A stretch of DNA of 64,000 nucleotides, taken from the IMG/VR virus record IMGVR_UViG_3300017991_000007, positions 42,649-106,648 of that record, one strand, 5' to 3'. Source of the stretch: a virus. Positions 1 through 64,000 of the stretch are shown here, in pieces (position 1 is the stretch's first letter; every line of letters begins with the position of its first letter). Below the pieces are notes generated by a model. The model made no database searches and was not told the DNA's origin. It worked only from the letters and a program-made list of their open reading frames with translations. The position numbers were made by a program, and so were the translations under genes.

Positions 1-1
1 T

Positions 2-466
2 GAGGGAAGTCTAAACTTTAACGAGCTTGAGGCGAAAATCAAAGATTTCGTTGACGCTCTTTCGGTACCGGTGAAAGTGTCGGTTGGAGAGGGTGAGGAT
101 GGTCTGTTCGCCGTGATCGAATACGGTACCGACCTTGCCGGTGCGGGTCTTGTTGGTCCGGCGGGTCCGGCGGGTCCGGCGGGTGATCCAACCGTTCTTT
201 ACCCGGTGGAATTTGTCGGGTCCAACGGTGCGGGTCCATGCACCCCGGCCTCAAAATCGGATGAGGCAATCAACGTGGGTGACAAGCTGGTTCATATCGT
301 TGGATATGTGACGGCTGCGGGTACCTTCGTTGCTACCCCCACATTGGCTGAGGCTATTGGTTCGGCTGATTTCGATTCGCTGATTACGGCGGGTCCGGTT
401 GTTACGCAGAATAATGTAGCGAATTGGTCCACCAATACCTACATTGCGTTGGTTGCTCGTACCTAA
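2..466 (+). CDS. Hypothetical, probably virion-associated protein with a short collagen-like (GPA)3 repeat; 5' end lies outside the window
   Basis: The frame of track ORF 71..466 is open back to position 2 (EGSLNFNELEAKIKDF...). Followed by an intrinsic terminator. Confidence 0.7.
   Translation, partial: EGSLNFNELEAKIKDFVDALSVPVKVSVGEGEDGLFAVIEYGTDLAGAGLVGPAGPAGPAGDPTVLYPVEFVGSNGAGPCTPASKSDEAINVGDKLVHIVGYVTAAGTFVATPTLAEAIGSADFDSLITAGPVVTQNNVANWSTNTYIALVART
155..184 (+). repeat. 9-bp tandem repeat GGTCCGGCG x3, encoding GPAGPAGPAG
   Basis: Read directly from the sequence. Confidence 0.9.
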
Positions 467-487
467 GTAACCGAGCATTTACAGTGG

Positions 488-518
488 AAAGCCCCGGCGT
501 AAAAACCGGGGCTTTTTA
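488..518 (+). terminator. Rho-independent terminator, possibly bidirectional
   Basis: AAAGCCCCGG-cgtaaaaa-CCGGGGCTTTTT, between convergent units. Confidence 0.85.
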
Positions 519-520
519 TT

Positions 521-691
521 AAGAGGGGGATAGGCATTTCAGCCTACCGTTTCCGCTTACTTGTATGAACGGCAATTCTCCAAAAGGTACCCGCCGGTAC
601 ATCTTGGCCTCAGCGGTGTTTTTCAATAACCCGGTCCTAAAGTCGGTTGCCGCCAACCATTACCCCCGAATCACCTCAAACTACCCCTCTT
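521..691 (-). ncRNA. Candidate structured ncRNA (about 170 nt) with a closing stem and 3' hairpin
   Basis: Minus strand 5'-AAGAGGGG pairs with CCCCTCTT-3'. Adjacent hairpin GGTAGGC-TGAAAT-GCCTATC; internal hairpins GGTTG/CAACC, CCAAGA.GTACC/GGTAC.TTTTGG and CCGTT/AACGG. No credible ORF. Confidence 0.45.
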
Positions 692-835
692 AGCAAATCA
701 AAGAAATAACGGCTTGCTCCCCGTGCCTACCGCCTGAATCAGCCCCAAAAATCCTTTGCTGAAACTTCCCTATCGGGTACCTCTAGTTAAGCGGGTAAAA
801 ACCCCGAAACGCCCCTAGTCGTATTTCAAAAGTAA

Positions 836-932
836 GGCGGGATGAGCCGGGGATTCAAACCCCGTCGCCATTGTAGCGGCTTTACCATTCGTGATCATAT
901 CCGTTTGCAACCGGATACTCCCACCTCATCCC
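836..932 (-). ncRNA. Non-canonical tRNA-like RNA (97 nt)
   Basis: Minus strand: 8-bp terminal stem GGGATGAG/CTCATCCC then GCC; T-arm CGGGG-TTTGAAT-CCCCG; D-loop-like GAATGGTAAA; hairpins TATCCG-GTTGCAAA-CGGATA and GCCG-CTACAA-TGGC. No canonical D stem, no encoded CCA. Confidence 0.6.
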
Positions 933-1096
933 TACTCTCTTGAGAGGTCTTTTTTCATTTCCCTCTTGAATACCCTGCGGGTCTTACGGCGCAAGGCTTT
1001 CCGTTCTTTTCCGGGTGGGGGTCCGCAGCATGAACAATTCATCCCGCCGGGTCCAACCCATTTCCAAGAGGTTTTCTTGAATTCATCTATTGTCAT
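932..1096 (-). CDS. Small basic Cys-containing protein, 54 aa (MTIDEFKKTSWKWVGPGGMNCSCCGPPPGKERKALRRK...); not in the ORF track
   Basis: Translated by hand; its ATG overlaps the TGA of the upstream minus-strand gene (ATGA coupling). Confidence 0.65.
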   Translation of the reverse strand: MTIDEFKKTSWKWVGPGGMNCSCCGPPPGKERKALRRKTRRVFKREMKKDLSRE

Positions 1097-1293
1097 TTTC
1101 GCTCATTCCTTTCCCAAAAAAGATCATCCCACATTTCAACCGCCTCAGCTTTGGTGCGTCCTAACGGTCCCTCAGAGTCACAACTTATGCAAGCTACTCT
1201 GAAACCTACTATCATCGGAGCGCAACCGGCGGGTGGGCTTTCCTCCATTTCAGCCCAAAGCATACCGGAGCCGCCTAAGCACTCAAAGCACAA
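1093..1293 (-). CDS. Lar-like (restriction alleviation family) zinc-binding protein; start uncertain
   Basis: CxxC...FRVACISCDSEGPLGRTKAEAVEMW resembles the Lar pattern VxCxxC..GP...T..EA...W; first gene after the leftward promoter. Confidence 0.5.
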   Translation of the reverse strand: MCFECLGGSGMLWAEMEESPPAGCAPMIVGFRVACISCDSEGPLGRTKAEAVEMWDDLFWERNERK

Positions 1294-1366
1294 CTCCTTT
1301 GGTTTTGGCTCATTTCGTACCCCATTTTGAGGCTCCTTTCATGCAAACTGATTATCAACTGACTGC

Positions 1367-1395
1367 ATCATAACAACGCTCTTTTGGTGTGTCAA
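1367..1395 (-). promoter_or_regulatory. Leftward sigma70 promoter
   Basis: Minus strand TTGACA-17 nt-TATGAT with extended -10 TG. Confidence 0.85.
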
Positions 1396-1403
1396 GTAAA
1401 AAG

Positions 1404-1417
1404 TGCAATTGCTTGCA
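1404..1417. promoter_or_regulatory. TGCA-N6-TGCA box between divergent promoters
   Basis: TGCAattgctTGCA; same motif at 6513, 27673, 47692 and 53146. Confidence 0.7.
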
Positions 1418-1435
1418 TTTTTTCTTAAAAAATAC

Positions 1436-1464
1436 TTGACACGGCTATTTAGGTGTGTTAGGGT
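1436..1464 (+). promoter_or_regulatory. Rightward sigma70 promoter
   Basis: TTGACA-17 nt-TAGGGT with extended -10 TG. Confidence 0.8.
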
Positions 1465-1507
1465 TAAGATAGGTTGAAAACTTGGCAACTGAAAAGGGGT
1501 AGCAAAA

Positions 1508-1852
1508 ATGTTAAACGAACACTTTTTAGTGATTGCGGGCAACGGGGGTCAACATGACGCTGAGGTTACTGAATTAACCTCTCAGGGTGTGGACCTTTGC
1601 CGTGTGCAACGTATTCAACACGGGCGGGGGCGGCGTACTGCGGAATTGGTAAGGACTATTTACGGATGGTCCGTCCGTCACGGTAGCGGCCTCAATAATT
1701 TCGGGATCATGCGTCATTCGTGTCCTTTTGAGGATGCCGTTCAATTCGGTATCAATTGGGCAAACCGTGATCCTGATAATCGGGAATTTTTTGTCCGGCG
1801 GTCTGCATTCAGCAATATGACTGAGGATGACCGGCGGTTAATTGGTGCGTAA
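1508..1852 (+). CDS. Hypothetical early protein
   Basis: RBS AAGGGGTAG; directly after the promoter. Confidence 0.75.
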   Translation: MLNEHFLVIAGNGGQHDAEVTELTSQGVDLCRVQRIQHGRGRRTAELVRTIYGWSVRHGSGLNNFGIMRHSCPFEDAVQFGINWANRDPDNREFFVRRSAFSNMTEDDRRLIGA

Positions 1853-1869
1853 GAAACGGGGGTAGCAAA

Positions 1870-2115
1870 ATGGAAACGACACGAATTGAACGTACACGAA
1901 TTGAGCCAACCGACTCAATGACACCGCAAGAGCTACTTGAGGCTGCGAATGTCATTATGAATCGGGTTGCAGCGGACCCTGAGAGGTTGCCTTTCGCTGA
2001 GGCAGTGCGTATCAACACGCTCTTGCTTGAGGCTGAAAGGACCGGACGGGATTACGATTGGGAAGTGCTTGAGGTTGCAATCCTGCAATTCCAAGAGGCG
2101 CACGGGGATGCCTAA
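1870..2115 (+). CDS. Hypothetical protein
   Basis: RBS GGGGGTAG; operon packing. Confidence 0.75.
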   Translation: METTRIERTRIEPTDSMTPQELLEAANVIMNRVAADPERLPFAEAVRINTLLLEAERTGRDYDWEVLEVAILQFQEAHGDA

Positions 2116-2539
2116 AGGTGACTGCTTTCAGGCAGCTTTTAACCTACTCCATGATATGAGGGATGCCTACTTAGTTCATGCGGTCTGCATAGGCAGGGGC
2201 GGGGCTATTACGGGCATTCCTTTTATCCATGCGTGGGTAGAGAAAGATCATACCGTATTCGATTATTCCAATGATACTGAGGATGAGATTTTTGCGGACT
2301 TGTACTATGGGATAGGTAACGTCCGTTGGATACGAAAATATGATTTTGATGCGGCGTGTCATAGAGCCGTGGCAACGGAAATCTATGGACCTTGGGATAT
2401 TGACGTGGACTCTGATACCGGGGATATCTTTGACTGCTTTCCGGGTAAGGGTGATCCTATAAAAAATGCCTTTGATCCTTGGACCTATTGTAGAGGTCTT
2501 TGGGGGATCAAGGATATCTTGGGAGTTAGAGTTGGATAA
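2108..2539 (+). CDS. Hypothetical protein with Cys and HAW motifs (possible transglutaminase/papain-like triad)
   Basis: Start moved to the ATG overlapping the upstream stop; GDCF...LVH...HAWVE...FD. Confidence 0.65.
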   Translation: MPKGDCFQAAFNLLHDMRDAYLVHAVCIGRGGAITGIPFIHAWVEKDHTVFDYSNDTEDEIFADLYYGIGNVRWIRKYDFDAACHRAVATEIYGPWDIDVDSDTGDIFDCFPGKGDPIKNAFDPWTYCRGLWGIKDILGVRVG

Positions 2540-3392
2540 GACGTGTAAGACTTGTAAGCACCGTTTTATAGACTATGGTACGCAAAATTGCTGGCATACA
2601 CGCCGGGAAATACCTCTTGAGGGAACGTGTGAAAAGTGGGAGTCAAAGATGACTGAAACAATAACGATACCGTCTGAGAGTAAAATGTGCGGCTTGTGCA
2701 AGCATTTCAATTGGGATGAGTTGTACGATAGGGGCTTGGAAAAGCCTTTTCCGGCCAACGTCAAATCCTCTTGTCTTGAGAGTGTGGGTACGCTCGTAAA
2801 AGCAAATGGTTTGGGAATACCGGGCATAAATAAGTGCGACTTTTTTGAGGCTGCGGGTACTGCCCCTACTCCGAAAGGTAGAAAAAGACCGGTATCGGGT
2901 GGGGATTTTAAGAAAAAGGCTGAGGCTTTTTTAGAGATTCTAAGAGAGTTGAATCCGGGTATGCCGGTAGAGGCAATCAAAGACTTGACTGAGTTTTCGC
3001 TAAAGGCTGCGGATAGAGGTCATGCTTTGGGGGTGATCATGGATGATGATAAGACCGGTACTGAGGTCAATTTTAGCGTTCCTAAGAATGCTGGTAGTGT
3101 AGAGAGGGATGAATTTAGTCTGAGTTGGGCGGTTACGCCGGGGTATGAGTACAACGGCGTAAAAGTAGTTGTGGGGTGGGGAGCGGGAGATTTTACTGAA
3201 ACCACAACGGTAGCGCACTTGCTCCAAGTTTTAGAGACACACCATGACGATACTGCTTTTATTGATATGGAGCATTTCAGGCTTGGTACGCCGGGATGCA
3301 AGCTTGTTATAACCAAGGGGGAGCTACTTTCTGCCCTTGAGGAATCCGGGGCATTGGCAGCTTACGATAGGGTAAGGGAGAGTGAGGAATGA
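2532..3392 (+). CDS. Hypothetical protein with two N-terminal CxxCKH motifs; start uncertain
   Basis: Track ORF 2466..3392; TTG at 2532 has GGAG upstream. Confidence 0.65.
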   Translation: MDKTCKTCKHRFIDYGTQNCWHTRREIPLEGTCEKWESKMTETITIPSESKMCGLCKHFNWDELYDRGLEKPFPANVKSSCLESVGTLVKANGLGIPGINKCDFFEAAGTAPTPKGRKRPVSGGDFKKKAEAFLEILRELNPGMPVEAIKDLTEFSLKAADRGHALGVIMDDDKTGTEVNFSVPKNAGSVERDEFSLSWAVTPGYEYNGVKVVVGWGAGDFTETTTVAHLLQVLETHHDDTAFIDMEHFRLGTPGCKLVITKGELLSALEESGALAAYDRVRESEE

Positions 3393-3793
3393 AACGGTTG
3401 ATTCGATATGGATTGCATAATGTGGATACTTGGGGTCCAAAGAGGGTCCGTATTCGCTTGAATAAGCTAATGCCTATTGAAACGCATTTTGATGGTGTGA
3501 ATTGGTTTGCAACGGCTTGCGGCGGGGTCATTAAAGGTGATACGGAAATCTTTGACGATAAGACTGAGGCACGGGCAATTTGGGATTTGCGGCAAGAGAT
3601 TGGTGGGCTTGTGGGTAGGGATCATTTTATGTACGCAAGAAATGATTTTACGGAAAAAGGGATGCGGTCTTTTGAGCGGGAACGGGATGCCCTTATGCCT
3701 TTCTTACCTGAGAATAAATGGCCTTTTGCTGCGGTGATTGAGGAAAAGTACGGATATAAATCTAAAAGACTTGACAACCCGAAAACGGGGTAG
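3389..3793 (+). CDS. Hypothetical protein
   Basis: ATGA overlap with the upstream gene. Confidence 0.7.
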   Translation: MKRLIRYGLHNVDTWGPKRVRIRLNKLMPIETHFDGVNWFATACGGVIKGDTEIFDDKTEARAIWDLRQEIGGLVGRDHFMYARNDFTEKGMRSFERERDALMPFLPENKWPFAAVIEEKYGYKSKRLDNPKTG

Positions 3794-3799
3794 TAGAGT
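3771..3799 (+). promoter_or_regulatory. sigma70 promoter
   Basis: TTGACA-17 nt-TAGAGT. Confidence 0.7.
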
Positions 3800-3831
3800 A
3801 AATCGTTAGTAACAATTAAGGGGTAGAATCC

Positions 3832-4065
3832 TTGTCTTTGATCCAGAAAGATATGAAAGGTGATTTGGGGGGAGTAGCCTGTATTCGTGATACACGCATT
3901 GCCGTGTGGGAAGTTGTCAGGCTATGGCGAATGAACCTTTTGGACAAGGATGTTTTCAAGCAATATCCAGAACTAACAAAAGAGGATTTAGAGGCTGCTT
4001 GGCAATACTATCTCAAGCATTCCTCTGAGATTCTAGGGGAAATTCAGAAACGGAAAGAGGGGTAG
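3832..4065 (+). CDS. DUF433-family protein (antitoxin-like HTH)
   Basis: GGVACIRDTRIAVWEVV...QYPELTKEDLEAAWQY matches the DUF433 pattern GG.P.I.GTRI.V...YP.L..EDI.AAL.Y. Confidence 0.85.
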   Translation: MSLIQKDMKGDLGGVACIRDTRIAVWEVVRLWRMNLLDKDVFKQYPELTKEDLEAAWQYYLKHSSEILGEIQKRKEG

Positions 4066-4068
4066 AAA

Positions 4069-4566
4069 ATGGTTAAGGCAACCAAACCGCCGAGTGTGTC
4101 CGATTCAATTTTTGAGGGCAAACAGTACGTCCAAAAAGGGATGAAAAACGGGGGCGTGAAATGCCCTTGCTGCGGTAAAAAGGCAAAGATTTGGACACGG
4201 GGAATCACCTCATCAATGGCAAAATCGCTGATTAACTTGGTGCGCCGTTACCTGAAAGAGAGAAAGGCGTATCATATCAGTCAGTTTTATGCCAAAACAT
4301 CCGGCTCTTGGGGTGGTGATTTCGCTCTTATGCGTCATTGGGGATTGATTGAGGGTGTATATGATCCCAAGACCGGAAAACGCATTCAAGCAATGTGGAC
4401 ACCCACAGACAAGGGGATTGATTTTGTTTTGGGCAAGATCAGGGTAATCCGGTCTGCGGATACCTACAATGGAAAAATCCTTGCATGGTCTGAGGATAAG
4501 GTGGATATCAGGGATGCCCTTGGTAACAAATTCGATTATGATAAGCTGGTAGCGGGGCTGCTTTAA
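4069..4566 (+). CDS. Hypothetical basic protein (CPCCG motif, possible winged helix)
   Basis: RBS GAGGGGTAG. Confidence 0.75.
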   Translation: MVKATKPPSVSDSIFEGKQYVQKGMKNGGVKCPCCGKKAKIWTRGITSSMAKSLINLVRRYLKERKAYHISQFYAKTSGSWGGDFALMRHWGLIEGVYDPKTGKRIQAMWTPTDKGIDFVLGKIRVIRSADTYNGKILAWSEDKVDIRDALGNKFDYDKLVAGLL

Positions 4567-5183
4567 TGCAAGTGGCAAAAGAGGTCCAAGTAAAAGCTTA
4601 CACTCTAGCGGACGGTAATATTGATATGGAGGCTCTTTTTTGGGCTATGTTCCCGTCCGTTTTTATTCCAGACCGGTCCACTCTTACGGTTTATCTTGAG
4701 TCCTTTGGAAAAGTCTTTGATCCTGCGGCGGCAAAAGCAGCCTGTATTAATGCAGCGGCCTTATTCGATAAGCCCCCAAACATGGCAGGGAGCGGGGAGG
4801 AATTCGGTAAGTCTCAGGCTTTGGCAGATATGATCAGAGGTCCGAGCGGGTATATGGTTACGGATGCTTTGCAGGATACTTTCAAGACGTGGGCTGAGGG
4901 GTTGATTGCGGGTGCTGAAATTCGTATGAGTAATAAGATAACCGACCTCAAAGCCGTGCTTGATACCAAAGACAATAAAGGCAGACAAGCGATTGAACTC
5001 AAGGCGGGCAGTACCCATATTCTCGTACATGCAGACGGATTCTATTTCAACGGTGAAAAGCGGGATGATCCTTTTGGAGTCTATGACGCTTTTGTAAGTT
5101 TTCTTGAGGAATCGGGGCATATTGACCCGGAAAAGGTCTTTGCGGATGCCACGAAAACTGAGGATGATGAGGATGAGGAATAG
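4566..5183 (+). CDS. Hypothetical protein with an acidic tail
   Basis: TAATG coupling to the upstream gene. Confidence 0.75.
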   Translation: MQVAKEVQVKAYTLADGNIDMEALFWAMFPSVFIPDRSTLTVYLESFGKVFDPAAAKAACINAAALFDKPPNMAGSGEEFGKSQALADMIRGPSGYMVTDALQDTFKTWAEGLIAGAEIRMSNKITDLKAVLDTKDNKGRQAIELKAGSTHILVHADGFYFNGEKRDDPFGVYDAFVSFLEESGHIDPEKVFADATKTEDDEDEE

Positions 5184-5272
5184 TGTGGTATGCTTTATCT
5201 TTTTTCGCAGGGCTGTCCGTGGGAATATTCATAATGGCGATTGCAAATATGCTGAGGGATGATGAATGGTAA
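5183..5272 (+). CDS. 29-aa single-helix membrane peptide (MWYALSFFAGLSVGIFIMAIANMLRDDEW); not in the ORF track
   Basis: Translated by hand; GTG overlaps the upstream TAG and the ORF fills the gap exactly. Confidence 0.55.
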   Translation: MWYALSFFAGLSVGIFIMAIANMLRDDEW

Positions 5273-5565
5273 GTCAAGGTAACGGTGAAAGCCGGAAATT
5301 GAAAATTGTGCGGACGGGGTTGCTTGCCGTCATGTTGCAGATTGTTGTTGGTCTTTTCGCAGTTGGGTATTTCCCGGTTGAAAAGGCTGCGGTAGTCGGA
5401 CAAATACTGGCAGCATCCCTTACCGTAACGGGAATCATTTGTGGGGGCTATGTTGGAATTCAGGGTTGGGCAGATGGACGTGCTGTTACCGGGCATTATC
5501 ATGCTCAAGCCAACCCGAATATAGCCGCAACTAATTCAATAGGAGAGGATGAGCAAGCAGTATGA
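5266..5565 (+). CDS. Two-TM membrane protein (holin-like topology)
   Basis: Two hydrophobic segments. Confidence 0.65.
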   Translation: MVSQGNGESRKLKIVRTGLLAVMLQIVVGLFAVGYFPVEKAAVVGQILAASLTVTGIICGGYVGIQGWADGRAVTGHYHAQANPNIAATNSIGEDEQAV

Positions 5566-5870
5566 GCCAAAGAAGTAATAACAAGCACCGACTGAGGCAG
5601 GGACAGGTTTGCCGAATACTTAATTTTTCATCCCCACGTCTGAGTGTTCTGCGGAATGAGGGGCGGCTTAGGGAAACGGGGATAGATAAGCAAGGTCGGT
5701 ATTGGAGTCCGCAAACTATTATGACTTATGTTGAATTTCAAGAAAGGGCCGGACGTTTGGAGGATGCAGCCACGTATCGAAAAATGGTTCAACAGAGATT
5801 GCGAGAGGAAATGTACGGATTAGAACATCATGCAGCGGCGGGCAGACCCGCAAAAGGAGATAGCAAATGA
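5562..5870 (+). CDS. Small DNA-binding protein, MerR/excisionase-like HTH
   Basis: LRQGQVCRILNFSSPRLSVLRNEGRL...GRYWSPQTI. Confidence 0.55.
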   Translation: MSQRSNNKHRLRQGQVCRILNFSSPRLSVLRNEGRLRETGIDKQGRYWSPQTIMTYVEFQERAGRLEDAATYRKMVQQRLREEMYGLEHHAAAGRPAKGDSK

Positions 5871-6508
5871 TATTGACAGGCAGCGAGATTGAGAAAGAAG
5901 TGAAAGCCGGGAAAATCATTATTGACCCGTTTGACCCGGAATGCTTGGGACCGAATTCCTATGATATCGCTTTGGGACCAAACATTAAACTTTATGAGTT
6001 GGCTCCCCCGGATTCACTCATTCGGCAACGTACCATTATGAGTACGGATGGAAAACCAATACAAGCAGTGGTACCGTCCGTAATTGACCCCTCAGACCCG
6101 AATCATCCTATCTTTGATGTTGTCATGCCTGAGAGTGGGTTGATCCTTTGGCCGGATAAGCTTTACCTTGCACATACGGTAGAGGCGTTTGGCAGTGATC
6201 ATTTCGTACCCCGAATTACCGGGCGGTCAAGTTTTGGCCGGTACGGTGTAAATGTGCATTGCACTGCGGGCTTTGGTGATCTTGGTTATAAGTCTCAGTG
6301 GACCTTGGAAATTACGGTCATGCAGCCTATCCTTTTAAGACCGGGTATGCGTATCGCACAAGCGTATTTCTATGAGGTCAAAGGAGAGAAAACCAAGCTT
6401 TACCGGGGCAAGTATCTGAATGCCAAAGGTGTGATTGAAAGCCGTGCTTATGAGGAAATCAAGAAACCGGCTCCCCCGCAGCAACCGGGTAGTCAGCAAA
6501 AACATTAA
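5867..6508 (+). CDS. dcd: dCTP deaminase
   Basis: MILTGSEI, GPNSYD, GRSSFGRYG, AGFGDLGY, TLEI, RIAQ and YxGKY motifs. Confidence 0.92.
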   Translation: MILTGSEIEKEVKAGKIIIDPFDPECLGPNSYDIALGPNIKLYELAPPDSLIRQRTIMSTDGKPIQAVVPSVIDPSDPNHPIFDVVMPESGLILWPDKLYLAHTVEAFGSDHFVPRITGRSSFGRYGVNVHCTAGFGDLGYKSQWTLEITVMQPILLRPGMRIAQAYFYEVKGEKTKLYRGKYLNAKGVIESRAYEEIKKPAPPQQPGSQQKH

Positions 6509-6512
6509 AAAG

Positions 6513-6563
6513 TGCAAGCGAGTGCATTTTTTACTTGACAAGGCTCTTTTGCATTGTTATGGT
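6513..6563 (+). promoter_or_regulatory. TGCA-N6-TGCA box plus sigma70 promoter
   Basis: Box 6513-6526, 8-nt gap, TTGACA 6535, 17 nt, TATGGT 6558 (extended -10). Confidence 0.85.
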
Positions 6564-6606
6564 TAGGCAAGTTGATTGAAACGCAAACTTGCAAAGGGGT
6601 ATGCAA

Positions 6607-7215
6607 ATGGCGAAAGCTAAGGCAACTAAGAAAAAAGAGGTCACTGAGATTCCTTTCACTGAGGATATTCAGACTCTTTTTACTGCGACAATGGCTACCG
6701 CTGAGGAATTGAAGGGTGGTACGGTTAAACCGAATACTGAGGATGCTCTTTTCATCCATGCCGGTTACAAGGGCATTGAAAAGGCTGCAAAGGCCGGTAT
6801 TGATGCAGTACGTCCGATTCTCCAAAAGGCGGCTGAGGATACTGAGGGTGGTACTTTTGAGGGTGCCAACGGGAAAGCTACCTATACATGGATTCAGGGT
6901 GACGATACCGTGAATTTCACTGAGGCAACTACCGAATTGCTTGAGCAAAAAGGTGTCTTGGATGATAGCGTGGTTATCCATGCGACTCTCAAACCGGGCG
7001 TTGAAGTGGAAAAGATAACCGAAAAAGAGCTTGAGGTTATTCAAAAATACTTCGATGTAGAGTACACTCTTTCCCATGAAAAAATTGCGGCTCAAGTCAC
7101 TCTTGAAAAACTCACTCAAGAGGAATTGGACGCAACGGTAGAGCGTGTTCCTGCAAAGGGTTACGGTAGGCTGAATGTCACACCGGCAAAAGAGGTTAAG
7201 AAGTCTTTTTCCTAA
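6607..7215 (+). CDS. Hypothetical protein in its own transcription unit
   Basis: Own promoter, RBS AAGGGGT, downstream terminator. Confidence 0.8.
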   Translation: MAKAKATKKKEVTEIPFTEDIQTLFTATMATAEELKGGTVKPNTEDALFIHAGYKGIEKAAKAGIDAVRPILQKAAEDTEGGTFEGANGKATYTWIQGDDTVNFTEATTELLEQKGVLDDSVVIHATLKPGVEVEKITEKELEVIQKYFDVEYTLSHEKIAAQVTLEKLTQEELDATVERVPAKGYGRLNVTPAKEVKKSFS

Positions 7216-7250
7216 GCCTCTAAGACACACCGGATTGATAAACTCTTTAT

Positions 7251-7286
7251 AAGACGTAAGGGTGTAATGCCCTTGCGTCTTTTTTG
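7251..7286 (+). terminator. Rho-independent terminator
   Basis: AAGACGTAAGGGT-gtaat-GCCCTTGCGTCTT followed by a T run. Confidence 0.85.
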
Positions 7287-7304
7287 CTTTGAGGGATAGG
7301 TGCT

Positions 7305-9284
7305 ATGGATAATGTGTTTCGATTGACTGAGGGATTCCTTGATAAGTACAAAGGCCGTCAACCAAATTGGGGGTACGGCGTTGTGGGGTGGGTGACGTAC
7401 AAGCGCACCTATGCCCGGTTAAAACCGGACGGCAATTTAGAGGATTGGTGGGAAACGGTAAAGCGGGTAGTAGAGGGTTGCTACAATGTTCAAAAGCTTC
7501 ATTGTGAGGCACACCGCTTACCGTGGAATGGTAACAAGGGGCAGCTATCAGCCCAAAAGATGTATGACTTGATCTTTAATATGAAATTTCTACCGCCGGG
7601 TAGAGGGCTTTGGGCAATGGGTACTGAGTATGTTTCGGAGCGTGGCAGTGCGGCTTTGAATAATTGTGGATTTGTCAGTACCAAGGATATCAAGAGGGAC
7701 TTTGCCCGTCCTTTCTGTTTTCTTATGGATATGAGTATGCTTGGAGTGGGGGTGGGAGCGGATACCAAAGGGGCCGGTACTTTCACCTTGACGCAACCGG
7801 ATTACGATGATGAGCCTTATATCATTCCAGACTCAAGAGAGGGTTGGGTTGATTCGCTCAAGGCTATTTTGGATGCGTTTTCCGGGCGTGGTAGGTTGCC
7901 CGCCAAATTCGATTACTCCCAAATCAGACCGCAGGGCGCAACTCTCAGGGGGTTTGGGGGTAAAGCCTCTGGACCCGGACCTTTGAAGCTACTCCATAAA
8001 GACGTGATCCGAATGCTGCATAAGCAAGTGTATGAAAAGAATGGAGAGGTAACGTCAACTGTTATCGTAGATATTTTCAACATGGCAGGGCGTTGTGTTG
8101 TAGCGGGTGGTATTCGTAGGTCCGCTGAAATCATGCTTGGGGATTCTGAGGATGCTGATTTTCTGGACTTGAAAAACCCTGCTAAGTGGAAAAAGGAGTT
8201 GAATTCGCATAGGTGGGCATCCAATAACTCAGTGTTCGCTGAGGTTGGCATGGACTATGAGCCTTTTGTGGATCAAATCATGGAAAACGGGGAGCCGGGT
8301 TTCGTTTGGTTGGATAATGCCCGGAATTATGGACGGATGATTGATGGATTCAATGAGGATGCGGACCCGTTTGTAATGGGATGTAACCCGTGCGGCGAAC
8401 AGTCGCTTGAATCTTATGAGCTTTGCAATCTGGTAGAGACTTTTCCGGCATTCCACGAATCTTATGAGGAATTTCAGTTTACACTGAAATATGCGTACCT
8501 ATACGCAAAGACCGTATCCCTGATTCCCACGCATGATCCCAACGCAAATGCGATTATCGGACGTAACCGGCGCATTGGCACGTCCGTATCCGGTATCACT
8601 CAGGCAATTCAGAGGTTTGGTTTTCGGAGTTTTATTCAAATGCTTGATAAGGGCTACCAATATCTGCGGCAACTGGACAATATTTATGCCCGCTGGTTAT
8701 GTGTGCCAAACTCAATCAAACTAACATCCGTGAAACCATCCGGTACCATTTCCCTCTTGACGGGTGCGACCCCCGGTATCCATTTCCCCGAATCTGAATA
8801 CTACATAAGAAACATCCGGTTTGATCCCGGCTCCCCGCTTTTGGAGCGGCTTGAGGCTGCGGGCTACCCGGTAGAACCATCCATTCAGAAAGATAATACA
8901 TTAGTAGTGAGCTTTCCCGTCCGGCAAGAGCTTTTCAGCAAATCTAAGTATGACGTGACGGTTTGGGAACAATTTGAGCTTGCCAGCCAGATACAGAAGC
9001 ATTGGAGCGATAATCAGGTATCGGTCACTATCACGGTGCAAGAGGGAGAGGCGCAAGATGTTCCACGCTGCCTTTCGATGTACGAGAGTAGGCTGAAATC
9101 GGTATCAATGCTGCCTTTAGGGGAGCATGGTTATAAGCAAGCCCCGTATATTCCAATTACCAAGGCTGAGTATGATAAGATGATGAGAAAGTTAAAACCT
9201 TTGGACTTCAATGTGTCCGAGAAAGAGTGCCATGACCAAGAAGATAAATTCTGCGATTCAGAAAGCTGCGAAATCAAAACCTAA
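7305..9284 (+). CDS. nrdJ: Class II (adenosylcobalamin-dependent) ribonucleotide reductase, monomeric RTPR type
   Basis: RTYAR, PPGRGLW, LNNC, GGIRRSA, NPCGEQ, VKPSGT and C-terminal CDSESC redox pair. Confidence 0.95.
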   Translation: MDNVFRLTEGFLDKYKGRQPNWGYGVVGWVTYKRTYARLKPDGNLEDWWETVKRVVEGCYNVQKLHCEAHRLPWNGNKGQLSAQKMYDLIFNMKFLPPGRGLWAMGTEYVSERGSAALNNCGFVSTKDIKRDFARPFCFLMDMSMLGVGVGADTKGAGTFTLTQPDYDDEPYIIPDSREGWVDSLKAILDAFSGRGRLPAKFDYSQIRPQGATLRGFGGKASGPGPLKLLHKDVIRMLHKQVYEKNGEVTSTVIVDIFNMAGRCVVAGGIRRSAEIMLGDSEDADFLDLKNPAKWKKELNSHRWASNNSVFAEVGMDYEPFVDQIMENGEPGFVWLDNARNYGRMIDGFNEDADPFVMGCNPCGEQSLESYELCNLVETFPAFHESYEEFQFTLKYAYLYAKTVSLIPTHDPNANAIIGRNRRIGTSVSGITQAIQRFGFRSFIQMLDKGYQYLRQLDNIYARWLCVPNSIKLTSVKPSGTISLLTGATPGIHFPESEYYIRNIRFDPGSPLLERLEAAGYPVEPSIQKDNTLVVSFPVRQELFSKSKYDVTVWEQFELASQIQKHWSDNQVSVTITVQEGEAQDVPRCLSMYESRLKSVSMLPLGEHGYKQAPYIPITKAEYDKMMRKLKPLDFNVSEKECHDQEDKFCDSESCEIKT

Positions 9285-9456
9285 GTTCGTACCAAGGGAA
9301 CGGTTGCGTTCCTGTAGGAAGTGTGGGAGCATATTTCGTAGTGATGACCATTATTTGTGTCGTAATTGTCGGGGTAAAGAGGCGAAAAAGCATACCCCGA
9401 AAAAGAAGTTTGATAATGAGAGTATGATTGTCCGTCTGCAAGGGGGTCCGAAATGA
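9232..9456 (+). CDS. Small zinc-finger protein; start uncertain
   Basis: CRKC...LCRNC; ATGA overlap with the portal gene. Confidence 0.6.
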   Translation: MTKKINSAIQKAAKSKPKFVPRERLRSCRKCGSIFRSDDHYLCRNCRGKEAKKHTPKKKFDNESMIVRLQGGPK

Positions 9457-11294
9457 GTAAGGGTAAGAAGTCCACAAAGAAAAAAGGTGTGGAAGGGCAG
9501 CGTACCAGACCGCCGGTAGAGGAATACATTATGGAGAAAGTAGTTGACTCTCAAGAGGTCGTAGTCAAGGTCTTTGGCGGCGGCGGTATTGACGGTCATT
9601 CTCAAATTGGAAAGATGGAAAGATTTGGAGCAAGGTCTAAGCAGCTTCCCCCGGATCATTTTGAGCAAGATATCCGAGCCGGAAATGTTATTGCTCCCCT
9701 TTATGATCCTGCGGTTTGGGCTTTCCTCTTAGAGCAAAATACAAGGCTAAATAAGCTTGTCAACTCAATGGCGTGTAACACCGTTGGTTTGGGTTGGAAA
9801 ATCGTACCGGTTAAAGAGGATGAGACTTATATTGAACAAAACAAGAAAGAGATTGAGGCAGAAAAGGAACTGTTGATCCCCCTTTTCCAGCATCCTAATC
9901 CAGAGGTTCCCTTTACCGAGCTTATGAAAATGGTCAAGGTTGATGAGGAAAGCACGGGGCAGGGTTGGATGGAGGTTATCAGAAATCTCAAGGGTGACAA
10001 GGTTGCAAATATGAATCATTTGCCGTCCTACACCATGCGGGTTGCTAAAGGTGGGGATAGGTTTGTTCAAATGCGTCCCTCTGATACTTCCAAGAAAGTG
10101 TATTTCAAGCCTTTCGGAGTAGAGAGGAAATTGGATTCTTTAACCGGAGAGTGGGAGAAACCGGGTCAACCGATACCGGCTGATAGAGAGGCTAATGAAG
10201 TTCTTTACTGGAAAATTTACAACCCACGCTCATCTTTTTATGGTGCGCCAAGAGTTGTATCCGCAGCACCGGCTGTTGCTGGTACACGCCTTGCCCACAA
10301 ACGAAACGTGGCATTCTTTGAAAACGATGCGACCCCACGCCTTGCGATTATCGTAAATGGAGGGCAGCTTTCGGATGAATCAATGAAAATGATTGAGGAT
10401 TTTGTTGATGCCCGTGGAAAAGGACCGGGTAATGCTGGTAGATTGATGGTTTTGCAAGCACGGGGAGCCGATTCAATGCTTGCGGATGCGAGTCAACTCA
10501 ATATTAACCTTATGCCGCTTACCGTGGGAGTCCAAGATGATGCCAGCTTTAGCCGGTACCTCACTCAGAATAATGAGGAAGTACGAGAGGCATTTGGTAT
10601 TGGACAAATTTTCATTGGTACCTCAGACGATGTAAACCGAGCGGTTGCTTTGGCGATGAAACAATTGACTGTAGAGCAAGTTTTTGAGCCTGAATCACGG
10701 CGTTATGAGTATCGAATCAATGAAACAATCGTAAAGACTTTCAATGTCAAACACGTCCGGCTCAAATTTATCAGACCCCGGACTACCGATATGCAAGCTG
10801 AGTCTCAAGCATACTCTATGCTTGCTGCGGTTGGCGGCGTAACTCCCAATGACGTGCGTGATTTCCTTGAGAAACCGAGATTTGAGGGCAAGTGGGCAAA
10901 TACTCCGCTTTCGGTCCTGCGTTCTGGAATGATGGAAATTCAGGATAACCCGGATGCTACTATGTGGACTGAGTATGGTGACAAAATTCCTCAGCAAGAG
11001 TTGGTTGATGCTCAAGCCGATAAAGTCCGCATGGAGGTTGGTATGGCAGGGGCGCAAGCTACGACCCCACAAAAGATGCCAACTGAGGGTGCTACGATAA
11101 CCCCGCCGGGTATTATGGACCGTGATAAGATCAAAGAAGCGGTTAGAGCAACCCCGGAAAACCGGGAAGCGGCCAAAGAAGCATTGAAAGAGTTTCCCGC
11201 TGAGAGTATCCAAGAATCTATAGATGAAATGCAAGCGATTGCACAAGGTCTTAGGGATATGGGATTCAATGTGGAAGTCACTTTACCTGAGTAA
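9453..11294 (+). CDS. Portal protein
   Basis: G.GWMEVIRN, FYGAP, AFFENDATP, IREAF-like motif, GGVTPNDVR; lies before protease and capsid genes. Confidence 0.9.
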   Translation: MSKGKKSTKKKGVEGQRTRPPVEEYIMEKVVDSQEVVVKVFGGGGIDGHSQIGKMERFGARSKQLPPDHFEQDIRAGNVIAPLYDPAVWAFLLEQNTRLNKLVNSMACNTVGLGWKIVPVKEDETYIEQNKKEIEAEKELLIPLFQHPNPEVPFTELMKMVKVDEESTGQGWMEVIRNLKGDKVANMNHLPSYTMRVAKGGDRFVQMRPSDTSKKVYFKPFGVERKLDSLTGEWEKPGQPIPADREANEVLYWKIYNPRSSFYGAPRVVSAAPAVAGTRLAHKRNVAFFENDATPRLAIIVNGGQLSDESMKMIEDFVDARGKGPGNAGRLMVLQARGADSMLADASQLNINLMPLTVGVQDDASFSRYLTQNNEEVREAFGIGQIFIGTSDDVNRAVALAMKQLTVEQVFEPESRRYEYRINETIVKTFNVKHVRLKFIRPRTTDMQAESQAYSMLAAVGGVTPNDVRDFLEKPRFEGKWANTPLSVLRSGMMEIQDNPDATMWTEYGDKIPQQELVDAQADKVRMEVGMAGAQATTPQKMPTEGATITPPGIMDRDKIKEAVRATPENREAAKEALKEFPAESIQESIDEMQAIAQGLRDMGFNVEVTLPE

Positions 11295-11345
11295 AGACGT
11301 GAAAAAAGCCTTACACACCATTTTAGGAAACGCAAAGATATAGGG

Positions 11346-11374
11346 TTGACAAAAATTTTTTGCATAAGTACACT
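11346..11374 (+). promoter_or_regulatory. sigma70 promoter ahead of the head genes
   Basis: TTGACA-17 nt-TACACT. Confidence 0.7.
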
Positions 11375-11426
11375 GATTTCTGTATGATACTTGGTATAGA
11401 AACCTAAAGTTTCAAGGAGAACGACA

Positions 11427-11645
11427 ATGCCGATGCCTAAGTACAAATCCCCCAACAAAAATGCGAGAGTTGCAGACGTGTCTTTGGTTGGTACCCGTGC
11501 TAACGTGGTTCGTCACGGCGCACCCCGTATGGCTGACCAAACCGCAGCCGGGAATGTCAATACTGCATCAAGCCGGAATACTTCAAACTATTCCGACCTG
11601 AATCAGAAACGGAACAAGGGTGCTGGTAAGGACATGATTAGCTAA
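11427..11645 (+). CDS. Small basic hypothetical protein (possible capsid-internal protein)
   Basis: RBS AAGGAG. Confidence 0.65.
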   Translation: MPMPKYKSPNKNARVADVSLVGTRANVVRHGAPRMADQTAAGNVNTASSRNTSNYSDLNQKRNKGAGKDMIS

Positions 11646-11681
11646 ATCCAGCGTTTCGGTTCTAAAGCAGTAGGAGTAGGG

Positions 11682-14114
11682 ATGAAAGACCGTTTTGAAT
11701 TCGATCTGTTCGTTCAAAAAGCGGAGGAACGGGAGGGCCGTCCTTTCTTGACGATCTATGCCACCGATACGGCTGAGGATCAACACAAGGAAAGATGTTC
11801 CCGTACTTGTCTTGAACGGATGCAGGATCAAATCAAACGTCATTCCGTTGACCTATTGAATTCCCACCATGACGCAGTAGGTATGGGGAAAGCGGTTGAT
11901 TCCTTCATTGTTGATGCCGGACAATTCGATTCGGAGCTTAACGGGGAAACGGCTCTACTGGTTGATGTAGAGCTTGATCCCCGTTTTCCGCAAGCGGTTG
12001 CGCTGCATGAATCAGCAATGAAGGGGGAGCATAAACATAAATTCTCCATAGGCGGGCGGCTTAACAGGCAGAATCCAAAACCTTTCTATTATGAGCGTGG
12101 TAAGAAAGTGCTTGATGACGTGGAATTAGACCATATCACTGCTTGCCGTGCGCCCAAAGCGTCAAATCAAAGGACTCACATTGCAGAGGCCGTATTCAAG
12201 ACTTTGGATATGACTGAGGATGATGAGGTTTTGATTCTTGGGGATACCGAGGATGACGGGTTGGAGTTTGATAAGAAAGGTATGGGAGGTCTGTTGCCGA
12301 TTGGCGATAGAGCAAGACCTTGGGATGCGTCCGGGGCAGTTCGGCGTGTGCGAGATTGGGCAAACGCCAATGAAAAGCCGAATGCCAAGTATGGACGTGC
12401 CTTTCTCTGGCATGACAAGACCAACCCGGATGTATTCGGAGCTTATAAGCTGCCCTATGCTGATATTGTGAATGGTCAATTGACTGCAATGCCAAGAGGT
12501 CTTTTTGCAGCGGCGGCTGCGGTCCAAGGCGCAAGAGGCGGCGTGGACATTCCTGCGGCTGATAGAGGAATGGTGCAACGAAAGCTTGCCTCTTATTATA
12601 GTAAGATGCGGACTCAGTTTGACGATGCCAATATTCAGGTGCCTTGGGCGCATGAAATGGCTATTGAGAAAGTCTTTGGGTCTGATTTCTTTACTGTACT
12701 CAAATCTTTGGACTCAGCGTACTTTGAGGGTGAAACCGCACCCGCTGGTAAAGGTCCAAGGGAGCATACCCATAAATTCACCGGACGGTTGAATGGGGAG
12801 AGTGGTACGTTAATCGGTATGACTACAAGTTGGTCTGCGGGGGAACGTCACGCTCATATGGTTGATCTTGTTGGTAAGGATGAGGCGGTAACGGCCCCGG
12901 CAAGCAGGGGATTTAATCATACTCACAACTTAGAAATGCCGAGCGTTTCATCCATTACCGAGAAACAGTTTGACAAGGTTCTAATGGAAGCAGCCAAGGA
13001 ACTACCGATTATGTTCTTTGGGAATGATAAATTGAAAAAACTTGCAGAAAAGGCCGTTTCAAGACAAGAGCCGGAAAGCGAGCATGAAATGGATAAGGAC
13101 AAGATCGAAAACGTAGAGGCGGGCGCACCGGTAGAGGAAACCCCTGATACCGAGACTATTGATACGCCTGAAAACGCAGAAAGCGAGCAAGCCGCTGAGA
13201 GCGTTACCGAGCCGGTTGAAACCGAGACACCCTCTGAGGATGATCCTATGGAGCTTACCAAAGAGGATACCGGGATTCTGCGTAAGATTGTCAATGCTTT
13301 TCGGAGTGATCCGAAAGAGGATAACCGTCCTTTGCAGGATAGGATTATCGACGCTGCGGACCATATCACTGAAAACTCAGTTTCGCAGGACAACTTTGAT
13401 GAGGTTGCGGGCGCAAGCCTTTACCTGTTGAAGCGTCTTACCGGACTTGAGTTGGACCGTGATGAGCTTGCCGTTAAGTCTGCAAGGCTCTTGAGTCAGC
13501 TTGAAATGATTGCGGATAAGGATGCCCCGGTTGCCCTTGAGGTGGAAACGCCTGAAAGTGTCGATACGGGGGAGCCGTCTGATGACGTGTCCAAAACCAC
13601 TGAGGACGGGGATACCCCGGAGGACACAGAAACTACTCCAATGGAGGTTGAGGAAATGAATGCTGAGGAATTAAAAGCCTTTGGCAAGGAGTTGGCAACC
13701 GGTTTGGTGGAAGGTCTTACCCCGGCAATTACGCAGGGAGTAGTTGACACATTCCGCAAAGAGGGTTTGCTGCCCGCCGCAAAGGAAATCGAAACTGAAA
13801 CCCCGGCTGAGGCTCCGAAAGAGGCCGCACCGGAAACCACTGAGGCTCCGAAAGAGGAAACTCCTAAAGAGACTCAGACCCCCGAAACACCGGAAACTGA
13901 AACCGAGACACCCGCTGAAACCCCGAATGAGGTTGCCAAGACTAAAGACGTTTTGGATGAAATTCTGAAAACCGTCCAAGGTCTTGATACCCGCATTACG
14001 GAGATTGAGGGACGGCCCGGACCATCCCGCAGCATTGCCGGTCAAGACCCCGCTCCTGCATTGCCGCAAAAGAAAAACAACGGCATTTTCGCAGGTGCAT
14101 TGTTTCGGAAATAA
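11682..14114 (+). CDS. Prohead protease-scaffold fusion with extra internal domains
   Basis: HK97-type protease N-terminus (D.HKER, NSHHD, FSIGG, LDHI); acidic ETP-rich scaffold C-terminus; directly before the capsid gene. Confidence 0.85.
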   Translation: MKDRFEFDLFVQKAEEREGRPFLTIYATDTAEDQHKERCSRTCLERMQDQIKRHSVDLLNSHHDAVGMGKAVDSFIVDAGQFDSELNGETALLVDVELDPRFPQAVALHESAMKGEHKHKFSIGGRLNRQNPKPFYYERGKKVLDDVELDHITACRAPKASNQRTHIAEAVFKTLDMTEDDEVLILGDTEDDGLEFDKKGMGGLLPIGDRARPWDASGAVRRVRDWANANEKPNAKYGRAFLWHDKTNPDVFGAYKLPYADIVNGQLTAMPRGLFAAAAAVQGARGGVDIPAADRGMVQRKLASYYSKMRTQFDDANIQVPWAHEMAIEKVFGSDFFTVLKSLDSAYFEGETAPAGKGPREHTHKFTGRLNGESGTLIGMTTSWSAGERHAHMVDLVGKDEAVTAPASRGFNHTHNLEMPSVSSITEKQFDKVLMEAAKELPIMFFGNDKLKKLAEKAVSRQEPESEHEMDKDKIENVEAGAPVEETPDTETIDTPENAESEQAAESVTEPVETETPSEDDPMELTKEDTGILRKIVNAFRSDPKEDNRPLQDRIIDAADHITENSVSQDNFDEVAGASLYLLKRLTGLELDRDELAVKSARLLSQLEMIADKDAPVALEVETPESVDTGEPSDDVSKTTEDGDTPEDTETTPMEVEEMNAEELKAFGKELATGLVEGLTPAITQGVVDTFRKEGLLPAAKEIETETPAEAPKEAAPETTEAPKEETPKETQTPETPETETETPAETPNEVAKTKDVLDEILKTVQGLDTRITEIEGRPGPSRSIAGQDPAPALPQKKNNGIFAGALFRK

Positions 14115-14184
14115 GCTAGGGTAAAACTTGGCTTAAAAGAGACTAAGGTATTGATCTGTAAACACATTTCTATAGGAGGCTGCA

Positions 14185-15498
14185 ATGCCTAACGAGAATG
14201 AACAAATTGTAGAGAAAACAATCTCTACCGATATGATGCTTACGGGTGGTCGCCTGAATCCGGTCCAGCAGGATGCGTTTGTCCAGTTGGTGAAAGACAA
14301 CTCCGTAATGCTGGCAATGGTCCGCTACGAGCAAATGGCCGTTTCCAGAAAGCAGATTGACAAGCTCTACATTGGTGAGCCTGTTACCGCCGGTATCGCT
14401 GAAAACATCTGCACCAACAACGATTCCCGCACCGTCTTTGATCAGGTCAACCTGAATGCGGATAAGCTGAAATCCGATTGGTCCATTACCACGGAAACCT
14501 TGCAGGAAAACATCGAAGGTGAAAACTTCGAGGATACCGTGATGGATATGATGACCAAGCGTATCGCTACCGATATTGAACTGCTTGGAATTCAGGGTGA
14601 TACCAACATTACGCCGGGTACCCCGCTTACCAACTTGCTTTCCGTTGCGGACGGTTGGGATAAGCTGACTGATTCCTCTCATCTGCTTGACGCTGCGGGT
14701 GCTACCATTGAGAAAGAAATCTTTGCGGGCGCAATCCGCAAGATGCCGGAACAGTACCTCCAAGACCCGGATTTGCGCTGGTTCATGCCCCGCTCGGTTG
14801 CTACCGATTGGGCTGAGTACCTTGCATCCCGTGAAACCGTTGGTGGTGACGCTGCCCTGAGTGGAAATTCCATGCGTCCGTTTGGCTATCCCGTCACAAT
14901 CGTTCCCAATATGCCTCAGCGTAAGCCGCTTGCGGCGGGTGCTGCTACCCCGGCTCTTGTTACCGGCGGTGAATTCGCACCTTATGAGGTCATTGCGGGC
15001 GTGAATGATGCAGTCACAATCAACGTGGACGGCGGCGGCAATGTTGCAGTCACCATTCCGGCGGGCGTTTATACGGTAGTCGAGTTCATCCCGGTCCTGC
15101 GGGCTGCGATGATTGCTACCGGCGCAACCGGTATCGCTGCGAGTGCTGCCCTGAATATGTATGATGATGGAGAGGGCCGGGTTGTATTCCAGACCGTTGC
15201 AACCGGAGCCGCATCAAGCATTCAGTTCGTGGCTGTTGCCAACGATATGTACGATGAGCTTGGAGTGACCGCTGCAACCACAACCGGAGCCGATTCCGGC
15301 GGTGATACCAACGATGGTACAATCATGTGGTTGGCGAATCCCCGCAACTTCATTTACGGTATGGTTGATGACACCCGTATCTACACCGAATTCAACAAAG
15401 ATTGTGACCGTCACGAATTCGTGATCTACAATCAGGTCGCATACAACATTGAGAATACGGACGCTATCGTTAAGGTGATCAACCTGAAACGTGGTTAA
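14185..15498 (+). CDS. Major capsid protein (HK97 fold) with an inserted domain of about 120 aa
   Basis: GGRLNPVQQDAF, LQENIEGENFEDT, IATDIELLGIQGD, NPRNFIYG; RBS AGGAGG; terminator follows. Confidence 0.92.
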   Translation: MPNENEQIVEKTISTDMMLTGGRLNPVQQDAFVQLVKDNSVMLAMVRYEQMAVSRKQIDKLYIGEPVTAGIAENICTNNDSRTVFDQVNLNADKLKSDWSITTETLQENIEGENFEDTVMDMMTKRIATDIELLGIQGDTNITPGTPLTNLLSVADGWDKLTDSSHLLDAAGATIEKEIFAGAIRKMPEQYLQDPDLRWFMPRSVATDWAEYLASRETVGGDAALSGNSMRPFGYPVTIVPNMPQRKPLAAGAATPALVTGGEFAPYEVIAGVNDAVTINVDGGGNVAVTIPAGVYTVVEFIPVLRAAMIATGATGIAASAALNMYDDGEGRVVFQTVATGAASSIQFVAVANDMYDELGVTAATTTGADSGGDTNDGTIMWLANPRNFIYGMVDDTRIYTEFNKDCDRHEFVIYNQVAYNIENTDAIVKVINLKRG

Positions 15499-15512
15499 TC
15501 TCTGATTCCCTG

Positions 15513-15547
15513 AAAGGTGGGGGCTGAAATATGCCCCCGGCCTTTTT
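15513..15547 (+). terminator. Rho-independent terminator after the capsid gene
   Basis: GGGGGC-tgaaatat-GCCCCC then ggccTTTTT. Confidence 0.75.
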
Positions 15548-15569
15548 AACCAGTTTTAGGGAGTAAACA

Positions 15570-16067
15570 ATGGCTGAAAAGCACTACTACCGACCCGAAA
15601 GCAAGAAACTCAGCATTCACTTGCCGAGTGGAAAATTCTGCCTGTTCTATCACAAAAACCCTCAGAGGAATGTGATTACGGATGAGCGGGATATTGCTTA
15701 CTTGGGTAAAATCGACAATATCCATGAAGTAGTACAACTTCCAGACGGACGTTGGGTACGCAAGCCGGACGGCGGTGTGAATCCCGCAAGAGGCGTTGTG
15801 ATCGAATCCCAAGAGCCTGAGAGTGTGCCAAGTGGGGCAGAACACCCCTTAGCCAAGCAGCTTGAGGATGAGCCGCCTTTGCCTGAGACTGAGGATGATG
15901 AGTCCGATAGTGACGATGATGACGGCTATTCCAAAGAGGATTTAGAGGCTTTTACCAAAGATGAACTACTTGAGCTTGCGGATGAGGATTTTTCCGACCT
16001 TGAGCTTAAATCGTCAATGAAAAAAGCCGATATGGTTGACGCAATCTTAAAGGCACAAGACAAGTAA
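15570..16067 (+). CDS. Protein with a C-terminal Rho-N/HeH-like helical domain
   Basis: LEAFTKDELLELA...SSMKKADMVDAIL; common position after the capsid gene. Confidence 0.7.
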   Translation: MAEKHYYRPESKKLSIHLPSGKFCLFYHKNPQRNVITDERDIAYLGKIDNIHEVVQLPDGRWVRKPDGGVNPARGVVIESQEPESVPSGAEHPLAKQLEDEPPLPETEDDESDSDDDDGYSKEDLEAFTKDELLELADEDFSDLELKSSMKKADMVDAILKAQDK

Positions 16068-16090
16068 CATTTTGAAAAGGGATAATCAGT

Positions 16091-17191
16091 GTGCTTCCGG
16101 TATTCAGATATGCTACCATTCAGCAAATTAAGGATAGGATCAACCCTGAGTTATTAGTTGATCCAGGTCCACCCCCGGAAACCATCATTTCTGATTCCCA
16201 AATTCTTGAGCGCATACAAGCTGCGTCCATGATGATCAATAAATGGACTAAGCAGTATTTCCAGCCTGTTCCACAAATCTACCGAGTTAGCGCAAGAGGT
16301 GATCGGCTTTTGACCGGACCTCAAATGCTACCTTTTATTGTTCTCAAGCAAATCGGAATGATTGATGATAGAACAACCGGGCAGTTTGAGGGTGCTAATC
16401 GGGTGATTCCTGATTCTATTGCCCCTGAAAGAGTGTACCAGTGGCGAACAGGCGGGCGTTGTGCGTGTACCATTCCCCTTTATTATGACCGTGGCTCTAT
16501 CAGGTGGGGAGAGGTTGCTTGGGAGCTTGGAAGTCGTACTATTGAAATGATTGTACGTCAACACGGCTTTACCCGTGGGTATCGTAACGTGGAAATGACG
16601 GGTTGGTGGGCTTGGTTGGAAAACTACAAGGTAGTTGAAACCGAGCTTACTCAAGCTATTCCGGGCGGGTCTGGAAATGTAACTCAAATCAGGATCAAAG
16701 ATGCCGTTGATGCAAATAGCGGTGACTTTATTGAGGTGGGTGACACCCTTGTTTTGGACGTAAAGCCCGTGTCAGGTTCGTTGATCCCCACTCATATTGA
16801 ACCTGTAATAGTGCAAGAGATTGCAGAGGGTACCGGGGAGTACCAAGTTAATATTGATCCGCTGCGGACCTATCCTTTTGAGATTCCCGTTGGTGCGCCG
16901 GTTTATTGTTATGGACGTACACCGTCTGCCCTTGCGGACGTGACTCAGTTTTTGGCGGTCAAGCTGATAGAGGGGCTTTCCGCTGAGATAACCGGTGATC
17001 CAGTAACCTCAGCATCCTCTCAAGGCATGTTGATTTCGGAAAGGACTGACAACTATAACTACACTCTTGCGGACGTAAGCGGTAGCTCTAAATCGAATTT
17101 TGGGAGCCTTGGTAAGTACACTGGTTCCCCACGCATGGATTTGGTGCTTAGGGAGTTTGCACAACCCACGGTAGCAGTGAGTTTGATATAA
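16091..17191 (+). CDS. Head-tail adaptor with an insertion
   Basis: YAT...I..AS.MI..WT.Q.F N-terminus and SERTDNYNY C-terminus; position. Confidence 0.75.
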   Translation: MLPVFRYATIQQIKDRINPELLVDPGPPPETIISDSQILERIQAASMMINKWTKQYFQPVPQIYRVSARGDRLLTGPQMLPFIVLKQIGMIDDRTTGQFEGANRVIPDSIAPERVYQWRTGGRCACTIPLYYDRGSIRWGEVAWELGSRTIEMIVRQHGFTRGYRNVEMTGWWAWLENYKVVETELTQAIPGGSGNVTQIRIKDAVDANSGDFIEVGDTLVLDVKPVSGSLIPTHIEPVIVQEIAEGTGEYQVNIDPLRTYPFEIPVGAPVYCYGRTPSALADVTQFLAVKLIEGLSAEITGDPVTSASSQGMLISERTDNYNYTLADVSGSSKSNFGSLGKYTGSPRMDLVLREFAQPTVAVSLI

Positions 17192-17601
17192 TGGCTATTC
17201 CGCATCGTTATAATCCGGTCAACTGCCAATACAAGAGATTCTTGCCGGGTAGTACCCGTGTTGATGATGATTGGGGAGAGCCGAAAGTGGGGGCTGAGAA
17301 ACAATATTCAGACCCTATTGATATTGTCGCTCAAATTGCATGGACAAATAAAGAGCGACGGGAAAGAGCCGTTACCGGTGATCCCTCCAATTCGGATGGT
17401 CACTTGTGCCTAAAGAGGGCTGTAGTATTGTCAAATGGGTGGGTATTCGCTAAAGGCGATATCATTACAAGTATTGCCGATTTTCCAGTGAATCTCACTA
17501 TCATAGAAGTGCGTCCGTCCGGTCATTTGAGAGGTAAGGCAAATCTGCTTATGCTATACTTTAAGGAAAATGAGGAAACCAACCCGGTTTTAAGGAGATA
17601 A
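17191..17601 (+). CDS. Head closure (stopper) protein
   Basis: DDDWGEP, KGDII; size and position. Confidence 0.65.
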   Translation: MAIPHRYNPVNCQYKRFLPGSTRVDDDWGEPKVGAEKQYSDPIDIVAQIAWTNKERRERAVTGDPSNSDGHLCLKRAVVLSNGWVFAKGDIITSIADFPVNLTIIEVRPSGHLRGKANLLMLYFKENEETNPVLRR

Positions 17602-17603
17602 AG

Positions 17604-17957
17604 ATGCCAGCTAATATTATGAAATTTACGCATTCCGTTCCCGCAGGGCAGCAACTTGATGGTACGCCGGGTAAGGGTGAATTCGTTGAATTGGACGCTC
17701 AAGAAACCGGTTGCATCGTTTCTCAGATTGCGGTTGCGGTAGGGACCGGAGCGGCTACAACCGTGAATATCTATCTCAGACAATACGGCGTAACGCCTGA
17801 TATTCCTATTGTAAAACAAGCTCTTTTATCCACTGAGGAAGCTTATTTCCTTTCGGATGTAAAACTTATGATAGGTCCAAAAGACCGAATCGTTATTGAA
17901 ACCACTGGCTGCATAAACCGAGTCTATGCGACGATTTATGTAAATTCCAAGGCATAA
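17604..17957 (+). CDS. Hypothetical virion protein
   Basis: RBS AAGGAG; beta-rich. Confidence 0.7.
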   Translation: MPANIMKFTHSVPAGQQLDGTPGKGEFVELDAQETGCIVSQIAVAVGTGAATTVNIYLRQYGVTPDIPIVKQALLSTEEAYFLSDVKLMIGPKDRIVIETTGCINRVYATIYVNSKA

Positions 17958-17970
17958 TAGGGGGAAAGCC

Positions 17971-20900
17971 ATGCAACAATCAGGTTCCGGGTTCATTCAG
18001 TATCCCCCTATTGAGGTTAATGCCGTTCAAATTCAAGGCATTCCCGTTGCTCCACCCCCGCCAACAGACGGTGATATCATGGTCTATGATGGTGGGACGG
18101 GCATATGGGATTATACTAACTATCAGTCCGGGTTGACCTATCGGGGCGGGTGGGATGCCAATACCAACACTCCAAACATTATCACCATTGGAAAAAGTGC
18201 GAATGACTATTGGATTGTTACCGTTGCAGGGTCCACTGATTTAGGCGGCGGGCCGGGTACGGATTCTTGGGCAATTGGTGATTGGGCAGTATGGAATGGT
18301 ACCCAATTCGATAAGGTGGATAACTCTGCAAATGTCACCTCAGTAAATACGCAAACCGGGGCAGTTGTACTTGATACGGATGATATCTCTGAGGGTGCTA
18401 CCAATAAGTATTACTCGGATGCTCTTGTAGCTCTTGCCCCTGCGGTAGTTGCGAATACGGCCAAAGTGTCTGCGGACGGCTCGGTAACTACTCATTCAGA
18501 CGTGACAAGTGCGGGGTCCGGCCAAATCATTACCACGGGTGAAAGAAACAAGCTGATAGGTATTGAGGCCGGGGCGCAAGTCAACACTGTAGATTCAGTC
18601 AACACGAAAACCGGGGCAGTTGTACTCAATGCTGCGGACGTGGGAGCGGATGCTGCGGGTACTGCGGCGGCTGCTATTTCGACACACGAAAGTACCTATG
18701 ACCATACCAAGATTGCTCATACAAACCGGGCGGTCTTGGACGGTATTTCCGGTGTAGGTAGTGGGTCTATTATCACCGTTGCTGAAAGATCAAAGCTTAC
18801 TAATATTGAGGCCGGGGCTGAGGTCAATAAGGCTTACCCGGTTATCAGCGTCAATACTACAACCCCGCCGGGTGGTACTCCGTCTGCGGGAAATCGTTAT
18901 ATTGTAGGTCCGGGTGCTACCGGCGCATGGTTAGGGCATGACAATGAGCTTGCCATTGCGGATGGTGCGGGTGGTTGGACTTTCAGGATAGAGCCAAATG
19001 GTGTGCGGGTTTATAGCACGTCACAAGCCCGTTTCTACTTTTATGATAATGTTACCGGTACTTGGATTTTAGAGGATTCTATAATCCAGCATAATAGTTT
19101 GAACACTTCTACTGGTATTCAGGGCGGCTCTGCTACTGAGAGGTATCACCTTGCCCTCACTGAATATACTACTTTGAGGGGTGGGAGTGCGGATGCCTCA
19201 AGTCTGCATAATCATGCCTCTCTTTATGCCCCAATTGGACACGTTGGAGCGGGCGGGGCCGCACACGCTCTTGTGACTATAACAGTTGCCGGTTTTATGA
19301 GTGCGGCTGATAAAGTCAAACTGAATGGGATCACTGCGGGGGCAGAACCTAATGCAGTTGATTCAGTTAATACTCAGACCGGGGCAGTCGTTTTAGATTA
19401 CACGGATGTTGGAGCGGACCCTGCGGGTGCGGGAGCGGCGGCTGTTGCAACCCATGAATCAACCTATGACCATACTTTACTCCATGATCCCGTCACTCTC
19501 GGAACTGCCAACGGTTTAGGTTTGAGTGGGGTTGGCGGTCAAGTGCTATCGCTTGCACTCGCAACGCCCTCTACTGCGGGGGCAATGAGCGCAACCGACA
19601 AAACGAACCTGAATACTTTGACCGGCGGCGGGGAAACTTCTCTGCATGAACACCCCACAAGTGCTATCAACATGCCGGTTATCGGTACGCCAACGTATGA
19701 CACGCTCAAAGACCTTATTGATACGCTGCAATCTGCGGCTGCAATCTCAGGTGGGGTCATTTCGGATGCCGGGTCCGGGCAGATCAATGTGACTGCGGGT
19801 ACCGGAGTTATCAAGACAACGGATTCAGACGTTGGAGAAAACCGATTCTTTGATTGGTCCGCTGCAACGGGTGTAGCTCTTACGGACAACTCAATAAATT
19901 GGGTGTACGTGGATTACAATGCGGGAAGCCCTCAAATAGCGGTGACTGCCTCATTTTCCGGGTTGAATCTACACACTCATGTAGTGCTTGGAAGGGTGTA
20001 CCGGGAAGGTACCGCCCTGCATTTTGTGAATGTGGGGATGTATTTTGCGGACTATATGCGTAAGGACTGCTTGAAATCCTTTGAGGTCAACGGCGTTCAA
20101 AGAGCGTCCGGTATTATTGTCTCAGAAACGGGTACCAGAAACATTGCGATTACGGCGGGTGTCCTTTGGTGCGGTCCTAATAGGCTGACTTTCCCCGCTT
20201 TTGATTCGTCCGGTGCGGATACTTTCGACTACTGGTACCGAAATTCACCGTCCGGGTGGCTCAAACAAACGGCTCAAAGTCAAATCAGTAACACACAGTA
20301 TGATGACGGGTCTGGTACGCTTCAAAACCTCACCGTCAATAGGTATGGTGTTGCGTGGGTTTATGCTGCTTTGGACGGGCATGTTGATGTGCTTTATGGG
20401 CAGGGAAACTATGCTACTCTTGCGGCGGCTGAAAACGCTACCCCTCCAAGCTCGGTACCGGGTATAGTTGAAAACTTTGGGATTCTTGCTGCTAAGATCA
20501 TTATTCAGCAAGGCGCAAGTGTATTTACCGTTTTGGAAAGTGCCTTTGACACTGAGTTTGGTGGTACGCAGATACCGGATCATAATCAATTGGGCGGCTT
20601 GCAGGGCGGGTCTGCCACTGAGAGATATCACCTTACCCTTGCACAATTAAATGGTCTGAGTGCGCTTGGCGATATTCATACTGCATCCGATGAAACTGAA
20701 AGTTCTACAACGGCAACAAGCGCACAAAACAAGCTCACCACACCTTTCACCCCGGCTTATACTGGCAATTATAAGGTGGAATGGTCGTTTGAGGTTGCTT
20801 GTAGCGATAAGGATAAGCCCACTGCCTCTACTGTTACCTTTAATGATGGTGGGGGTGGGGGTGATGTGGAAGTAGAAAAAGCCGTTTCAAACGTGTCGCA

Positions 20901-21063
20901 AGATAATCAAAAATATGTAAATGGGGGGTGGTTTCCGATTTCAGGCTTTAAGGTGGTTGCTCTAACCGCCTCACAAGCTACGTCCACTAAGGTAAATTGG
21001 TGGCAAACCAGTGATAAAACTTCCTATATTCGCCGTGTAAGGGTAGTAATTACAAAACTTTAA
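17971..21063 (+). CDS. Neck/collar fibre-like structural protein with internal repeats and a DUF2793-like module
   Basis: V.SVNT.TGAVVL x3, THESTYDHT x2, QGGSATERYHL x2; PSAGNRYIVGPGATGAWLGHDNELA module. Confidence 0.75.
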   Translation: MQQSGSGFIQYPPIEVNAVQIQGIPVAPPPPTDGDIMVYDGGTGIWDYTNYQSGLTYRGGWDANTNTPNIITIGKSANDYWIVTVAGSTDLGGGPGTDSWAIGDWAVWNGTQFDKVDNSANVTSVNTQTGAVVLDTDDISEGATNKYYSDALVALAPAVVANTAKVSADGSVTTHSDVTSAGSGQIITTGERNKLIGIEAGAQVNTVDSVNTKTGAVVLNAADVGADAAGTAAAAISTHESTYDHTKIAHTNRAVLDGISGVGSGSIITVAERSKLTNIEAGAEVNKAYPVISVNTTTPPGGTPSAGNRYIVGPGATGAWLGHDNELAIADGAGGWTFRIEPNGVRVYSTSQARFYFYDNVTGTWILEDSIIQHNSLNTSTGIQGGSATERYHLALTEYTTLRGGSADASSLHNHASLYAPIGHVGAGGAAHALVTITVAGFMSAADKVKLNGITAGAEPNAVDSVNTQTGAVVLDYTDVGADPAGAGAAAVATHESTYDHTLLHDPVTLGTANGLGLSGVGGQVLSLALATPSTAGAMSATDKTNLNTLTGGGETSLHEHPTSAINMPVIGTPTYDTLKDLIDTLQSAAAISGGVISDAGSGQINVTAGTGVIKTTDSDVGENRFFDWSAATGVALTDNSINWVYVDYNAGSPQIAVTASFSGLNLHTHVVLGRVYREGTALHFVNVGMYFADYMRKDCLKSFEVNGVQRASGIIVSETGTRNIAITAGVLWCGPNRLTFPAFDSSGADTFDYWYRNSPSGWLKQTAQSQISNTQYDDGSGTLQNLTVNRYGVAWVYAALDGHVDVLYGQGNYATLAAAENATPPSSVPGIVENFGILAAKIIIQQGASVFTVLESAFDTEFGGTQIPDHNQLGGLQGGSATERYHLTLAQLNGLSALGDIHTASDETESSTTATSAQNKLTTPFTPAYTGNYKVEWSFEVACSDKDKPTASTVTFNDGGGGGDVEVEKAVSNVSQDNQKYVNGGWFPISGFKVVALTASQATSTKVNWWQTSDKTSYIRRVRVVITKL

Positions 21064-21073
21064 GGGGTAGGGC

Positions 21074-21277
21074 ATGGAATACGATTATGAAAATATAACC
21101 GAATCCCCGGATTTGGATGCTATCACTTTGGCAATATCGGTTTCTGCCATGACGGACAAGAATTTGGATTATCTCAGGTGGGATGAGAGTATTGCCACTC
21201 TGCATGTAGCTTGGCAGGATGAGCTTTCAGCCGGGGATAAGGCAATCTTGGATCAAATTGTAGCGGACAACACATAA
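21074..21277 (+). CDS. Small acidic protein (possible fibre chaperone)
   Basis: RBS AAGGGGTAG; follows the fibre gene. Confidence 0.65.
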   Translation: MEYDYENITESPDLDAITLAISVSAMTDKNLDYLRWDESIATLHVAWQDELSAGDKAILDQIVADNT

Positions 21278-21286
21278 GGGGTTGAA

Positions 21287-21475
21287 ATGGCTGATAAATA
21301 CACGCTTGTAAAAACTTGTGATGGTGATCATGCAGACCATACCCCGCCGGGTGTGTGGGCAGTGAGTGAGCAAACCGTTGATTCTGAGGGTGAGCTTAAT
21401 ATGGACTATGCTTGTCCAGAACATCCCGGCTCTAATTTAGGGCTACCTATCATTGTTCAAAAGGAACCTGCGTAA
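21287..21475 (+). CDS. Small hypothetical protein
   Basis: RBS AAGGGGT; TAATG coupling downstream. Confidence 0.6.
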   Translation: MADKYTLVKTCDGDHADHTPPGVWAVSEQTVDSEGELNMDYACPEHPGSNLGLPIIVQKEPA

Positions 21476-22248
21476 TGGCAGCAATAAATGTGACCCTTAT
21501 AGCTGGAACAGGTATCCCACCTCTTGATTTTGTTGTGGGAGATACCGTTGGTCTTGGTTCCGTAAGTGCGGGAGATACCTATGCTTGGGAATTTCTGGAT
21601 AAGCCGGACGGTAGTGCGGCGGTGATCCTGAATGACGATCAACAAAATGCAACTTTCGTAGTCGATATTCCAGGTACTTATTACATTCAATTGGTTCGCA
21701 ATGCGAATGATGTAGGACGTGCGCTTGCTGCGGCTCCTTTTATTGTACCGGACCCAATAGGGACTCTCAGACCCCCCGCATCCGGGGAAATGTTTGAGGG
21801 TGATCTACTCAAGGGTTGGTCAAGGGAAGTTCAAAAACTTTTCACCCTGCAAGCCGGGGCGGTAGGCAGTCCGGCGTTGGTTGCCCGGAAAGAGGTGGAT
21901 TTAACTGTAGTTGGTCAAACTCCAATCTTTACGCTGCCCTCTGGAAAGATATTCGTAGCTTTCAAAGCCCTTTTGCTGGCAAAGCAGTCAGCCGGGGCTT
22001 TGGGTGGGGCAACCTTGAGTGTGGGGCAGTCACCCGGTTACATAGACCTTGTGCCAAGCACCGTCCTTACTGGTTTCGATATTGCCGGGGAAGTCTGGTA
22101 TTGGGATTTGAATCCGGCGGGCGGTCTTTTGGTTGCAAATACGAGCTATTGGGGAGCGAGTGCGGCTTTTGATTTGGACGTGACGGTAGCGGACCCCGGC
22201 GCAAGTACGTTGCTTTGTGATTTTCTACTTTATGGAGTGCTTTTGTAA
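21475..22248 (+). CDS. Virion protein with an N-terminal PKD/Ig-like domain
   Basis: YAWEFLDKPDGSAA...ATFVVDIPGTYYIQLV. Confidence 0.7.
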   Translation: MAAINVTLIAGTGIPPLDFVVGDTVGLGSVSAGDTYAWEFLDKPDGSAAVILNDDQQNATFVVDIPGTYYIQLVRNANDVGRALAAAPFIVPDPIGTLRPPASGEMFEGDLLKGWSREVQKLFTLQAGAVGSPALVARKEVDLTVVGQTPIFTLPSGKIFVAFKALLLAKQSAGALGGATLSVGQSPGYIDLVPSTVLTGFDIAGEVWYWDLNPAGGLLVANTSYWGASAAFDLDVTVADPGASTLLCDFLLYGVLL

Positions 22249-22728
22249 ATGCCCGCAATTGTTGCTAAACCTACTGATACCGGCCAATGGAAAAAGGCCG
22301 TCATGGTTACGAGTCCTAGATTTTGGGAACGTACCCTGAAACTCGTTTGGCCTAGAATGGCTAAGAGAATTGGGGAGCAATATATTGAGAACGTCAAGAA
22401 AGAGATTTTGCAGGGACAGGTTGGCGGGCCTCCATTGTCTGCGGCTTGGGTTGCTCAAAAAGGGAATGACATTCCTTGGCTTGATGAGGGTGACTTACTG
22501 AAATCTCTTGCGGTGTGGTATCAGGGAGCGGGTATTTGGGCTGCGGGTGTTACACCGGGGGCAACGAATAGGCGGGGCGTTTCGATTGAAATGATAGCAA
22601 CGTCTTTGGAGAATGGCACTATTTTCATTCCAGCACGTCCGGTATTTGCTCCGGTAGCTCAAAAAATGGCAAGTCAAGCCTCTATGGTTGGCAGATTGGC
22701 AAATAACTTTTTCAAACGGTATATTTAA
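22249..22728 (+). CDS. Neck/tail completion protein (virion morphogenesis family)
   Basis: PPLS..W...KG...P.LD.G.L..S and ENGT..IPARPVF motifs. Confidence 0.75.
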   Translation: MPAIVAKPTDTGQWKKAVMVTSPRFWERTLKLVWPRMAKRIGEQYIENVKKEILQGQVGGPPLSAAWVAQKGNDIPWLDEGDLLKSLAVWYQGAGIWAAGVTPGATNRRGVSIEMIATSLENGTIFIPARPVFAPVAQKMASQASMVGRLANNFFKRYI

Positions 22729-23981
22729 TGCCTTATTTTTTCATGCGTACCTCAGACCCGCTAACTCAGTGGGATGATCTTGAAGCTTGGAGGCTGCAAC
22801 CGGGCGGTATCGGTATGCGTGTGGATTATGGAGGCACCTCTGAGATTGCCGTAAACGAGACTGTAGTTACGATGCGGCCTTGGGCGGCTGAGGCTTTTAC
22901 TGAGTTTTGGGCAATCCAACCAATTGTTGCGAATCTACCTGATATTGAGGATTTGTATTCAGCGACTTTGCAGGAAAAGGGTGCAATTGATTGCACTATA
23001 TCCGTTGATGAGGGTACCACTTGGCTTTATTGGGATGGTGCGGCATGGTCCATTGCCGGGGCCGGGGATTGGACTTCATTTGATGATTTGAATTTGAATC
23101 TCGCTGCTATCCCATTTCAGGCTTATCGGTTGATGATGAGAGTGCGGCTCCAAAAAGGAACGCATGAAACTGAGGGGCCGGTACTTAAAGCTATCAGGCT
23201 TGGGTATGATCTTTTGCCGGATCACGCTCAAGAGGATTGTCACCGGACCATGAAACGCTTTTTCTCGGATAACCTCTCAGTCCGCTTTAGGGACTCGTTT
23301 GCGTCCGGGGGAACCGCTACCCTTGCCGTGGACAATTACTTAGATATCAAGGGTGTCTATGCGGCTTTTGACCTTACAAATGATCCTACCCGGCAAACCA
23401 ATATTTACGCAGGGAGCTTTACCGCTGATACCATTGACTTAACCGTTTCACCCGCAGCCGGGAACACTATTGAGGTGGAATGGGATGGTGCTGTAGATAC
23501 GATTCTCTTTAAGCGTGATCCTGATTTTTGGGATGAGTTAGACAAGCACGTTCCTTTATTAATAGTGCAAATTACAACCGCTACTGAGTCGGATGAGGCA
23601 AGTGTGAGTAGGGCAAAAGGCCCGATAGCTATTAATTTCCCTGAGAGAAAGTATTGGAGGGAAAGACCGCCTTATCCGGTTGACTATCGGCTTATGATGC
23701 GGGCTATTGCGGATTCTGAAAGTCTTGCAACCCGTATTTGCTCGGCGGCGTATGAGTTGTTAAGGAGAAAATCAGAGGATTCATTCTTGCCTCTGGCTTT
23801 ATCCGGCACTTTTTTGGAGATATTGAATTTTACGCCACCTTTTCAAGATTTGAGTGAGGTGAAAGAGGGCTTGTCAGTGAAATCCTTTTCCGCTATACTG
23901 TGCGTAAGAGAATGGTGCGCCGGAATAGAAACGGGTGTACTGGCAGAAGAATACACTATTCTTTATGAGGACATAGAATGA
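22728..23981 (+). CDS. Putative tail terminator with N-terminal extensions
   Basis: Position before the sheath gene; C-terminal PYPVDYR segment. Confidence 0.55.
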   Translation: MPYFFMRTSDPLTQWDDLEAWRLQPGGIGMRVDYGGTSEIAVNETVVTMRPWAAEAFTEFWAIQPIVANLPDIEDLYSATLQEKGAIDCTISVDEGTTWLYWDGAAWSIAGAGDWTSFDDLNLNLAAIPFQAYRLMMRVRLQKGTHETEGPVLKAIRLGYDLLPDHAQEDCHRTMKRFFSDNLSVRFRDSFASGGTATLAVDNYLDIKGVYAAFDLTNDPTRQTNIYAGSFTADTIDLTVSPAAGNTIEVEWDGAVDTILFKRDPDFWDELDKHVPLLIVQITTATESDEASVSRAKGPIAINFPERKYWRERPPYPVDYRLMMRAIADSESLATRICSAAYELLRRKSEDSFLPLALSGTFLEILNFTPPFQDLSEVKEGLSVKSFSAILCVREWCAGIETGVLAEEYTILYEDIE

Positions 23982-24358
23982 ATTACAAACTTAAAAACGG
24001 CGGTCTGTACGGTAAGCAAGAGATTTCCGTCAATGTTTTGGATGGCGGTTTGAAAGTAGTCCGTACCATCAATCTTGCTCCGTATGGTTCTGAGTTGATT
24101 TCTGAGTCTGAGGCAGAATCCCACGAAATTGCCAAGCTTGTTAGGGCAGGACGGCTGCAACTGAAAAAGGATGTACCCGTTAAAGGTCTTTCCGGCTCTA
24201 TCGGCAAGTTCAAAGCCTCTAAGAAAAAGGCGGCTCCGAAAGAATCGGCTGCGGTCAAGGCTCCGAAAAAGACGGTCACTAAGAAAATCGTGAAACCCGC
24301 AAAAGAGGCGAAACAAGGCGAAACCAAGCAGCCTGATTCCCCTAAAGATAAAGAGTAA
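23978..24358 (+). CDS. Small basic protein preceding the sheath gene
   Basis: ATGA overlap; Lys/Ala-rich tail. Confidence 0.7.
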   Translation: MNYKLKNGGLYGKQEISVNVLDGGLKVVRTINLAPYGSELISESEAESHEIAKLVRAGRLQLKKDVPVKGLSGSIGKFKASKKKAAPKESAAVKAPKKTVTKKIVKPAKEAKQGETKQPDSPKDKE

Positions 24359-24369
24359 GGAGATAAGGA

Positions 24370-27141
24370 ATGGAAGCATTTGCACCCGGCGTTGAAGTCC
24401 TCGAAAAAGAGGCGTTGGCTGTAATTGAGGCTGCGGGAACGTCTTTTTCTGGTATGGTTTGCCAAGCAGAGAGAGGCCCGGATAACGTAGTCACATTCTT
24501 GTCCAACTTTGATCAATACAAGCGGCGTTACGGCGGCTATGGAGGTTTTCTTGGCTACCCAATGGCTGAGGATTACTTTGACCAAGAGGGTGCCGGGTTG
24601 TATTTCATCCGTGCTGTTGGTGAGGGAGCCGCACAAGCCAATTTCAATTCCTTTATCTCTGCAAGGTCTTTGGAATATAGTGAATCAATTAGCGGTATGA
24701 CCCTTGTATCAGGGGAGCCGGTTGTGATCCAGTTTTCCAGTGACATTCCAGACGGTATTCTGAAAGACGGGGATCAAGTTTGGTTGCAGGATATTTCCGG
24801 CGGTGACTCTGAGGATTTGAATGACAACTATTGGACCGTTACCCGTGATCCTGACAATGACGATACCATTTCTTTGGATGGTACCGATAGTGACGATTAC
24901 ACCGGTTACACAAGCGGCGGTGACGGTTTCTTTGGCATTCCCGCTGGTAACTTCCTTGCCTCAAGTGTGGGGCAGTGGGGTAACAACACTCTCATTACTA
25001 CAAATAAATGGGTTGCGAATCCCGCTACCGGTTGGAAAAACATTGTACCTTTGGCAATCAAGGATATTGACATTTCCGGCGGGGCTGGAAATCCGGTTAT
25101 TCTGGAATTCAATGACGATCTTGAGATTCCTCAGTCCTTTGAGAAAGTCAATATGTGGTTGACGGGGCAGGGCGCATTGACAGGTACGCCGGACCTCAGA
25201 GGTAAGTGGGAAGCTAAGTTGATTCCGGGTGAGCCTACTAAGGTGGAATTGGACGGAACGGATGCCGGTAATTATGCGGGCGGTCCTTACGTTGCTGATA
25301 GCGAATCAGCTACCCACCCCACTAGCACACTTTCGTTTGATGGACTTCCCCCGCAGCTTGAGCTTGGGGATGGTTTCTATCTCTTTCAGAATGCTACCGC
25401 TACACGCACAGGCTTTGGTTTTATCCTTGATATCGACGTTGCCACTCAGAAAGCTACCATCTTTGGTGATTGGGAGTCTTGGGATGACGTTTCCGCTATT
25501 GATATCTCAGCCGGTGCGGGCAATGAGGTAGAGGTCACTTTTTCAGGGGATCACGACCTAAGAACGGGTGACTATATCTATCTCTCAGGCAGTGCGGGCA
25601 TTGTAGATTCGGGGCCGGGAACTACTGATTTGGCCGGTAAGTATCAGGTTGGACGTGTGAGTGACACCATTGTAGTGCTTGCTGATACGGATCAAGGCGA
25701 TTGGACCGGGGCTTATACCGGCGGTGACGTTGCGTTTAATCCTTACTTCGATGACACCTCTAGTATTTATTGCAATACCACTCACAAGTCCAAGACTGTA
25801 ACCACTGAATTCTACAATGGTGGGACTACTTTGAAAGTCGCTTCCAATGCCGGAATCAGTAAGGGTGCGCTTCTTTTCTTTTGGGATCAACTTACCGGTG
25901 CTATCGGTCAGGTAAAAGTCAACTCTATTAATGGGAGCATTCTGAATGTCACGTTGAATTTCTCTAACGACATTTTTGATGCGCTTGGAGTTCCGGCTGA
26001 CACCAATATTGTCTCCATGAATTTCAACGTCTTGCATAATGTTGACGGGGAAACGACAATCTTTGAGTTCTTGAATCTTGAATCTGATTGTCCGGCTGAT
26101 TATATCGTAGATAGGTTGGCTGAGAGTGAATTCCTGCGATTTGACCCGAATGATGCTTTCGCTATACCGCCGGGTATCCCCACAAGCTTATTCTTTCCGG
26201 GTGCCTACGATATCGAACAGAACATGATTCGTGGGTTGGACGGCTCGGCTGCAACGAATCAGGATTATTTGGGTACCAACACCTCGAAACTCTACACCCA
26301 CGGAATGCAGCTTTTTGATTCGGTTGGTGTGCTTCCCCAATTCGCTATTCCGGGGCAGGGTGTGACCGTTCAAAAGGGAGCGGATACTTATGCTAAGAGT
26401 AGAGAGGATACCGTGTTTATCGGTGACGTGCCTTTGGCTGAGGATACCCTTGAGGAAGTCCTGAATTATCGCAACGTGACGCTGAATATACAGTCCAGTT
26501 ATTCCACCTTGACTTTCCCTTGGTTGAAAAAGCAAGACCCGGATACCGCTGAGGCTGAGATTATCACTCCCCCGTCTGCAAAGGCTTTGGGCGTAATGTC
26601 CTACACCTCTCAGACACGGGGTACGCAGAAACCGCCCGCAAATGAGCAAATCAACAATATCATTGACGTGAATACCGTTGTTACCAAGCAGGAACACGGA
26701 TTTATGAATGCTGCGGGCATCAACGTCATTACCAATGAGCCGGGGCGTGGTATTCGTCTTATGGGAGCTAGGACGCTTTGGGGCGTTGCAGACCGTAAGC
26801 AGTACCTTAATGTGCGTCGGATTCTGAATGCGGTGAAAATCGGTCTGAAAGAGTTTGGGGAAACCATCGTCTTTGAGGCCAATGATGACTTGCTTTGGAA
26901 AGATATTCAGGCGCAAGGAACCAAGTACCTTGAGACTCTTTGGAAACTCGGTTGGTTCTATCCCCGCCTTGATCCGACCCAAGCATTTTTCTTTAGGTGC
27001 GATTCAACCACGAACAGAGAAGATTTGCGGTTAGCTGGAAAGGTCCGTTCCGTTGTCGGTATCAATCCGGTGCTACCCGGCGAACTTATCATTTTTGAGG
27101 TTACGCTTTGGGACGGCGGCGCAATCGTAACCGAAATATAA
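24370..27141 (+). CDS. Contractile tail sheath protein with large surface insertions
   Basis: APGVEVLE, G.AERGP, PPS, KPPANE, GINVI, GARTL, YLNVRR, FEAND, FFFRCD. Confidence 0.95.
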   Translation: MEAFAPGVEVLEKEALAVIEAAGTSFSGMVCQAERGPDNVVTFLSNFDQYKRRYGGYGGFLGYPMAEDYFDQEGAGLYFIRAVGEGAAQANFNSFISARSLEYSESISGMTLVSGEPVVIQFSSDIPDGILKDGDQVWLQDISGGDSEDLNDNYWTVTRDPDNDDTISLDGTDSDDYTGYTSGGDGFFGIPAGNFLASSVGQWGNNTLITTNKWVANPATGWKNIVPLAIKDIDISGGAGNPVILEFNDDLEIPQSFEKVNMWLTGQGALTGTPDLRGKWEAKLIPGEPTKVELDGTDAGNYAGGPYVADSESATHPTSTLSFDGLPPQLELGDGFYLFQNATATRTGFGFILDIDVATQKATIFGDWESWDDVSAIDISAGAGNEVEVTFSGDHDLRTGDYIYLSGSAGIVDSGPGTTDLAGKYQVGRVSDTIVVLADTDQGDWTGAYTGGDVAFNPYFDDTSSIYCNTTHKSKTVTTEFYNGGTTLKVASNAGISKGALLFFWDQLTGAIGQVKVNSINGSILNVTLNFSNDIFDALGVPADTNIVSMNFNVLHNVDGETTIFEFLNLESDCPADYIVDRLAESEFLRFDPNDAFAIPPGIPTSLFFPGAYDIEQNMIRGLDGSAATNQDYLGTNTSKLYTHGMQLFDSVGVLPQFAIPGQGVTVQKGADTYAKSREDTVFIGDVPLAEDTLEEVLNYRNVTLNIQSSYSTLTFPWLKKQDPDTAEAEIITPPSAKALGVMSYTSQTRGTQKPPANEQINNIIDVNTVVTKQEHGFMNAAGINVITNEPGRGIRLMGARTLWGVADRKQYLNVRRILNAVKIGLKEFGETIVFEANDDLLWKDIQAQGTKYLETLWKLGWFYPRLDPTQAFFFRCDSTTNREDLRLAGKVRSVVGINPVLPGELIIFEVTLWDGGAIVTEI

Positions 27142-27152
27142 GGAGTTAAGCA

Positions 27153-27629
27153 ATGGCAGACGGGCAAAGGCTTGATCCATACCGTGCTTACAATTTCCGG
27201 GTACTTGTTGGCTCCAAGGTGAGTGCGGAAATTGCTTTTTCCAAAGTTACGGGTCTTGAGGCTGAGGTTGACCAAACGGAATACCGAGAGGGAACCGACA
27301 CCGCAACTCTCCGTAAGCTCCCCGGACTCGTAAAGTACCCGAATATCGTACTTGAGCGTGGTATTACCGATTCCCCGGAATTGGTGCAATGGTTTCAGGA
27401 AATCGTCAAACTCACTGAGGAAGCTGCCCTACCAAGGGATGATGCTTTCAGGACTGATATGACAATCCAGTTGCTTAACCGCAACCTTGAGATTGTTCGT
27501 GAATGGGTTGCAACCGCCGCTTGGCCTTGCAAAATGTCCGTTGGTGACTTCGATGCTGGAAGCAGTGACGTTGTAATCGAACAGATGGAGATTTGCCACG
27601 AAGGGCTATCTCTTGTCAGTTTCGCATAA
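27153..27629 (+). CDS. Tail tube protein (T4 gp19 / Afp-like)
   Basis: DPYRAYNFRV, EYREG, KLPG..KY.NI.LERG, AWP.K, IE.MEI.HEG. Confidence 0.93.
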   Translation: MADGQRLDPYRAYNFRVLVGSKVSAEIAFSKVTGLEAEVDQTEYREGTDTATLRKLPGLVKYPNIVLERGITDSPELVQWFQEIVKLTEEAALPRDDAFRTDMTIQLLNRNLEIVREWVATAAWPCKMSVGDFDAGSSDVVIEQMEICHEGLSLVSFA

Positions 27630-27657
27630 CTGAATACGATTCTTTGGACTAACCATT

Positions 27658-27695
27658 CCCGCCTAGTGTGAGTGCAATTGCTTGCATTAGGCGGG
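27658..27695. promoter_or_regulatory. Long hairpin after the tube gene containing a TGCA-N6-TGCA box
   Basis: CCCGCCTAGTGTGAGT-gcaatt-GCTTGCATTAGGCGGG; 27671-27688 is identical to 1402-1419. Confidence 0.65.
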
Positions 27696-27721
27696 GAAAC
27701 AAAGTTTGAAAGGATAGCAAA

Positions 27722-28642
27722 ATGACGACACCCAAAGACCCTCCAAACACTCCCCCGGAAAATGAAGTAGCTGAGGTTACTGAGGCTCCAAAGCAAGAGC
27801 TTGTAAAGCCCAAGGTTCTAAAACCTATCCGCAGTACACTCAAAACTGTAGATATCGAATTGGGCTGCGGACTTGTGCATGAAAATAAAGTGCATCGTAT
27901 TATCACCGTGCAATCTGCAACCGTTGGTGATAGGAAAGCTTTTGGTGCCAAGCAGAATAGGTCCAACGGCTCCAAGATGATCACTGAGTTACTTCAATCC
28001 AAGTCGATTGATGCGCCGGGTGCCTCATTCAACCTTTCCGGGCGTTGGTTTCAACATGAAATGCTCGGTTTTGACCGGGATCAACTCTGCTATGAAATTC
28101 GCAAGGCAACCGTGGGAGAAAAGCCTTTTGATGAGGAAGTCAATTGCGCTCATTGCGGTATTCCGAATCATGCCCTTGTGAAAGTTGCAGAGATTGAGGA
28201 AACTTTCAGACCTATGCCGGATGAGGTACGCCTTAATATTGAAAGAGGCAAGTGTGTTCACAAGGTAGAGCTACCTGAGTATGGCTTTACCGGTGTTTTC
28301 GCTTATTCGGATGGTAGGAGCCAAGAGCAACTTGCCGAAAAAGTGAGTGAGGATGGAAATCCGTTTGAAACGGAGTTAGAGGTTATATCCGATATGTGCC
28401 TTGATTTTAATGGGGATGGTCCTATTACAGTCGAGGAATTGACGGAATTGGATATTGAGTTTTTGAATGACCTCCAAGCTGAAATTCAGACACATGATTA
28501 CGGTTACGATTTTTCACCCCCCGTCTATTGCTGGAAATGCAAAAAACCTACGATTGTGAGGGTGAATGTTCTGGATTTTTTGTTCGAGGGTACGAAAGCT
28601 CTTATAACCTCTGTGAAGCGGCCCAAGACGTTGAAAGGGTAA
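27722..28642 (+). CDS. Tail assembly chaperone (two CxxC motifs)
   Basis: Between tube and tape measure genes; slippery site near its 3' end. Confidence 0.75.
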   Translation: MTTPKDPPNTPPENEVAEVTEAPKQELVKPKVLKPIRSTLKTVDIELGCGLVHENKVHRIITVQSATVGDRKAFGAKQNRSNGSKMITELLQSKSIDAPGASFNLSGRWFQHEMLGFDRDQLCYEIRKATVGEKPFDEEVNCAHCGIPNHALVKVAEIEETFRPMPDEVRLNIERGKCVHKVELPEYGFTGVFAYSDGRSQEQLAEKVSEDGNPFETELEVISDMCLDFNGDGPITVEELTELDIEFLNDLQAEIQTHDYGYDFSPPVYCWKCKKPTIVRVNVLDFLFEGTKALITSVKRPKTLKG

Positions 28643-28764
28643 TGTTCAATCTGGCATACGGGCTAAATTGGTCGTACCATGATATGATGGACATGCCCGT
28701 TGAGGATTTGCTCCTATTCCACGCATTGCTTGAGGAACAGTGGGATAGAGAGAAAAGGAGATAA
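28576..28764 (+). CDS. -1 frameshift extension of the tail chaperone (gpE'/gpGT-like)
   Basis: In-frame T TTT TTG at 28576-28582; the -1 frame is open to 28764 and encodes LAYGLNWSYHDMMDMPVED. Confidence 0.75.
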   Translation, partial: FFVRGYESSYNLCEAAQDVERVMFNLAYGLNWSYHDMMDMPVEDLLLFHALLEEQWDREKRR

Positions 28765-28769
28765 GCCAG

Positions 28770-31643
28770 ATGAGCGTTATCCCTCTTGGACTCCAACTCT
28801 CAGCCGAAGTTCGCAATATGAGCAAGCTTCAATTGGCTAATAGGGAGTTGGAACGCACCATTCACAATCAAGAAATGCTGAATAAGCAAGCCAAGCTTAA
28901 TTCTCGTTATATGGATGAGAATACCCGCCGGTTAGAACAAGCCCGCCTCCAACGTATGAATAACAATTACCAAATGAGGGCTGCGGCTCAAGACCAAGCT
29001 GAGGTAACTGCCCGTATGCAAGCTGCGGGTCGTACAATGACGGCTGTAGGGGCTGGTATGACCGCTGCGGGGGCTGCGGGTGCATTCTTTATGAAACGGG
29101 CAGTGGGGGAGTCCGTAAAGCTTGAGGGTGCTATGAACGGTATCCGCATTGTGTCTGGAATGTCGGATGAGTCTCTTGGGAAGCTGAATAAGAACTTTAA
29201 GGAAATGTCCATTCGGTTGCCGGGTACGGCGGTTGATATGGCTAGGGCTGCGGACGTTGCGGCTCGTATGGGTGTCCGGGGTGTAGAGGAATTATCGGGT
29301 GTGACTGAGAATGCCGTTGGACTCGCTGTAGCGTCCGGTATGCAGACGAAAACGGCGGCTGAGGGGTTGGGGTCGGTATTCATGGCTTTCCGGCGTGGGA
29401 AGTCGTTTATTGATCCTACAACCGGTGCAATGATGAGCATGAAGGATGCTACGGCAAGTATTTCCTCAGCGTTGATGGAAATGACCTTTAGTACGCCGGG
29501 TACGGCTCAAGAGTTGATCAATGTGACCAAACGTAGTGCGGCTGCGGCGGGGCAATTCGGAGTCACGGCTGCGGAATCTCTTGCTCTTGCGGGCGCACTT
29601 GCCGATTTGAAGCTACCCCCTGAAATGGCCGGGTCTGCCATGCTGAAATTTTATCAGAACATGGCGAACAAAGGCCCGGAAATGATGAAAATTGCCGGTA
29701 TCAATGAGGCGGCTTGGAAAAAGATGACTCCGATAGAACGTATTAAGGGCGTTTTGAAAGGAGTCAATGAGTTGGGGGCGGCTGAGAAAGCCGGTACTGC
29801 TAAGACCGGTACCCTACAAAAAGCTATCAGTATGATGGGTATGAAGGGTATCCGTACCTCAGTGGTTATGAGTGCTTTGCAAGCTGCAATGGGAAAAGCT
29901 CTTGATCCTAAGTTAGCTGCAAAAGGTGTGACACGTCTTGATGCGTTGCTTGGAAAAGCCACAAAAGCGGCTCAAGAGGCTACTAAAGCAAAAGAGACAA
30001 TGGAGAAAAGGCTGAAATCGGTTGGTCAACAAATGGCACAGCTTAGTGCTATGGTCAACATGGTTATGATTTCCCTTGGTGACGCTCTTTTGCCGGTGAT
30101 TACGGCGGTAGTGGGAGTTTTGCGTAAGCTCGTAAACTGGTTCAATAGCCTCTCTGAAAGAACAAAGAACATCATAGGTCTGGTTATCGCTTTGGGGTCT
30201 GCCTTTTTACTCTTATTAGGTGGTCTGCTTTTGGTCGGTGGCGCAATAACAATGATGTTGCCGGGTATCATGGTGTTTATAGAGTCAGCATTCATGGCTA
30301 CCATTGCGGCTGAGGGGTGGGCGGGTGCTTTAGGTGTGCTTTATGCTGAGGCACTTGCTCCAATTCTGGCAATCTTGGCTCCTATTGGTATTGCTATTCT
30401 TGCCGTTGCCGCTGCGGTTGGTACGCTCTATGCTCTTTTCAGGCTTGGAGTTTTTGATAATTTCTTAAACAAATTGGGAGAATGGAAAAAGACACTTGGG
30501 GCGGTCAAACAAGCAACGGCTGATGCTACCAAAATGACGCAGGAACAGTTCGATCTTATGGACAAGTGGGATATGTGGGATGTTGCTGCGGGTATGGAGG
30601 CGGCTCAAAAAACTAGCACGGCTTTTTGGGATTCATTCGGTAGAGGTTGGCAAGAGGGTTTGGAGGGTGGTACCTCTTTTAAGATTCTGGTTGAAACTAT
30701 CGGTATGTATTTATCCGAAACTTTTGAGCCTATTTGGGCTGCTATTGCTGATTTATTAAATGAGATTTTTGGTGAAATGGATAGCGGGATGAATAAAGCG
30801 ATTGAGGATGGTTATGCTTTTGGCTACATACTCTCTCAAATTAAGTACGTTCTTTTGGCTTTGATTCCGGTAATCAAGATAGTCTTAGGTCCGATTGCTT
30901 CCATGATTAAAACCGCAATTAATGCTGTAAGATTGTTCGTGATAGCCATTAAAAGCATTGCTACTTTTGTAGAGGGTGTGGGTAAAACGATTGCCGGTCT
31001 TTTGGTTGGTATGTTGTATGGAGATTGGGGCGGCTTTTTTGATGGTTTGAAACAAATGGCATATAGTTTTTTCATGTTTTTTGATGCCATTATAGACTCT
31101 ATTGCAGTTGCGGTATCCGATGGTGTTAGGGGTATGTTAGAGTTGGTGGATGCTGTATTACCAACGAGTTTGACGGCGATTTTTGATAAAATCATTGATA
31201 GGATTGCTGGTTGGTGGAATACCCTTAGAAATAAGATAAAAGAGTGGGCCGGTATCGACGTTGGTACTGAGGCAACTGTTGGAGCCGGGGCGCAAACCGG
31301 AGCCGGTGCTACAAAGAGGGCTGAGGCTGCGGGTGGATTAGTAGCCAAACAAAATGCAAAAGAGGCTGAGAAAGCAAGGAAAAGCACTAAGGCTAAAAAG
31401 GATGTTGCCACGAAAAAGCCCCCAAGACGAACTACCCCACCAACCCCGGCTGAAAGAGAGGGTGCGGGGATGATGACCGCAGCCGAGCTTGCCGCTACCT
31501 TGACCGGAGCATTCCCGAAAAAACTTGAGTCTCAAACGAATGTAAAGTTGGTTATGGGTGAATTACAGTTTGGTGAAGCGGTTGCGAAAGTGAGTAAGAA
31601 TTTGAATAGTCGATTGGGGCAAGGAACTGCCCCAAGTTCTTGA
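28770..31643 (+). CDS. Tape measure protein
   Basis: 957 aa, Ala/Gly-rich and helical, TP901-type core, hydrophobic segments; position. Confidence 0.93.
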   Translation: MSVIPLGLQLSAEVRNMSKLQLANRELERTIHNQEMLNKQAKLNSRYMDENTRRLEQARLQRMNNNYQMRAAAQDQAEVTARMQAAGRTMTAVGAGMTAAGAAGAFFMKRAVGESVKLEGAMNGIRIVSGMSDESLGKLNKNFKEMSIRLPGTAVDMARAADVAARMGVRGVEELSGVTENAVGLAVASGMQTKTAAEGLGSVFMAFRRGKSFIDPTTGAMMSMKDATASISSALMEMTFSTPGTAQELINVTKRSAAAAGQFGVTAAESLALAGALADLKLPPEMAGSAMLKFYQNMANKGPEMMKIAGINEAAWKKMTPIERIKGVLKGVNELGAAEKAGTAKTGTLQKAISMMGMKGIRTSVVMSALQAAMGKALDPKLAAKGVTRLDALLGKATKAAQEATKAKETMEKRLKSVGQQMAQLSAMVNMVMISLGDALLPVITAVVGVLRKLVNWFNSLSERTKNIIGLVIALGSAFLLLLGGLLLVGGAITMMLPGIMVFIESAFMATIAAEGWAGALGVLYAEALAPILAILAPIGIAILAVAAAVGTLYALFRLGVFDNFLNKLGEWKKTLGAVKQATADATKMTQEQFDLMDKWDMWDVAAGMEAAQKTSTAFWDSFGRGWQEGLEGGTSFKILVETIGMYLSETFEPIWAAIADLLNEIFGEMDSGMNKAIEDGYAFGYILSQIKYVLLALIPVIKIVLGPIASMIKTAINAVRLFVIAIKSIATFVEGVGKTIAGLLVGMLYGDWGGFFDGLKQMAYSFFMFFDAIIDSIAVAVSDGVRGMLELVDAVLPTSLTAIFDKIIDRIAGWWNTLRNKIKEWAGIDVGTEATVGAGAQTGAGATKRAEAAGGLVAKQNAKEAEKARKSTKAKKDVATKKPPRRTTPPTPAEREGAGMMTAAELAATLTGAFPKKLESQTNVKLVMGELQFGEAVAKVSKNLNSRLGQGTAPSS

Positions 31644-31655
31644 TAGGAGTCTGAT

Positions 31656-32195
31656 ATGCCTGAATTAAGACCAGAGGCGCAAATAGGGCCGGGGAAGCTT
31701 AAAGCTGCCTCTAAAGGGTTTTTGGCAAATTATTATGATCCTAATGACCGGTTGGTTTTCCAATACAATCCACCAATGATTGATGAGGAAAAGAGTGTGG
31801 GTTGGACTGAAATTACTATTCCGGGGTCGGATGATAATCTCTATCAGTTTGGAGGCGGTAACAATCTGACATTAACGGTTTCTCTGTTTTTCAATCAATT
31901 GGGAGAGGCGGTTGATACCAACTATGTAGAGGATTCAATCAAATGGTTGCACTCCTTTACTGAGACAAGGCGTGGGGTGCCAATGCAAGGGCTTGCACCC
32001 GGATTGCTGCTTTTCGGCTTTGGATCATCGGTTTTCGGAGCGGGAAGTGGGTACGGATATTCCTCTACCCCGGCTCTTTTGGTGCATATTGAGAGTATGC
32101 GGGCAAGCCGGATGTTTTTTGAGAAAACGACACTGATTACCAGACGGGCGCAAGTCGAATTGAACTTGGTTCGTCATTTGCTTTATCCGAGGTAA
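31656..32195 (+). CDS. Tail tube initiator (baseplate) protein
   Basis: FQYNP, W.EI.IPG, QF.GG motifs. Confidence 0.75.
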   Translation: MPELRPEAQIGPGKLKAASKGFLANYYDPNDRLVFQYNPPMIDEEKSVGWTEITIPGSDDNLYQFGGGNNLTLTVSLFFNQLGEAVDTNYVEDSIKWLHSFTETRRGVPMQGLAPGLLLFGFGSSVFGAGSGYGYSSTPALLVHIESMRASRMFFEKTTLITRRAQVELNLVRHLLYPR

Positions 32196-32198
32196 GCT

Positions 32199-32516
32199 AT
32201 GCCTGTATATACCGATTCCAGATATTCCGGCGGGCGGCAAATATGGATACGCACTGAGAGGGGTGCTGAGGAAAAGACGCTCCCTTTCATCTATGCCTAC
32301 AAAGACGTGACGGTGAATATGACAACTGCGTTGGTTCATACCACTCAGTTTGGGGATAGGATTGATGAGCTTGCCCGGAAATATGGAGGCAAGAGTACCC
32401 TTTGGTGGGTAATTGCTGATTTCAACGGCATGTTTCGATTGCCTTTGTACTTACCGCCGGGATTGAAGCTGAATATACCGACAAGGGATGATTTCAGACG
32501 GGTAGGGGGAACTTAA
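32199..32516 (+). CDS. LysM / tail-X-like baseplate protein
   Basis: GDRIDELARKYGG..LWWVIADFN...G.KL.IP. Confidence 0.85.
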   Translation: MPVYTDSRYSGGRQIWIRTERGAEEKTLPFIYAYKDVTVNMTTALVHTTQFGDRIDELARKYGGKSTLWWVIADFNGMFRLPLYLPPGLKLNIPTRDDFRRVGGT

Positions 32517-33976
32517 TGCCAACCGAGCCTACCTATAAATATTCTTGGCAAGTTGATGCTTGTGGGGGTGCGACGGATGCGGGAGAGGATAATCCGATTC
32601 CTCAGCCCCCACCCACTAATGCCACGCCCGCAGATCAACTTGTAGAGCCTGTAGCTGCCCCGCCGGGTCTTGTTGCGGGTCGGTTTGGGGCGGTAGAGCG
32701 TCATGCGGTCCAGCATATCGTTTGGGCATACCCTTACGCAGACCGTGACGATGACCGGGTAGAGGTGACGGGTATTGTAGAGTCTATTCAGATAGATATG
32801 GAAATCAATAAGGATACGGACGTTAAGATAAGTCTTGTGGACCATGCTTTCCAGCTTACCGACCTTGTGTACTTTTCGGTTGGACACCGGCTTGGGATTG
32901 AGCTTTTTGATGGTGTGAAATGGAGAGATTTTGGCAGCTTCGTTATCGTAAACCCTCAGCGTGATTATTCGGATACCGCAAAAATCAACTTGGATTTGCG
33001 GACTAAAAAAGTGGTAATGCAGCGGAATTCCAATGCTCAAAGGTGGGAGAAAACCAAGCGTTCTAAAGCTGTAGAAGATATAGCCAAGGCATACGGATTT
33101 GACGTTGAAATGGATGAAACGGATTTGGAGGTTGGTGAAATCACAATGGCTAATGAGCCGCCAACGGCTTTTATCCAGAGAATTGCCAAGCTTGAGGGTT
33201 TTTGGTGGGATGTAGTCGGTAACAAGATTCGTTTTAAGAAAAGGACGCTAAAAGACACGGGTGTAATCCTTCGCTACCGCCCGGATTGGCCCGAAGTTGG
33301 TAATATAATTTCGGTTAGCTCTGAGACAGATGGTTCATCCGGCAAAGGCTCTAAGGCGATACCAGATGCAGTGAGCATTGATTTTCAGTCCGGGGAGCTT
33401 GACCCAAATTATCTCCAAGTGGTAGCTCAATTGGGACTTTTCAATACTCAGGGTAACGTAGTTGCGAGTATTGCTGATAAAGCCGGATACCAAGCACCAA
33501 ACTCCAATGATTTTAGTCTCTTGGCAAGTTTGCAGCAATTCAATACGAATACTGAGGAACCAGAGGATAAGGGCAGTGTCCTAGATGAGCCTGTATCTTA
33601 TAATCCACCCTCTATGATGCTCCAAGATGCCCGGACTGCTAATGCTATGAAAAAGATGAAAGACATTCTCTATGAGTCTAACGCTCTTGGAAAATACAAA
33701 TTATCAGTCAGCACTTATGCGAACAATGACATTGAAATTGAGGGAATGGTGACGGTCAATGGAAAATTAAGTGTAGAGGATCAAGGGCTTTGGATGGTAG
33801 AGACTTTGAGCGTTGGTTTCGGAAACGGCGGGTATATGATGGAATTGGGTTGCAAGAGAGGTTCCCGCCCGGAAATTGCTAAAGGAACGGTAAGGGGCAG
33901 TGATTCAGCCAATGGGGAAGCTGCCCAAGATAGAGCGTTTGAGGAAAATGATCCTGATAATCCTTGGGATGCGTAA
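32516..33976 (+). CDS. Baseplate hub (P2 gpD / late control D-like)
   Basis: S.AVEDIAKAYG, FIQRIAKLEG; position. Confidence 0.8.
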   Translation: MPTEPTYKYSWQVDACGGATDAGEDNPIPQPPPTNATPADQLVEPVAAPPGLVAGRFGAVERHAVQHIVWAYPYADRDDDRVEVTGIVESIQIDMEINKDTDVKISLVDHAFQLTDLVYFSVGHRLGIELFDGVKWRDFGSFVIVNPQRDYSDTAKINLDLRTKKVVMQRNSNAQRWEKTKRSKAVEDIAKAYGFDVEMDETDLEVGEITMANEPPTAFIQRIAKLEGFWWDVVGNKIRFKKRTLKDTGVILRYRPDWPEVGNIISVSSETDGSSGKGSKAIPDAVSIDFQSGELDPNYLQVVAQLGLFNTQGNVVASIADKAGYQAPNSNDFSLLASLQQFNTNTEEPEDKGSVLDEPVSYNPPSMMLQDARTANAMKKMKDILYESNALGKYKLSVSTYANNDIEIEGMVTVNGKLSVEDQGLWMVETLSVGFGNGGYMMELGCKRGSRPEIAKGTVRGSDSANGEAAQDRAFEENDPDNPWDA

Positions 33977-35361
33977 TGAAAATAGTCAAAGAGGGAATCA
34001 CATATTACTTGGGAAAATGGCCCGGACGTTGCGTTGCCATTGATGATCCAAATCAAGGGGGTCGTATCCGGGCAATGGTGCCGGATGTTTATGGTACCGT
34101 AAGTTCCCCGTGGGCTACTCCCTGCTTTCCCGGCGGTGATTTTAAGGTTCCCTCTTTAGGGGATCAAGTCTGGTTTGAATTCCAAAGTGGTGATCCAGAG
34201 CAACCGATATTCGTAGGCTATGCTCCCTCAGCCGCAGGGGGCGCACAGGCGGCTCCGGGTACTGCTAGAGGGGATGATGACGATACCACGTTGCTCTTAG
34301 GCGGTAAGGGCGGCGGGGCTATGGATATTGCCGATGATGAGGATGGTACCCGGCAAGTTTTAGAACCAGCTACCACCTCTCAGCCTCAGTATGGACACGT
34401 CAAATCTCTGCGGGTCGGTATGACCTTCATGGAGGTTGATGGTACGGCTGATAATCAGAGAATCCAAATGTACCATGATTCAGGTGCTTTCATGGAAATT
34501 GGTAAAGGCGGCGGTTTCAAGAAAGTAATGAAGGGGCAAGAGCATGATTGGGTGAAAGGCACTCGTACCCGTGTTACCACTTCACAGCTAACGGAAACGG
34601 TTGGTGCCAATGCTCAATATGATTACTCAGCCTCAGTCAAATACACCTTTGGCGGTGATCGAAATATCACTCAGAAAGGCGATACTTTTCTTGAATCTGA
34701 GGGGTCGCTGAGTGAAACTCTTGGAGGGGGAAAGGTAGTTGATGTAAGCGGGCAGTATTCTATCTCAGCCGCATCCGTAAAGGACGTGTGTGCCGGGGAT
34801 AGGAGCGTTGCCACTCTCGGTAAGTTGGATGAGGTAGTCACCGGTTCTGTAAACGTGCTTATCGCAAATGGCAGCTTTGATGAGGGTTGGACAATTGGGT
34901 ACAACCTTGGGGTTGCTCTAGGGGATATGCTCTTTACTACATTGGCAGGAAACGTATTCGTGACAACCGCACCGGGGCCGGGAACTATAAATCTGACAAC
35001 GGTAAACGGTGCTATGAATCTTACTACCGGGGCCGGGGTTATGAATCTGACAACCGGAGCGGGTGTGATGAATTTGAGTACCGGTACAGGCGTGTTGAAT
35101 GTCACGTCCGGGGCTGCTTTGAATTTGACCGGGGCTGCGGTAGTGACGGTGAATGGTACTCAGATATTACTCGGATTGGGTGCGGCTGAGAATGTGATAG
35201 GGGGTTTGAAGTTTCAAGCCCTTTGGAATTTGATGGTGACTTGGTTGAATACGCATGTTCATAAGGCCAATGCTGAGTTTGCCCCCGTTGATCCACCCAC
35301 AATTCCTTTGACTAGCGATATAACACCCGCATTGTCTCAGCTTGTGAAAGTGGGGCTGTAA
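33976..35361 (+). CDS. Baseplate central spike (gpV/gp5/VgrG-like)
   Basis: OB-fold DDP..GGRIRA.VP, VP.LGDQVWFEF..GDP..P; beta-helix repeats; C-terminal HVH. Confidence 0.88.
   Translation: MKIVKEGITYYLGKWPGRCVAIDDPNQGGRIRAMVPDVYGTVSSPWATPCFPGGDFKVPSLGDQVWFEFQSGDPEQPIFVGYAPSAAGGAQAAPGTARGDDDDTTLLLGGKGGGAMDIADDEDGTRQVLEPATTSQPQYGHVKSLRVGMTFMEVDGTADNQRIQMYHDSGAFMEIGKGGGFKKVMKGQEHDWVKGTRTRVTTSQLTETVGANAQYDYSASVKYTFGGDRNITQKGDTFLESEGSLSETLGGGKVVDVSGQYSISAASVKDVCAGDRSVATLGKLDEVVTGSVNVLIANGSFDEGWTIGYNLGVALGDMLFTTLAGNVFVTTAPGPGTINLTTVNGAMNLTTGAGVMNLTTGAGVMNLSTGTGVLNVTSGAALNLTGAAVVTVNGTQILLGLGAAENVIGGLKFQALWNLMVTWLNTHVHKANAEFAPVDPPTIPLTSDITPALSQLVKVGL
34987..35130 (+). repeat. 27-nt degenerate tandem repeat encoding (M)NLTTGAGV beta-helix rungs
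   Basis: INLTTVNGA-MNLTTGAGV-MNLTTGAGV-MNLSTGTGV-LNVTSGAA. Confidence 0.8.
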
Positions 35362-35661
35362 ATGCTTGATTATAAAGACTTACACGTTGACGATGGTAGT
35401 GAGGCATTCCTGCCCAAAAGAGTGCAATCGGTTGCACCTCAGAATGTGAAACCGGCCAAATGGGTACCGTTGTCTGAAACGGCTTTGATGGATAGGGTTG
35501 ATGAGATTGCGAAAAAGGCGCAAGAGGTTGAAAAGAAATTTCAGGAAAAGGCTCTAAAGCAGATTCAAGGCTTAATGACCCTACTGAAAATGGCTTATGC
35601 ACAAGAAAACCAGACCGGGGCTTTACCGGCAACGCAGGGATGGATTCACTTAGATGAGTAG
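35362..35661 (+). CDS. Hypothetical helical protein
   Basis: Abuts the spike gene. Confidence 0.65.
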   Translation: MLDYKDLHVDDGSEAFLPKRVQSVAPQNVKPAKWVPLSETALMDRVDEIAKKAQEVEKKFQEKALKQIQGLMTLLKMAYAQENQTGALPATQGWIHLDE

Positions 35662-36886
35662 TGTAGCGGAATGGCAAATTATTGAGCTTGAGGTACCGCC
35701 TGAGATTCAGCAAGTCTTGGACCTTATTGCGGACGCTCTTGATGCTATCGCTGCGTTTCTTGAGCTTGTCGCTGCTTTCTTGGAGTTGGTAGCGACCCTC
35801 ATACAACTCGCTCTTGACCTTTATGTAGCACTTGTAAATGCTTTCATTGATGCGCTCCAAAATCTGCTTAACGACTTACGCTATGCGGGCATATACGTCT
35901 TTTTGGACTATCCGAATACCCTAAGCCTTGCTGACTTTAATCCCGCCGCAGAATCGACTTTGGCCGGTACGATATTTGACCCGGATTTTTTGGACGGGGT
36001 AGAGGATCAAGAGGAATTGCTTGCGATTGCGGCCAAGCGTAAGTCTTGGGCAAGGCAGCAAAAATCGTTCCTGTCTTTCGATACTGCGATTGCCAGAATC
36101 AATGCGTCTTTCGTGGATCAACTTGACCATTTGAAACCCCCGTACTCTGAGACTGCCAATACTTATGGTGTTGTGATCATGGGGTATTCAGAGGAAGTGG
36201 TTTTATATCTCAAGATTGTTAGGCAGTTCTACAACCTCTTTGCTCTAAACGACTTGGGGCAAGTGCTTGCACCCGGATTTGATCAATGGTTGGAGGATTT
36301 CGAGGGCGGTATTGAGGATTTAACAAGTGTGGATTGGTGTGATTTCAATTTCGTTGTGCCTTTCACTTTCAGGAATGCCGGTACTTTCCCGAATTGGATA
36401 GGCAGATACACGTTGCAGGATTTAATACCCCCTCTTGGAGAACTCTTGAGGGCTTTGAGTAACCTTTTGGAGCTTTTGCGTCCGAATGGAGCTATCACTG
36501 ATTTTATTCAGGCTCTAATAGATGCTTTATTGAAAAAAGTTGAAAGGTTACGACAACTTGCGGAAACTTTAGCTGAGTTGGCAGACGCTTTGAGGAATGC
36601 GTTTTCCGGTACGAAACTCTCAGTTGTCACCGTGGAATCCTCTACCGGCAACAACGGCTTTATCAACGGTCTGCGGTCTGCTACCGGGCATCCCGGATTT
36701 GATGAGGCGTTGGTTGTGAGTTTGGTTCTTTATGCGGGCGGTCCAAATATTGAGCCTCTAAAGCTCCTGTTCGGTGTTCAAGGGGAGAAAATGGTTGACG
36801 ATTACGTTGATGCTACTGAGGGTGCGGTAGAGGATTATGAGGACGGGGAGCCTACAACCCCAACTACTCCGATTGTGACACCGTAA
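35654..36886 (+). CDS. Hypothetical baseplate-region protein with long amphipathic helices
   Basis: AAFLELV x2 within a Leu/Ala-rich helix of about 55 aa. Confidence 0.75.
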   Translation: MSSVAEWQIIELEVPPEIQQVLDLIADALDAIAAFLELVAAFLELVATLIQLALDLYVALVNAFIDALQNLLNDLRYAGIYVFLDYPNTLSLADFNPAAESTLAGTIFDPDFLDGVEDQEELLAIAAKRKSWARQQKSFLSFDTAIARINASFVDQLDHLKPPYSETANTYGVVIMGYSEEVVLYLKIVRQFYNLFALNDLGQVLAPGFDQWLEDFEGGIEDLTSVDWCDFNFVVPFTFRNAGTFPNWIGRYTLQDLIPPLGELLRALSNLLELLRPNGAITDFIQALIDALLKKVERLRQLAETLAELADALRNAFSGTKLSVVTVESSTGNNGFINGLRSATGHPGFDEALVVSLVLYAGGPNIEPLKLLFGVQGEKMVDDYVDATEGAVEDYEDGEPTTPTTPIVTP

Positions 36887-37269
36887 TGGATAAGACAAGT
36901 TTAGAAATGGACCTCATAAATCGGGTATTCATTGATGCTCAAAGCGAGTTTTCGCAGGATGAGTTTGATAAGAATGAGCAACGCTTACGGGATTTGCGGT
37001 GTGAGCTTAGAAAGAAAGAGCTAAAGACAAAACAACTTCAAGAGGCGTTAGAGGATGCGGAAAGTGCTGCAAAAATGGTATCCTGTAATTACCCTGAGTT
37101 GGCTCTTGTTTTTCAGGTTTATGCAAACCGTCTGAGGGATAAGCTGAAAGCCCAAAGTCCTGAGTCTTTCAGGCATAAAATCAGGGAGCTTGAAAAGGAG
37201 CAAGGTTTGAGCAAACGGATTGCTAAGACACTTTCTAAGCCATTGGAGAAAGTACATGGCACAAGGTAG
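36886..37269 (+). CDS. Hypothetical coiled-coil protein
   Basis: TAATG coupling. Confidence 0.7.
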   Translation: MDKTSLEMDLINRVFIDAQSEFSQDEFDKNEQRLRDLRCELRKKELKTKQLQEALEDAESAAKMVSCNYPELALVFQVYANRLRDKLKAQSPESFRHKIRELEKEQGLSKRIAKTLSKPLEKVHGTR

Positions 37270-37795
37270 AAATGACCCGGTAGGTGTTGGGATTAAATCG
37301 CCTCTATCTTTCGAGGGGGGCGGTCTAAACTATACTGCCAGTACCTACGTTGATGTTTCCGGGGATGCGGGCATAGGTCCGAATATGGGTTTTGGAGGTC
37401 CGGCCCGCTTGCTTGACCCGAATGCGAGTAGTTTTTATAGCACTGGTAAGATGCTGGTTGCGACCTTAAATGAGCAAAAACAAGTCATTTTTCAGTCCAT
37501 TTCTCGTATCATTAAGACACCCGTTGGCAGTCGGTTTATGAATGGTGAGTTTGGCAGTTACGTTGATGATATCGTTTTCGACTTGAATGAGCCGGTGATT
37601 CATAGCTTGGCAGCTTCTTATGCCAGCGTTGCCGTTCAACAGTGGGAACCAAGAGTAGAGATAAATCGAATTTCGGTTGATTATCATCCGAGCAAGGATT
37701 ATGCGATGGTAGGGGTTTTGGACTATACGATTGTAGGTACTGCCCTTGTTACCGGGAATGTGACTTTTGAGGTAGAGGGAGAAACCAATGAGTAA
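37256..37795 (+). CDS. Baseplate wedge subunit (T4 gp25 / P2 gpW family)
   Basis: QSI.RII.TP.GSR.M..EFGS...WEPRV. Confidence 0.9.
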   Translation: MAQGRNDPVGVGIKSPLSFEGGGLNYTASTYVDVSGDAGIGPNMGFGGPARLLDPNASSFYSTGKMLVATLNEQKQVIFQSISRIIKTPVGSRFMNGEFGSYVDDIVFDLNEPVIHSLAASYASVAVQQWEPRVEINRISVDYHPSKDYAMVGVLDYTIVGTALVTGNVTFEVEGETNE

Positions 37796-39581
37796 CCTTT
37801 TCAAAGTACCCTCTTTGGACTATACAAGCCGGGATTATCAGTCAATCATTAATGACACAATTGCCCGGATTAATTTCTATGTAGAGGAATGGACGGATCA
37901 CAATCCCACGGACCCCGGCATAGTAATCCTGCAACTGTTTGCCGGTATGCACGACGTTTTGCATTGGTACATTGACCGTGGGATGAAAGAGAATTTCATT
38001 ACGGATGTTCTCGGACGGCGTTCAATTATTGCTCTTGCCGCACTTGTCGGGCAAAACTTGAAAGGGAAAGCCCCTGCGGTTGCCCTTTTGGACGTGACAC
38101 TGCAAGCCGCACAACTCAACCCTACTCCGATACCAACGGGTACTCAGTTTGGTACGGCGGGCGTTGATCCAAGCAAAACTTTTGAGTCCACTCAGGCAGT
38201 TACTATTCCGGCGGGCGCATTGACGGTTAGTGGCGTTCCCGTCATTGAAGGGGTTAAGAAATCAGGTACTTTAGGAACCTCAGACGGCAACCCTTATCAG
38301 TCTTTTGAAATCAAGACCAATGAAAACGTGTTGGATGAGGGGATTGTTGTAAAGGTAAACTCAATCGCATGGACCTATATAAAGAGTCTGGTACTTGCGG
38401 GGCCGGATGATGAGGTTTGGTCCTATGCACGGGATGAAACGGGGCGTGTATTTATCGTTTTCGGTAATGGTACTGCAAATGGAGGGACGGGAAAAATACC
38501 GCCTCTATCGGATGTAGTGACCGCTGAATGGAGAGAGGGCGGCGGGCGTGATACCAACGTGCCAAAGAATACTATCCGCACCGTAATTTCCACACTGTAT
38601 TCAGGGGGTACGCCGGTTTCAGCTTCATGCACAAACCCGGCAACCGCTGAGGGTGGGGATGAGCAAGAATCCGTATTACTGGCAAGACGGCGTATTCCCC
38701 GTGCGTATCGAAGCAATGACCGGGCGGTTATCGCACAAGACCTTGAGGCTATCGCTGAGGGCGTTCCCGGCGTTGTGCAAGCACTTGCACTGGTTACAAG
38801 TTTGGGGCATTGGACGGTCTATATCTGCCCGCAGCCGCAAGTGGGGTATGGTACCGGCGTTGATCCTTATGGGTATGCTGTTCTTTCCACCTTGGAGCTT
38901 TCGCAGACCGCTCTTGCAAACGTAGTCACTGAGGCATTGGCTGAAAAGTTGTGTGGGACCGACTCAGCTACCGCACAGATCGTTAGTTTCCGTCCTATCG
39001 ACACTACCCTAACCCTGACTCTGAAAGAGGGCGCAAACCGGGCAGACGTTGAAAATGATTTTGTGCAATTCGTAGCCAACTATTTTAATGTGCAAACCAA
39101 TTTTATTGGCCGTCCGAATCGGCTGATAGGGGATGCTCAATATAGCGATTGGGTAGGGGGAATAGATGACCTTGATGGTGTGGATTATGTCGAGGTACCA
39201 CGCTTTCAGTTGCGTCCGATGGTAGAGACACTTGCAGCGATTGGCACACCGGTATTTAGCACAATTACCTATACAATCGCTACTTTGGATGCTTATTGGG
39301 AAATCATGTTCATATCCCCCACGGCGTATGCGGTTTACCGGCAAGATATCCTCAGTGACGAAAGGATTTTGCAGGACACCATAGGAGCGATTGGCACAAC
39401 TTACGTTGCTGCAAACAACGAAATTCAGTTTCTTGTTTCGGTGCCGTCCGGCGGTGTAGAACCAAAGGCCGGGGATAGATTTAGATTCAGGGCATCCCCA
39501 ATAGCGGGGTCTGTTCGTATCTTGACCGGGGAAATGATGGCACAAGGAAACATAAATTATAACATCGTAGGGGGCGTGTAA
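37788..39581 (+). CDS. Baseplate J-like wedge protein
   Basis: DYTSRDY, WTDHNPTDPG, FGNG..GKIP, GG.EQES, RAV...D. Confidence 0.92.
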   Translation: MSNLFKVPSLDYTSRDYQSIINDTIARINFYVEEWTDHNPTDPGIVILQLFAGMHDVLHWYIDRGMKENFITDVLGRRSIIALAALVGQNLKGKAPAVALLDVTLQAAQLNPTPIPTGTQFGTAGVDPSKTFESTQAVTIPAGALTVSGVPVIEGVKKSGTLGTSDGNPYQSFEIKTNENVLDEGIVVKVNSIAWTYIKSLVLAGPDDEVWSYARDETGRVFIVFGNGTANGGTGKIPPLSDVVTAEWREGGGRDTNVPKNTIRTVISTLYSGGTPVSASCTNPATAEGGDEQESVLLARRRIPRAYRSNDRAVIAQDLEAIAEGVPGVVQALALVTSLGHWTVYICPQPQVGYGTGVDPYGYAVLSTLELSQTALANVVTEALAEKLCGTDSATAQIVSFRPIDTTLTLTLKEGANRADVENDFVQFVANYFNVQTNFIGRPNRLIGDAQYSDWVGGIDDLDGVDYVEVPRFQLRPMVETLAAIGTPVFSTITYTIATLDAYWEIMFISPTAYAVYRQDILSDERILQDTIGAIGTTYVAANNEIQFLVSVPSGGVEPKAGDRFRFRASPIAGSVRILTGEMMAQGNINYNIVGGV

Positions 39582-42244
39582 TGGGTATCCCCCGCTTTGT
39601 AGTTTGGGCAACCCCGCCGGAAGCTGCGGCAATGACTGAGGTTCAAATTCGGGTGCTATCATCCGAATCTTTGGTAGCCCGTCCGCAAGTCAGAATTGAT
39701 GGTGTATTTCCAGCTAAGTTTGAGGGGAATGATCCTGACAACCCTAATAACTATATTTATAAATACATCATGCGCCCGGACAATTACGGCTTTATCGTCG
39801 TATCTGCGACCTCATTGACAGGTGACTATGGTAGCGCACTTATCAGTGACGCTTTTATTTCCGGGGGTCCGGGTGGAAGCTTTGCCTTTGGGGAAGTACA
39901 ACACGGTCTGACTCCTTTTGGAGCCGGTGTGATCTATCCGGCAACTCTACCTGATTCCGAGCCTCTTGACGCTTTGGACTTTGGGATGCGGCGTGGTTTC
40001 GAGGGTCCGCAGATTGTGTGTTTTTGGACGGTTGACCTTGACGTTCTTACCGAGACATTCACTTTCCGTTTGAGGCGAAAAGAGCTTGATTATCCAGAGG
40101 ATGAAACGGACGGTGACTTGGTTTATAGTGGTACGGGGAGTTACTATTCAGACGTTCATCTAGTTGATGGAAAGGTTTATTATTACAAGCTTTTCATTCA
40201 ATATGACGGTACTTGGTTTGAGGGCGGTTACGGGCATATGCTTGCAATTGACAACCAAGGCAATCCCGCTTTTGCCGCTATTGATCCGGTTATCGCTATT
40301 GAATCAACACCCCCCGGCTCCCCGGCATTGGGAGATAGATATCTTATTGGAGATTCAGCAACGGGTGTGTGGGCTGGTAACGAGGATTCTATTGCTGAAT
40401 GGGATGATACTCAGTGGGTTTTTTCAGGTCCAGTTGACCGTTGGTTGGTCAAAGATTTGGATACCGAGATTTGGCTTACATATAGGAGAGAGGCGTGGAT
40501 AGCGTCACCTCTGAAAGACCGTTTGAACCTCTATGACTTCATGGATGTTTATGACCTTGACCAAGATAAGAAGTCTACTACCAAGAGATTCTTACCCGCT
40601 GAGAGTGAGGTTTTGCAGGGTGAGAGCTTTAACTTTGATGAGAGTACGAATATCGACAAGTTTACCGAGCAACGGTTTCTCAAGATTTTCACGCTGCTTA
40701 TGGGAGTAGCCCAAGGCTTGATCGACTACTATGATGAGGCGTATCAACTCGCAACTGTAGATAAAGATATGTTGGTCCGGGCCGGGGCGTTGGTGGGCTA
40801 TGATGACTTTCCTACTTTGGATACGTCCTTACGCAGATTCCTCATTTCTCAAATCAATGCCGTGTATCCGGTTATGGGACTTTTTGAGCGTGTCAGCCAT
40901 GCTATTGAAATGTGGTTAGGCACGGGCGTTACCTACGACCTCAAGAAATACGCTGCAAATGACTTTGAGGTAAATGAGAGTGAGCTTGCGGTTGTTACCC
41001 CTACCCCTGAGAAAACGGGAACCTATGACGATGCTGGATACTTCATTTCGAGTCTTGATCCTGAAAGCGTAATTAATTTCAAAGGCTTGGGAATTTTCCT
41101 TGACCGGGCAGTAGAGCCTTTTGAGTATTTGGTTGCCGGTGATTCCATGCTCCCTTATGTGTTAAGTGCTACTACGTCTGCCCCGCCTCCTGCAACAGAT
41201 GGTGATTTTTATCTTGTACCGGTTGGAGCGTCGGGTGGGTGGACCGGGTGGGATGGTTTGATTGCACTTTACACCTCTGGTTTAGGGTGGATACCATTGG
41301 TGCCAAGACATAGGGACGGCGTGATTGCCCAAGATACCGGTGATACTTGGGTATTTAATGCTACTAACCCTCTCAATGGTTTTTGGATGGTTGCCTTATC
41401 GGATGAGCTAAAGCTTGTCTTGGAATGGTGGTTAAAGAATTACGTTTTGCCGGATACAACTATCAGGGGTCTTTTTGAAATCAAAAACGAGCGATATTCA
41501 GGTGTGGAAAGCTTTGAGGGCTTTTCCGTTGGACCTTTGGTGCCTGTGTCCGGCAATTATTATCGGGGTCGTAGTGCCATGTGGACTGACTTCTTAGTAG
41601 GGTCGCCGCCTCCTACTTGGGTTGGCTCTTATATTGTTGTGACGGGGGGTACTCCAAAGACGGGGTTGAAAGAGTTAAAGACTGACTTGACCGGCGGTAT
41701 CCCGGTTGCCGGTAGTCCTCAGTTCCTTTCCGGGGCTGCTTTCGTGGGCTTTCCGGGCGCATTTCGGAATGAGGAATTTTACTTTGAGACTTACCTGAGA
41801 TTTCCCGTTACTTGGCCGGGTCCGTCACTCTTTGGGATAACGGGTTTTCAGTGGGCTTTGGTGCCTTTTAGTTTATCTATGCTTACAACCGGGTCTTTCA
41901 ATCCAAGGGTTATCCTAGAGGCCGGTTGGAATGTGGGAAGCGGTATAAAGCTTCAATTTTCGGTTGAGGATTTGCCTACCGGTACTACAACTTTTAGTCC
42001 ACAAATTCCTATGTCCTATTTGGCTGATAACCAGTGGCACAAGCTCAAAATAAGTTTGACAACAAGCGGTTTTTTGAAAATAGATTTAGATGACGGGTAC
42101 GTTTTAATTCAGCAAGCCTTTGCAATTCCAGAGGTTTTACAGTTCCTTTCCGGCGGGGTTTATACCGCAGGGTATTCCGCAGTTGGACCCGTACTTGATG
42201 TACCGGATCACTTTATGGATGATATGACACTTGGTAGAGTCTAA
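39581..42244 (+). CDS. Baseplate wedge / tail protein I-like, with two DUF2793-like modules and a lectin-like C-terminus
   Basis: Follows gpJ; PALGDRYLIG..ATGVWAG and DGDFYLVPVGASGGW.G modules. Confidence 0.7.
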   Translation: MGIPRFVVWATPPEAAAMTEVQIRVLSSESLVARPQVRIDGVFPAKFEGNDPDNPNNYIYKYIMRPDNYGFIVVSATSLTGDYGSALISDAFISGGPGGSFAFGEVQHGLTPFGAGVIYPATLPDSEPLDALDFGMRRGFEGPQIVCFWTVDLDVLTETFTFRLRRKELDYPEDETDGDLVYSGTGSYYSDVHLVDGKVYYYKLFIQYDGTWFEGGYGHMLAIDNQGNPAFAAIDPVIAIESTPPGSPALGDRYLIGDSATGVWAGNEDSIAEWDDTQWVFSGPVDRWLVKDLDTEIWLTYRREAWIASPLKDRLNLYDFMDVYDLDQDKKSTTKRFLPAESEVLQGESFNFDESTNIDKFTEQRFLKIFTLLMGVAQGLIDYYDEAYQLATVDKDMLVRAGALVGYDDFPTLDTSLRRFLISQINAVYPVMGLFERVSHAIEMWLGTGVTYDLKKYAANDFEVNESELAVVTPTPEKTGTYDDAGYFISSLDPESVINFKGLGIFLDRAVEPFEYLVAGDSMLPYVLSATTSAPPPATDGDFYLVPVGASGGWTGWDGLIALYTSGLGWIPLVPRHRDGVIAQDTGDTWVFNATNPLNGFWMVALSDELKLVLEWWLKNYVLPDTTIRGLFEIKNERYSGVESFEGFSVGPLVPVSGNYYRGRSAMWTDFLVGSPPPTWVGSYIVVTGGTPKTGLKELKTDLTGGIPVAGSPQFLSGAAFVGFPGAFRNEEFYFETYLRFPVTWPGPSLFGITGFQWALVPFSLSMLTTGSFNPRVILEAGWNVGSGIKLQFSVEDLPTGTTTFSPQIPMSYLADNQWHKLKISLTTSGFLKIDLDDGYVLIQQAFAIPEVLQFLSGGVYTAGYSAVGPVLDVPDHFMDDMTLGRV

Positions 42245-42279
42245 ATGTTGTGGTAGATTCTATCTAAAGGGAGTTGATA

Positions 42280-45200
42280 ATGAGCAAGATTCTGCAAATG
42301 CCGTTTACCGGGGATTATTCCCGTGACATTTTCTCCGAGCGTAAAAAGTACATAGGTGCGCTGCTACAGCAGGGTAAGAAGCTGATTGATGCGGATATGA
42401 ATGATGAGATTCAGGAACGCATTATAAGGCTGCAACGCATCGTTTCGTCTGCGTTTCCGGCTCAAGCTTATGGTGACTCCTTTAAGCTTGTCCAGAGAGT
42501 GAGTCCGGGGGATAGGTCCAATGATTTCCTTATCTTGGCCCGCACCGAATTAGGAAGTCCGGCGGCTGCTACGAATCCTGAATCCTATGCCAGAATGTAT
42601 CTTGGGGGTTTGGGAGCTATTCTTTCCAACGCTGACTCTAATGAGGGTGTGCCTTTCGGTTACGTTGGCGGGGGTACTGGTATTGAGTACCTTTTTGGGG
42701 AAATTCATCATCGGAGTACGGACCTTACCGCAACCGTTCTGACTGATACCAACGCTCGTTTCGTTCCTAATGAGCTTATCGGGATGTACGTCATTCCAAA
42801 TACGGTTGATGGTACCGAGTTTCAGATTGCCAGCAATACCGAGACAACGATAACAATTGTTTCCGGTAGTATGTTGACCGTGGGAGCGGGCGGTGACTTC
42901 TATAGGGTGCGTCCTGTGGCTCCGGGTATCGTTCCCCTTTATGCAATTACGGCTTTTGCGGATGCGGGCGGGGGCTTAGTCACCGTTACCGCAGCCGGTC
43001 ATGGTTTTGTTGATGGTGACACGGTTACTATCACGGGTACCACAAATTACAACGGTGATTTTGTTGTATCCAATGTAGTTGCGGGTGCTACCTTCGATAT
43101 TGAGGCAACGTGGGCAGGGGATGACGCAACGGGTAACGTGATTTTGGCATATCCGGGGCGGCGTGATCTTGTCTTTTTGGATATCTATATTGGAGAAATG
43201 ACCGGGGATGAGGATACGGACCTCTTGCATCCTCTAGGAGCCGGTTATGAGTCCGCACGGCGCATGGTTGTCCGGCAACAAATTATGGTCCGGCAAAACG
43301 ATACATTAGGTGGTTTGCTCAATCCGAATTACACGTCACCCGGTTTGCCGTGGGTTGCGGACCCGACTGCCCTTGAGGGTTACTATCAGGACAATAACGG
43401 ACAAATGCACTACCTTGTCAAACTTGCTGAAATTGCAAGGCAGTCCGGCGTTTCTGATATTACAGATTCCATTACGGTTGGTGTCCAGACCATAGAGGGT
43501 ATCGTAGATTTGCGTGATCCTTGGTTTGGTTCAAGCCGGGAAGTGGTTGCCGCAAGGCGTGGTTTCGATTCTCTTGAGGAAAGCATTGAGGATGCCATTG
43601 ATCAAGGGGATAGGTATAGTGCGGCTCCTACCCAAGCTACAAAGGCTTTTTCTGGAAATAATACCGTAAATTTGACCGGAAATGTTTATGTGGGAGAAAG
43701 CCCCTCAGACAATATTGCCTACTCTGCAAAGATTTATGATGCGAATGGGGAGAATCCGGTAAGAGCGGATGCGGCCTCAGTGATTTCTACCTTGAGTTCG
43801 TATTTTCTAAGCAGTGACGATTTGGACATATCTGTAAATGGCGGTCCTATCGTTTCCCTCACTGGTTTAACTGCGACGGGTTTGACCAATCTCGTCAATT
43901 ACTTCAATACCACTATTTTTCCAGGGGAGCCGGATTTGGCTGGAAAGGTGCAAGCGGTTGCACTCCAAGGCCGGTATTTTGCTCTTAAATCTCTGGTTTC
44001 CGGGTACACCTCTGAAATACATCTTTATGCCGGGTCAAGTGCGTTGCCTAAACTTTTTGGTACCTCTCAGTATTTCAATCCGGGGGATCAATTTAATGAC
44101 GGCGCAAACGGGCTTGTGACCAACGGGCAGCGAGAGCCGAAGGTTAAGGAAATTGGCTCCGATAACGTGACGTGGGGTAGCAACAGTGTCATCGGTGCGC
44201 CCACTCAAGACCCAACCCGTTTCTATCCGAATCCGTGGTTTGCTTTCGATGCCATTATTCCGGCGGGCAGTTACATTGTCCGGTACGGAGTAAGAACGGC
44301 CTTTGTTGATGAGCCGTCCAATAGATTCCTGCGACGGGATATGTATCCCGGTCTGACTCAGTATGACCGCAGACTTGAGGTAGAGCATTACTACGATGGT
44401 CAACATAGAGATATTTTCCTGAAAGAGCGGATGATTGACCTTGGTATTTTGGCCGGTCAAGTCAACGCCGAGACTTTCAGGCTTGAGGCTGATATCACCT
44501 CTTTTAATGGGGTAGCCCTTTACACCGTTGGTTTTGCAGACGTAACCACTATTGAGGGAATGCTTGCGCTCTTGGTACCCAAAGGCGGCGGCGTAATGAC
44601 CGGCATTCTTAGAATGGGTGACGTTATTGATATGCAGGGTAACTATATCAATGACGTTGCAGACCCCGTGCTAGATACGGATGCTGCCAATAAGGGATAC
44701 GTTGATTCCGTTGCTGAGGGTTTGAATATTAAAGATGCTTGTCGGTGTGCGACAACCGGACCTGTAATTATCGCATCCGAGCTTGAGGCCGGTGACATTA
44801 TCGACGGGTACACCTTAGTTGCCGGGGATAGGATTCTTGTAAAAGACCAAGCAAATCCAGATCAAAAAGAAAACGGTATTTGGGTAGCTCAAGCGTCCGG
44901 TGCGGCTCAAAGACCCTCAGATTGGGATTCCTCTACCCCGAATACGTCCGGCTCTTTTGTTTATATTGAGGATGGTACGACAAACGGCAATACCGGGTGG
45001 GTTATGAATACCCCCGGTGATCCTATCGTAGATTCTGCGGCTACAACGTGGGTACAGTTTGCCGGTGCGGGTACTTATACCGCCGGGGCAGGGCTTGACT
45101 TAACTGGTACGGTATTCAGTGTTAAACTGCCCGCTCTTTCAGGCTTGTCAGCTTCAATACCTTCTGGTTTGTCAGTTCAAATAGGGGCCGTTGGAGGTCC

Positions 45201-47121
45201 AGCGGCGGGCCTTTTTATTGATGCCGGGGGTCTGCATATTCCCTCATCTTTTGCCGGACAAGGTTTGGTTGGCGGTAGCGGTTTTGCTTTTGCTCTTGAT
45301 CTTGACGGGGCCGGGGGAGCGACTAACAATTATGGTTTACAGATTGTTTCCAATCAACTCCGAGTCCGAGCCGGGAATAATATCTACTTTGACCCTACTG
45401 ACAATTATGCGATTGCGGTAAGCAATGCAATTTCAGACGCAACCTCTACCGGTACGGTGACTACAAACCATACACGGGGAGTCTTTTGCTCCTTTGACGG
45501 GGAAGCATCCCAAGTTCGTAGTGCGGTTATCGCTTGTGAGGAAATGGCGTTGCCGGACGGCGGGGTAGGGGAGCAAAATAATGCTTGTATGGCCTCAGAG
45601 GGGAACGGCGGGGCATACGCAGTAAAAGATAGCGCACTTATAGCAACCGCCGGGGCTTGCTCCATTGTCGGTTTCACCTTGCCGCCTCTCTTTATCCCAA
45701 CCGATATCAGGGCAAGGCACTGTACCGTCATTGGCTGCCTGAGTTCATCAATTATTGCTGGTACTGCGACTGCAAACCTTGAGATTAACCGTGGGTCCAT
45801 TATCGCAAGTGATACTTGCCAAATGGCGGGAACAGTTGCCGGGATTGAGGACTCTCTTATTGCGGCCTCCAACACCTCAGATATGACCCCTGCGGTTGCG
45901 GATGCTCTGATTTTCACCTCAGCCATTATTGCTACTGCTAGTTGTACTATGGCACCTGAAACTGAGACTGTGCCTCTTAGACGTTCCGTTATTATTGCCT
46001 CACAACTTTGTGAGACAAAACGTGGGGATGAGCTTTTTACCGCAGCCGGTTTTGAGTCGGATTTTGGGGATGTATCCGGGGGTACGCCTCAGCATTGCGC
46101 TATGGTTGCGGTTAATAATTGTACCGTGAATATTGATGAATCTACCGTTCTGCAATCAGCCATTATAGGTAGTATAAACTGTGATATTGGTAATGCCGGT
46201 GTCAGCGGCGGTCAAATTGCGGATTGTGCTATCGTAGCTTGTCGGAATGATGCAAATATTTACACGCCAACCGTGAATACGGCTAGAGCGTCCGGGATGT
46301 TCGCTTGCGACGGCGGGGCTATCGTAACGGCTGGTAGTACGGCTACAGGAACTTCTATAATCAGTTCTGAAAGTTGCGTAAATAGTGCTGATTATTGCTG
46401 CTTGGTAGCCTCATCTTTCTATGTTCCGGTCAACGCTCCCCTTCAAGGCAATCCCAATTTCACCTTGCAGGGTGGTAGCGGCGGTGTTGGTAGGTGGTTA
46501 TGCTCATCCCGTGATGGAATTATGTACACCAATACAACTCCGGGCTTTATTTCAGGCGGTATTGACTATGCTGAAATGTTTGAGAGTGCCGATGGAAACC
46601 CGATAGCTGTTGGTTTCTTAACCACGTTTGATGAAACTGATACTGAGAAAATCAGGAAAGCGACGGCTGCGGATGACTTCTTGCTTGGACCTGTTTCCTC
46701 AAGTCCGGGTTTCCTTTGTGGGGATGAGTCTTTTGAGTGGCATGGCAAGTATAAGCGGGATGATTTCGGGCGTATTCTTACTGAGGTCGTACCTAATGAT
46801 CAATGGACACCTGACATTGAGGCGGGTGAGACTGAGGATGACCGTCCGAACATAACAGTTGGGCAGATTGCGGATGCTTATGATCCTGAAATGGAATATC
46901 AACCCCGTACTTTGCGGTCTGAATGGAATATGATTGGTCTTGTCGGTCAAGTCCGGGTCCGGTGTGACGCTACGTTGGCAGCGGGTAATTGGATTAAGTC
47001 GGATGATTCGGGTTATGCTACTCCCTCAGTTGACAGGGGCATGGGTTGGCGTTGCATGAAAATAGAGGTTCCTTTTGATGCTGAAACCGGATATGGTATT
47101 GCAACTATTCTGATTCGATAA
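42280..47121 (+). CDS. Tail fibre/spike: DUF6519-like N-terminus, beta-helix, C-terminal peptidase-G2-type intramolecular chaperone
   Basis: GDYSRD.F...Y...L.QQG...DAD.N; DAANKGYVD; DYAEMFES...W.GKY.RDDFGR...Y.PR..R.EW..IGL.GQ. Confidence 0.85.
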   Translation: MSKILQMPFTGDYSRDIFSERKKYIGALLQQGKKLIDADMNDEIQERIIRLQRIVSSAFPAQAYGDSFKLVQRVSPGDRSNDFLILARTELGSPAAATNPESYARMYLGGLGAILSNADSNEGVPFGYVGGGTGIEYLFGEIHHRSTDLTATVLTDTNARFVPNELIGMYVIPNTVDGTEFQIASNTETTITIVSGSMLTVGAGGDFYRVRPVAPGIVPLYAITAFADAGGGLVTVTAAGHGFVDGDTVTITGTTNYNGDFVVSNVVAGATFDIEATWAGDDATGNVILAYPGRRDLVFLDIYIGEMTGDEDTDLLHPLGAGYESARRMVVRQQIMVRQNDTLGGLLNPNYTSPGLPWVADPTALEGYYQDNNGQMHYLVKLAEIARQSGVSDITDSITVGVQTIEGIVDLRDPWFGSSREVVAARRGFDSLEESIEDAIDQGDRYSAAPTQATKAFSGNNTVNLTGNVYVGESPSDNIAYSAKIYDANGENPVRADAASVISTLSSYFLSSDDLDISVNGGPIVSLTGLTATGLTNLVNYFNTTIFPGEPDLAGKVQAVALQGRYFALKSLVSGYTSEIHLYAGSSALPKLFGTSQYFNPGDQFNDGANGLVTNGQREPKVKEIGSDNVTWGSNSVIGAPTQDPTRFYPNPWFAFDAIIPAGSYIVRYGVRTAFVDEPSNRFLRRDMYPGLTQYDRRLEVEHYYDGQHRDIFLKERMIDLGILAGQVNAETFRLEADITSFNGVALYTVGFADVTTIEGMLALLVPKGGGVMTGILRMGDVIDMQGNYINDVADPVLDTDAANKGYVDSVAEGLNIKDACRCATTGPVIIASELEAGDIIDGYTLVAGDRILVKDQANPDQKENGIWVAQASGAAQRPSDWDSSTPNTSGSFVYIEDGTTNGNTGWVMNTPGDPIVDSAATTWVQFAGAGTYTAGAGLDLTGTVFSVKLPALSGLSASIPSGLSVQIGAVGGPAAGLFIDAGGLHIPSSFAGQGLVGGSGFAFALDLDGAGGATNNYGLQIVSNQLRVRAGNNIYFDPTDNYAIAVSNAISDATSTGTVTTNHTRGVFCSFDGEASQVRSAVIACEEMALPDGGVGEQNNACMASEGNGGAYAVKDSALIATAGACSIVGFTLPPLFIPTDIRARHCTVIGCLSSSIIAGTATANLEINRGSIIASDTCQMAGTVAGIEDSLIAASNTSDMTPAVADALIFTSAIIATASCTMAPETETVPLRRSVIIASQLCETKRGDELFTAAGFESDFGDVSGGTPQHCAMVAVNNCTVNIDESTVLQSAIIGSINCDIGNAGVSGGQIADCAIVACRNDANIYTPTVNTARASGMFACDGGAIVTAGSTATGTSIISSESCVNSADYCCLVASSFYVPVNAPLQGNPNFTLQGGSGGVGRWLCSSRDGIMYTNTTPGFISGGIDYAEMFESADGNPIAVGFLTTFDETDTEKIRKATAADDFLLGPVSSSPGFLCGDESFEWHGKYKRDDFGRILTEVVPNDQWTPDIEAGETEDDRPNITVGQIADAYDPEMEYQPRTLRSEWNMIGLVGQVRVRCDATLAAGNWIKSDDSGYATPSVDRGMGWRCMKIEVPFDAETGYGIATILIR

Positions 47122-47134
47122 GGAAAGGCGCACT

Positions 47135-47452
47135 ATGCTTGACAAGTTCGTAGAGTATGCCATTTCTGAGGGACCGTGGGCAGTTGTCTGCATAGTTCTT
47201 ACTTGGTTATGGCTGCGTACTCGAAAAGAGGCAAAAGCAACGGTTGATGCTCTAGTTGACGAAAAGAAAAGTCTTGCAAAAGATTTGCTTGCCGAAAAAG
47301 ACGCAAGGCGGGTAGAGGCGTTGGAGCTATCACAAAAGGGGCATGAAACCGTTGCCGAATTGGTCAAGCTAATGGACAAACTGGAAAGCACTCTTAACCG
47401 TGTAGAGGCAGCTATGGTTGGTTGTCTCAGGTCGCAAGGGGGTAAAACATGA
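47135..47452 (+). CDS. Holin-like protein (one TM helix plus coiled coil)
   Basis: SEGPWAVVCIVLTWLW (BhlA/UviB-like); follows the tail fibre gene. Confidence 0.6.
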   Translation: MLDKFVEYAISEGPWAVVCIVLTWLWLRTRKEAKATVDALVDEKKSLAKDLLAEKDARRVEALELSQKGHETVAELVKLMDKLESTLNRVEAAMVGCLRSQGGKT

Positions 47453-47643
47453 AACTTTTTCTACTGCGTTGGACGGGGGTTATTCCAAAGGATATCAAAA
47501 CCGTTGATGACTTGAAAGAGGATATCCCAAAATGCAAACCCCCACAACCTAACGGGGTGGAATATGATGCTCTAAAAAAGCGGATTTCTGGAATGCTGGC
47601 AACGGTTACACTATTTTTAGACCGGGTAAATTTGACTCCTTAA
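47449..47643 (+). CDS. Small hypothetical protein
   Basis: ATGA overlap; RBS AAGGGGGT. Confidence 0.6.
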   Translation: MKLFLLRWTGVIPKDIKTVDDLKEDIPKCKPPQPNGVEYDALKKRISGMLATVTLFLDRVNLTP

Positions 47644-47691
47644 CCTTTTATATTCCACACGCACACGCAAGGATGCCTTAATAAAAAAAAG

Positions 47692-47742
47692 TGCATCCGC
47701 TTGCATTTTTTCCTTGACAAGTCTTTTTTGCATTGTTATGGT
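47692..47742 (+). promoter_or_regulatory. TGCA-N6-TGCA box plus sigma70 promoter
   Basis: Box 47692-47705, 8-nt gap, TTGACA 47714, 17 nt, TATGGT 47737; very similar to 6513-6563. Confidence 0.85.
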
Positions 47743-47796
47743 TTTGGGCGTGGAACGGAATTGAAAACTTAAACGGCAAACCAAAGGGGTAGCGTT

Positions 47797-49131
47797 ATGC
47801 CAGAAAAATCATGGGTTAAAGGACGTGGTACTGAGTCCGTTGAAAAGTCGGTACCTAAGTCAGTTCGTAGGCTTGTCACGGCTGAGGAAAAACGTGCGGC
47901 TGCGGCAAAGGTGGGTACGGGAATGCCGGGGGTTGCCCCGTCCGTATCGGTAGAACCGGAAAGTCTGCTTGCTGATAAGCTGGTAAAGTTCGTCGCTGAA
48001 TCTATCAAAGATTCAGACGGTGATTTCATCCTATCCATTAAGGATATCACTTCAAAAACCGGGTTATCTTCAACGTATGCCCGTTTCTCTCTCAAAGACT
48101 CCAAGATAATCGAAAGAATCAATGAAAAGGTACCGGCTGAAAGCCATGTTGAAATGAACTTTGACGGTAATGAGCTTGCCGTACTTTTTGATGATGTAGT
48201 GGAAACTGAGGCTGAGGAAGTTGTTGAAATTACTGAGGAAACTGAGGAAACTGAGGATAAGGTGAAAAAGGTTGTTGCGACAAAAACCAAACCGAAAGAT
48301 TATTTCTATATTGATCCGACTCGCAAGAAAAAGCTTACGGCTGCTATCAATGCTTGCCTCAATGTGTGGGCTGCGGGTCCGACCGGTACCGGAAAATCTG
48401 AAACTTACGAAAGACTCTGCGAAATTCTCAAGAGAGAATCAATCAAGATGTCATTCAATGGAGAATCAAGTGCGGATGACCTTTTGGGGCATTACACTTT
48501 GCAGGGTACGGAAACGGTTTGGGTTGATGGTGCGCTACCCCGCGCAATGAAAGCGGGAGCGGTGTTGATTTGTGAGGAAATTGATGCCGCTCCCGCTGAG
48601 TGCAATCTTGCATTGCAGCGGGTTTTAGAGAATAGAAGGGATGGAAAGCCAAGGTCTTTCTACAATCCCCGTAACGGTGAAACCGTGGAAGCAAAACCGG
48701 AATTCGTGGTACTGGCAACTGCCAATACAACGGGTGGGGGTGACTACACCGGACTCTATGCGGGTGTGCAAGTTCAAAATGCTGCGTTTCGGGATAGGTT
48801 CGTTTTTGAATACTTTGATTACCTTACCCCGGCAATGGAAAAGAAAGTCTTGACAATGCGTTTCCCAAATATGCCCGCTGATATGGCTGATAAAGCGGTC
48901 AAGTTTGCCGGATACGCTCGGAATGCGGTTAATGACGGTACCATTTTCACGCCGGTATCAACTCGTACCTTGCTGGCATTCGCACAACTCTACTGCGTAT
49001 TCAGAGAGGCGAAAATGGGTACCAAAAAGGCTCTAAGTGAGGCTTTGGATTCGTCAATATTTTACAAGTCCGCAAGTCCCTCAGACGCTACTGCCTTAAA
49101 GGAAATGGCACAAAGGGTCTTTGGTGACTAA
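47797..49131 (+). CDS. MoxR-family AAA+ ATPase (CobS/CbbQ/NorQ-like)
   Basis: GPTGTGKS, DLLG, W.DG.L..AM..G, EEIDA, ATANT, AFRDRF, STR. Confidence 0.9.
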   Translation: MPEKSWVKGRGTESVEKSVPKSVRRLVTAEEKRAAAAKVGTGMPGVAPSVSVEPESLLADKLVKFVAESIKDSDGDFILSIKDITSKTGLSSTYARFSLKDSKIIERINEKVPAESHVEMNFDGNELAVLFDDVVETEAEEVVEITEETEETEDKVKKVVATKTKPKDYFYIDPTRKKKLTAAINACLNVWAAGPTGTGKSETYERLCEILKRESIKMSFNGESSADDLLGHYTLQGTETVWVDGALPRAMKAGAVLICEEIDAAPAECNLALQRVLENRRDGKPRSFYNPRNGETVEAKPEFVVLATANTTGGGDYTGLYAGVQVQNAAFRDRFVFEYFDYLTPAMEKKVLTMRFPNMPADMADKAVKFAGYARNAVNDGTIFTPVSTRTLLAFAQLYCVFREAKMGTKKALSEALDSSIFYKSASPSDATALKEMAQRVFGD

Positions 49132-49138
49132 AAAAGAC

Positions 49139-49167
49139 TTGACAAGCACAAAAAGCCGTGTTAGGGT
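49139..49167 (+). promoter_or_regulatory. sigma70 promoter
   Basis: TTGACA-17 nt-TAGGGT, extended -10. Confidence 0.8.
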
Positions 49168-49205
49168 CAAACCTAGCACGGTAACTTTTTTAACGGGGTA
49201 GCAAA

Positions 49206-51344
49206 ATGGTAAACAACCGACTCAATCAAACACTCGAAAGCGCAAGTGAGAAACTTGCCCGTATGGTTACGGCAAGCGGTATCAACGTGGGCTTTTCTGA
49301 CAAGGTGAAAATCCCAAGTGCGGACGTTGTAGGCAATCGAATTATGATGCCCGCCTTGCCGGAAAACATGACTCCCAAAGAGATTGCAAAATTGCGGGGT
49401 CTTATGGATCACGAAATGGCGCATTGCCTCTTTACCAAGGATAAGACCGGCAAGCCAATAGAACGTCCGGGCAACGGTATGGACGGTATCATTGCCAATG
49501 CTCTTGAGGATGGTCGTATCAACCGGAAAATGGGTGATAAGTTTTTCGGCTCCAAAGAAAATCTGAATGAGCTTTATCGGATTTATAAGGCTGAGATTGA
49601 TACTCAGGGGGATGAAATACCGCCGGGTGTTGATCCCGAACAACACAAGGATATGCAGGAAAGATTTACTGCGTTGCTAAGAGCGTCAATGGAGCATGTT
49701 ATGAAAGCCCCAAAGGATACTCTTAGCGAACCAAACCAATACACTGAGGCTCTAAGCCCGGAATTGGTCAATGAGTTAAGAAAAATCGAAACCCTTGAGG
49801 ATGTTTTTGAGGCGGTCCCAAAGGTCAAGAAATGGATTCTGAAAGACTATAAGGAACCACCTAAGCAGGATCAAGAGGGTGACGGTGACGGGGATAGCTC
49901 GGATGGTCAAGAGGGTGAAAGTAGCCAAAGTCAATCCGGGTCCGGTCAAGGCAGTTCTCAGGGTAAGTCTAAAATGAGTAGCTTGGATGATTCGGGTGAT
50001 TCTGACTCAAGCGATTCGGATAACCAAAGTGATTCAGGCGATTCAGGGGATTCTGATAAGCCTGAAAACTCGGACGGTGACTCTGAGGGGGGAAAAGGCG
50101 ATTCTGAGGGTGACGATTCAGACGAAAACGACTCTGAGGATTCGCAGGGCGGCTCTGAGGGGGATTCTGAGGATTCAGACGATGATTCAGACTCGGAAAG
50201 CGGTCAAGGCGATTCTGAGGGCAATGAGGGGGATTCTGAGGAAACCGGTCAAGGCGATTCGGACAAGGAAAAAGCCAATGCTGGTAATGATCCTAAAATG
50301 GAAAAGGGTCATGGTACCCCGGCTGAGACTGAGGGCGGGATGGATTCTGATTTCATAGACTCCTTTGCTGATTTCTGCAACAAAGTAGAGGAATCAATCA
50401 AGAAAAAACAAGAGGTCAAATTCAGTCAAAAGGATATGAAAGCAAAATATCTTGTGGATACGTCCGGGGATACTGAAATTCATATCAAGGATATGCCCAC
50501 TCTTTTCAAGCGCACCTACAATGATCCTTACGTTAAAGAACTTTTGGAGCATGGTAAGAGTCTTTTCCAAGGGCTGAATGATAAGGTTGCCGCAATGCGT
50601 GGTAGGCTTATTCTTGACTTGCAATCCAAGGGTAGAATATGGACCAAAGACCTTGATACGGGTCGATTGGATACTCGCACCTTGCACCGGCCTTTCATTG
50701 GTGACAAGAGGATTTTCAAAAACAAGCTTAAGAAAGATAAGGTCAATACTGCGGTAACTCTGCTTGTCGATTGTAGCGGCTCTATGAGCGGTAGGAAATT
50801 TGATACTGCCATTCAGCTTGCGGCAATTATGTGTGACGCTCTTGAAATGGCAAACGTGCCTTGTGAGGTCTTGGGATTCACTACCGGCTCAATCTCTGGC
50901 ACTCCCAATTTTGGGGTAAGGAGAGAGGGCGTTGTGCATATCATTTTCAAGACCTTTGATGAAATGGCAAGTGCCTTTCGTGACAAGTGGTACGGGGCTG
51001 CGGGTGTACTGAGAAACAATGTTGATGGAGAGGCGGTTTTGTGGGCTGCAAAGAGGCTCATTAAGCGTACTGAGGAAAGGAAAGTCTTATTCGTACTTTC
51101 GGATGGTAGACCCGCCGGATACGTTGATGCGGATATGGGAAAGCACCTCAAAGACTCAGTTAAGAAAGTAGAGAAAACTGGTATTGAGGTTTTGGGGGTT
51201 GGTATTATGACGAATGCTCCCAAGAGGTACTACACTAACAACGTGGTTTACAATGGCCTCAGTGAGCTTATGGCAGGATTCTACAAGCGCATTTCGGATA
51301 TGCTGCGTTTTGAAATTCATCAAAACAAAGCTAAGGCCGTTTAG
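49206..51344 (+). CDS. CobT-like VWA protein with an N-terminal HExxH domain and a long D/S/E/G linker
   Basis: DHEMAH...NALEDGRI; MIDAS DCSGSM; N.DGEA; LSDG.P. Confidence 0.88.
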   Translation: MVNNRLNQTLESASEKLARMVTASGINVGFSDKVKIPSADVVGNRIMMPALPENMTPKEIAKLRGLMDHEMAHCLFTKDKTGKPIERPGNGMDGIIANALEDGRINRKMGDKFFGSKENLNELYRIYKAEIDTQGDEIPPGVDPEQHKDMQERFTALLRASMEHVMKAPKDTLSEPNQYTEALSPELVNELRKIETLEDVFEAVPKVKKWILKDYKEPPKQDQEGDGDGDSSDGQEGESSQSQSGSGQGSSQGKSKMSSLDDSGDSDSSDSDNQSDSGDSGDSDKPENSDGDSEGGKGDSEGDDSDENDSEDSQGGSEGDSEDSDDDSDSESGQGDSEGNEGDSEETGQGDSDKEKANAGNDPKMEKGHGTPAETEGGMDSDFIDSFADFCNKVEESIKKKQEVKFSQKDMKAKYLVDTSGDTEIHIKDMPTLFKRTYNDPYVKELLEHGKSLFQGLNDKVAAMRGRLILDLQSKGRIWTKDLDTGRLDTRTLHRPFIGDKRIFKNKLKKDKVNTAVTLLVDCSGSMSGRKFDTAIQLAAIMCDALEMANVPCEVLGFTTGSISGTPNFGVRREGVVHIIFKTFDEMASAFRDKWYGAAGVLRNNVDGEAVLWAAKRLIKRTEERKVLFVLSDGRPAGYVDADMGKHLKDSVKKVEKTGIEVLGVGIMTNAPKRYYTNNVVYNGLSELMAGFYKRISDMLRFEIHQNKAKAV

Positions 51345-51352
51345 ATAGATAC

Positions 51353-51388
51353 GGGGCCGGGTTTATCCCGGCCTCAGTCTTTTCTTTG
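51353..51388 (+). terminator. Rho-independent terminator
   Basis: GGGGCCGGG-ttta-TCCCGGCCTC then a T-rich tail. Confidence 0.7.
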
Positions 51389-51399
51389 GAATAATTGGA

Positions 51400-52479
51400 A
51401 TGAGAAAATACTTTGCTCTACCTTATGACGTTTTAAGATTACCACCAAAGTATCTAAAGACCTATATGCAGCTTATAGCGGTGTCTGAGGGCAAACCTAT
51501 ATGCCTTACCCAAAAAGAGCTTGCGAAAGCTTTAGAAACCGGTCTGCGGACGCTCAAGAGGCATTTGTACTGGTTAGAGAGTGTCGGATTACTCAGGATC
51601 ATGCGGTATGGGTATATCGAATTGGAAACGGTAAAGGGTGTCAATAATGGCACACAATTTAAGCTAAGTTCTGATAACGAAAGCGAAAGTGGAAAAATGT
51701 GTGCCAATAATGGCACACTTCTTAATATAACTACTGATTATACTGATATTACGAAAGAGAATAATATAAAAGATATTAAGGAGTGTGTCATAAATGGCAC
51801 ACAATCTGAGGTAAACTCAGGTAATGAAAAGGAAAGTCCAAAAAATAGGGTTGAAAGTGTGCCAATAATGGCACACAATTTGTCTTTTGAGGGTAGGCTT
51901 ATGAGTGTAACCGATTGGAAAAGGGCATTCTCAAAGCGGGTTGCTGAGGTTGAAAATGATGCTGAGGTAAAGGCTAAAGCAAATCGCAGTAAAGAGGCTG
52001 CGAGAAAAGCCAAGCGTACCCGAATGAGAAAGGTTGTCCTATCGCTGAGTGATAAGGAGCTTGCCAATTGGAGTGTAGGAAATTTCTTAGAGCATTTCCA
52101 TGCTCGGTATTATGAGATTTACCCGCATGACAATCCGCTTACGGTGTCTGGATTGACCAACGGCGGCAAGGGCAGCGGTCAAATGCGAACACTATTGCAG
52201 CGGTTGGTACCACCAAACGAAACTGTAGAAGTGGGAGAAACCAAAGCACGGGAACGTCTGAAAGCCTTGATTGATCACGCTTTTGATAACGTGGAAAGGA
52301 TCATGCCCGCAGTAGGTTTGCGGGGAACGGCTTTGAGTATCGGTATCCTTGCCGGGTACTGGCAATCCTTTCTTAACGATATGGATGGTGTTGAAACCCT
52401 CAAAGATACGTCAAGAGCTTCATTGGACAAGGGGTTAGAGAAAGATGAGGAATTCGATGACTCAGAAAGCCTCTGGTAA
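51400..52479 (+). CDS. Putative replication initiator (N-terminal winged HTH) containing the origin
   Basis: LTQKELAKALETGLRTLKRHLYWLESVGLL; internal iterons; upstream of the loader-like gene and dnaB. Confidence 0.75.
   Translation: MRKYFALPYDVLRLPPKYLKTYMQLIAVSEGKPICLTQKELAKALETGLRTLKRHLYWLESVGLLRIMRYGYIELETVKGVNNGTQFKLSSDNESESGKMCANNGTLLNITTDYTDITKENNIKDIKECVINGTQSEVNSGNEKESPKNRVESVPIMAHNLSFEGRLMSVTDWKRAFSKRVAEVENDAEVKAKANRSKEAARKAKRTRMRKVVLSLSDKELANWSVGNFLEHFHARYYEIYPHDNPLTVSGLTNGGKGSGQMRTLLQRLVPPNETVEVGETKARERLKALIDHAFDNVERIMPAVGLRGTALSIGILAGYWQSFLNDMDGVETLKDTSRASLDKGLEKDEEFDDSESLW
51636..51876. repeat. Four palindromic 20-bp iterons around an AT-rich tract: putative replication origin
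   Basis: Consensus GTGTGCCA-ATAA-TGGCACAC at 51636, 51699, 51783 and 51857; AT-rich 51719-51782. Confidence 0.85.
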
Positions 52480-53095
52480 TAGGTCATTTCGGCAAAAACC
52501 AATGGTATTGCAGGGTGATTACCATGCGGACCCGGTACTAGAGCTAAAAGCTGTAGATATGGAAATTATGCACTTGCCGGAAAGGTTGTGGACTCAGCGC
52601 ATGGCTGATTTATTCAATGATCCCAAGCTTTATGGGGTTATCAAGAGGTTTGTTGAAGGGTTGCCGGGTACGATGCGTCCGGTCAATGACGAACAGCCGA
52701 GTATTTTTACTTTCTTTGGCTCCCTGAATAGCATGGCTGAGGCCGGGGCAGGGATCATGCTCAAAGCTGCCCGGTCACACCGATTCAAGACGCTGTACCT
52801 TGATGTTGCCCGGATATCTGATTATTGGCGTACCAAGACCTTGACTGCGGATGAGGATCAAACTTTTGAGGAAAGGGCTTACGAGACTGATTTGCTTTTT
52901 TTGAGCGGGCTTGGCTCCGAAAGTCAGAAATCCTTTGTGCAAGACGTGATTTTTTCGCTACTAAAGCACCGGCAAATGGAGCGATTGGTAACGGTTGCCA
53001 CTACGACACTCTCCCCGAAAGAGCTTACCAATTTCTACCGGGGCGGCGTTTTTGACCTTTTGAATTTGTCCGCAGTGATAGTCCGCTGCGAATAG
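52457..53095 (+). CDS. DnaC/IstB-like helicase loader with degenerate Walker motifs
   Basis: DLLFLSGLGSE, IFSLLKHR..RL.T..TTTL; no GKT. Confidence 0.7.
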   Translation: MTQKASGNRSFRQKPMVLQGDYHADPVLELKAVDMEIMHLPERLWTQRMADLFNDPKLYGVIKRFVEGLPGTMRPVNDEQPSIFTFFGSLNSMAEAGAGIMLKAARSHRFKTLYLDVARISDYWRTKTLTADEDQTFEERAYETDLLFLSGLGSESQKSFVQDVIFSLLKHRQMERLVTVATTTLSPKELTNFYRGGVFDLLNLSAVIVRCE

Positions 53096-53097
53096 CC

Positions 53098-53126
53098 TTG
53101 ACACGCCTAAAACAGCGTGTTATATT
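53098..53126 (+). promoter_or_regulatory. sigma70 promoter; a TGCA-N6-TGCA box lies downstream at 53146-53159
   Basis: TTGACA-17 nt-TATATT, extended -10. Confidence 0.85.
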
Positions 53127-53172
53127 TATGAGCGATTTAGACGGGTGCAAGTGATTGCACGGGGGTAGCTAG

Positions 53173-54450
53173 ATGAGTTCTATTGACGTTGACATACTTT
53201 CACGCCTTTTGAGGCATCCCACTGAGATAACCGAACTACTGTACCACGGGATAACTGAAAAACACCTAAGAGGCAAGATTTTCTCAGACGCTTTCAATTT
53301 CATTATGGATCATCGGTCCAAGCACAAAAAGATTCCTGACATTTCGACGGTAGAGACACACGTTGGATTCAAGGCAAGCGACCCGCCCGAACCTATGGGA
53401 TTTTACTGCAAGCAAGTCATTGAGCGCATGGTTTATTACACCATGCAGGACGGTATGAATGAGTCCGTTGACTTGATGAATGATGGCAAAATCATGGAGG
53501 CGGTTGGTCATTTGCGTATGACCTCTCAGAAAGGGGAGAAAGAAGCATCCTACTCTCAGAAAGTTTACAGCACTGAGATTCAGGTACCGGATAGGCGCAA
53601 GAGGTATCTTGATGCAAAGACCCGTACCGGCCCGGAAGGTTGGCCGCTGCCTTGGGAGCCTTTTACTGAGGCTACGAGGGGATGGTTGCCGGGTGATTTC
53701 GGGCTGCTTGGCGCACGGACAGGCGTTGGAAAGACCTTTATTTTGCTACTTATGGCTCATTGGGCTTGGGCGGCGGGTGCTAAGACGCTTTTTATCAGTA
53801 TGGAAATGGAGCCAGAGGAAATCCAGTTACGGCATGACGCTTATATGGCCGGTGTGCCACTTGATAAGCTTTCGAAAGGGGAGTTGACCGCCAAAGATGA
53901 GGCAACTTACATGGATGCCCTCAGAGAAATGGAAAAGCTGGACGGTATCAAGATTGTGGGTCACAATATGTCAGCTACCGTTACCCACCTTACCGCAGCA
54001 ATAGAGCGTTTTGAGCCTGATATCGTATTCATAGATTCGATCTACCTTATGAAACCGTCTTTTATGTCTTTCAAATCATCCCGGCATGACAAGGTATCTG
54101 ATATGGGGGATGAGGTTGCGGTTTTGGCAACGGATTATCACATTCCTATTATCGGCTCCATACAAGCCAATAGGGAGCAACGAAAGTCTAAGAGGGAGTT
54201 TGGGGTAGAGCATATTTACGGTACGGATGTTCTAGGGCAGCATTCACCGCTGATTTTCGGGTTGGTTGCCACGCTTGAAGATTTAAGGGAAAGCAGTATC
54301 AGTTGCAATCTGGTTAAGAATCGTAGGGGTCCGCAAGTCGCATCCCGTCTTGAATGGGATTTTGATGATATGGAATTTAACATGCTTGAGCATGAGGTAG
54401 GTGTTCCTGTATTGCCGAAAAAGGCGGCTCCGAAACCTACTTGGAGGTGA
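53173..54450 (+). CDS. dnaB: Replicative DNA helicase (DnaB family)
   Basis: GARTGVGKT, ISMEM, FIDSIYLM, QANRE, KNRRGP. Confidence 0.92.
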   Translation: MSSIDVDILSRLLRHPTEITELLYHGITEKHLRGKIFSDAFNFIMDHRSKHKKIPDISTVETHVGFKASDPPEPMGFYCKQVIERMVYYTMQDGMNESVDLMNDGKIMEAVGHLRMTSQKGEKEASYSQKVYSTEIQVPDRRKRYLDAKTRTGPEGWPLPWEPFTEATRGWLPGDFGLLGARTGVGKTFILLLMAHWAWAAGAKTLFISMEMEPEEIQLRHDAYMAGVPLDKLSKGELTAKDEATYMDALREMEKLDGIKIVGHNMSATVTHLTAAIERFEPDIVFIDSIYLMKPSFMSFKSSRHDKVSDMGDEVAVLATDYHIPIIGSIQANREQRKSKREFGVEHIYGTDVLGQHSPLIFGLVATLEDLRESSISCNLVKNRRGPQVASRLEWDFDDMEFNMLEHEVGVPVLPKKAAPKPTWR

Positions 54451-54452
54451 TT

Positions 54453-54926
54453 ATGGCTCCATTAAATAAACTACAACGTGAAAAGCTGAAAATTCAGCAA
54501 GCAATGGAGGCGGCAAGGACTGAGGGGCTATCTATGAAAGATGAGTTCGTTTCCCCCGGCAAAGAGGCTCCGGTAATAGCCCGTGATCCGTTATTCAAAG
54601 ACTACAAGACTTCTGTTGCTGACTTGGTTGCGTGGGTTATGGCAAATACTGAGGATGAGATTGCGAATGTCCGAGCGCACGTTGACCGGGATATTATGCT
54701 TGGGGTGACGATTATTAAGCTGGTTTTCGATTTTGAGAATTTTAATGAGGAATGGGAAACCTTTACAACTAAGGTGCGTGTTGCGGATGAGATTGTTTTG
54801 GATGCCGTGCTTGATGAGGATGCTTTTGTAGAGCATGTTGGCCGGATGCTGCTTGCTGGTATCTCCAATAGTATCAGAGAGTATCTAGGGGCAGGGCAAA
54901 AGGATATAGAACGTGCTGAAAACTGA
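54453..54926 (+). CDS. Hypothetical protein
   Basis: RBS GGAGGT. Confidence 0.7.
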   Translation: MAPLNKLQREKLKIQQAMEAARTEGLSMKDEFVSPGKEAPVIARDPLFKDYKTSVADLVAWVMANTEDEIANVRAHVDRDIMLGVTIIKLVFDFENFNEEWETFTTKVRVADEIVLDAVLDEDAFVEHVGRMLLAGISNSIREYLGAGQKDIERAEN

Positions 54927-55986
54927 ATTATTGAAGGTCGCAAGACTACTGGATTTGGATGCCTTTGAGGTGACGGGAAACATCATGGTCCAATGCCCGT
55001 TTTCGCCTTGGACGCACGGTAAGAATCGGATGCAACGCCCGCCGGGATCAATGAGCTTGGAGGTACGTCCGGGGCAGTCACGGTATAACTGTCATGCTTG
55101 CGGCAAGAGCGGAATGACGCTGCATATCATGTTGATGCAGTTGCAGGATTTGGGATACTTCAAAGATGAGCCTGAGTTGTACGATACCCTCTTTAGTCTA
55201 GTAGATAAGGCTGAGAGATTCATTCCCAAGCATGATATGAGTTATGATGAGGCGATTACGAAAGCTGGATTGGTCCGGCTATTCTCCCCGCCCCCGGACG
55301 GTGTACCCATTTATGAGCCTGAGTGGTTTGAGAGGTTCGCAGATTTGTACTCAGCGGACGGACAGCCCGGTTTGCGGTACCTCAGAAACCGGGGAGTTAC
55401 GGATGAGGCCATAAAGCATTTCAATCTGCGGTATGACGCTCCTTACGAGCGGGTGGTTTTGCCTATTCAGTGGCATGACGGCTCCCTTATTGGTGCTACC
55501 GGGCGGTTGATACGTCCGGCCAAAGAGGGGGAGTTGGCTCACTACCATTATCGTAATTTCAAGAAAGGTGTTGTGCTTTTCGGAGAGAATCAGCTTGAGC
55601 AATCTCCGGTGATAGTCGCTGAGGGTCCGTTTGATGTTCTGCGGTTGTACCAAGCCGGATTTAATGCCGTCGCTACCCTTGGGGCCAAGTTTACGGATGA
55701 TCAAGTTGGAAAGCTTGTAGAGTGGGGTCAACCCGTCATTATTTTCTTTGATCCTGATAAGGCCGGTATCTCTGCAAGCGGTAAGCTCTATGGTGCGTTG
55801 GCAAAGAGCGGGGTGAAAGCACGGGTCTATCAGGCATTGGAAAGCGGTAAGGATGCGGGGGATCACACCGAGCGAGAATTACAGGACGTGTTGAATCCTC
55901 TGGTTATGGCCTTTTCCGAGAATCCCTTGGGACGGCTCAAACCTAGAAACCTTGTTTATTGGGGGCTTGATGATGAGCAAAAATAA
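54913..55986 (+). CDS. dnaG: DNA primase (zinc finger plus TOPRIM)
   Basis: CPF..H..CHAC; YL..RG; EGPFD; FDPDKAG; KD.GD. Confidence 0.9.
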   Translation: MLKTELLKVARLLDLDAFEVTGNIMVQCPFSPWTHGKNRMQRPPGSMSLEVRPGQSRYNCHACGKSGMTLHIMLMQLQDLGYFKDEPELYDTLFSLVDKAERFIPKHDMSYDEAITKAGLVRLFSPPPDGVPIYEPEWFERFADLYSADGQPGLRYLRNRGVTDEAIKHFNLRYDAPYERVVLPIQWHDGSLIGATGRLIRPAKEGELAHYHYRNFKKGVVLFGENQLEQSPVIVAEGPFDVLRLYQAGFNAVATLGAKFTDDQVGKLVEWGQPVIIFFDPDKAGISASGKLYGALAKSGVKARVYQALESGKDAGDHTERELQDVLNPLVMAFSENPLGRLKPRNLVYWGLDDEQK

Positions 55987-56494
55987 GAAAATGAAACCGC
56001 CAAGACCTACCATGCCGTCTGTTGGTAAGCAAATGCCCTCAGTCGATGTTGTGGATTTGAGTCTGACTCTTATTGATGAAACGGATGAGGGTGATTTGCG
56101 TTTTGAGTATTCCGGTCTATCCGTGGGTGCCTTTTTCTTTCTGCGGGGTAAGTTGAAAGTGCGGCCCTCTGACTTCGCAACGGACAAATTCGTTCTTTCC
56201 CCGTCATTACTTGACCGGAAAGAAAAGCGCATTCCGTTGGTTGCCAAGACTCTCTTTGCTACCACTCTTACCGGTTGGCAAGCTCTTTACCAGACGCTTT
56301 TACAGGACGGGGTGGATAAGGATGAGGCACGGGATTGCGCTAATTATATGCTTCCACTCGCTGCGGCTACAAGAGGCTTTATTGTAACGGATAAGAAAAC
56401 AATTGAGGCAGTTTGCCCCAAACTTGTAGAGGGTAATGACGCTGAGTTGCGGCGGTTGGCAGAAAAACTTTTGGAGTTAATTGAAAAGGGTTGA
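55970..56494 (+). CDS. Degenerate ThyX-like protein lacking the catalytic RHR motif
   Basis: FEYSGLS...FVLSPSL...YQTLLQDGV..DEAR...MLPLAAAT...ELRRLA. Confidence 0.55.
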   Translation: MMSKNKKMKPPRPTMPSVGKQMPSVDVVDLSLTLIDETDEGDLRFEYSGLSVGAFFFLRGKLKVRPSDFATDKFVLSPSLLDRKEKRIPLVAKTLFATTLTGWQALYQTLLQDGVDKDEARDCANYMLPLAAATRGFIVTDKKTIEAVCPKLVEGNDAELRRLAEKLLELIEKG

Positions 56495-56519
56495 CATTCC
56501 AGTTTTGGAGTGTTAGGTT
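56491..56519 (+). promoter_or_regulatory. sigma70 promoter for the SSB gene
   Basis: TTGACA-17 nt-TAGGTT, extended -10. Confidence 0.8.
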
Positions 56520-56614
56520 ATAGCTGCGTTCAAAGATGGTCTAAGGACTGCGATAATTTATAGTCCTTTATAGAAAAGACCACGAACTACAAAAACCTTT
56601 AGAAAGGGGTTGTT

Positions 56615-57340
56615 ATGAATCTTTCCAAGGCAGAACTTCTATTCATTCAGTCAAACGGTCTTGCCGGTACTCCCCCGTCAAATTCTAATCCAGTTTGGAA
56701 TTTTGCACGTCCCTCTTGGGTACGGGGTACGGGTCATGCAACCGTTGAAAAAGACGCTAAGGCTGCGGCTGCATTGCGGCGTAAGGGTCCAAGGCGGTTT
56801 TGGATGAAACCCAATACCGAGACTCAGCTTATTTTCGTTGATGATGAGGCTTTCCGCATTAACGAGCATGGTCTGAGAATCAACGGCAAGTGGGGTCATT
56901 TTGAGACTTGCATTGGTCTGGACAATGGTTGTGACCTTTGCGCTGCGGGTGACGAACCTTATTACGTCTGCTTTTGGACCGTCATTGACCGGTCTGAATT
57001 TACCGACAAATCCGGTAAGCAACGCAAGGATGAGGTACGGCTTTTCGCTGCCAAGCAGAAAGTTATGGTTAAGCTTTCCCGGCGTTCTACCAAGCTGAAA
57101 GAGGCGGGGTATGAGGGCGGTTTGGCCGGTATCGTAATTGACGTTGCCCGTGGGGATGAAAACTCAGCGGGTACCGGGGATGACTTCGATATCGTAGGGC
57201 AAGCGGATGAGTCCCTTTTGGTGGATTCTGAGGGCAAGCCGATTAAGGCTTTCAACTATGAGGAAATCCTTGAGCCAAATCCTGAGAGGCGCAAGCAGTA
57301 TGCTGCAACCGTAAGCGGCGGTAGTTCCCTCAAATACTGA
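56615..57340 (+). CDS. Single-stranded DNA-binding protein (gp32-like, zinc-binding)
   Basis: RFWMK...F.D...EH...TC...CDLC...TVID; directly upstream of the polymerase. Confidence 0.7.
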   Translation: MNLSKAELLFIQSNGLAGTPPSNSNPVWNFARPSWVRGTGHATVEKDAKAAAALRRKGPRRFWMKPNTETQLIFVDDEAFRINEHGLRINGKWGHFETCIGLDNGCDLCAAGDEPYYVCFWTVIDRSEFTDKSGKQRKDEVRLFAAKQKVMVKLSRRSTKLKEAGYEGGLAGIVIDVARGDENSAGTGDDFDIVGQADESLLVDSEGKPIKAFNYEEILEPNPERRKQYAATVSGGSSLKY

Positions 57341-57350
57341 GAGGCGTGTT

Positions 57351-59282
57351 ATGACCGTTCCTAAGATGGAATTCAACGGGGAGCTTGTGCGTGACGTTGC
57401 CCGCTTTAAGGCAGTGAAATCACGTTTTGAGCTTACTCCCATTGTGTCTTTCGACTTGGAAACGGTATCTCTTGAGGATCATACGGTTATGGGGGTATGT
57501 CTAGGCATACCCCCTATTAATCCCTCTGATAAAGGGTATGCGGTCTATTTTGGGTGTGAGTCTGATTGTGAAATCGACTTTGAGAAACACCTGAAACCTT
57601 TTCTTGAAATCCTATTCAAATCCGGGTGTGAGATTGTTGGACACAACTTAAAGTTTGATCTTTCGGTACTGCGAAACAATTATTTTGAGAATATCCCTCA
57701 GAACATTTTTGATACGATGATTGCAAGTCATATGACTGCCAACCATGAACGTAGGCATTCCTTGGATGCGGTTGTTAAGCGTATCTTGGGGATTACCTTG
57801 CTCAAAGACCTTATGGATATCCGAAAAATTAAAGACAAGGATGCGGACCTTTATTGGAAGGAAATGAAACGGTATGGTACCGGGGATGCTATGTATCCTT
57901 TGATCCTAAGACAATACTTTATTGAGGAATTTGAAAAGCATGGATTGGTGACTCAGTTCAAAGAACTTGAAATGCCAATGGTACACGTTACCGCTGAAAT
58001 GCAAATGGCTGGAATTCCGGTTGACGTTGATCATCTTGCCAGTATTGAGCCGGGGATACGGGATGAGGCTGAGAGTGCCAAAGCTGAGGTATTCAAAGAG
58101 GTCGGTTACGATTTTAATCTTGGTTCCCCCGTTCAATTGTCCAAAGCACTTTTTGAGGATATGGGTATTGCTACTTTATCTTGGATGAAACGTGGGAAAC
58201 CGAGAGGTAAAGCCAAAACGCCGGGTGCTTGGCCTACCAATGAGAAAGTAATGAAATCTCTGGTAGAGAAAGGGTATCCGGTCTGCAACCATATTATGAC
58301 TTTCCGTAAGAAAATGAAGTTGCTCAATACCTATGTTGTGCCTATGCAAGCACTTGCACTTTCGGTTCCTGAGAGGCGGCTTTACACGAATTTCAACCAA
58401 GCTGGTACGGCAACGGGTAGGTATTCGTCAAGCAAGCCTTTCAATGGTCAAAACATGCCACGGCAAAAGGGTTTGATTCGTAGAGCAATTGCAGCAAAGC
58501 CCGGATTTAAGATAGTTGCTTGCGACTATTCACAGATCGAATTGAGGCTTATGGCACACCAAAGCCGTGATCCGGTAATGATTGAGGCGTATAAGCAGGG
58601 TGCGGACCTTCATAGGAAAACGGCTGCGGCTGCGGCGGGCATAGATGAGTCTGAGGTTAAAAAAGAACATCGACAAATGGCAAAGGCTATTAACTTTGGA
58701 TTCCTTTACGGTATGAGTGCGGCAAGCTTTCAGGCGTATGCCAAATACAATTACGGAGTAGAGGTATCAGAGGAAAACGCTTTCAAGTTTCGGGATGCGT
58801 ACTTTAATCTCTATAGAGGTATCCAATGGTACCATGATGAAATGCGTGATTTTGTAAATAAGCATGGGTTTACCTACAATATCATTGGTGAAAAACGATT
58901 CTTGCCGGACTACAAATCCCCGGATACTTATCTGCGTTGGCGGGCATGGTCTGAGGGTGTCAATTATACAATTCAAGGCAGTGCGGCGGCTTTAATCAAG
59001 GTCGCTATGAGAAATATCTATAACGAGTTGATCCGTCCGCACGGGCTGAAAAAATCGACTCGTTACGGGCGTATCCTTACTTGTTGGAAATCTCCCTCTT
59101 TGGCGCATGAAGTCCGTTTGTTTTTGCAAGTCCATGATGAGCTTGTCTTTGAGGTTAGAGAGGAAATTGCAGAACCTTTTGCCAAGTGGTTAGCACACAA
59201 AATGGAAACTGCGGTTACTGGATTTATGGTGCCTATTGTTGCGGAATATGGGATTGCGGATACGTTTGAGGAAGCACATTGA
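57351..59282 (+). CDS. polA: Family A DNA polymerase (3'-5' exonuclease plus polymerase)
   Basis: FDLET, HNLKFD, TGRYSS, DYSQIELR, AKAINFGFLYGM, IQGSAA, QVHDEL. Confidence 0.96.
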   Translation: MTVPKMEFNGELVRDVARFKAVKSRFELTPIVSFDLETVSLEDHTVMGVCLGIPPINPSDKGYAVYFGCESDCEIDFEKHLKPFLEILFKSGCEIVGHNLKFDLSVLRNNYFENIPQNIFDTMIASHMTANHERRHSLDAVVKRILGITLLKDLMDIRKIKDKDADLYWKEMKRYGTGDAMYPLILRQYFIEEFEKHGLVTQFKELEMPMVHVTAEMQMAGIPVDVDHLASIEPGIRDEAESAKAEVFKEVGYDFNLGSPVQLSKALFEDMGIATLSWMKRGKPRGKAKTPGAWPTNEKVMKSLVEKGYPVCNHIMTFRKKMKLLNTYVVPMQALALSVPERRLYTNFNQAGTATGRYSSSKPFNGQNMPRQKGLIRRAIAAKPGFKIVACDYSQIELRLMAHQSRDPVMIEAYKQGADLHRKTAAAAAGIDESEVKKEHRQMAKAINFGFLYGMSAASFQAYAKYNYGVEVSEENAFKFRDAYFNLYRGIQWYHDEMRDFVNKHGFTYNIIGEKRFLPDYKSPDTYLRWRAWSEGVNYTIQGSAAALIKVAMRNIYNELIRPHGLKKSTRYGRILTCWKSPSLAHEVRLFLQVHDELVFEVREEIAEPFAKWLAHKMETAVTGFMVPIVAEYGIADTFEEAH

Positions 59283-59301
59283 GGGAAAAAACTTAACTGT
59301 T

Positions 59302-60639
59302 ATGACTACTTACGTTGATGAATGGCTGCATTTACCCAAGACGGCGTACAATGCCAAGAGCTATGTTCATAGGCTGCAACTTACCGGAGTAGCGTCCGAT
59401 TACGACCCCACTGAATCTTATGCGACCCTTGACCTCTACCAAACAACCCGTCACGGCATAGCTGTCCCACGGCAAACCGCATTCATAAACCCAAAAGTGC
59501 TATTGGAGGCAAAAGACCTGACTCAGCATGGAGCCGAGCGGGATATGGGAAAACCTATTGGGCTGCGGCCTCAGCAAGTGCCTTTGGTCAACGGATTCAT
59601 GGATGCGCTTGATGGTCCACGTCCATACGGGGGATTGCTGCAAGCCAAGCCGGGGGCGGGCAAAACGGTAATGGGGTTGGAAATTTTGCGCCGGATTGGA
59701 CGAACAGCTTTGATCCTTGTGCATAAGACGTTCCTGCAAAACCAGTGGCAAGAGCGAATAGCCCAATTTTTGCCGGATGCCAAGGTAGGGTTTGTCCGGC
59801 AAGGGGTCTGCGATTTCGAGGATAAGGACATTGTTATTGCGATGATTCAAAGCCTTGTGAGTCGGAGATACAGTAGTGCGTTTTACAAGTGGGCGGGGGT
59901 AGTGCTTTCGGATGAGGTGCATAGGCTGTCCGCTCCAACATGGTCGCAAGTGATTATCCAGTTTCCGGCTAAGGTTCGTATGGGTCTGACTGCTACTCCC
60001 CGTCGCAAGGATGGAATGGAGCCGGTCTTTTTTTGGCACGTTGGACCGATTATCTCTTATGCGGGTAACGATAGATCGACTTTGGATGCAGTGGTTAAGG
60101 TCGTGAAATGGCAAAAGCGTGTACCGGGCTATTTTTTGATGCGTAATGGGATGTTCAATCGCTCAAGGTGGATTACAGAACTTGCAAAGGATAAGGACCG
60201 GAATTGGATGCTGACTCAGTTCATACTCAAAGCCCTCTCCAAAGGGCGCAAAGTTTTAGCGTTGTCTGATAGGTTGGATCAATTGGATATCATAAGGCGG
60301 TTGGTATCGTTAAAATGCAATCCGGGTACTGAGATTGATTATTACGTTGGCGGGCGCAAGCGTAAAGAATTAGCGGTAGCGAGTGGGGCTGATTTGTTGC
60401 TTGGGACGTACCAAATGGCCGCTGAGGGGCTTGATATCCCTGACTTGGATACTTTGGTCATGCTCACACCTAAGAGCGATGTAGAGCAAGCCGTGGGGCG
60501 TATTCAGCGTGTATCGGGACCGGGCAAGCCCGTACCCGTGGTTATAGATATAGTGGATACGGCAATGGGGCAAGCAATCGGCATGGCAAAAGCGAGACAC
60601 AAAATCTATTTCAAGATTAAGGCAAAAGTTTTGAATTAG
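59302..60639 (+). CDS. SF2 DExH helicase (UvsW/Rad25-like)
   Basis: LRPQQ, PGAGKT, DEVH, GLTATP, EGLDIP, QAVGRIQR. Confidence 0.92.
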   Translation: MTTYVDEWLHLPKTAYNAKSYVHRLQLTGVASDYDPTESYATLDLYQTTRHGIAVPRQTAFINPKVLLEAKDLTQHGAERDMGKPIGLRPQQVPLVNGFMDALDGPRPYGGLLQAKPGAGKTVMGLEILRRIGRTALILVHKTFLQNQWQERIAQFLPDAKVGFVRQGVCDFEDKDIVIAMIQSLVSRRYSSAFYKWAGVVLSDEVHRLSAPTWSQVIIQFPAKVRMGLTATPRRKDGMEPVFFWHVGPIISYAGNDRSTLDAVVKVVKWQKRVPGYFLMRNGMFNRSRWITELAKDKDRNWMLTQFILKALSKGRKVLALSDRLDQLDIIRRLVSLKCNPGTEIDYYVGGRKRKELAVASGADLLLGTYQMAAEGLDIPDLDTLVMLTPKSDVEQAVGRIQRVSGPGKPVPVVIDIVDTAMGQAIGMAKARHKIYFKIKAKVLN

Positions 60640-60640
60640 G

Positions 60641-60669
60641 TTGACAAGGCTTTTTAGGAGTGTTATAGT
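60641..60669 (+). promoter_or_regulatory. sigma70 promoter
   Basis: TTGACA-17 nt-TATAGT, extended -10. Confidence 0.85.
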
Positions 60670-60697
60670 TGTGCAAACCTTTTGAAAGGGGGTAGCG

Positions 60698-61543
60698 GTG
60701 AAAATACCGAAAAATCAGATCAAAGGCGTTAAGCCGGTCAATACGAAAGAGGAAAAGCCCAAAGAGGAAAAAGCCTCTGAGGAAAAGCCTGAAACCGAGT
60801 CCAAAGACCCTGAGTTGTCTGAGGATGTAGATACGTCCGTATTCGATAAGGTAGAGGGCATTGGTCCTGAAACCACTGAGGATGATGCGGATGATCCGGG
60901 TGACGATGCTGAGGGGGATGATCCGGGCGGGTTGCCGGATGATGAGCCGGATGATTTTGAGATTCCTGCCAAGATGAAAAAGATTGGCAAAGAGGATGGT
61001 CAAAAACCGGCTGAATCCAAGCCAACTGAAACGGCAAAAGAGCCGGAAACCTCTGAAAATAAAGAGGAAAATCCGGTCAAGCCCGTGGACAATCCAACGG
61101 TCAATCCGGGTCCGGTAATGACGATGCCTACTCAGATTGAGGTAGCACGTCAATTTAAGAAAGACGGTACTTGGGTAGAGGGTAAAGGCGATTCTGAGAC
61201 TATCAAGGTCAAGGCGTTCCCTCTTACGGGCGTTGCGCTTGTGGGATATAAAAACGGTTATACCGCAAGCATGAAAGAGCTTGGACGTGATTTTGAATTC
61301 GCACGGGTTGACGTGTCCATTCAGGTGCCTTGTTTCTTTGAGGAAATTGAGGGTGCCTATCAATTTGCTTCTAAGTTTTGTGAGGATAAGCTTGCCAGTG
61401 AGTTGACTCGTATCTATGAAGGGGATGAAACCCCGGCTGAGGATGCTAAAACCGAAACACCGGCAACGGCTGAGGCGAAAGCTGAGGAAAAAGCTGAGGA
61501 AAAGAAAGCAGTGAAACCGTTGAAACTTCCAACGGTCACATAA
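60698..61543 (+). CDS. Hypothetical protein with an acidic disordered N-half
   Basis: RBS AGGGGGTAG; folded core ...FEFARVDVSIQVPC..EEI. Confidence 0.75.
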   Translation: MKIPKNQIKGVKPVNTKEEKPKEEKASEEKPETESKDPELSEDVDTSVFDKVEGIGPETTEDDADDPGDDAEGDDPGGLPDDEPDDFEIPAKMKKIGKEDGQKPAESKPTETAKEPETSENKEENPVKPVDNPTVNPGPVMTMPTQIEVARQFKKDGTWVEGKGDSETIKVKAFPLTGVALVGYKNGYTASMKELGRDFEFARVDVSIQVPCFFEEIEGAYQFASKFCEDKLASELTRIYEGDETPAEDAKTETPATAEAKAEEKAEEKKAVKPLKLPTVT

Positions 61544-61571
61544 TAACGGCAAAAAGTCATAAGGGGGTATT

Positions 61572-62309
61572 ATGACTCATTTTAATGATGCTAAAGGTGC
61601 TTTACAACATGCGGATAAGGTAGCAGTCCTTACCGGGGCGGGGATATCGGTTGAATCCGGTATTCCTGCATTCAGAACGGATGCGGATGGTCTTTGGAAA
61701 ACCTTTCCAATGCACAAGGCAAGTCTGAGGTACTTCAAAGAGAATCCGGTTGATTTCTGGAATTCTCTTGGGGCGGTTGGTAAGTCCTTTATCGGTGCCA
61801 AGCCGAATAAGGCTCACTATGCCCTTGCTGAGTTGGAAAAAAGCAAAGCGGTGACGATTATCACTCAGAACATTGACGGTCTGCATACTGAGGCGGGATC
61901 AAGCAAGGTAGTAGAGTTTCACGGGAATGCACGGCAACTGGTTTGCTTGAAATGCAATACCTATCATCCAATGCCGGATATCGAAAAATTCCTGACTGAA
62001 TTCTTTACTCCTACTTGCCGGAAATGCCGGTCATTTCTGAAACCGGATGCGACTCTTTTTGATGAGGGTATCAAGTCTGAGGCGGTCTTTGGTGCTACTC
62101 AAGCCGCCGCTGCGTGTGACGTTATGCTCATTGTGGGTACGTCCGGTATGATTTCACCGGCAAATACCTTACCGGGGGCAGCGTCTAAAAACGGGGCAAC
62201 GGTCATTGAGGTGAATCCTTCAAAGACTCCGTACACGTCTGAGGTGACTGATTATTTCATTCAGGGCAAGGCGGGGGAAATTCTGCCTGAGTTGCTTGGA
62301 GGCGTATGA
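61572..62309 (+). CDS. cobB: NAD-dependent protein deacylase (Sir2/CobB family)
   Basis: GAGISVESGIPAFR, TQNIDGLH, HG, two CxxC, KPD, GTS, EVNP. Confidence 0.95.
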   Translation: MTHFNDAKGALQHADKVAVLTGAGISVESGIPAFRTDADGLWKTFPMHKASLRYFKENPVDFWNSLGAVGKSFIGAKPNKAHYALAELEKSKAVTIITQNIDGLHTEAGSSKVVEFHGNARQLVCLKCNTYHPMPDIEKFLTEFFTPTCRKCRSFLKPDATLFDEGIKSEAVFGATQAAAACDVMLIVGTSGMISPANTLPGAASKNGATVIEVNPSKTPYTSEVTDYFIQGKAGEILPELLGGV

Positions 62310-62758
62310 GCGTAAAGCCGAAATTGGTAAAGAGCTTTGACTACAAAGGGTACAAGTGTCTTGTCGTCTTAAACACTATAGGGCATTTCTGCGGTTATGT
62401 GGAAATGCCTGTAGATCACCCTTTGGCGGGGGAAAGTACGGCTGACTTTGAGAGTGACTTAATGCGTATCGAATGTCACGGGGGGCTTACCTTTGGTGGG
62501 GATAGGTCCATATTTGGTGAATCCGGCTCTTTTATCGGTTTTGATTGCGGGCATGGAGGGGATGGTAGGGATTACGATTTCCTTAAAGAGAGTGGGATGA
62601 ATCCAGAGGTCATAGCAAGCCTCAAAGAATCAGACGCTATTTGGGGCAGTGAGTTAAAGCAATGGACTGAGGATGAGGTTGCGGATGAGTGTAGGGGCAT
62701 TGTGGATCAATTGAGAAAGATAGCTGAATCCAAGATAGCGAAAGTGAAAACCATATGA
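62306..62758 (+). CDS. Phage hypothetical protein (CGYV / HGGLTF / GFDC.H motifs)
   Basis: Motif set typical of a widespread phage family; ATGA overlaps on both sides. Confidence 0.75.
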   Translation: MSVKPKLVKSFDYKGYKCLVVLNTIGHFCGYVEMPVDHPLAGESTADFESDLMRIECHGGLTFGGDRSIFGESGSFIGFDCGHGGDGRDYDFLKESGMNPEVIASLKESDAIWGSELKQWTEDEVADECRGIVDQLRKIAESKIAKVKTI

Positions 62759-64000
62759 AAGTCTATCCAGTAAAAGACCCGTTTGATGCGGTTGTGCGTA
62801 AGAAATACGGTGACGGTACCTTAGTGCCTCTTTCTGACTTCCCCTCTTTGAAACGAATTCCTACCGGGATATTCGCTTTGGACGTGGGGTTAGGGGGTGG
62901 AATACCTCTAGGTAGGACTACATTGATTTGGGGCAACCGGTCTGCGGGAAAATCCACCCTTTCAGGACACGTCATAAAACAAGCCCAATGCCTTTGCCGG
63001 TATGATGGTTTGCCTATCGGAAACCCGGCTGTAGAGGGCTTTTCCAATCTACCAATCAAGCCGTCATGGACCGACCCGAAAGGCAACGTGATTTCCACGG
63101 GGGAGCTATACACTACCCAAGTTCCCGTTGATCCTGACAAACCGAGAGGTAAAAAAGAAAACCAAGATATACCGGTAGAGCAAGCTGCCTACAACGTGGT
63201 AACGGATGAGGATGGAAACGAGCAATGGACGCTTGAAAAGGGTTGGAAAGAGAATCCATACCAAGAGCCTATGCGGGTGCTGATAGCGAATGTAGAGGGT
63301 GTGATTGATAAAGAATGGGTTACGCAATTGGGGTGCGACCCGTCCGGTATTTATGTCCTGACTATCGAAACCGCAGAGCAAACGATTGATGTTGTGGACT
63401 CAGCCTTGAGAGAGGGTTTTGCGGATTTGGTGATTGTCGATTCGCTGGCACAGATGACTCCGAGCTTTGAAGTAGAGAATAGTGCTGAGAATAAGTCAAT
63501 CGGCAAGCTGGCAATGCTGGTAAATCAGGCTTTGCGGAAATGGGTGTCTGCAATCGTTTCCCGCCGGGATACCGTACACCCCACACTGTTGCTCATTAAT
63601 CAGGTGCGGCAAAAGGTTGGAGTTATGTATGGATCACCGGATATCAAGCCCGCCGGGGTGGGACAGGACTTCGCTCCGTCTTGTGAGATTCGTTTACGCA
63701 GCGGCAAGAGGGAGAAAGAGGATTTTGCGCCGGACAACGTGGGAGCCTACCTGAAATATTCCCGGACCAATTTCAAGATCGAAAAGAACAAAACTTACCC
63801 GCCTCTCACTGCGGGGCAGTATATTACAGCACTTGCTCCGGTTGACGGGTGGGTGCCGGGGGAGATTGTTCAAATCCGTCAAATTCTGGAAACGGCCAAA
63901 AAGTTCAAGGTTCTCTACAAGGATAAGTCAAAATGGATTTTGGGGGAGCGGTCCTTTAAGACGCTGAATGAGATTGTAGCGTGGGCTAAAGCAGAGCCTA
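62755..64000 (+). CDS. recA: RecA/UvsX-like recombinase, 3'-truncated by the window; not in the ORF track
   Basis: Translated by hand: RIPTGIFALDVGLGGGIPLGR, WGNRSAGKST, LVIVDSLAQM, INQVRQKVGVMYG. Confidence 0.93.
   Translation, partial: MKVYPVKDPFDAVVRKKYGDGTLVPLSDFPSLKRIPTGIFALDVGLGGGIPLGRTTLIWGNRSAGKSTLSGHVIKQAQCLCRYDGLPIGNPAVEGFSNLPIKPSWTDPKGNVISTGELYTTQVPVDPDKPRGKKENQDIPVEQAAYNVVTDEDGNEQWTLEKGWKENPYQEPMRVLIANVEGVIDKEWVTQLGCDPSGIYVLTIETAEQTIDVVDSALREGFADLVIVDSLAQMTPSFEVENSAENKSIGKLAMLVNQALRKWVSAIVSRRDTVHPTLLLINQVRQKVGVMYGSPDIKPAGVGQDFAPSCEIRLRSGKREKEDFAPDNVGAYLKYSRTNFKIEKNKTYPPLTAGQYITALAPVDGWVPGEIVQIRQILETAKKFKVLYKDKSKWILGERSFKTLNEIVAWAKAEP

What the first reader, a model, noticed from the sequence alone, without database searches (positions are those of the whole stretch)
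521..691. Second structured RNA candidate with the same closing-stem plus 3'-hairpin layout
Seen: the minus strand begins AGAGGGG-TAG, like a tRNA acceptor strand followed by U8-A9-G10. It ends with a 7-bp hairpin directly followed by CCCCTCT, just before the terminator. The interior of about 130 nt holds several hairpins and no ORF. Inference: with 836-932 this makes a roughly 410-nt ncRNA cassette co-transcribed with a Lar-like gene and a small basic protein, a possible RNA-plus-protein anti-defence or host-takeover module. This is my best candidate for an undescribed system here. Caveat: AAGAGGGGTAG also matches this phage's RBS motif.
Basis: partly seen in the sequence, partly recalled or inferred. 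Interest (0 to 1): 0.7.

Follow-up and report, generated by a model that had tools for sequence, protein, structure and literature searches.

The report
Orphan folded RNA tail, unproven
The last 170 bases before the terminator of a sediment phage's small leftward operon can fold into a closed multi-hairpin RNA, but the fold is no better than dozens of others in the same genome, has no relatives anywhere, is not tRNA-like by any test, and overlaps an unnoticed 45-codon reading frame, so it remains a weak candidate.

Summary
On the minus strand, 521-691 is closed by an 8-9 bp helix. A 7-bp hairpin abuts its 3' strand, and a terminator hairpin follows at 488-515. The fold is -65.7 kcal/mol, z -3.5 against shuffles, and stronger on the minus strand than the plus strand.

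Three points weaken the finding:
- **Not exceptional.** When boundaries are optimised everywhere in this 106.6-kb phage, 66 other local folds score as well. About 60 loci show the same "closing stem plus 3' hairpin" layout, mostly inside genes.
- **"No ORF" is wrong.** A 45-codon frame (519-656, UUG start, GGGGG 6 nt upstream) fills the element and stops 2 nt before the terminator's A-tract.
- **No comparative or family support.** ARAGORN, even relaxed, Rfam with lax filters, and a model built from the neighbouring element 836-932 all fail to match it. No relative of the RNA, of the two upstream small proteins or of the flanking genes could be found, so covariation cannot be tested.

My best reading, about 0.35, is the structured untranslated 3' tail of an early, host-promoter-driven operon, acting as a nuclease-resistant end or a processed stable RNA. 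Chance fold and a small protein remain live rivals. The neighbouring element 836-932 is the better tRNA-like candidate.

The parts
1367..1395 (-). Sigma-70-type promoter of the leftward unit (TTGACA, 17 nt, TATGAT, TG-extended)
   Evidence: 11 of 12 matches; sequence
1275..1325 (-). 16-codon leader frame with AAAGGAG 7 nt upstream of its ATG
   Evidence: read; same frame as the 27-aa ORF 1275-1358
1093..1293 (-). Cys-rich small protein (66 aa from TTG; 56 aa from the ATG at 1263, as called publicly); orphan, possibly Lar-like
   Evidence: Pfam gives only a weak DUF6349 hit; Atlas neighbours include Lar clusters at 0.93
932..1096 (-). 54-aa basic CxxC protein; its start overlaps the upstream stop (ATGA); orphan
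836..932 (-). Non-canonical tRNA-like element: 8-bp terminal helix, 5-bp T-arm with loop UUUGAAU, variable-arm-like hairpin; begins at the stop codon of the 54-aa ORF
   Evidence: z -4.06; rank 11 of 1482 local folds; ARAGORN finds it only at a 90% threshold; its model's best foreign hit is a class II tRNA-Ser
692..835 (-). 144-nt linker with short hairpins and no convincing ORF
521..691 (-). The finding: a closed five-arm fold (P1 684-691/521-528; P2 618-681; P3 580-607; P4 553-572; P5 529-548)
519..656 (-). Overlapping 45-codon frame (UUG start, GGGGG 6 nt upstream, UAA stop 2 nt before the terminator's A-tract); coding status undecided
488..515 (.). Bidirectional terminator hairpin (7 G-C-rich pairs plus A/U extension). 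The U-tract is strong for the plus-strand gene ending at 466 and only UUU on the minus strand
   Evidence: sequence; one search aligns it to terminator parts of several sRNA models; one search shows the hairpin is shared with unrelated contigs

Best explanation
521-691 is the distal part of a long untranslated 3' tail of the phage's small leftward operon. Host RNA polymerase would transcribe the operon early from a consensus sigma-70 promoter.

Inferred mechanism:
1. The transcript runs through two small Cys-rich or basic protein genes, then through the tRNA-like element 836-932, then through this domain to the terminator hairpin.
2. The tRNA-like element offers an acceptor/T-arm minihelix of the kind host RNase P and 3'-end enzymes recognise, so the tail may be cut from the mRNA just after the stop codon.
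3. The 171-nt domain, closed by an 8-9 bp helix stacked on a 7-bp hairpin and backed by the terminator hairpin, would then be a compact end resistant to 3' exonucleases. It either stabilises the operon mRNA or persists as a terminator-sharing small RNA.

Shown: the promoter, the ORFs, the fold, the strand bias and the absence of any family match. Inferred: transcription through the tail, processing, stability and any trans-acting role. It is not a tRNA, tmRNA, Y RNA or retron RNA.
For: - The promoter and terminator bracket the unit, with no internal promoter or terminator found.
- The 410-nt tail was left uncalled by public gene callers, which did call both upstream ORFs.
- The minus-strand fold is -65.7 kcal/mol, z -3.48 with 0 of 200 shuffles as stable. 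The plus strand gives z -2.0, and 11 G-U pairs make the fold strand-specific.
- The fold is fairly well defined. Its MFE frequency of 3.6% is in the top 4.4% of 250 comparable local folds, and its ensemble diversity is in the best 20%.
- The 6-nt hairpin loop CGGCAA (647-652) has a perfect complement UUGCCG at 570-575, a possible pseudoknot.
- The neighbouring element 836-932 is a stronger outlier, ranking 11 of 1482.
- Two closed domains of this layout within 412 nt have a post hoc probability of about 0.006, based on about 60 such loci in the genome.
- In the fold, the UUG start of the overlapping frame is paired and its GGGGG is partly paired.
Against: - After boundary optimisation the fold is ordinary for this genome. 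Sixty-six non-overlapping local folds of 130-200 nt score as well, most of them in coding DNA.
- The layout alone is expected 0.12 times in such a stretch.
- An 8-bp long-range helix in about 400 nt is expected roughly once by chance (own estimate).
- There is no covariation evidence, because no relative exists in any collection searched. Contigs from four other runs were identical to the window where they overlapped it.
- No Rfam family matches.
- The minus-strand U-tract after the terminator hairpin is only UUU, so the 3' end is not well defined.
- A 45-codon frame with a plausible ribosome site fills the element.
Confidence: 0.35

Rival explanations
1. The fold is a chance by-product. 521-835 would be spacer or decayed sequence between a tRNA-like element and a terminator that mainly serves the converging plus-strand gene. 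In that case 521-691 has no specific structure-dependent role.
For: - Sixty-six local folds are equal or better, and about 60 loci share the layout.
- The stability excess vanishes when the window is shifted 30-60 nt.
- No family match, no paralogue in the genome and no relative anywhere.
- A crude gene call finds several other gaps of 350-1400 nt in this genome.
- The terminator's U-tract favours the plus strand.
Against: - z -3.48 with 0 of 200 shuffles as stable, plus the strand asymmetry.
- The MFE frequency is in the top 4.4% of comparable local folds.
- It sits next to a second and stronger closed element.
- Phage genomes rarely keep 400 nt without use (general knowledge).
Confidence: 0.35
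2. The stretch encodes a 45-aa protein (519-656, minus strand). It would be translated from the UUG at 656 using the GGGGG 6 nt upstream, as the last gene of the operon.
For: - The frame is open for 45 codons and ends with UAA 2 nt before the terminator's A-tract.
- Its codon score of 3.9 is similar to the two accepted small ORFs upstream, which score -0.9 and 2.9-4.7 per 45 codons.
- The G-run spacing is close to this phage's usual ribosome site.
Against: - The codon score does not discriminate: 15% of shadow ORFs reach it, and the likelihood ratio is about 1.
- UUG starts are rare here.
- The start codon is paired in the predicted fold.
- It is not called by public pipelines, and there is no Pfam hit.
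- The phmmer hits are to unrelated repeat proteins (MucBP, EPTP, WD40-like) through a stretch of about 17 aa repeated many times, which inflates the score.
- The Atlas gives no usable hit.
- An open 45-codon frame has a chance of about 0.1 per frame.
Confidence: 0.15
3. 521-691 is a second tRNA mimic. Together with 836-932 and the two small proteins, it would form an RNA-plus-protein anti-defence or host-takeover module.
For: - The arm order has cloverleaf-like topology, with a terminal helix stacked on a 3' hairpin.
- The neighbour is tRNA-like.
- The unit has an early-type promoter.
- The adjacent protein is basic and has a CxxC motif.
- Lar-like neighbours appear in the Atlas.
Against: - ARAGORN finds nothing in 521-691 at a 90% threshold, and the Rfam tRNA and tmRNA models give no hit at E<=10.
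- The 3' hairpin has a 7-bp stem and the 6-nt loop UGAAAU, not a 5-bp stem with a UUCRANN loop.
- There is no CCA or RCCA after the helix.
- The model of 836-932 does not match it.
- No Lar HMM hit.
- No defence or counter-defence context was tested.
Confidence: 0.07

Closest known systems
3'UTR-derived, terminator-sharing bacterial small RNAs (for example CpxQ, SroC, DapZ; from general knowledge, not tested here)
   Same: It lies between the last stop codon and the operon's intrinsic terminator on the sense strand. It could be released by processing and would keep the terminator hairpin as its 3' end.
   Different: At 170-410 nt it is much longer and more folded. There is no U-rich Hfq-type tail on this strand, no known seed and no conservation data. 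Processing has not been shown.
Phage T4 small stable RNAs C and D (species 1 and 2), encoded with the tRNA cluster (from general knowledge)
   Same: These are phage-encoded, non-tRNA stable RNAs lying beside tRNA-type genes. Their ends pair, and their function is still unknown.
   Different: No sequence relation was tested or is expected. Here only one non-canonical tRNA-like element is adjacent, not a tRNA cluster. The phage's one true tRNA (CUA anticodon) lies about 7.5 kb away.
Bacterial and phage Y RNAs YrlA/YrlB (PMC4201824)
   Same: They are tandem small RNAs processed from one precursor. Each has a T-arm-like hairpin and paired ends, and some are cut by RNase P.
   Different: There is no Rfam match and no Ro60/TROVE gene in the phage. 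The loop here is not a T-loop.
tRNA and tmRNA
   Same: A terminal helix is stacked on a 3' hairpin, and the 5' strand is followed by UAG.
   Different: Neither ARAGORN nor the Rfam models recognise it. The arms are the wrong sizes, and there is no anticodon-type loop and no CCA.
Retron msr-msd RNA
   Same: It is about 170 nt and closed by terminal inverted repeats.
   Different: There is no reverse transcriptase anywhere in the phage, and a terminator rather than a gene follows it.

Membership tests
tRNA (Rfam RF00005 / ARAGORN cloverleaf) | Cloverleaf with a 7-bp acceptor, D-arm, 5-bp anticodon stem with 7-nt loop, and 5-bp T-stem with a UUCRANN loop | tested here: not met
   ARAGORN at default and at a 90% threshold finds nothing in 521-691. 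Rfam gives no tRNA hit at E<=10. The 3' hairpin is 7 bp with the 6-nt loop UGAAAU.
tRNA (Rfam RF00005 / ARAGORN cloverleaf) | A 3' discriminator followed by CCA, either encoded or addable at a defined end | tested here: not met
   The helix is followed by AAUAAAAAG and the terminator, with no CCA.
tmRNA (one-piece or permuted) | A tRNA-like domain plus a tag reading frame, as recognised by ARAGORN or Rfam RF00023, RF01849, RF01850 and RF01851 | tested here: not met
   Searches give no match. A GGGGCUGAUUC string at about 740 has no complementary 3' strand (checked by eye).
Y RNA (YrlA/YrlB) | Encoded next to a Ro60 (TROVE) gene | tested here: not met
   There is no TROVE match in the complete phage record at E<=1, while the controls were positive.
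Y RNA (YrlA/YrlB) | Match to the family covariance model, or conserved T- and D-loop nucleotides | tested here: not met
   No Rfam hit at E<=10.
Retron ncRNA | A reverse transcriptase gene adjacent on the same strand | tested here: not met
   No RVT_1 match in the genome at E<=1.
3'UTR-derived / terminator-sharing small RNA | Located on the sense strand between the last stop codon and the operon terminator | tested here: met
   The stop is at 932-934, the terminator hairpin is at 488-515, and no internal terminator or promoter was found.
3'UTR-derived / terminator-sharing small RNA | A discrete stable RNA species with a processed or separately initiated 5' end | not testable with these tools
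   No RNA run holds the sequence, and only DNA contigs could be laid.
Conserved structured RNA (any new family) | Helices supported by compensatory changes among relatives | not testable with these tools
   No relative was found by DNA, protein or pattern searches. The variants in other runs are identical.
Lar restriction-alleviation family (neighbouring 66-aa protein) | Match to Pfam PF14354 (Lar_restr_allev) | tested here: not met
   Pfam at E<=10 lists only DUF6349 below its cut-off. PHROGs gives nothing. The only lead is an Atlas feature neighbour at 0.92-0.93.

The most novel reading that the evidence does not exclude
The 410-nt tail would encode two processed, tRNA-topology RNAs. One (836-932) is a degenerate class II tRNA mimic, and the other (521-691) is an expanded five-arm mimic with a loop-junction pseudoknot. 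They would be made together with a zinc-ribbon protein and a basic CxxC protein as an immediate-early RNA-protein module that engages host tRNA-processing enzymes or tRNA-targeting defences.
Probability: 0.07. Interest if true: 0.7.

Novelty: new member of a known kind. Interest (0 to 1): 0.22.

Why it matters
If real, this would be another orphan phage-encoded structured RNA made early from a host-type promoter and sitting beside a non-canonical tRNA-like element. RNAs of this kind (T4 RNAs C and D, phage Y RNAs) remain poorly understood, and some may interfere with host RNA processing or tRNA-directed defences.

As it stands, the practical lesson is methodological. A good shuffle z-score and a tRNA-like outline at hand-picked boundaries are common in this genome, so they do not establish an RNA gene. 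The phage is a singleton from uncultured sediment and seawater samples with no known host, so the question is not directly testable without synthesising the cassette.

Tried and rejected
**Homology searches, all empty or uninformative**
- blastn (distant mode) of 400-1500 against 50,697 phage records gave no match.
- Protein-guided scans of IMG/VR with the 54-aa, 66-aa, 114-aa and 437-aa proteins found none.
- The portal gave one 59% relative on a 5.7-kb contig that does not reach the region, plus one 27% relative.
- Metagenome scans with the 308-aa neighbour found nothing, and the portal scan found the same 5.7-kb contig again.
- The genome-contig scan with the portal found nothing.
- In the 5.8-billion-protein search, the 54-aa and 66-aa proteins matched only themselves.

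**Pattern and model searches**
- A D-loop/T-loop pattern from 836-932 gave 18 hits in IMG/VR, all chance matches in coding DNA.
- The T-loop-plus-acceptor 20-mer was absent from 185,579 species genomes, so 836-932 is not a copy of a host tRNA 3' end or attP core.
- Single-sequence covariance models R1 (836-932) and R2 (521-691) were searched in the phage itself, the two IMG/VR relatives, Rhizobium phage L338C and Streptomyces phage IchabodCrane. Each matched only itself, apart from R1's weak hit on a tRNA-Ser.

**Sequencing runs**
- No RNA holder was listed.
- Contigs from four DNA runs, each covering only parts of the stretch, carried no differing letter, so they give no variation to analyse.

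**Other ideas rejected**
- Permuted tmRNA: the ends are not complementary, and ARAGORN and Rfam are negative.
- Retron or DGR RNA: no reverse transcriptase and no repeat partner.
- Y RNA: no Ro60.
- AAGAGGGGTAG as a working ribosome site: the GGGGTAG motif precedes genes at 21 of 33 plus-strand copies but at none of the other 13 minus-strand copies. Here it is followed only by 2-4-codon frames.

**Technical**
- Codon-usage scoring of the 45-codon frame was uninformative.
- The first genome-wide fold scan timed out and was repeated at a coarser step.

Full report
**Setting.** The window is bases 42,649-106,648 of a 106,648-bp virus record with direct terminal repeats. Its genes mark it as a tailed phage with a baseplate: portal, baseplate wedge, class II ribonucleotide reductase and CobS/CobT-like genes. 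Parts of the same sequence, with no differing letter, occur in sediment and seawater metagenomes from several studies. It has almost no relatives. The best is one 5.7-kb contig with a 59% identical portal, and among isolates the portal reaches only about 29% identity.

**The transcription unit.** Nearly all genes in the window are on the plus strand. A near-consensus sigma-70 promoter points leftward at 1395-1367 (TTGACA, 17 nt, TATGAT, TG-extended, 11 of 12). Downstream on the minus strand lie, in order:
- a 16-codon frame with a perfect AAAGGAG site (1275-1325);
- a Cys-rich ORF (1093-1293, or 56 aa from the ATG at 1263);
- a 54-aa basic CxxC ORF (932-1096), whose ATG overlaps the upstream stop as ATGA;
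- 410 nt with no called gene;
- a GC-rich hairpin at 488-515.

That hairpin is a strong terminator for the converging plus-strand gene, which ends at 466 and is followed by UUUUUAUU. On the minus strand it is followed only by UUU. Public pipelines called the 54-aa and 56-aa ORFs and none of the frames in 519-931. Both small proteins are orphans. 'Lar-like' is backed only by a language-model neighbour, not by Pfam or PHROGs.

**Checking the observation.** The minus strand of 521-691 folds at -65.7 kcal/mol into a five-arm structure:
- P1, 8 bp (9 bp with 520/692), formed by AAGAGGGG and CCCCUCUU;
- P2, a long arm at 618-681;
- P3, at 580-607;
- P4, at 553-572;
- P5, a 7-bp hairpin with a 6-nt loop at 529-548, abutting P1 with no gap.

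None of 200 dinucleotide shuffles folds as well (z -3.48). The plus strand gives z -2.0. Eleven of the 58 pairs are G-U, so the fold is strand-specific. The P2 loop CGGCAA is perfectly complementary to UUGCCG at 570-575, which could form a pseudoknot. I put the chance of such a match at roughly 0.05-0.1.

**How unusual is it?** The boundaries were chosen by eye, so I built nulls from the phage itself.
- I regressed MFE on dinucleotide counts for 3,738 fixed 171-nt windows. The exact window falls in the top 0.9%, but shifting it 30-60 nt removes all excess.
- I ran RNALfold with a 200-nt span over both strands. This gave 66 non-overlapping local folds of 130-200 nt with the same or a better score, most of them inside genes.
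- The specific layout (closing stem of at least 7 bp, plus a simple hairpin of at least 5 bp within 1 nt of its 3' strand) occurs at about 60 loci. That gives about 0.12 expected per 412 nt of one strand.
- Two such domains in one 412-nt stretch has a probability of about 0.006, but the pattern was defined after the fact.
- The fold is fairly well defined. Its MFE frequency of 3.6% is in the top 4.4% of comparable local folds, and its ensemble diversity is in the best 20%.

In sum, thermodynamics supports 'could be structured' but not 'must be'. By the same yardstick, 836-932 ranks 11 of 1,482 and is the more convincing element.

**Is it tRNA-like or a known RNA?** No.
- ARAGORN finds no tRNA or tmRNA in the window. 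Relaxed to 90%, it finds only a sub-threshold class II cloverleaf at 839-925 and nothing in 521-691.
- Rfam gives nothing at gathering scores and nothing meaningful at E<=10, even when only 186 nt are submitted.
- P5 has a 7-bp stem and a UGAAAU loop rather than a T-arm, and no CCA follows P1.
- A covariance model of 836-932 matches only itself in the phage. Its best foreign hit is an unannotated class II tRNA-Ser(GGA) in Streptomyces phage IchabodCrane. That supports the tRNA-derived nature of 836-932 but not of 521-691.
- The model of 521-691 matches only itself.
- The genome has no paralogue of the region, no Ro60 gene and no reverse transcriptase.
- The T-loop-plus-acceptor 20-mer of 836-932 occurs in none of 185,579 species genomes.

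**The overlooked reading frame.** A 45-codon frame (519-656) starts at a UUG 6 nt after GGGGG and ends at UAA 2 nt before the terminator's A-tract.
- Its codon score of 3.9 resembles the two accepted small ORFs, but 15% of shadow ORFs reach that score, so the likelihood ratio is about 1.
- An exhaustive phmmer search gave 22 hits, all large repeat proteins of unrelated families (MucBP, EPTP/DUF6242, WD40-like). Each matched through a stretch of about 17 residues repeated many times, which I read as score inflation rather than homology.
- Pfam, the Atlas and public gene calls give nothing.
- The start codon is paired in the predicted fold.

The frame can be neither accepted nor dismissed.

**The RBS caveat.** GGGGTAG precedes real starts at 21 of 33 plus-strand copies, but at none of the other 13 minus-strand copies. 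At 681-691 it is followed only by 2-4-codon frames. It is therefore more likely to be one strand of P1, or chance, than a working ribosome site.

**Verdict.**
- The most likely single reading (about 0.35) is a structured untranslated 3' tail acting at the RNA level. It would be a nuclease-resistant end, or a stable RNA released by processing at the tRNA-like element.
- A functionless chance fold is about equally likely (about 0.35).
- A 45-aa protein is at about 0.15.

No comparative test is possible with the data that exist. The decisive evidence has to come from expressing the cassette and mapping its RNAs.

Noticed in passing
window 836-932 (-): A non-canonical tRNA-like element starts at the stop codon of the 54-aa ORF. 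It has an 8-bp terminal helix and a T-arm with loop UUUGAAU, and it is followed by GCC. It ranks 11 of 1482 local folds. ARAGORN calls a class II cloverleaf ('Arg ACG', with C33 and a mismatched acceptor) only at a 90% threshold. Two alternative 5' strands, GGGAUGAG and GGUGGGA, can pair with the same 3' strand.
   Followed up: partly
window 1275-1325 (-): A 16-codon frame with a perfect AAAGGAG site opens the leftward transcript. The 56/66-aa ORF behind it has no good ribosome site of its own, so this may be a leader or coupling arrangement.
   Followed up: no
G000:C1:40950-41490 (+), L023 250-790: This is a second gene-poor stretch of about 480 nt with its own TTGACA/TATATT promoter and a terminator. 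It has no Rfam match at E<=1 and no similarity to 480-940.
   Followed up: partly
G000:C1:35732-35805 (+): The only canonical tRNA in the phage has a CUA (amber-reading) anticodon. Both the 16-codon frame and the 54-aa ORF of the leftward unit end in TAG, but read-through of the latter would add only one codon before a TGA.
   Followed up: partly
L029 75-160 (MN428060.1 77174-77259): An 86-nt tRNA-Ser(GGA) lies in an intergenic gap of Streptomyces phage IchabodCrane, and no tRNA feature is listed there in the annotated features returned for that stretch.
   Followed up: yes
window 488-517: The terminator hairpin sequence also occurs, with a 3-nt insertion, on unrelated high-depth contigs in three runs. 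It is a shared or convergent terminator hairpin and says nothing about the phage.
   Followed up: no
window 1093-1096: The stop of the Cys-rich ORF and the start of the 54-aa ORF overlap as ATGA. This suggests translational coupling and supports both as real genes.
   Followed up: no
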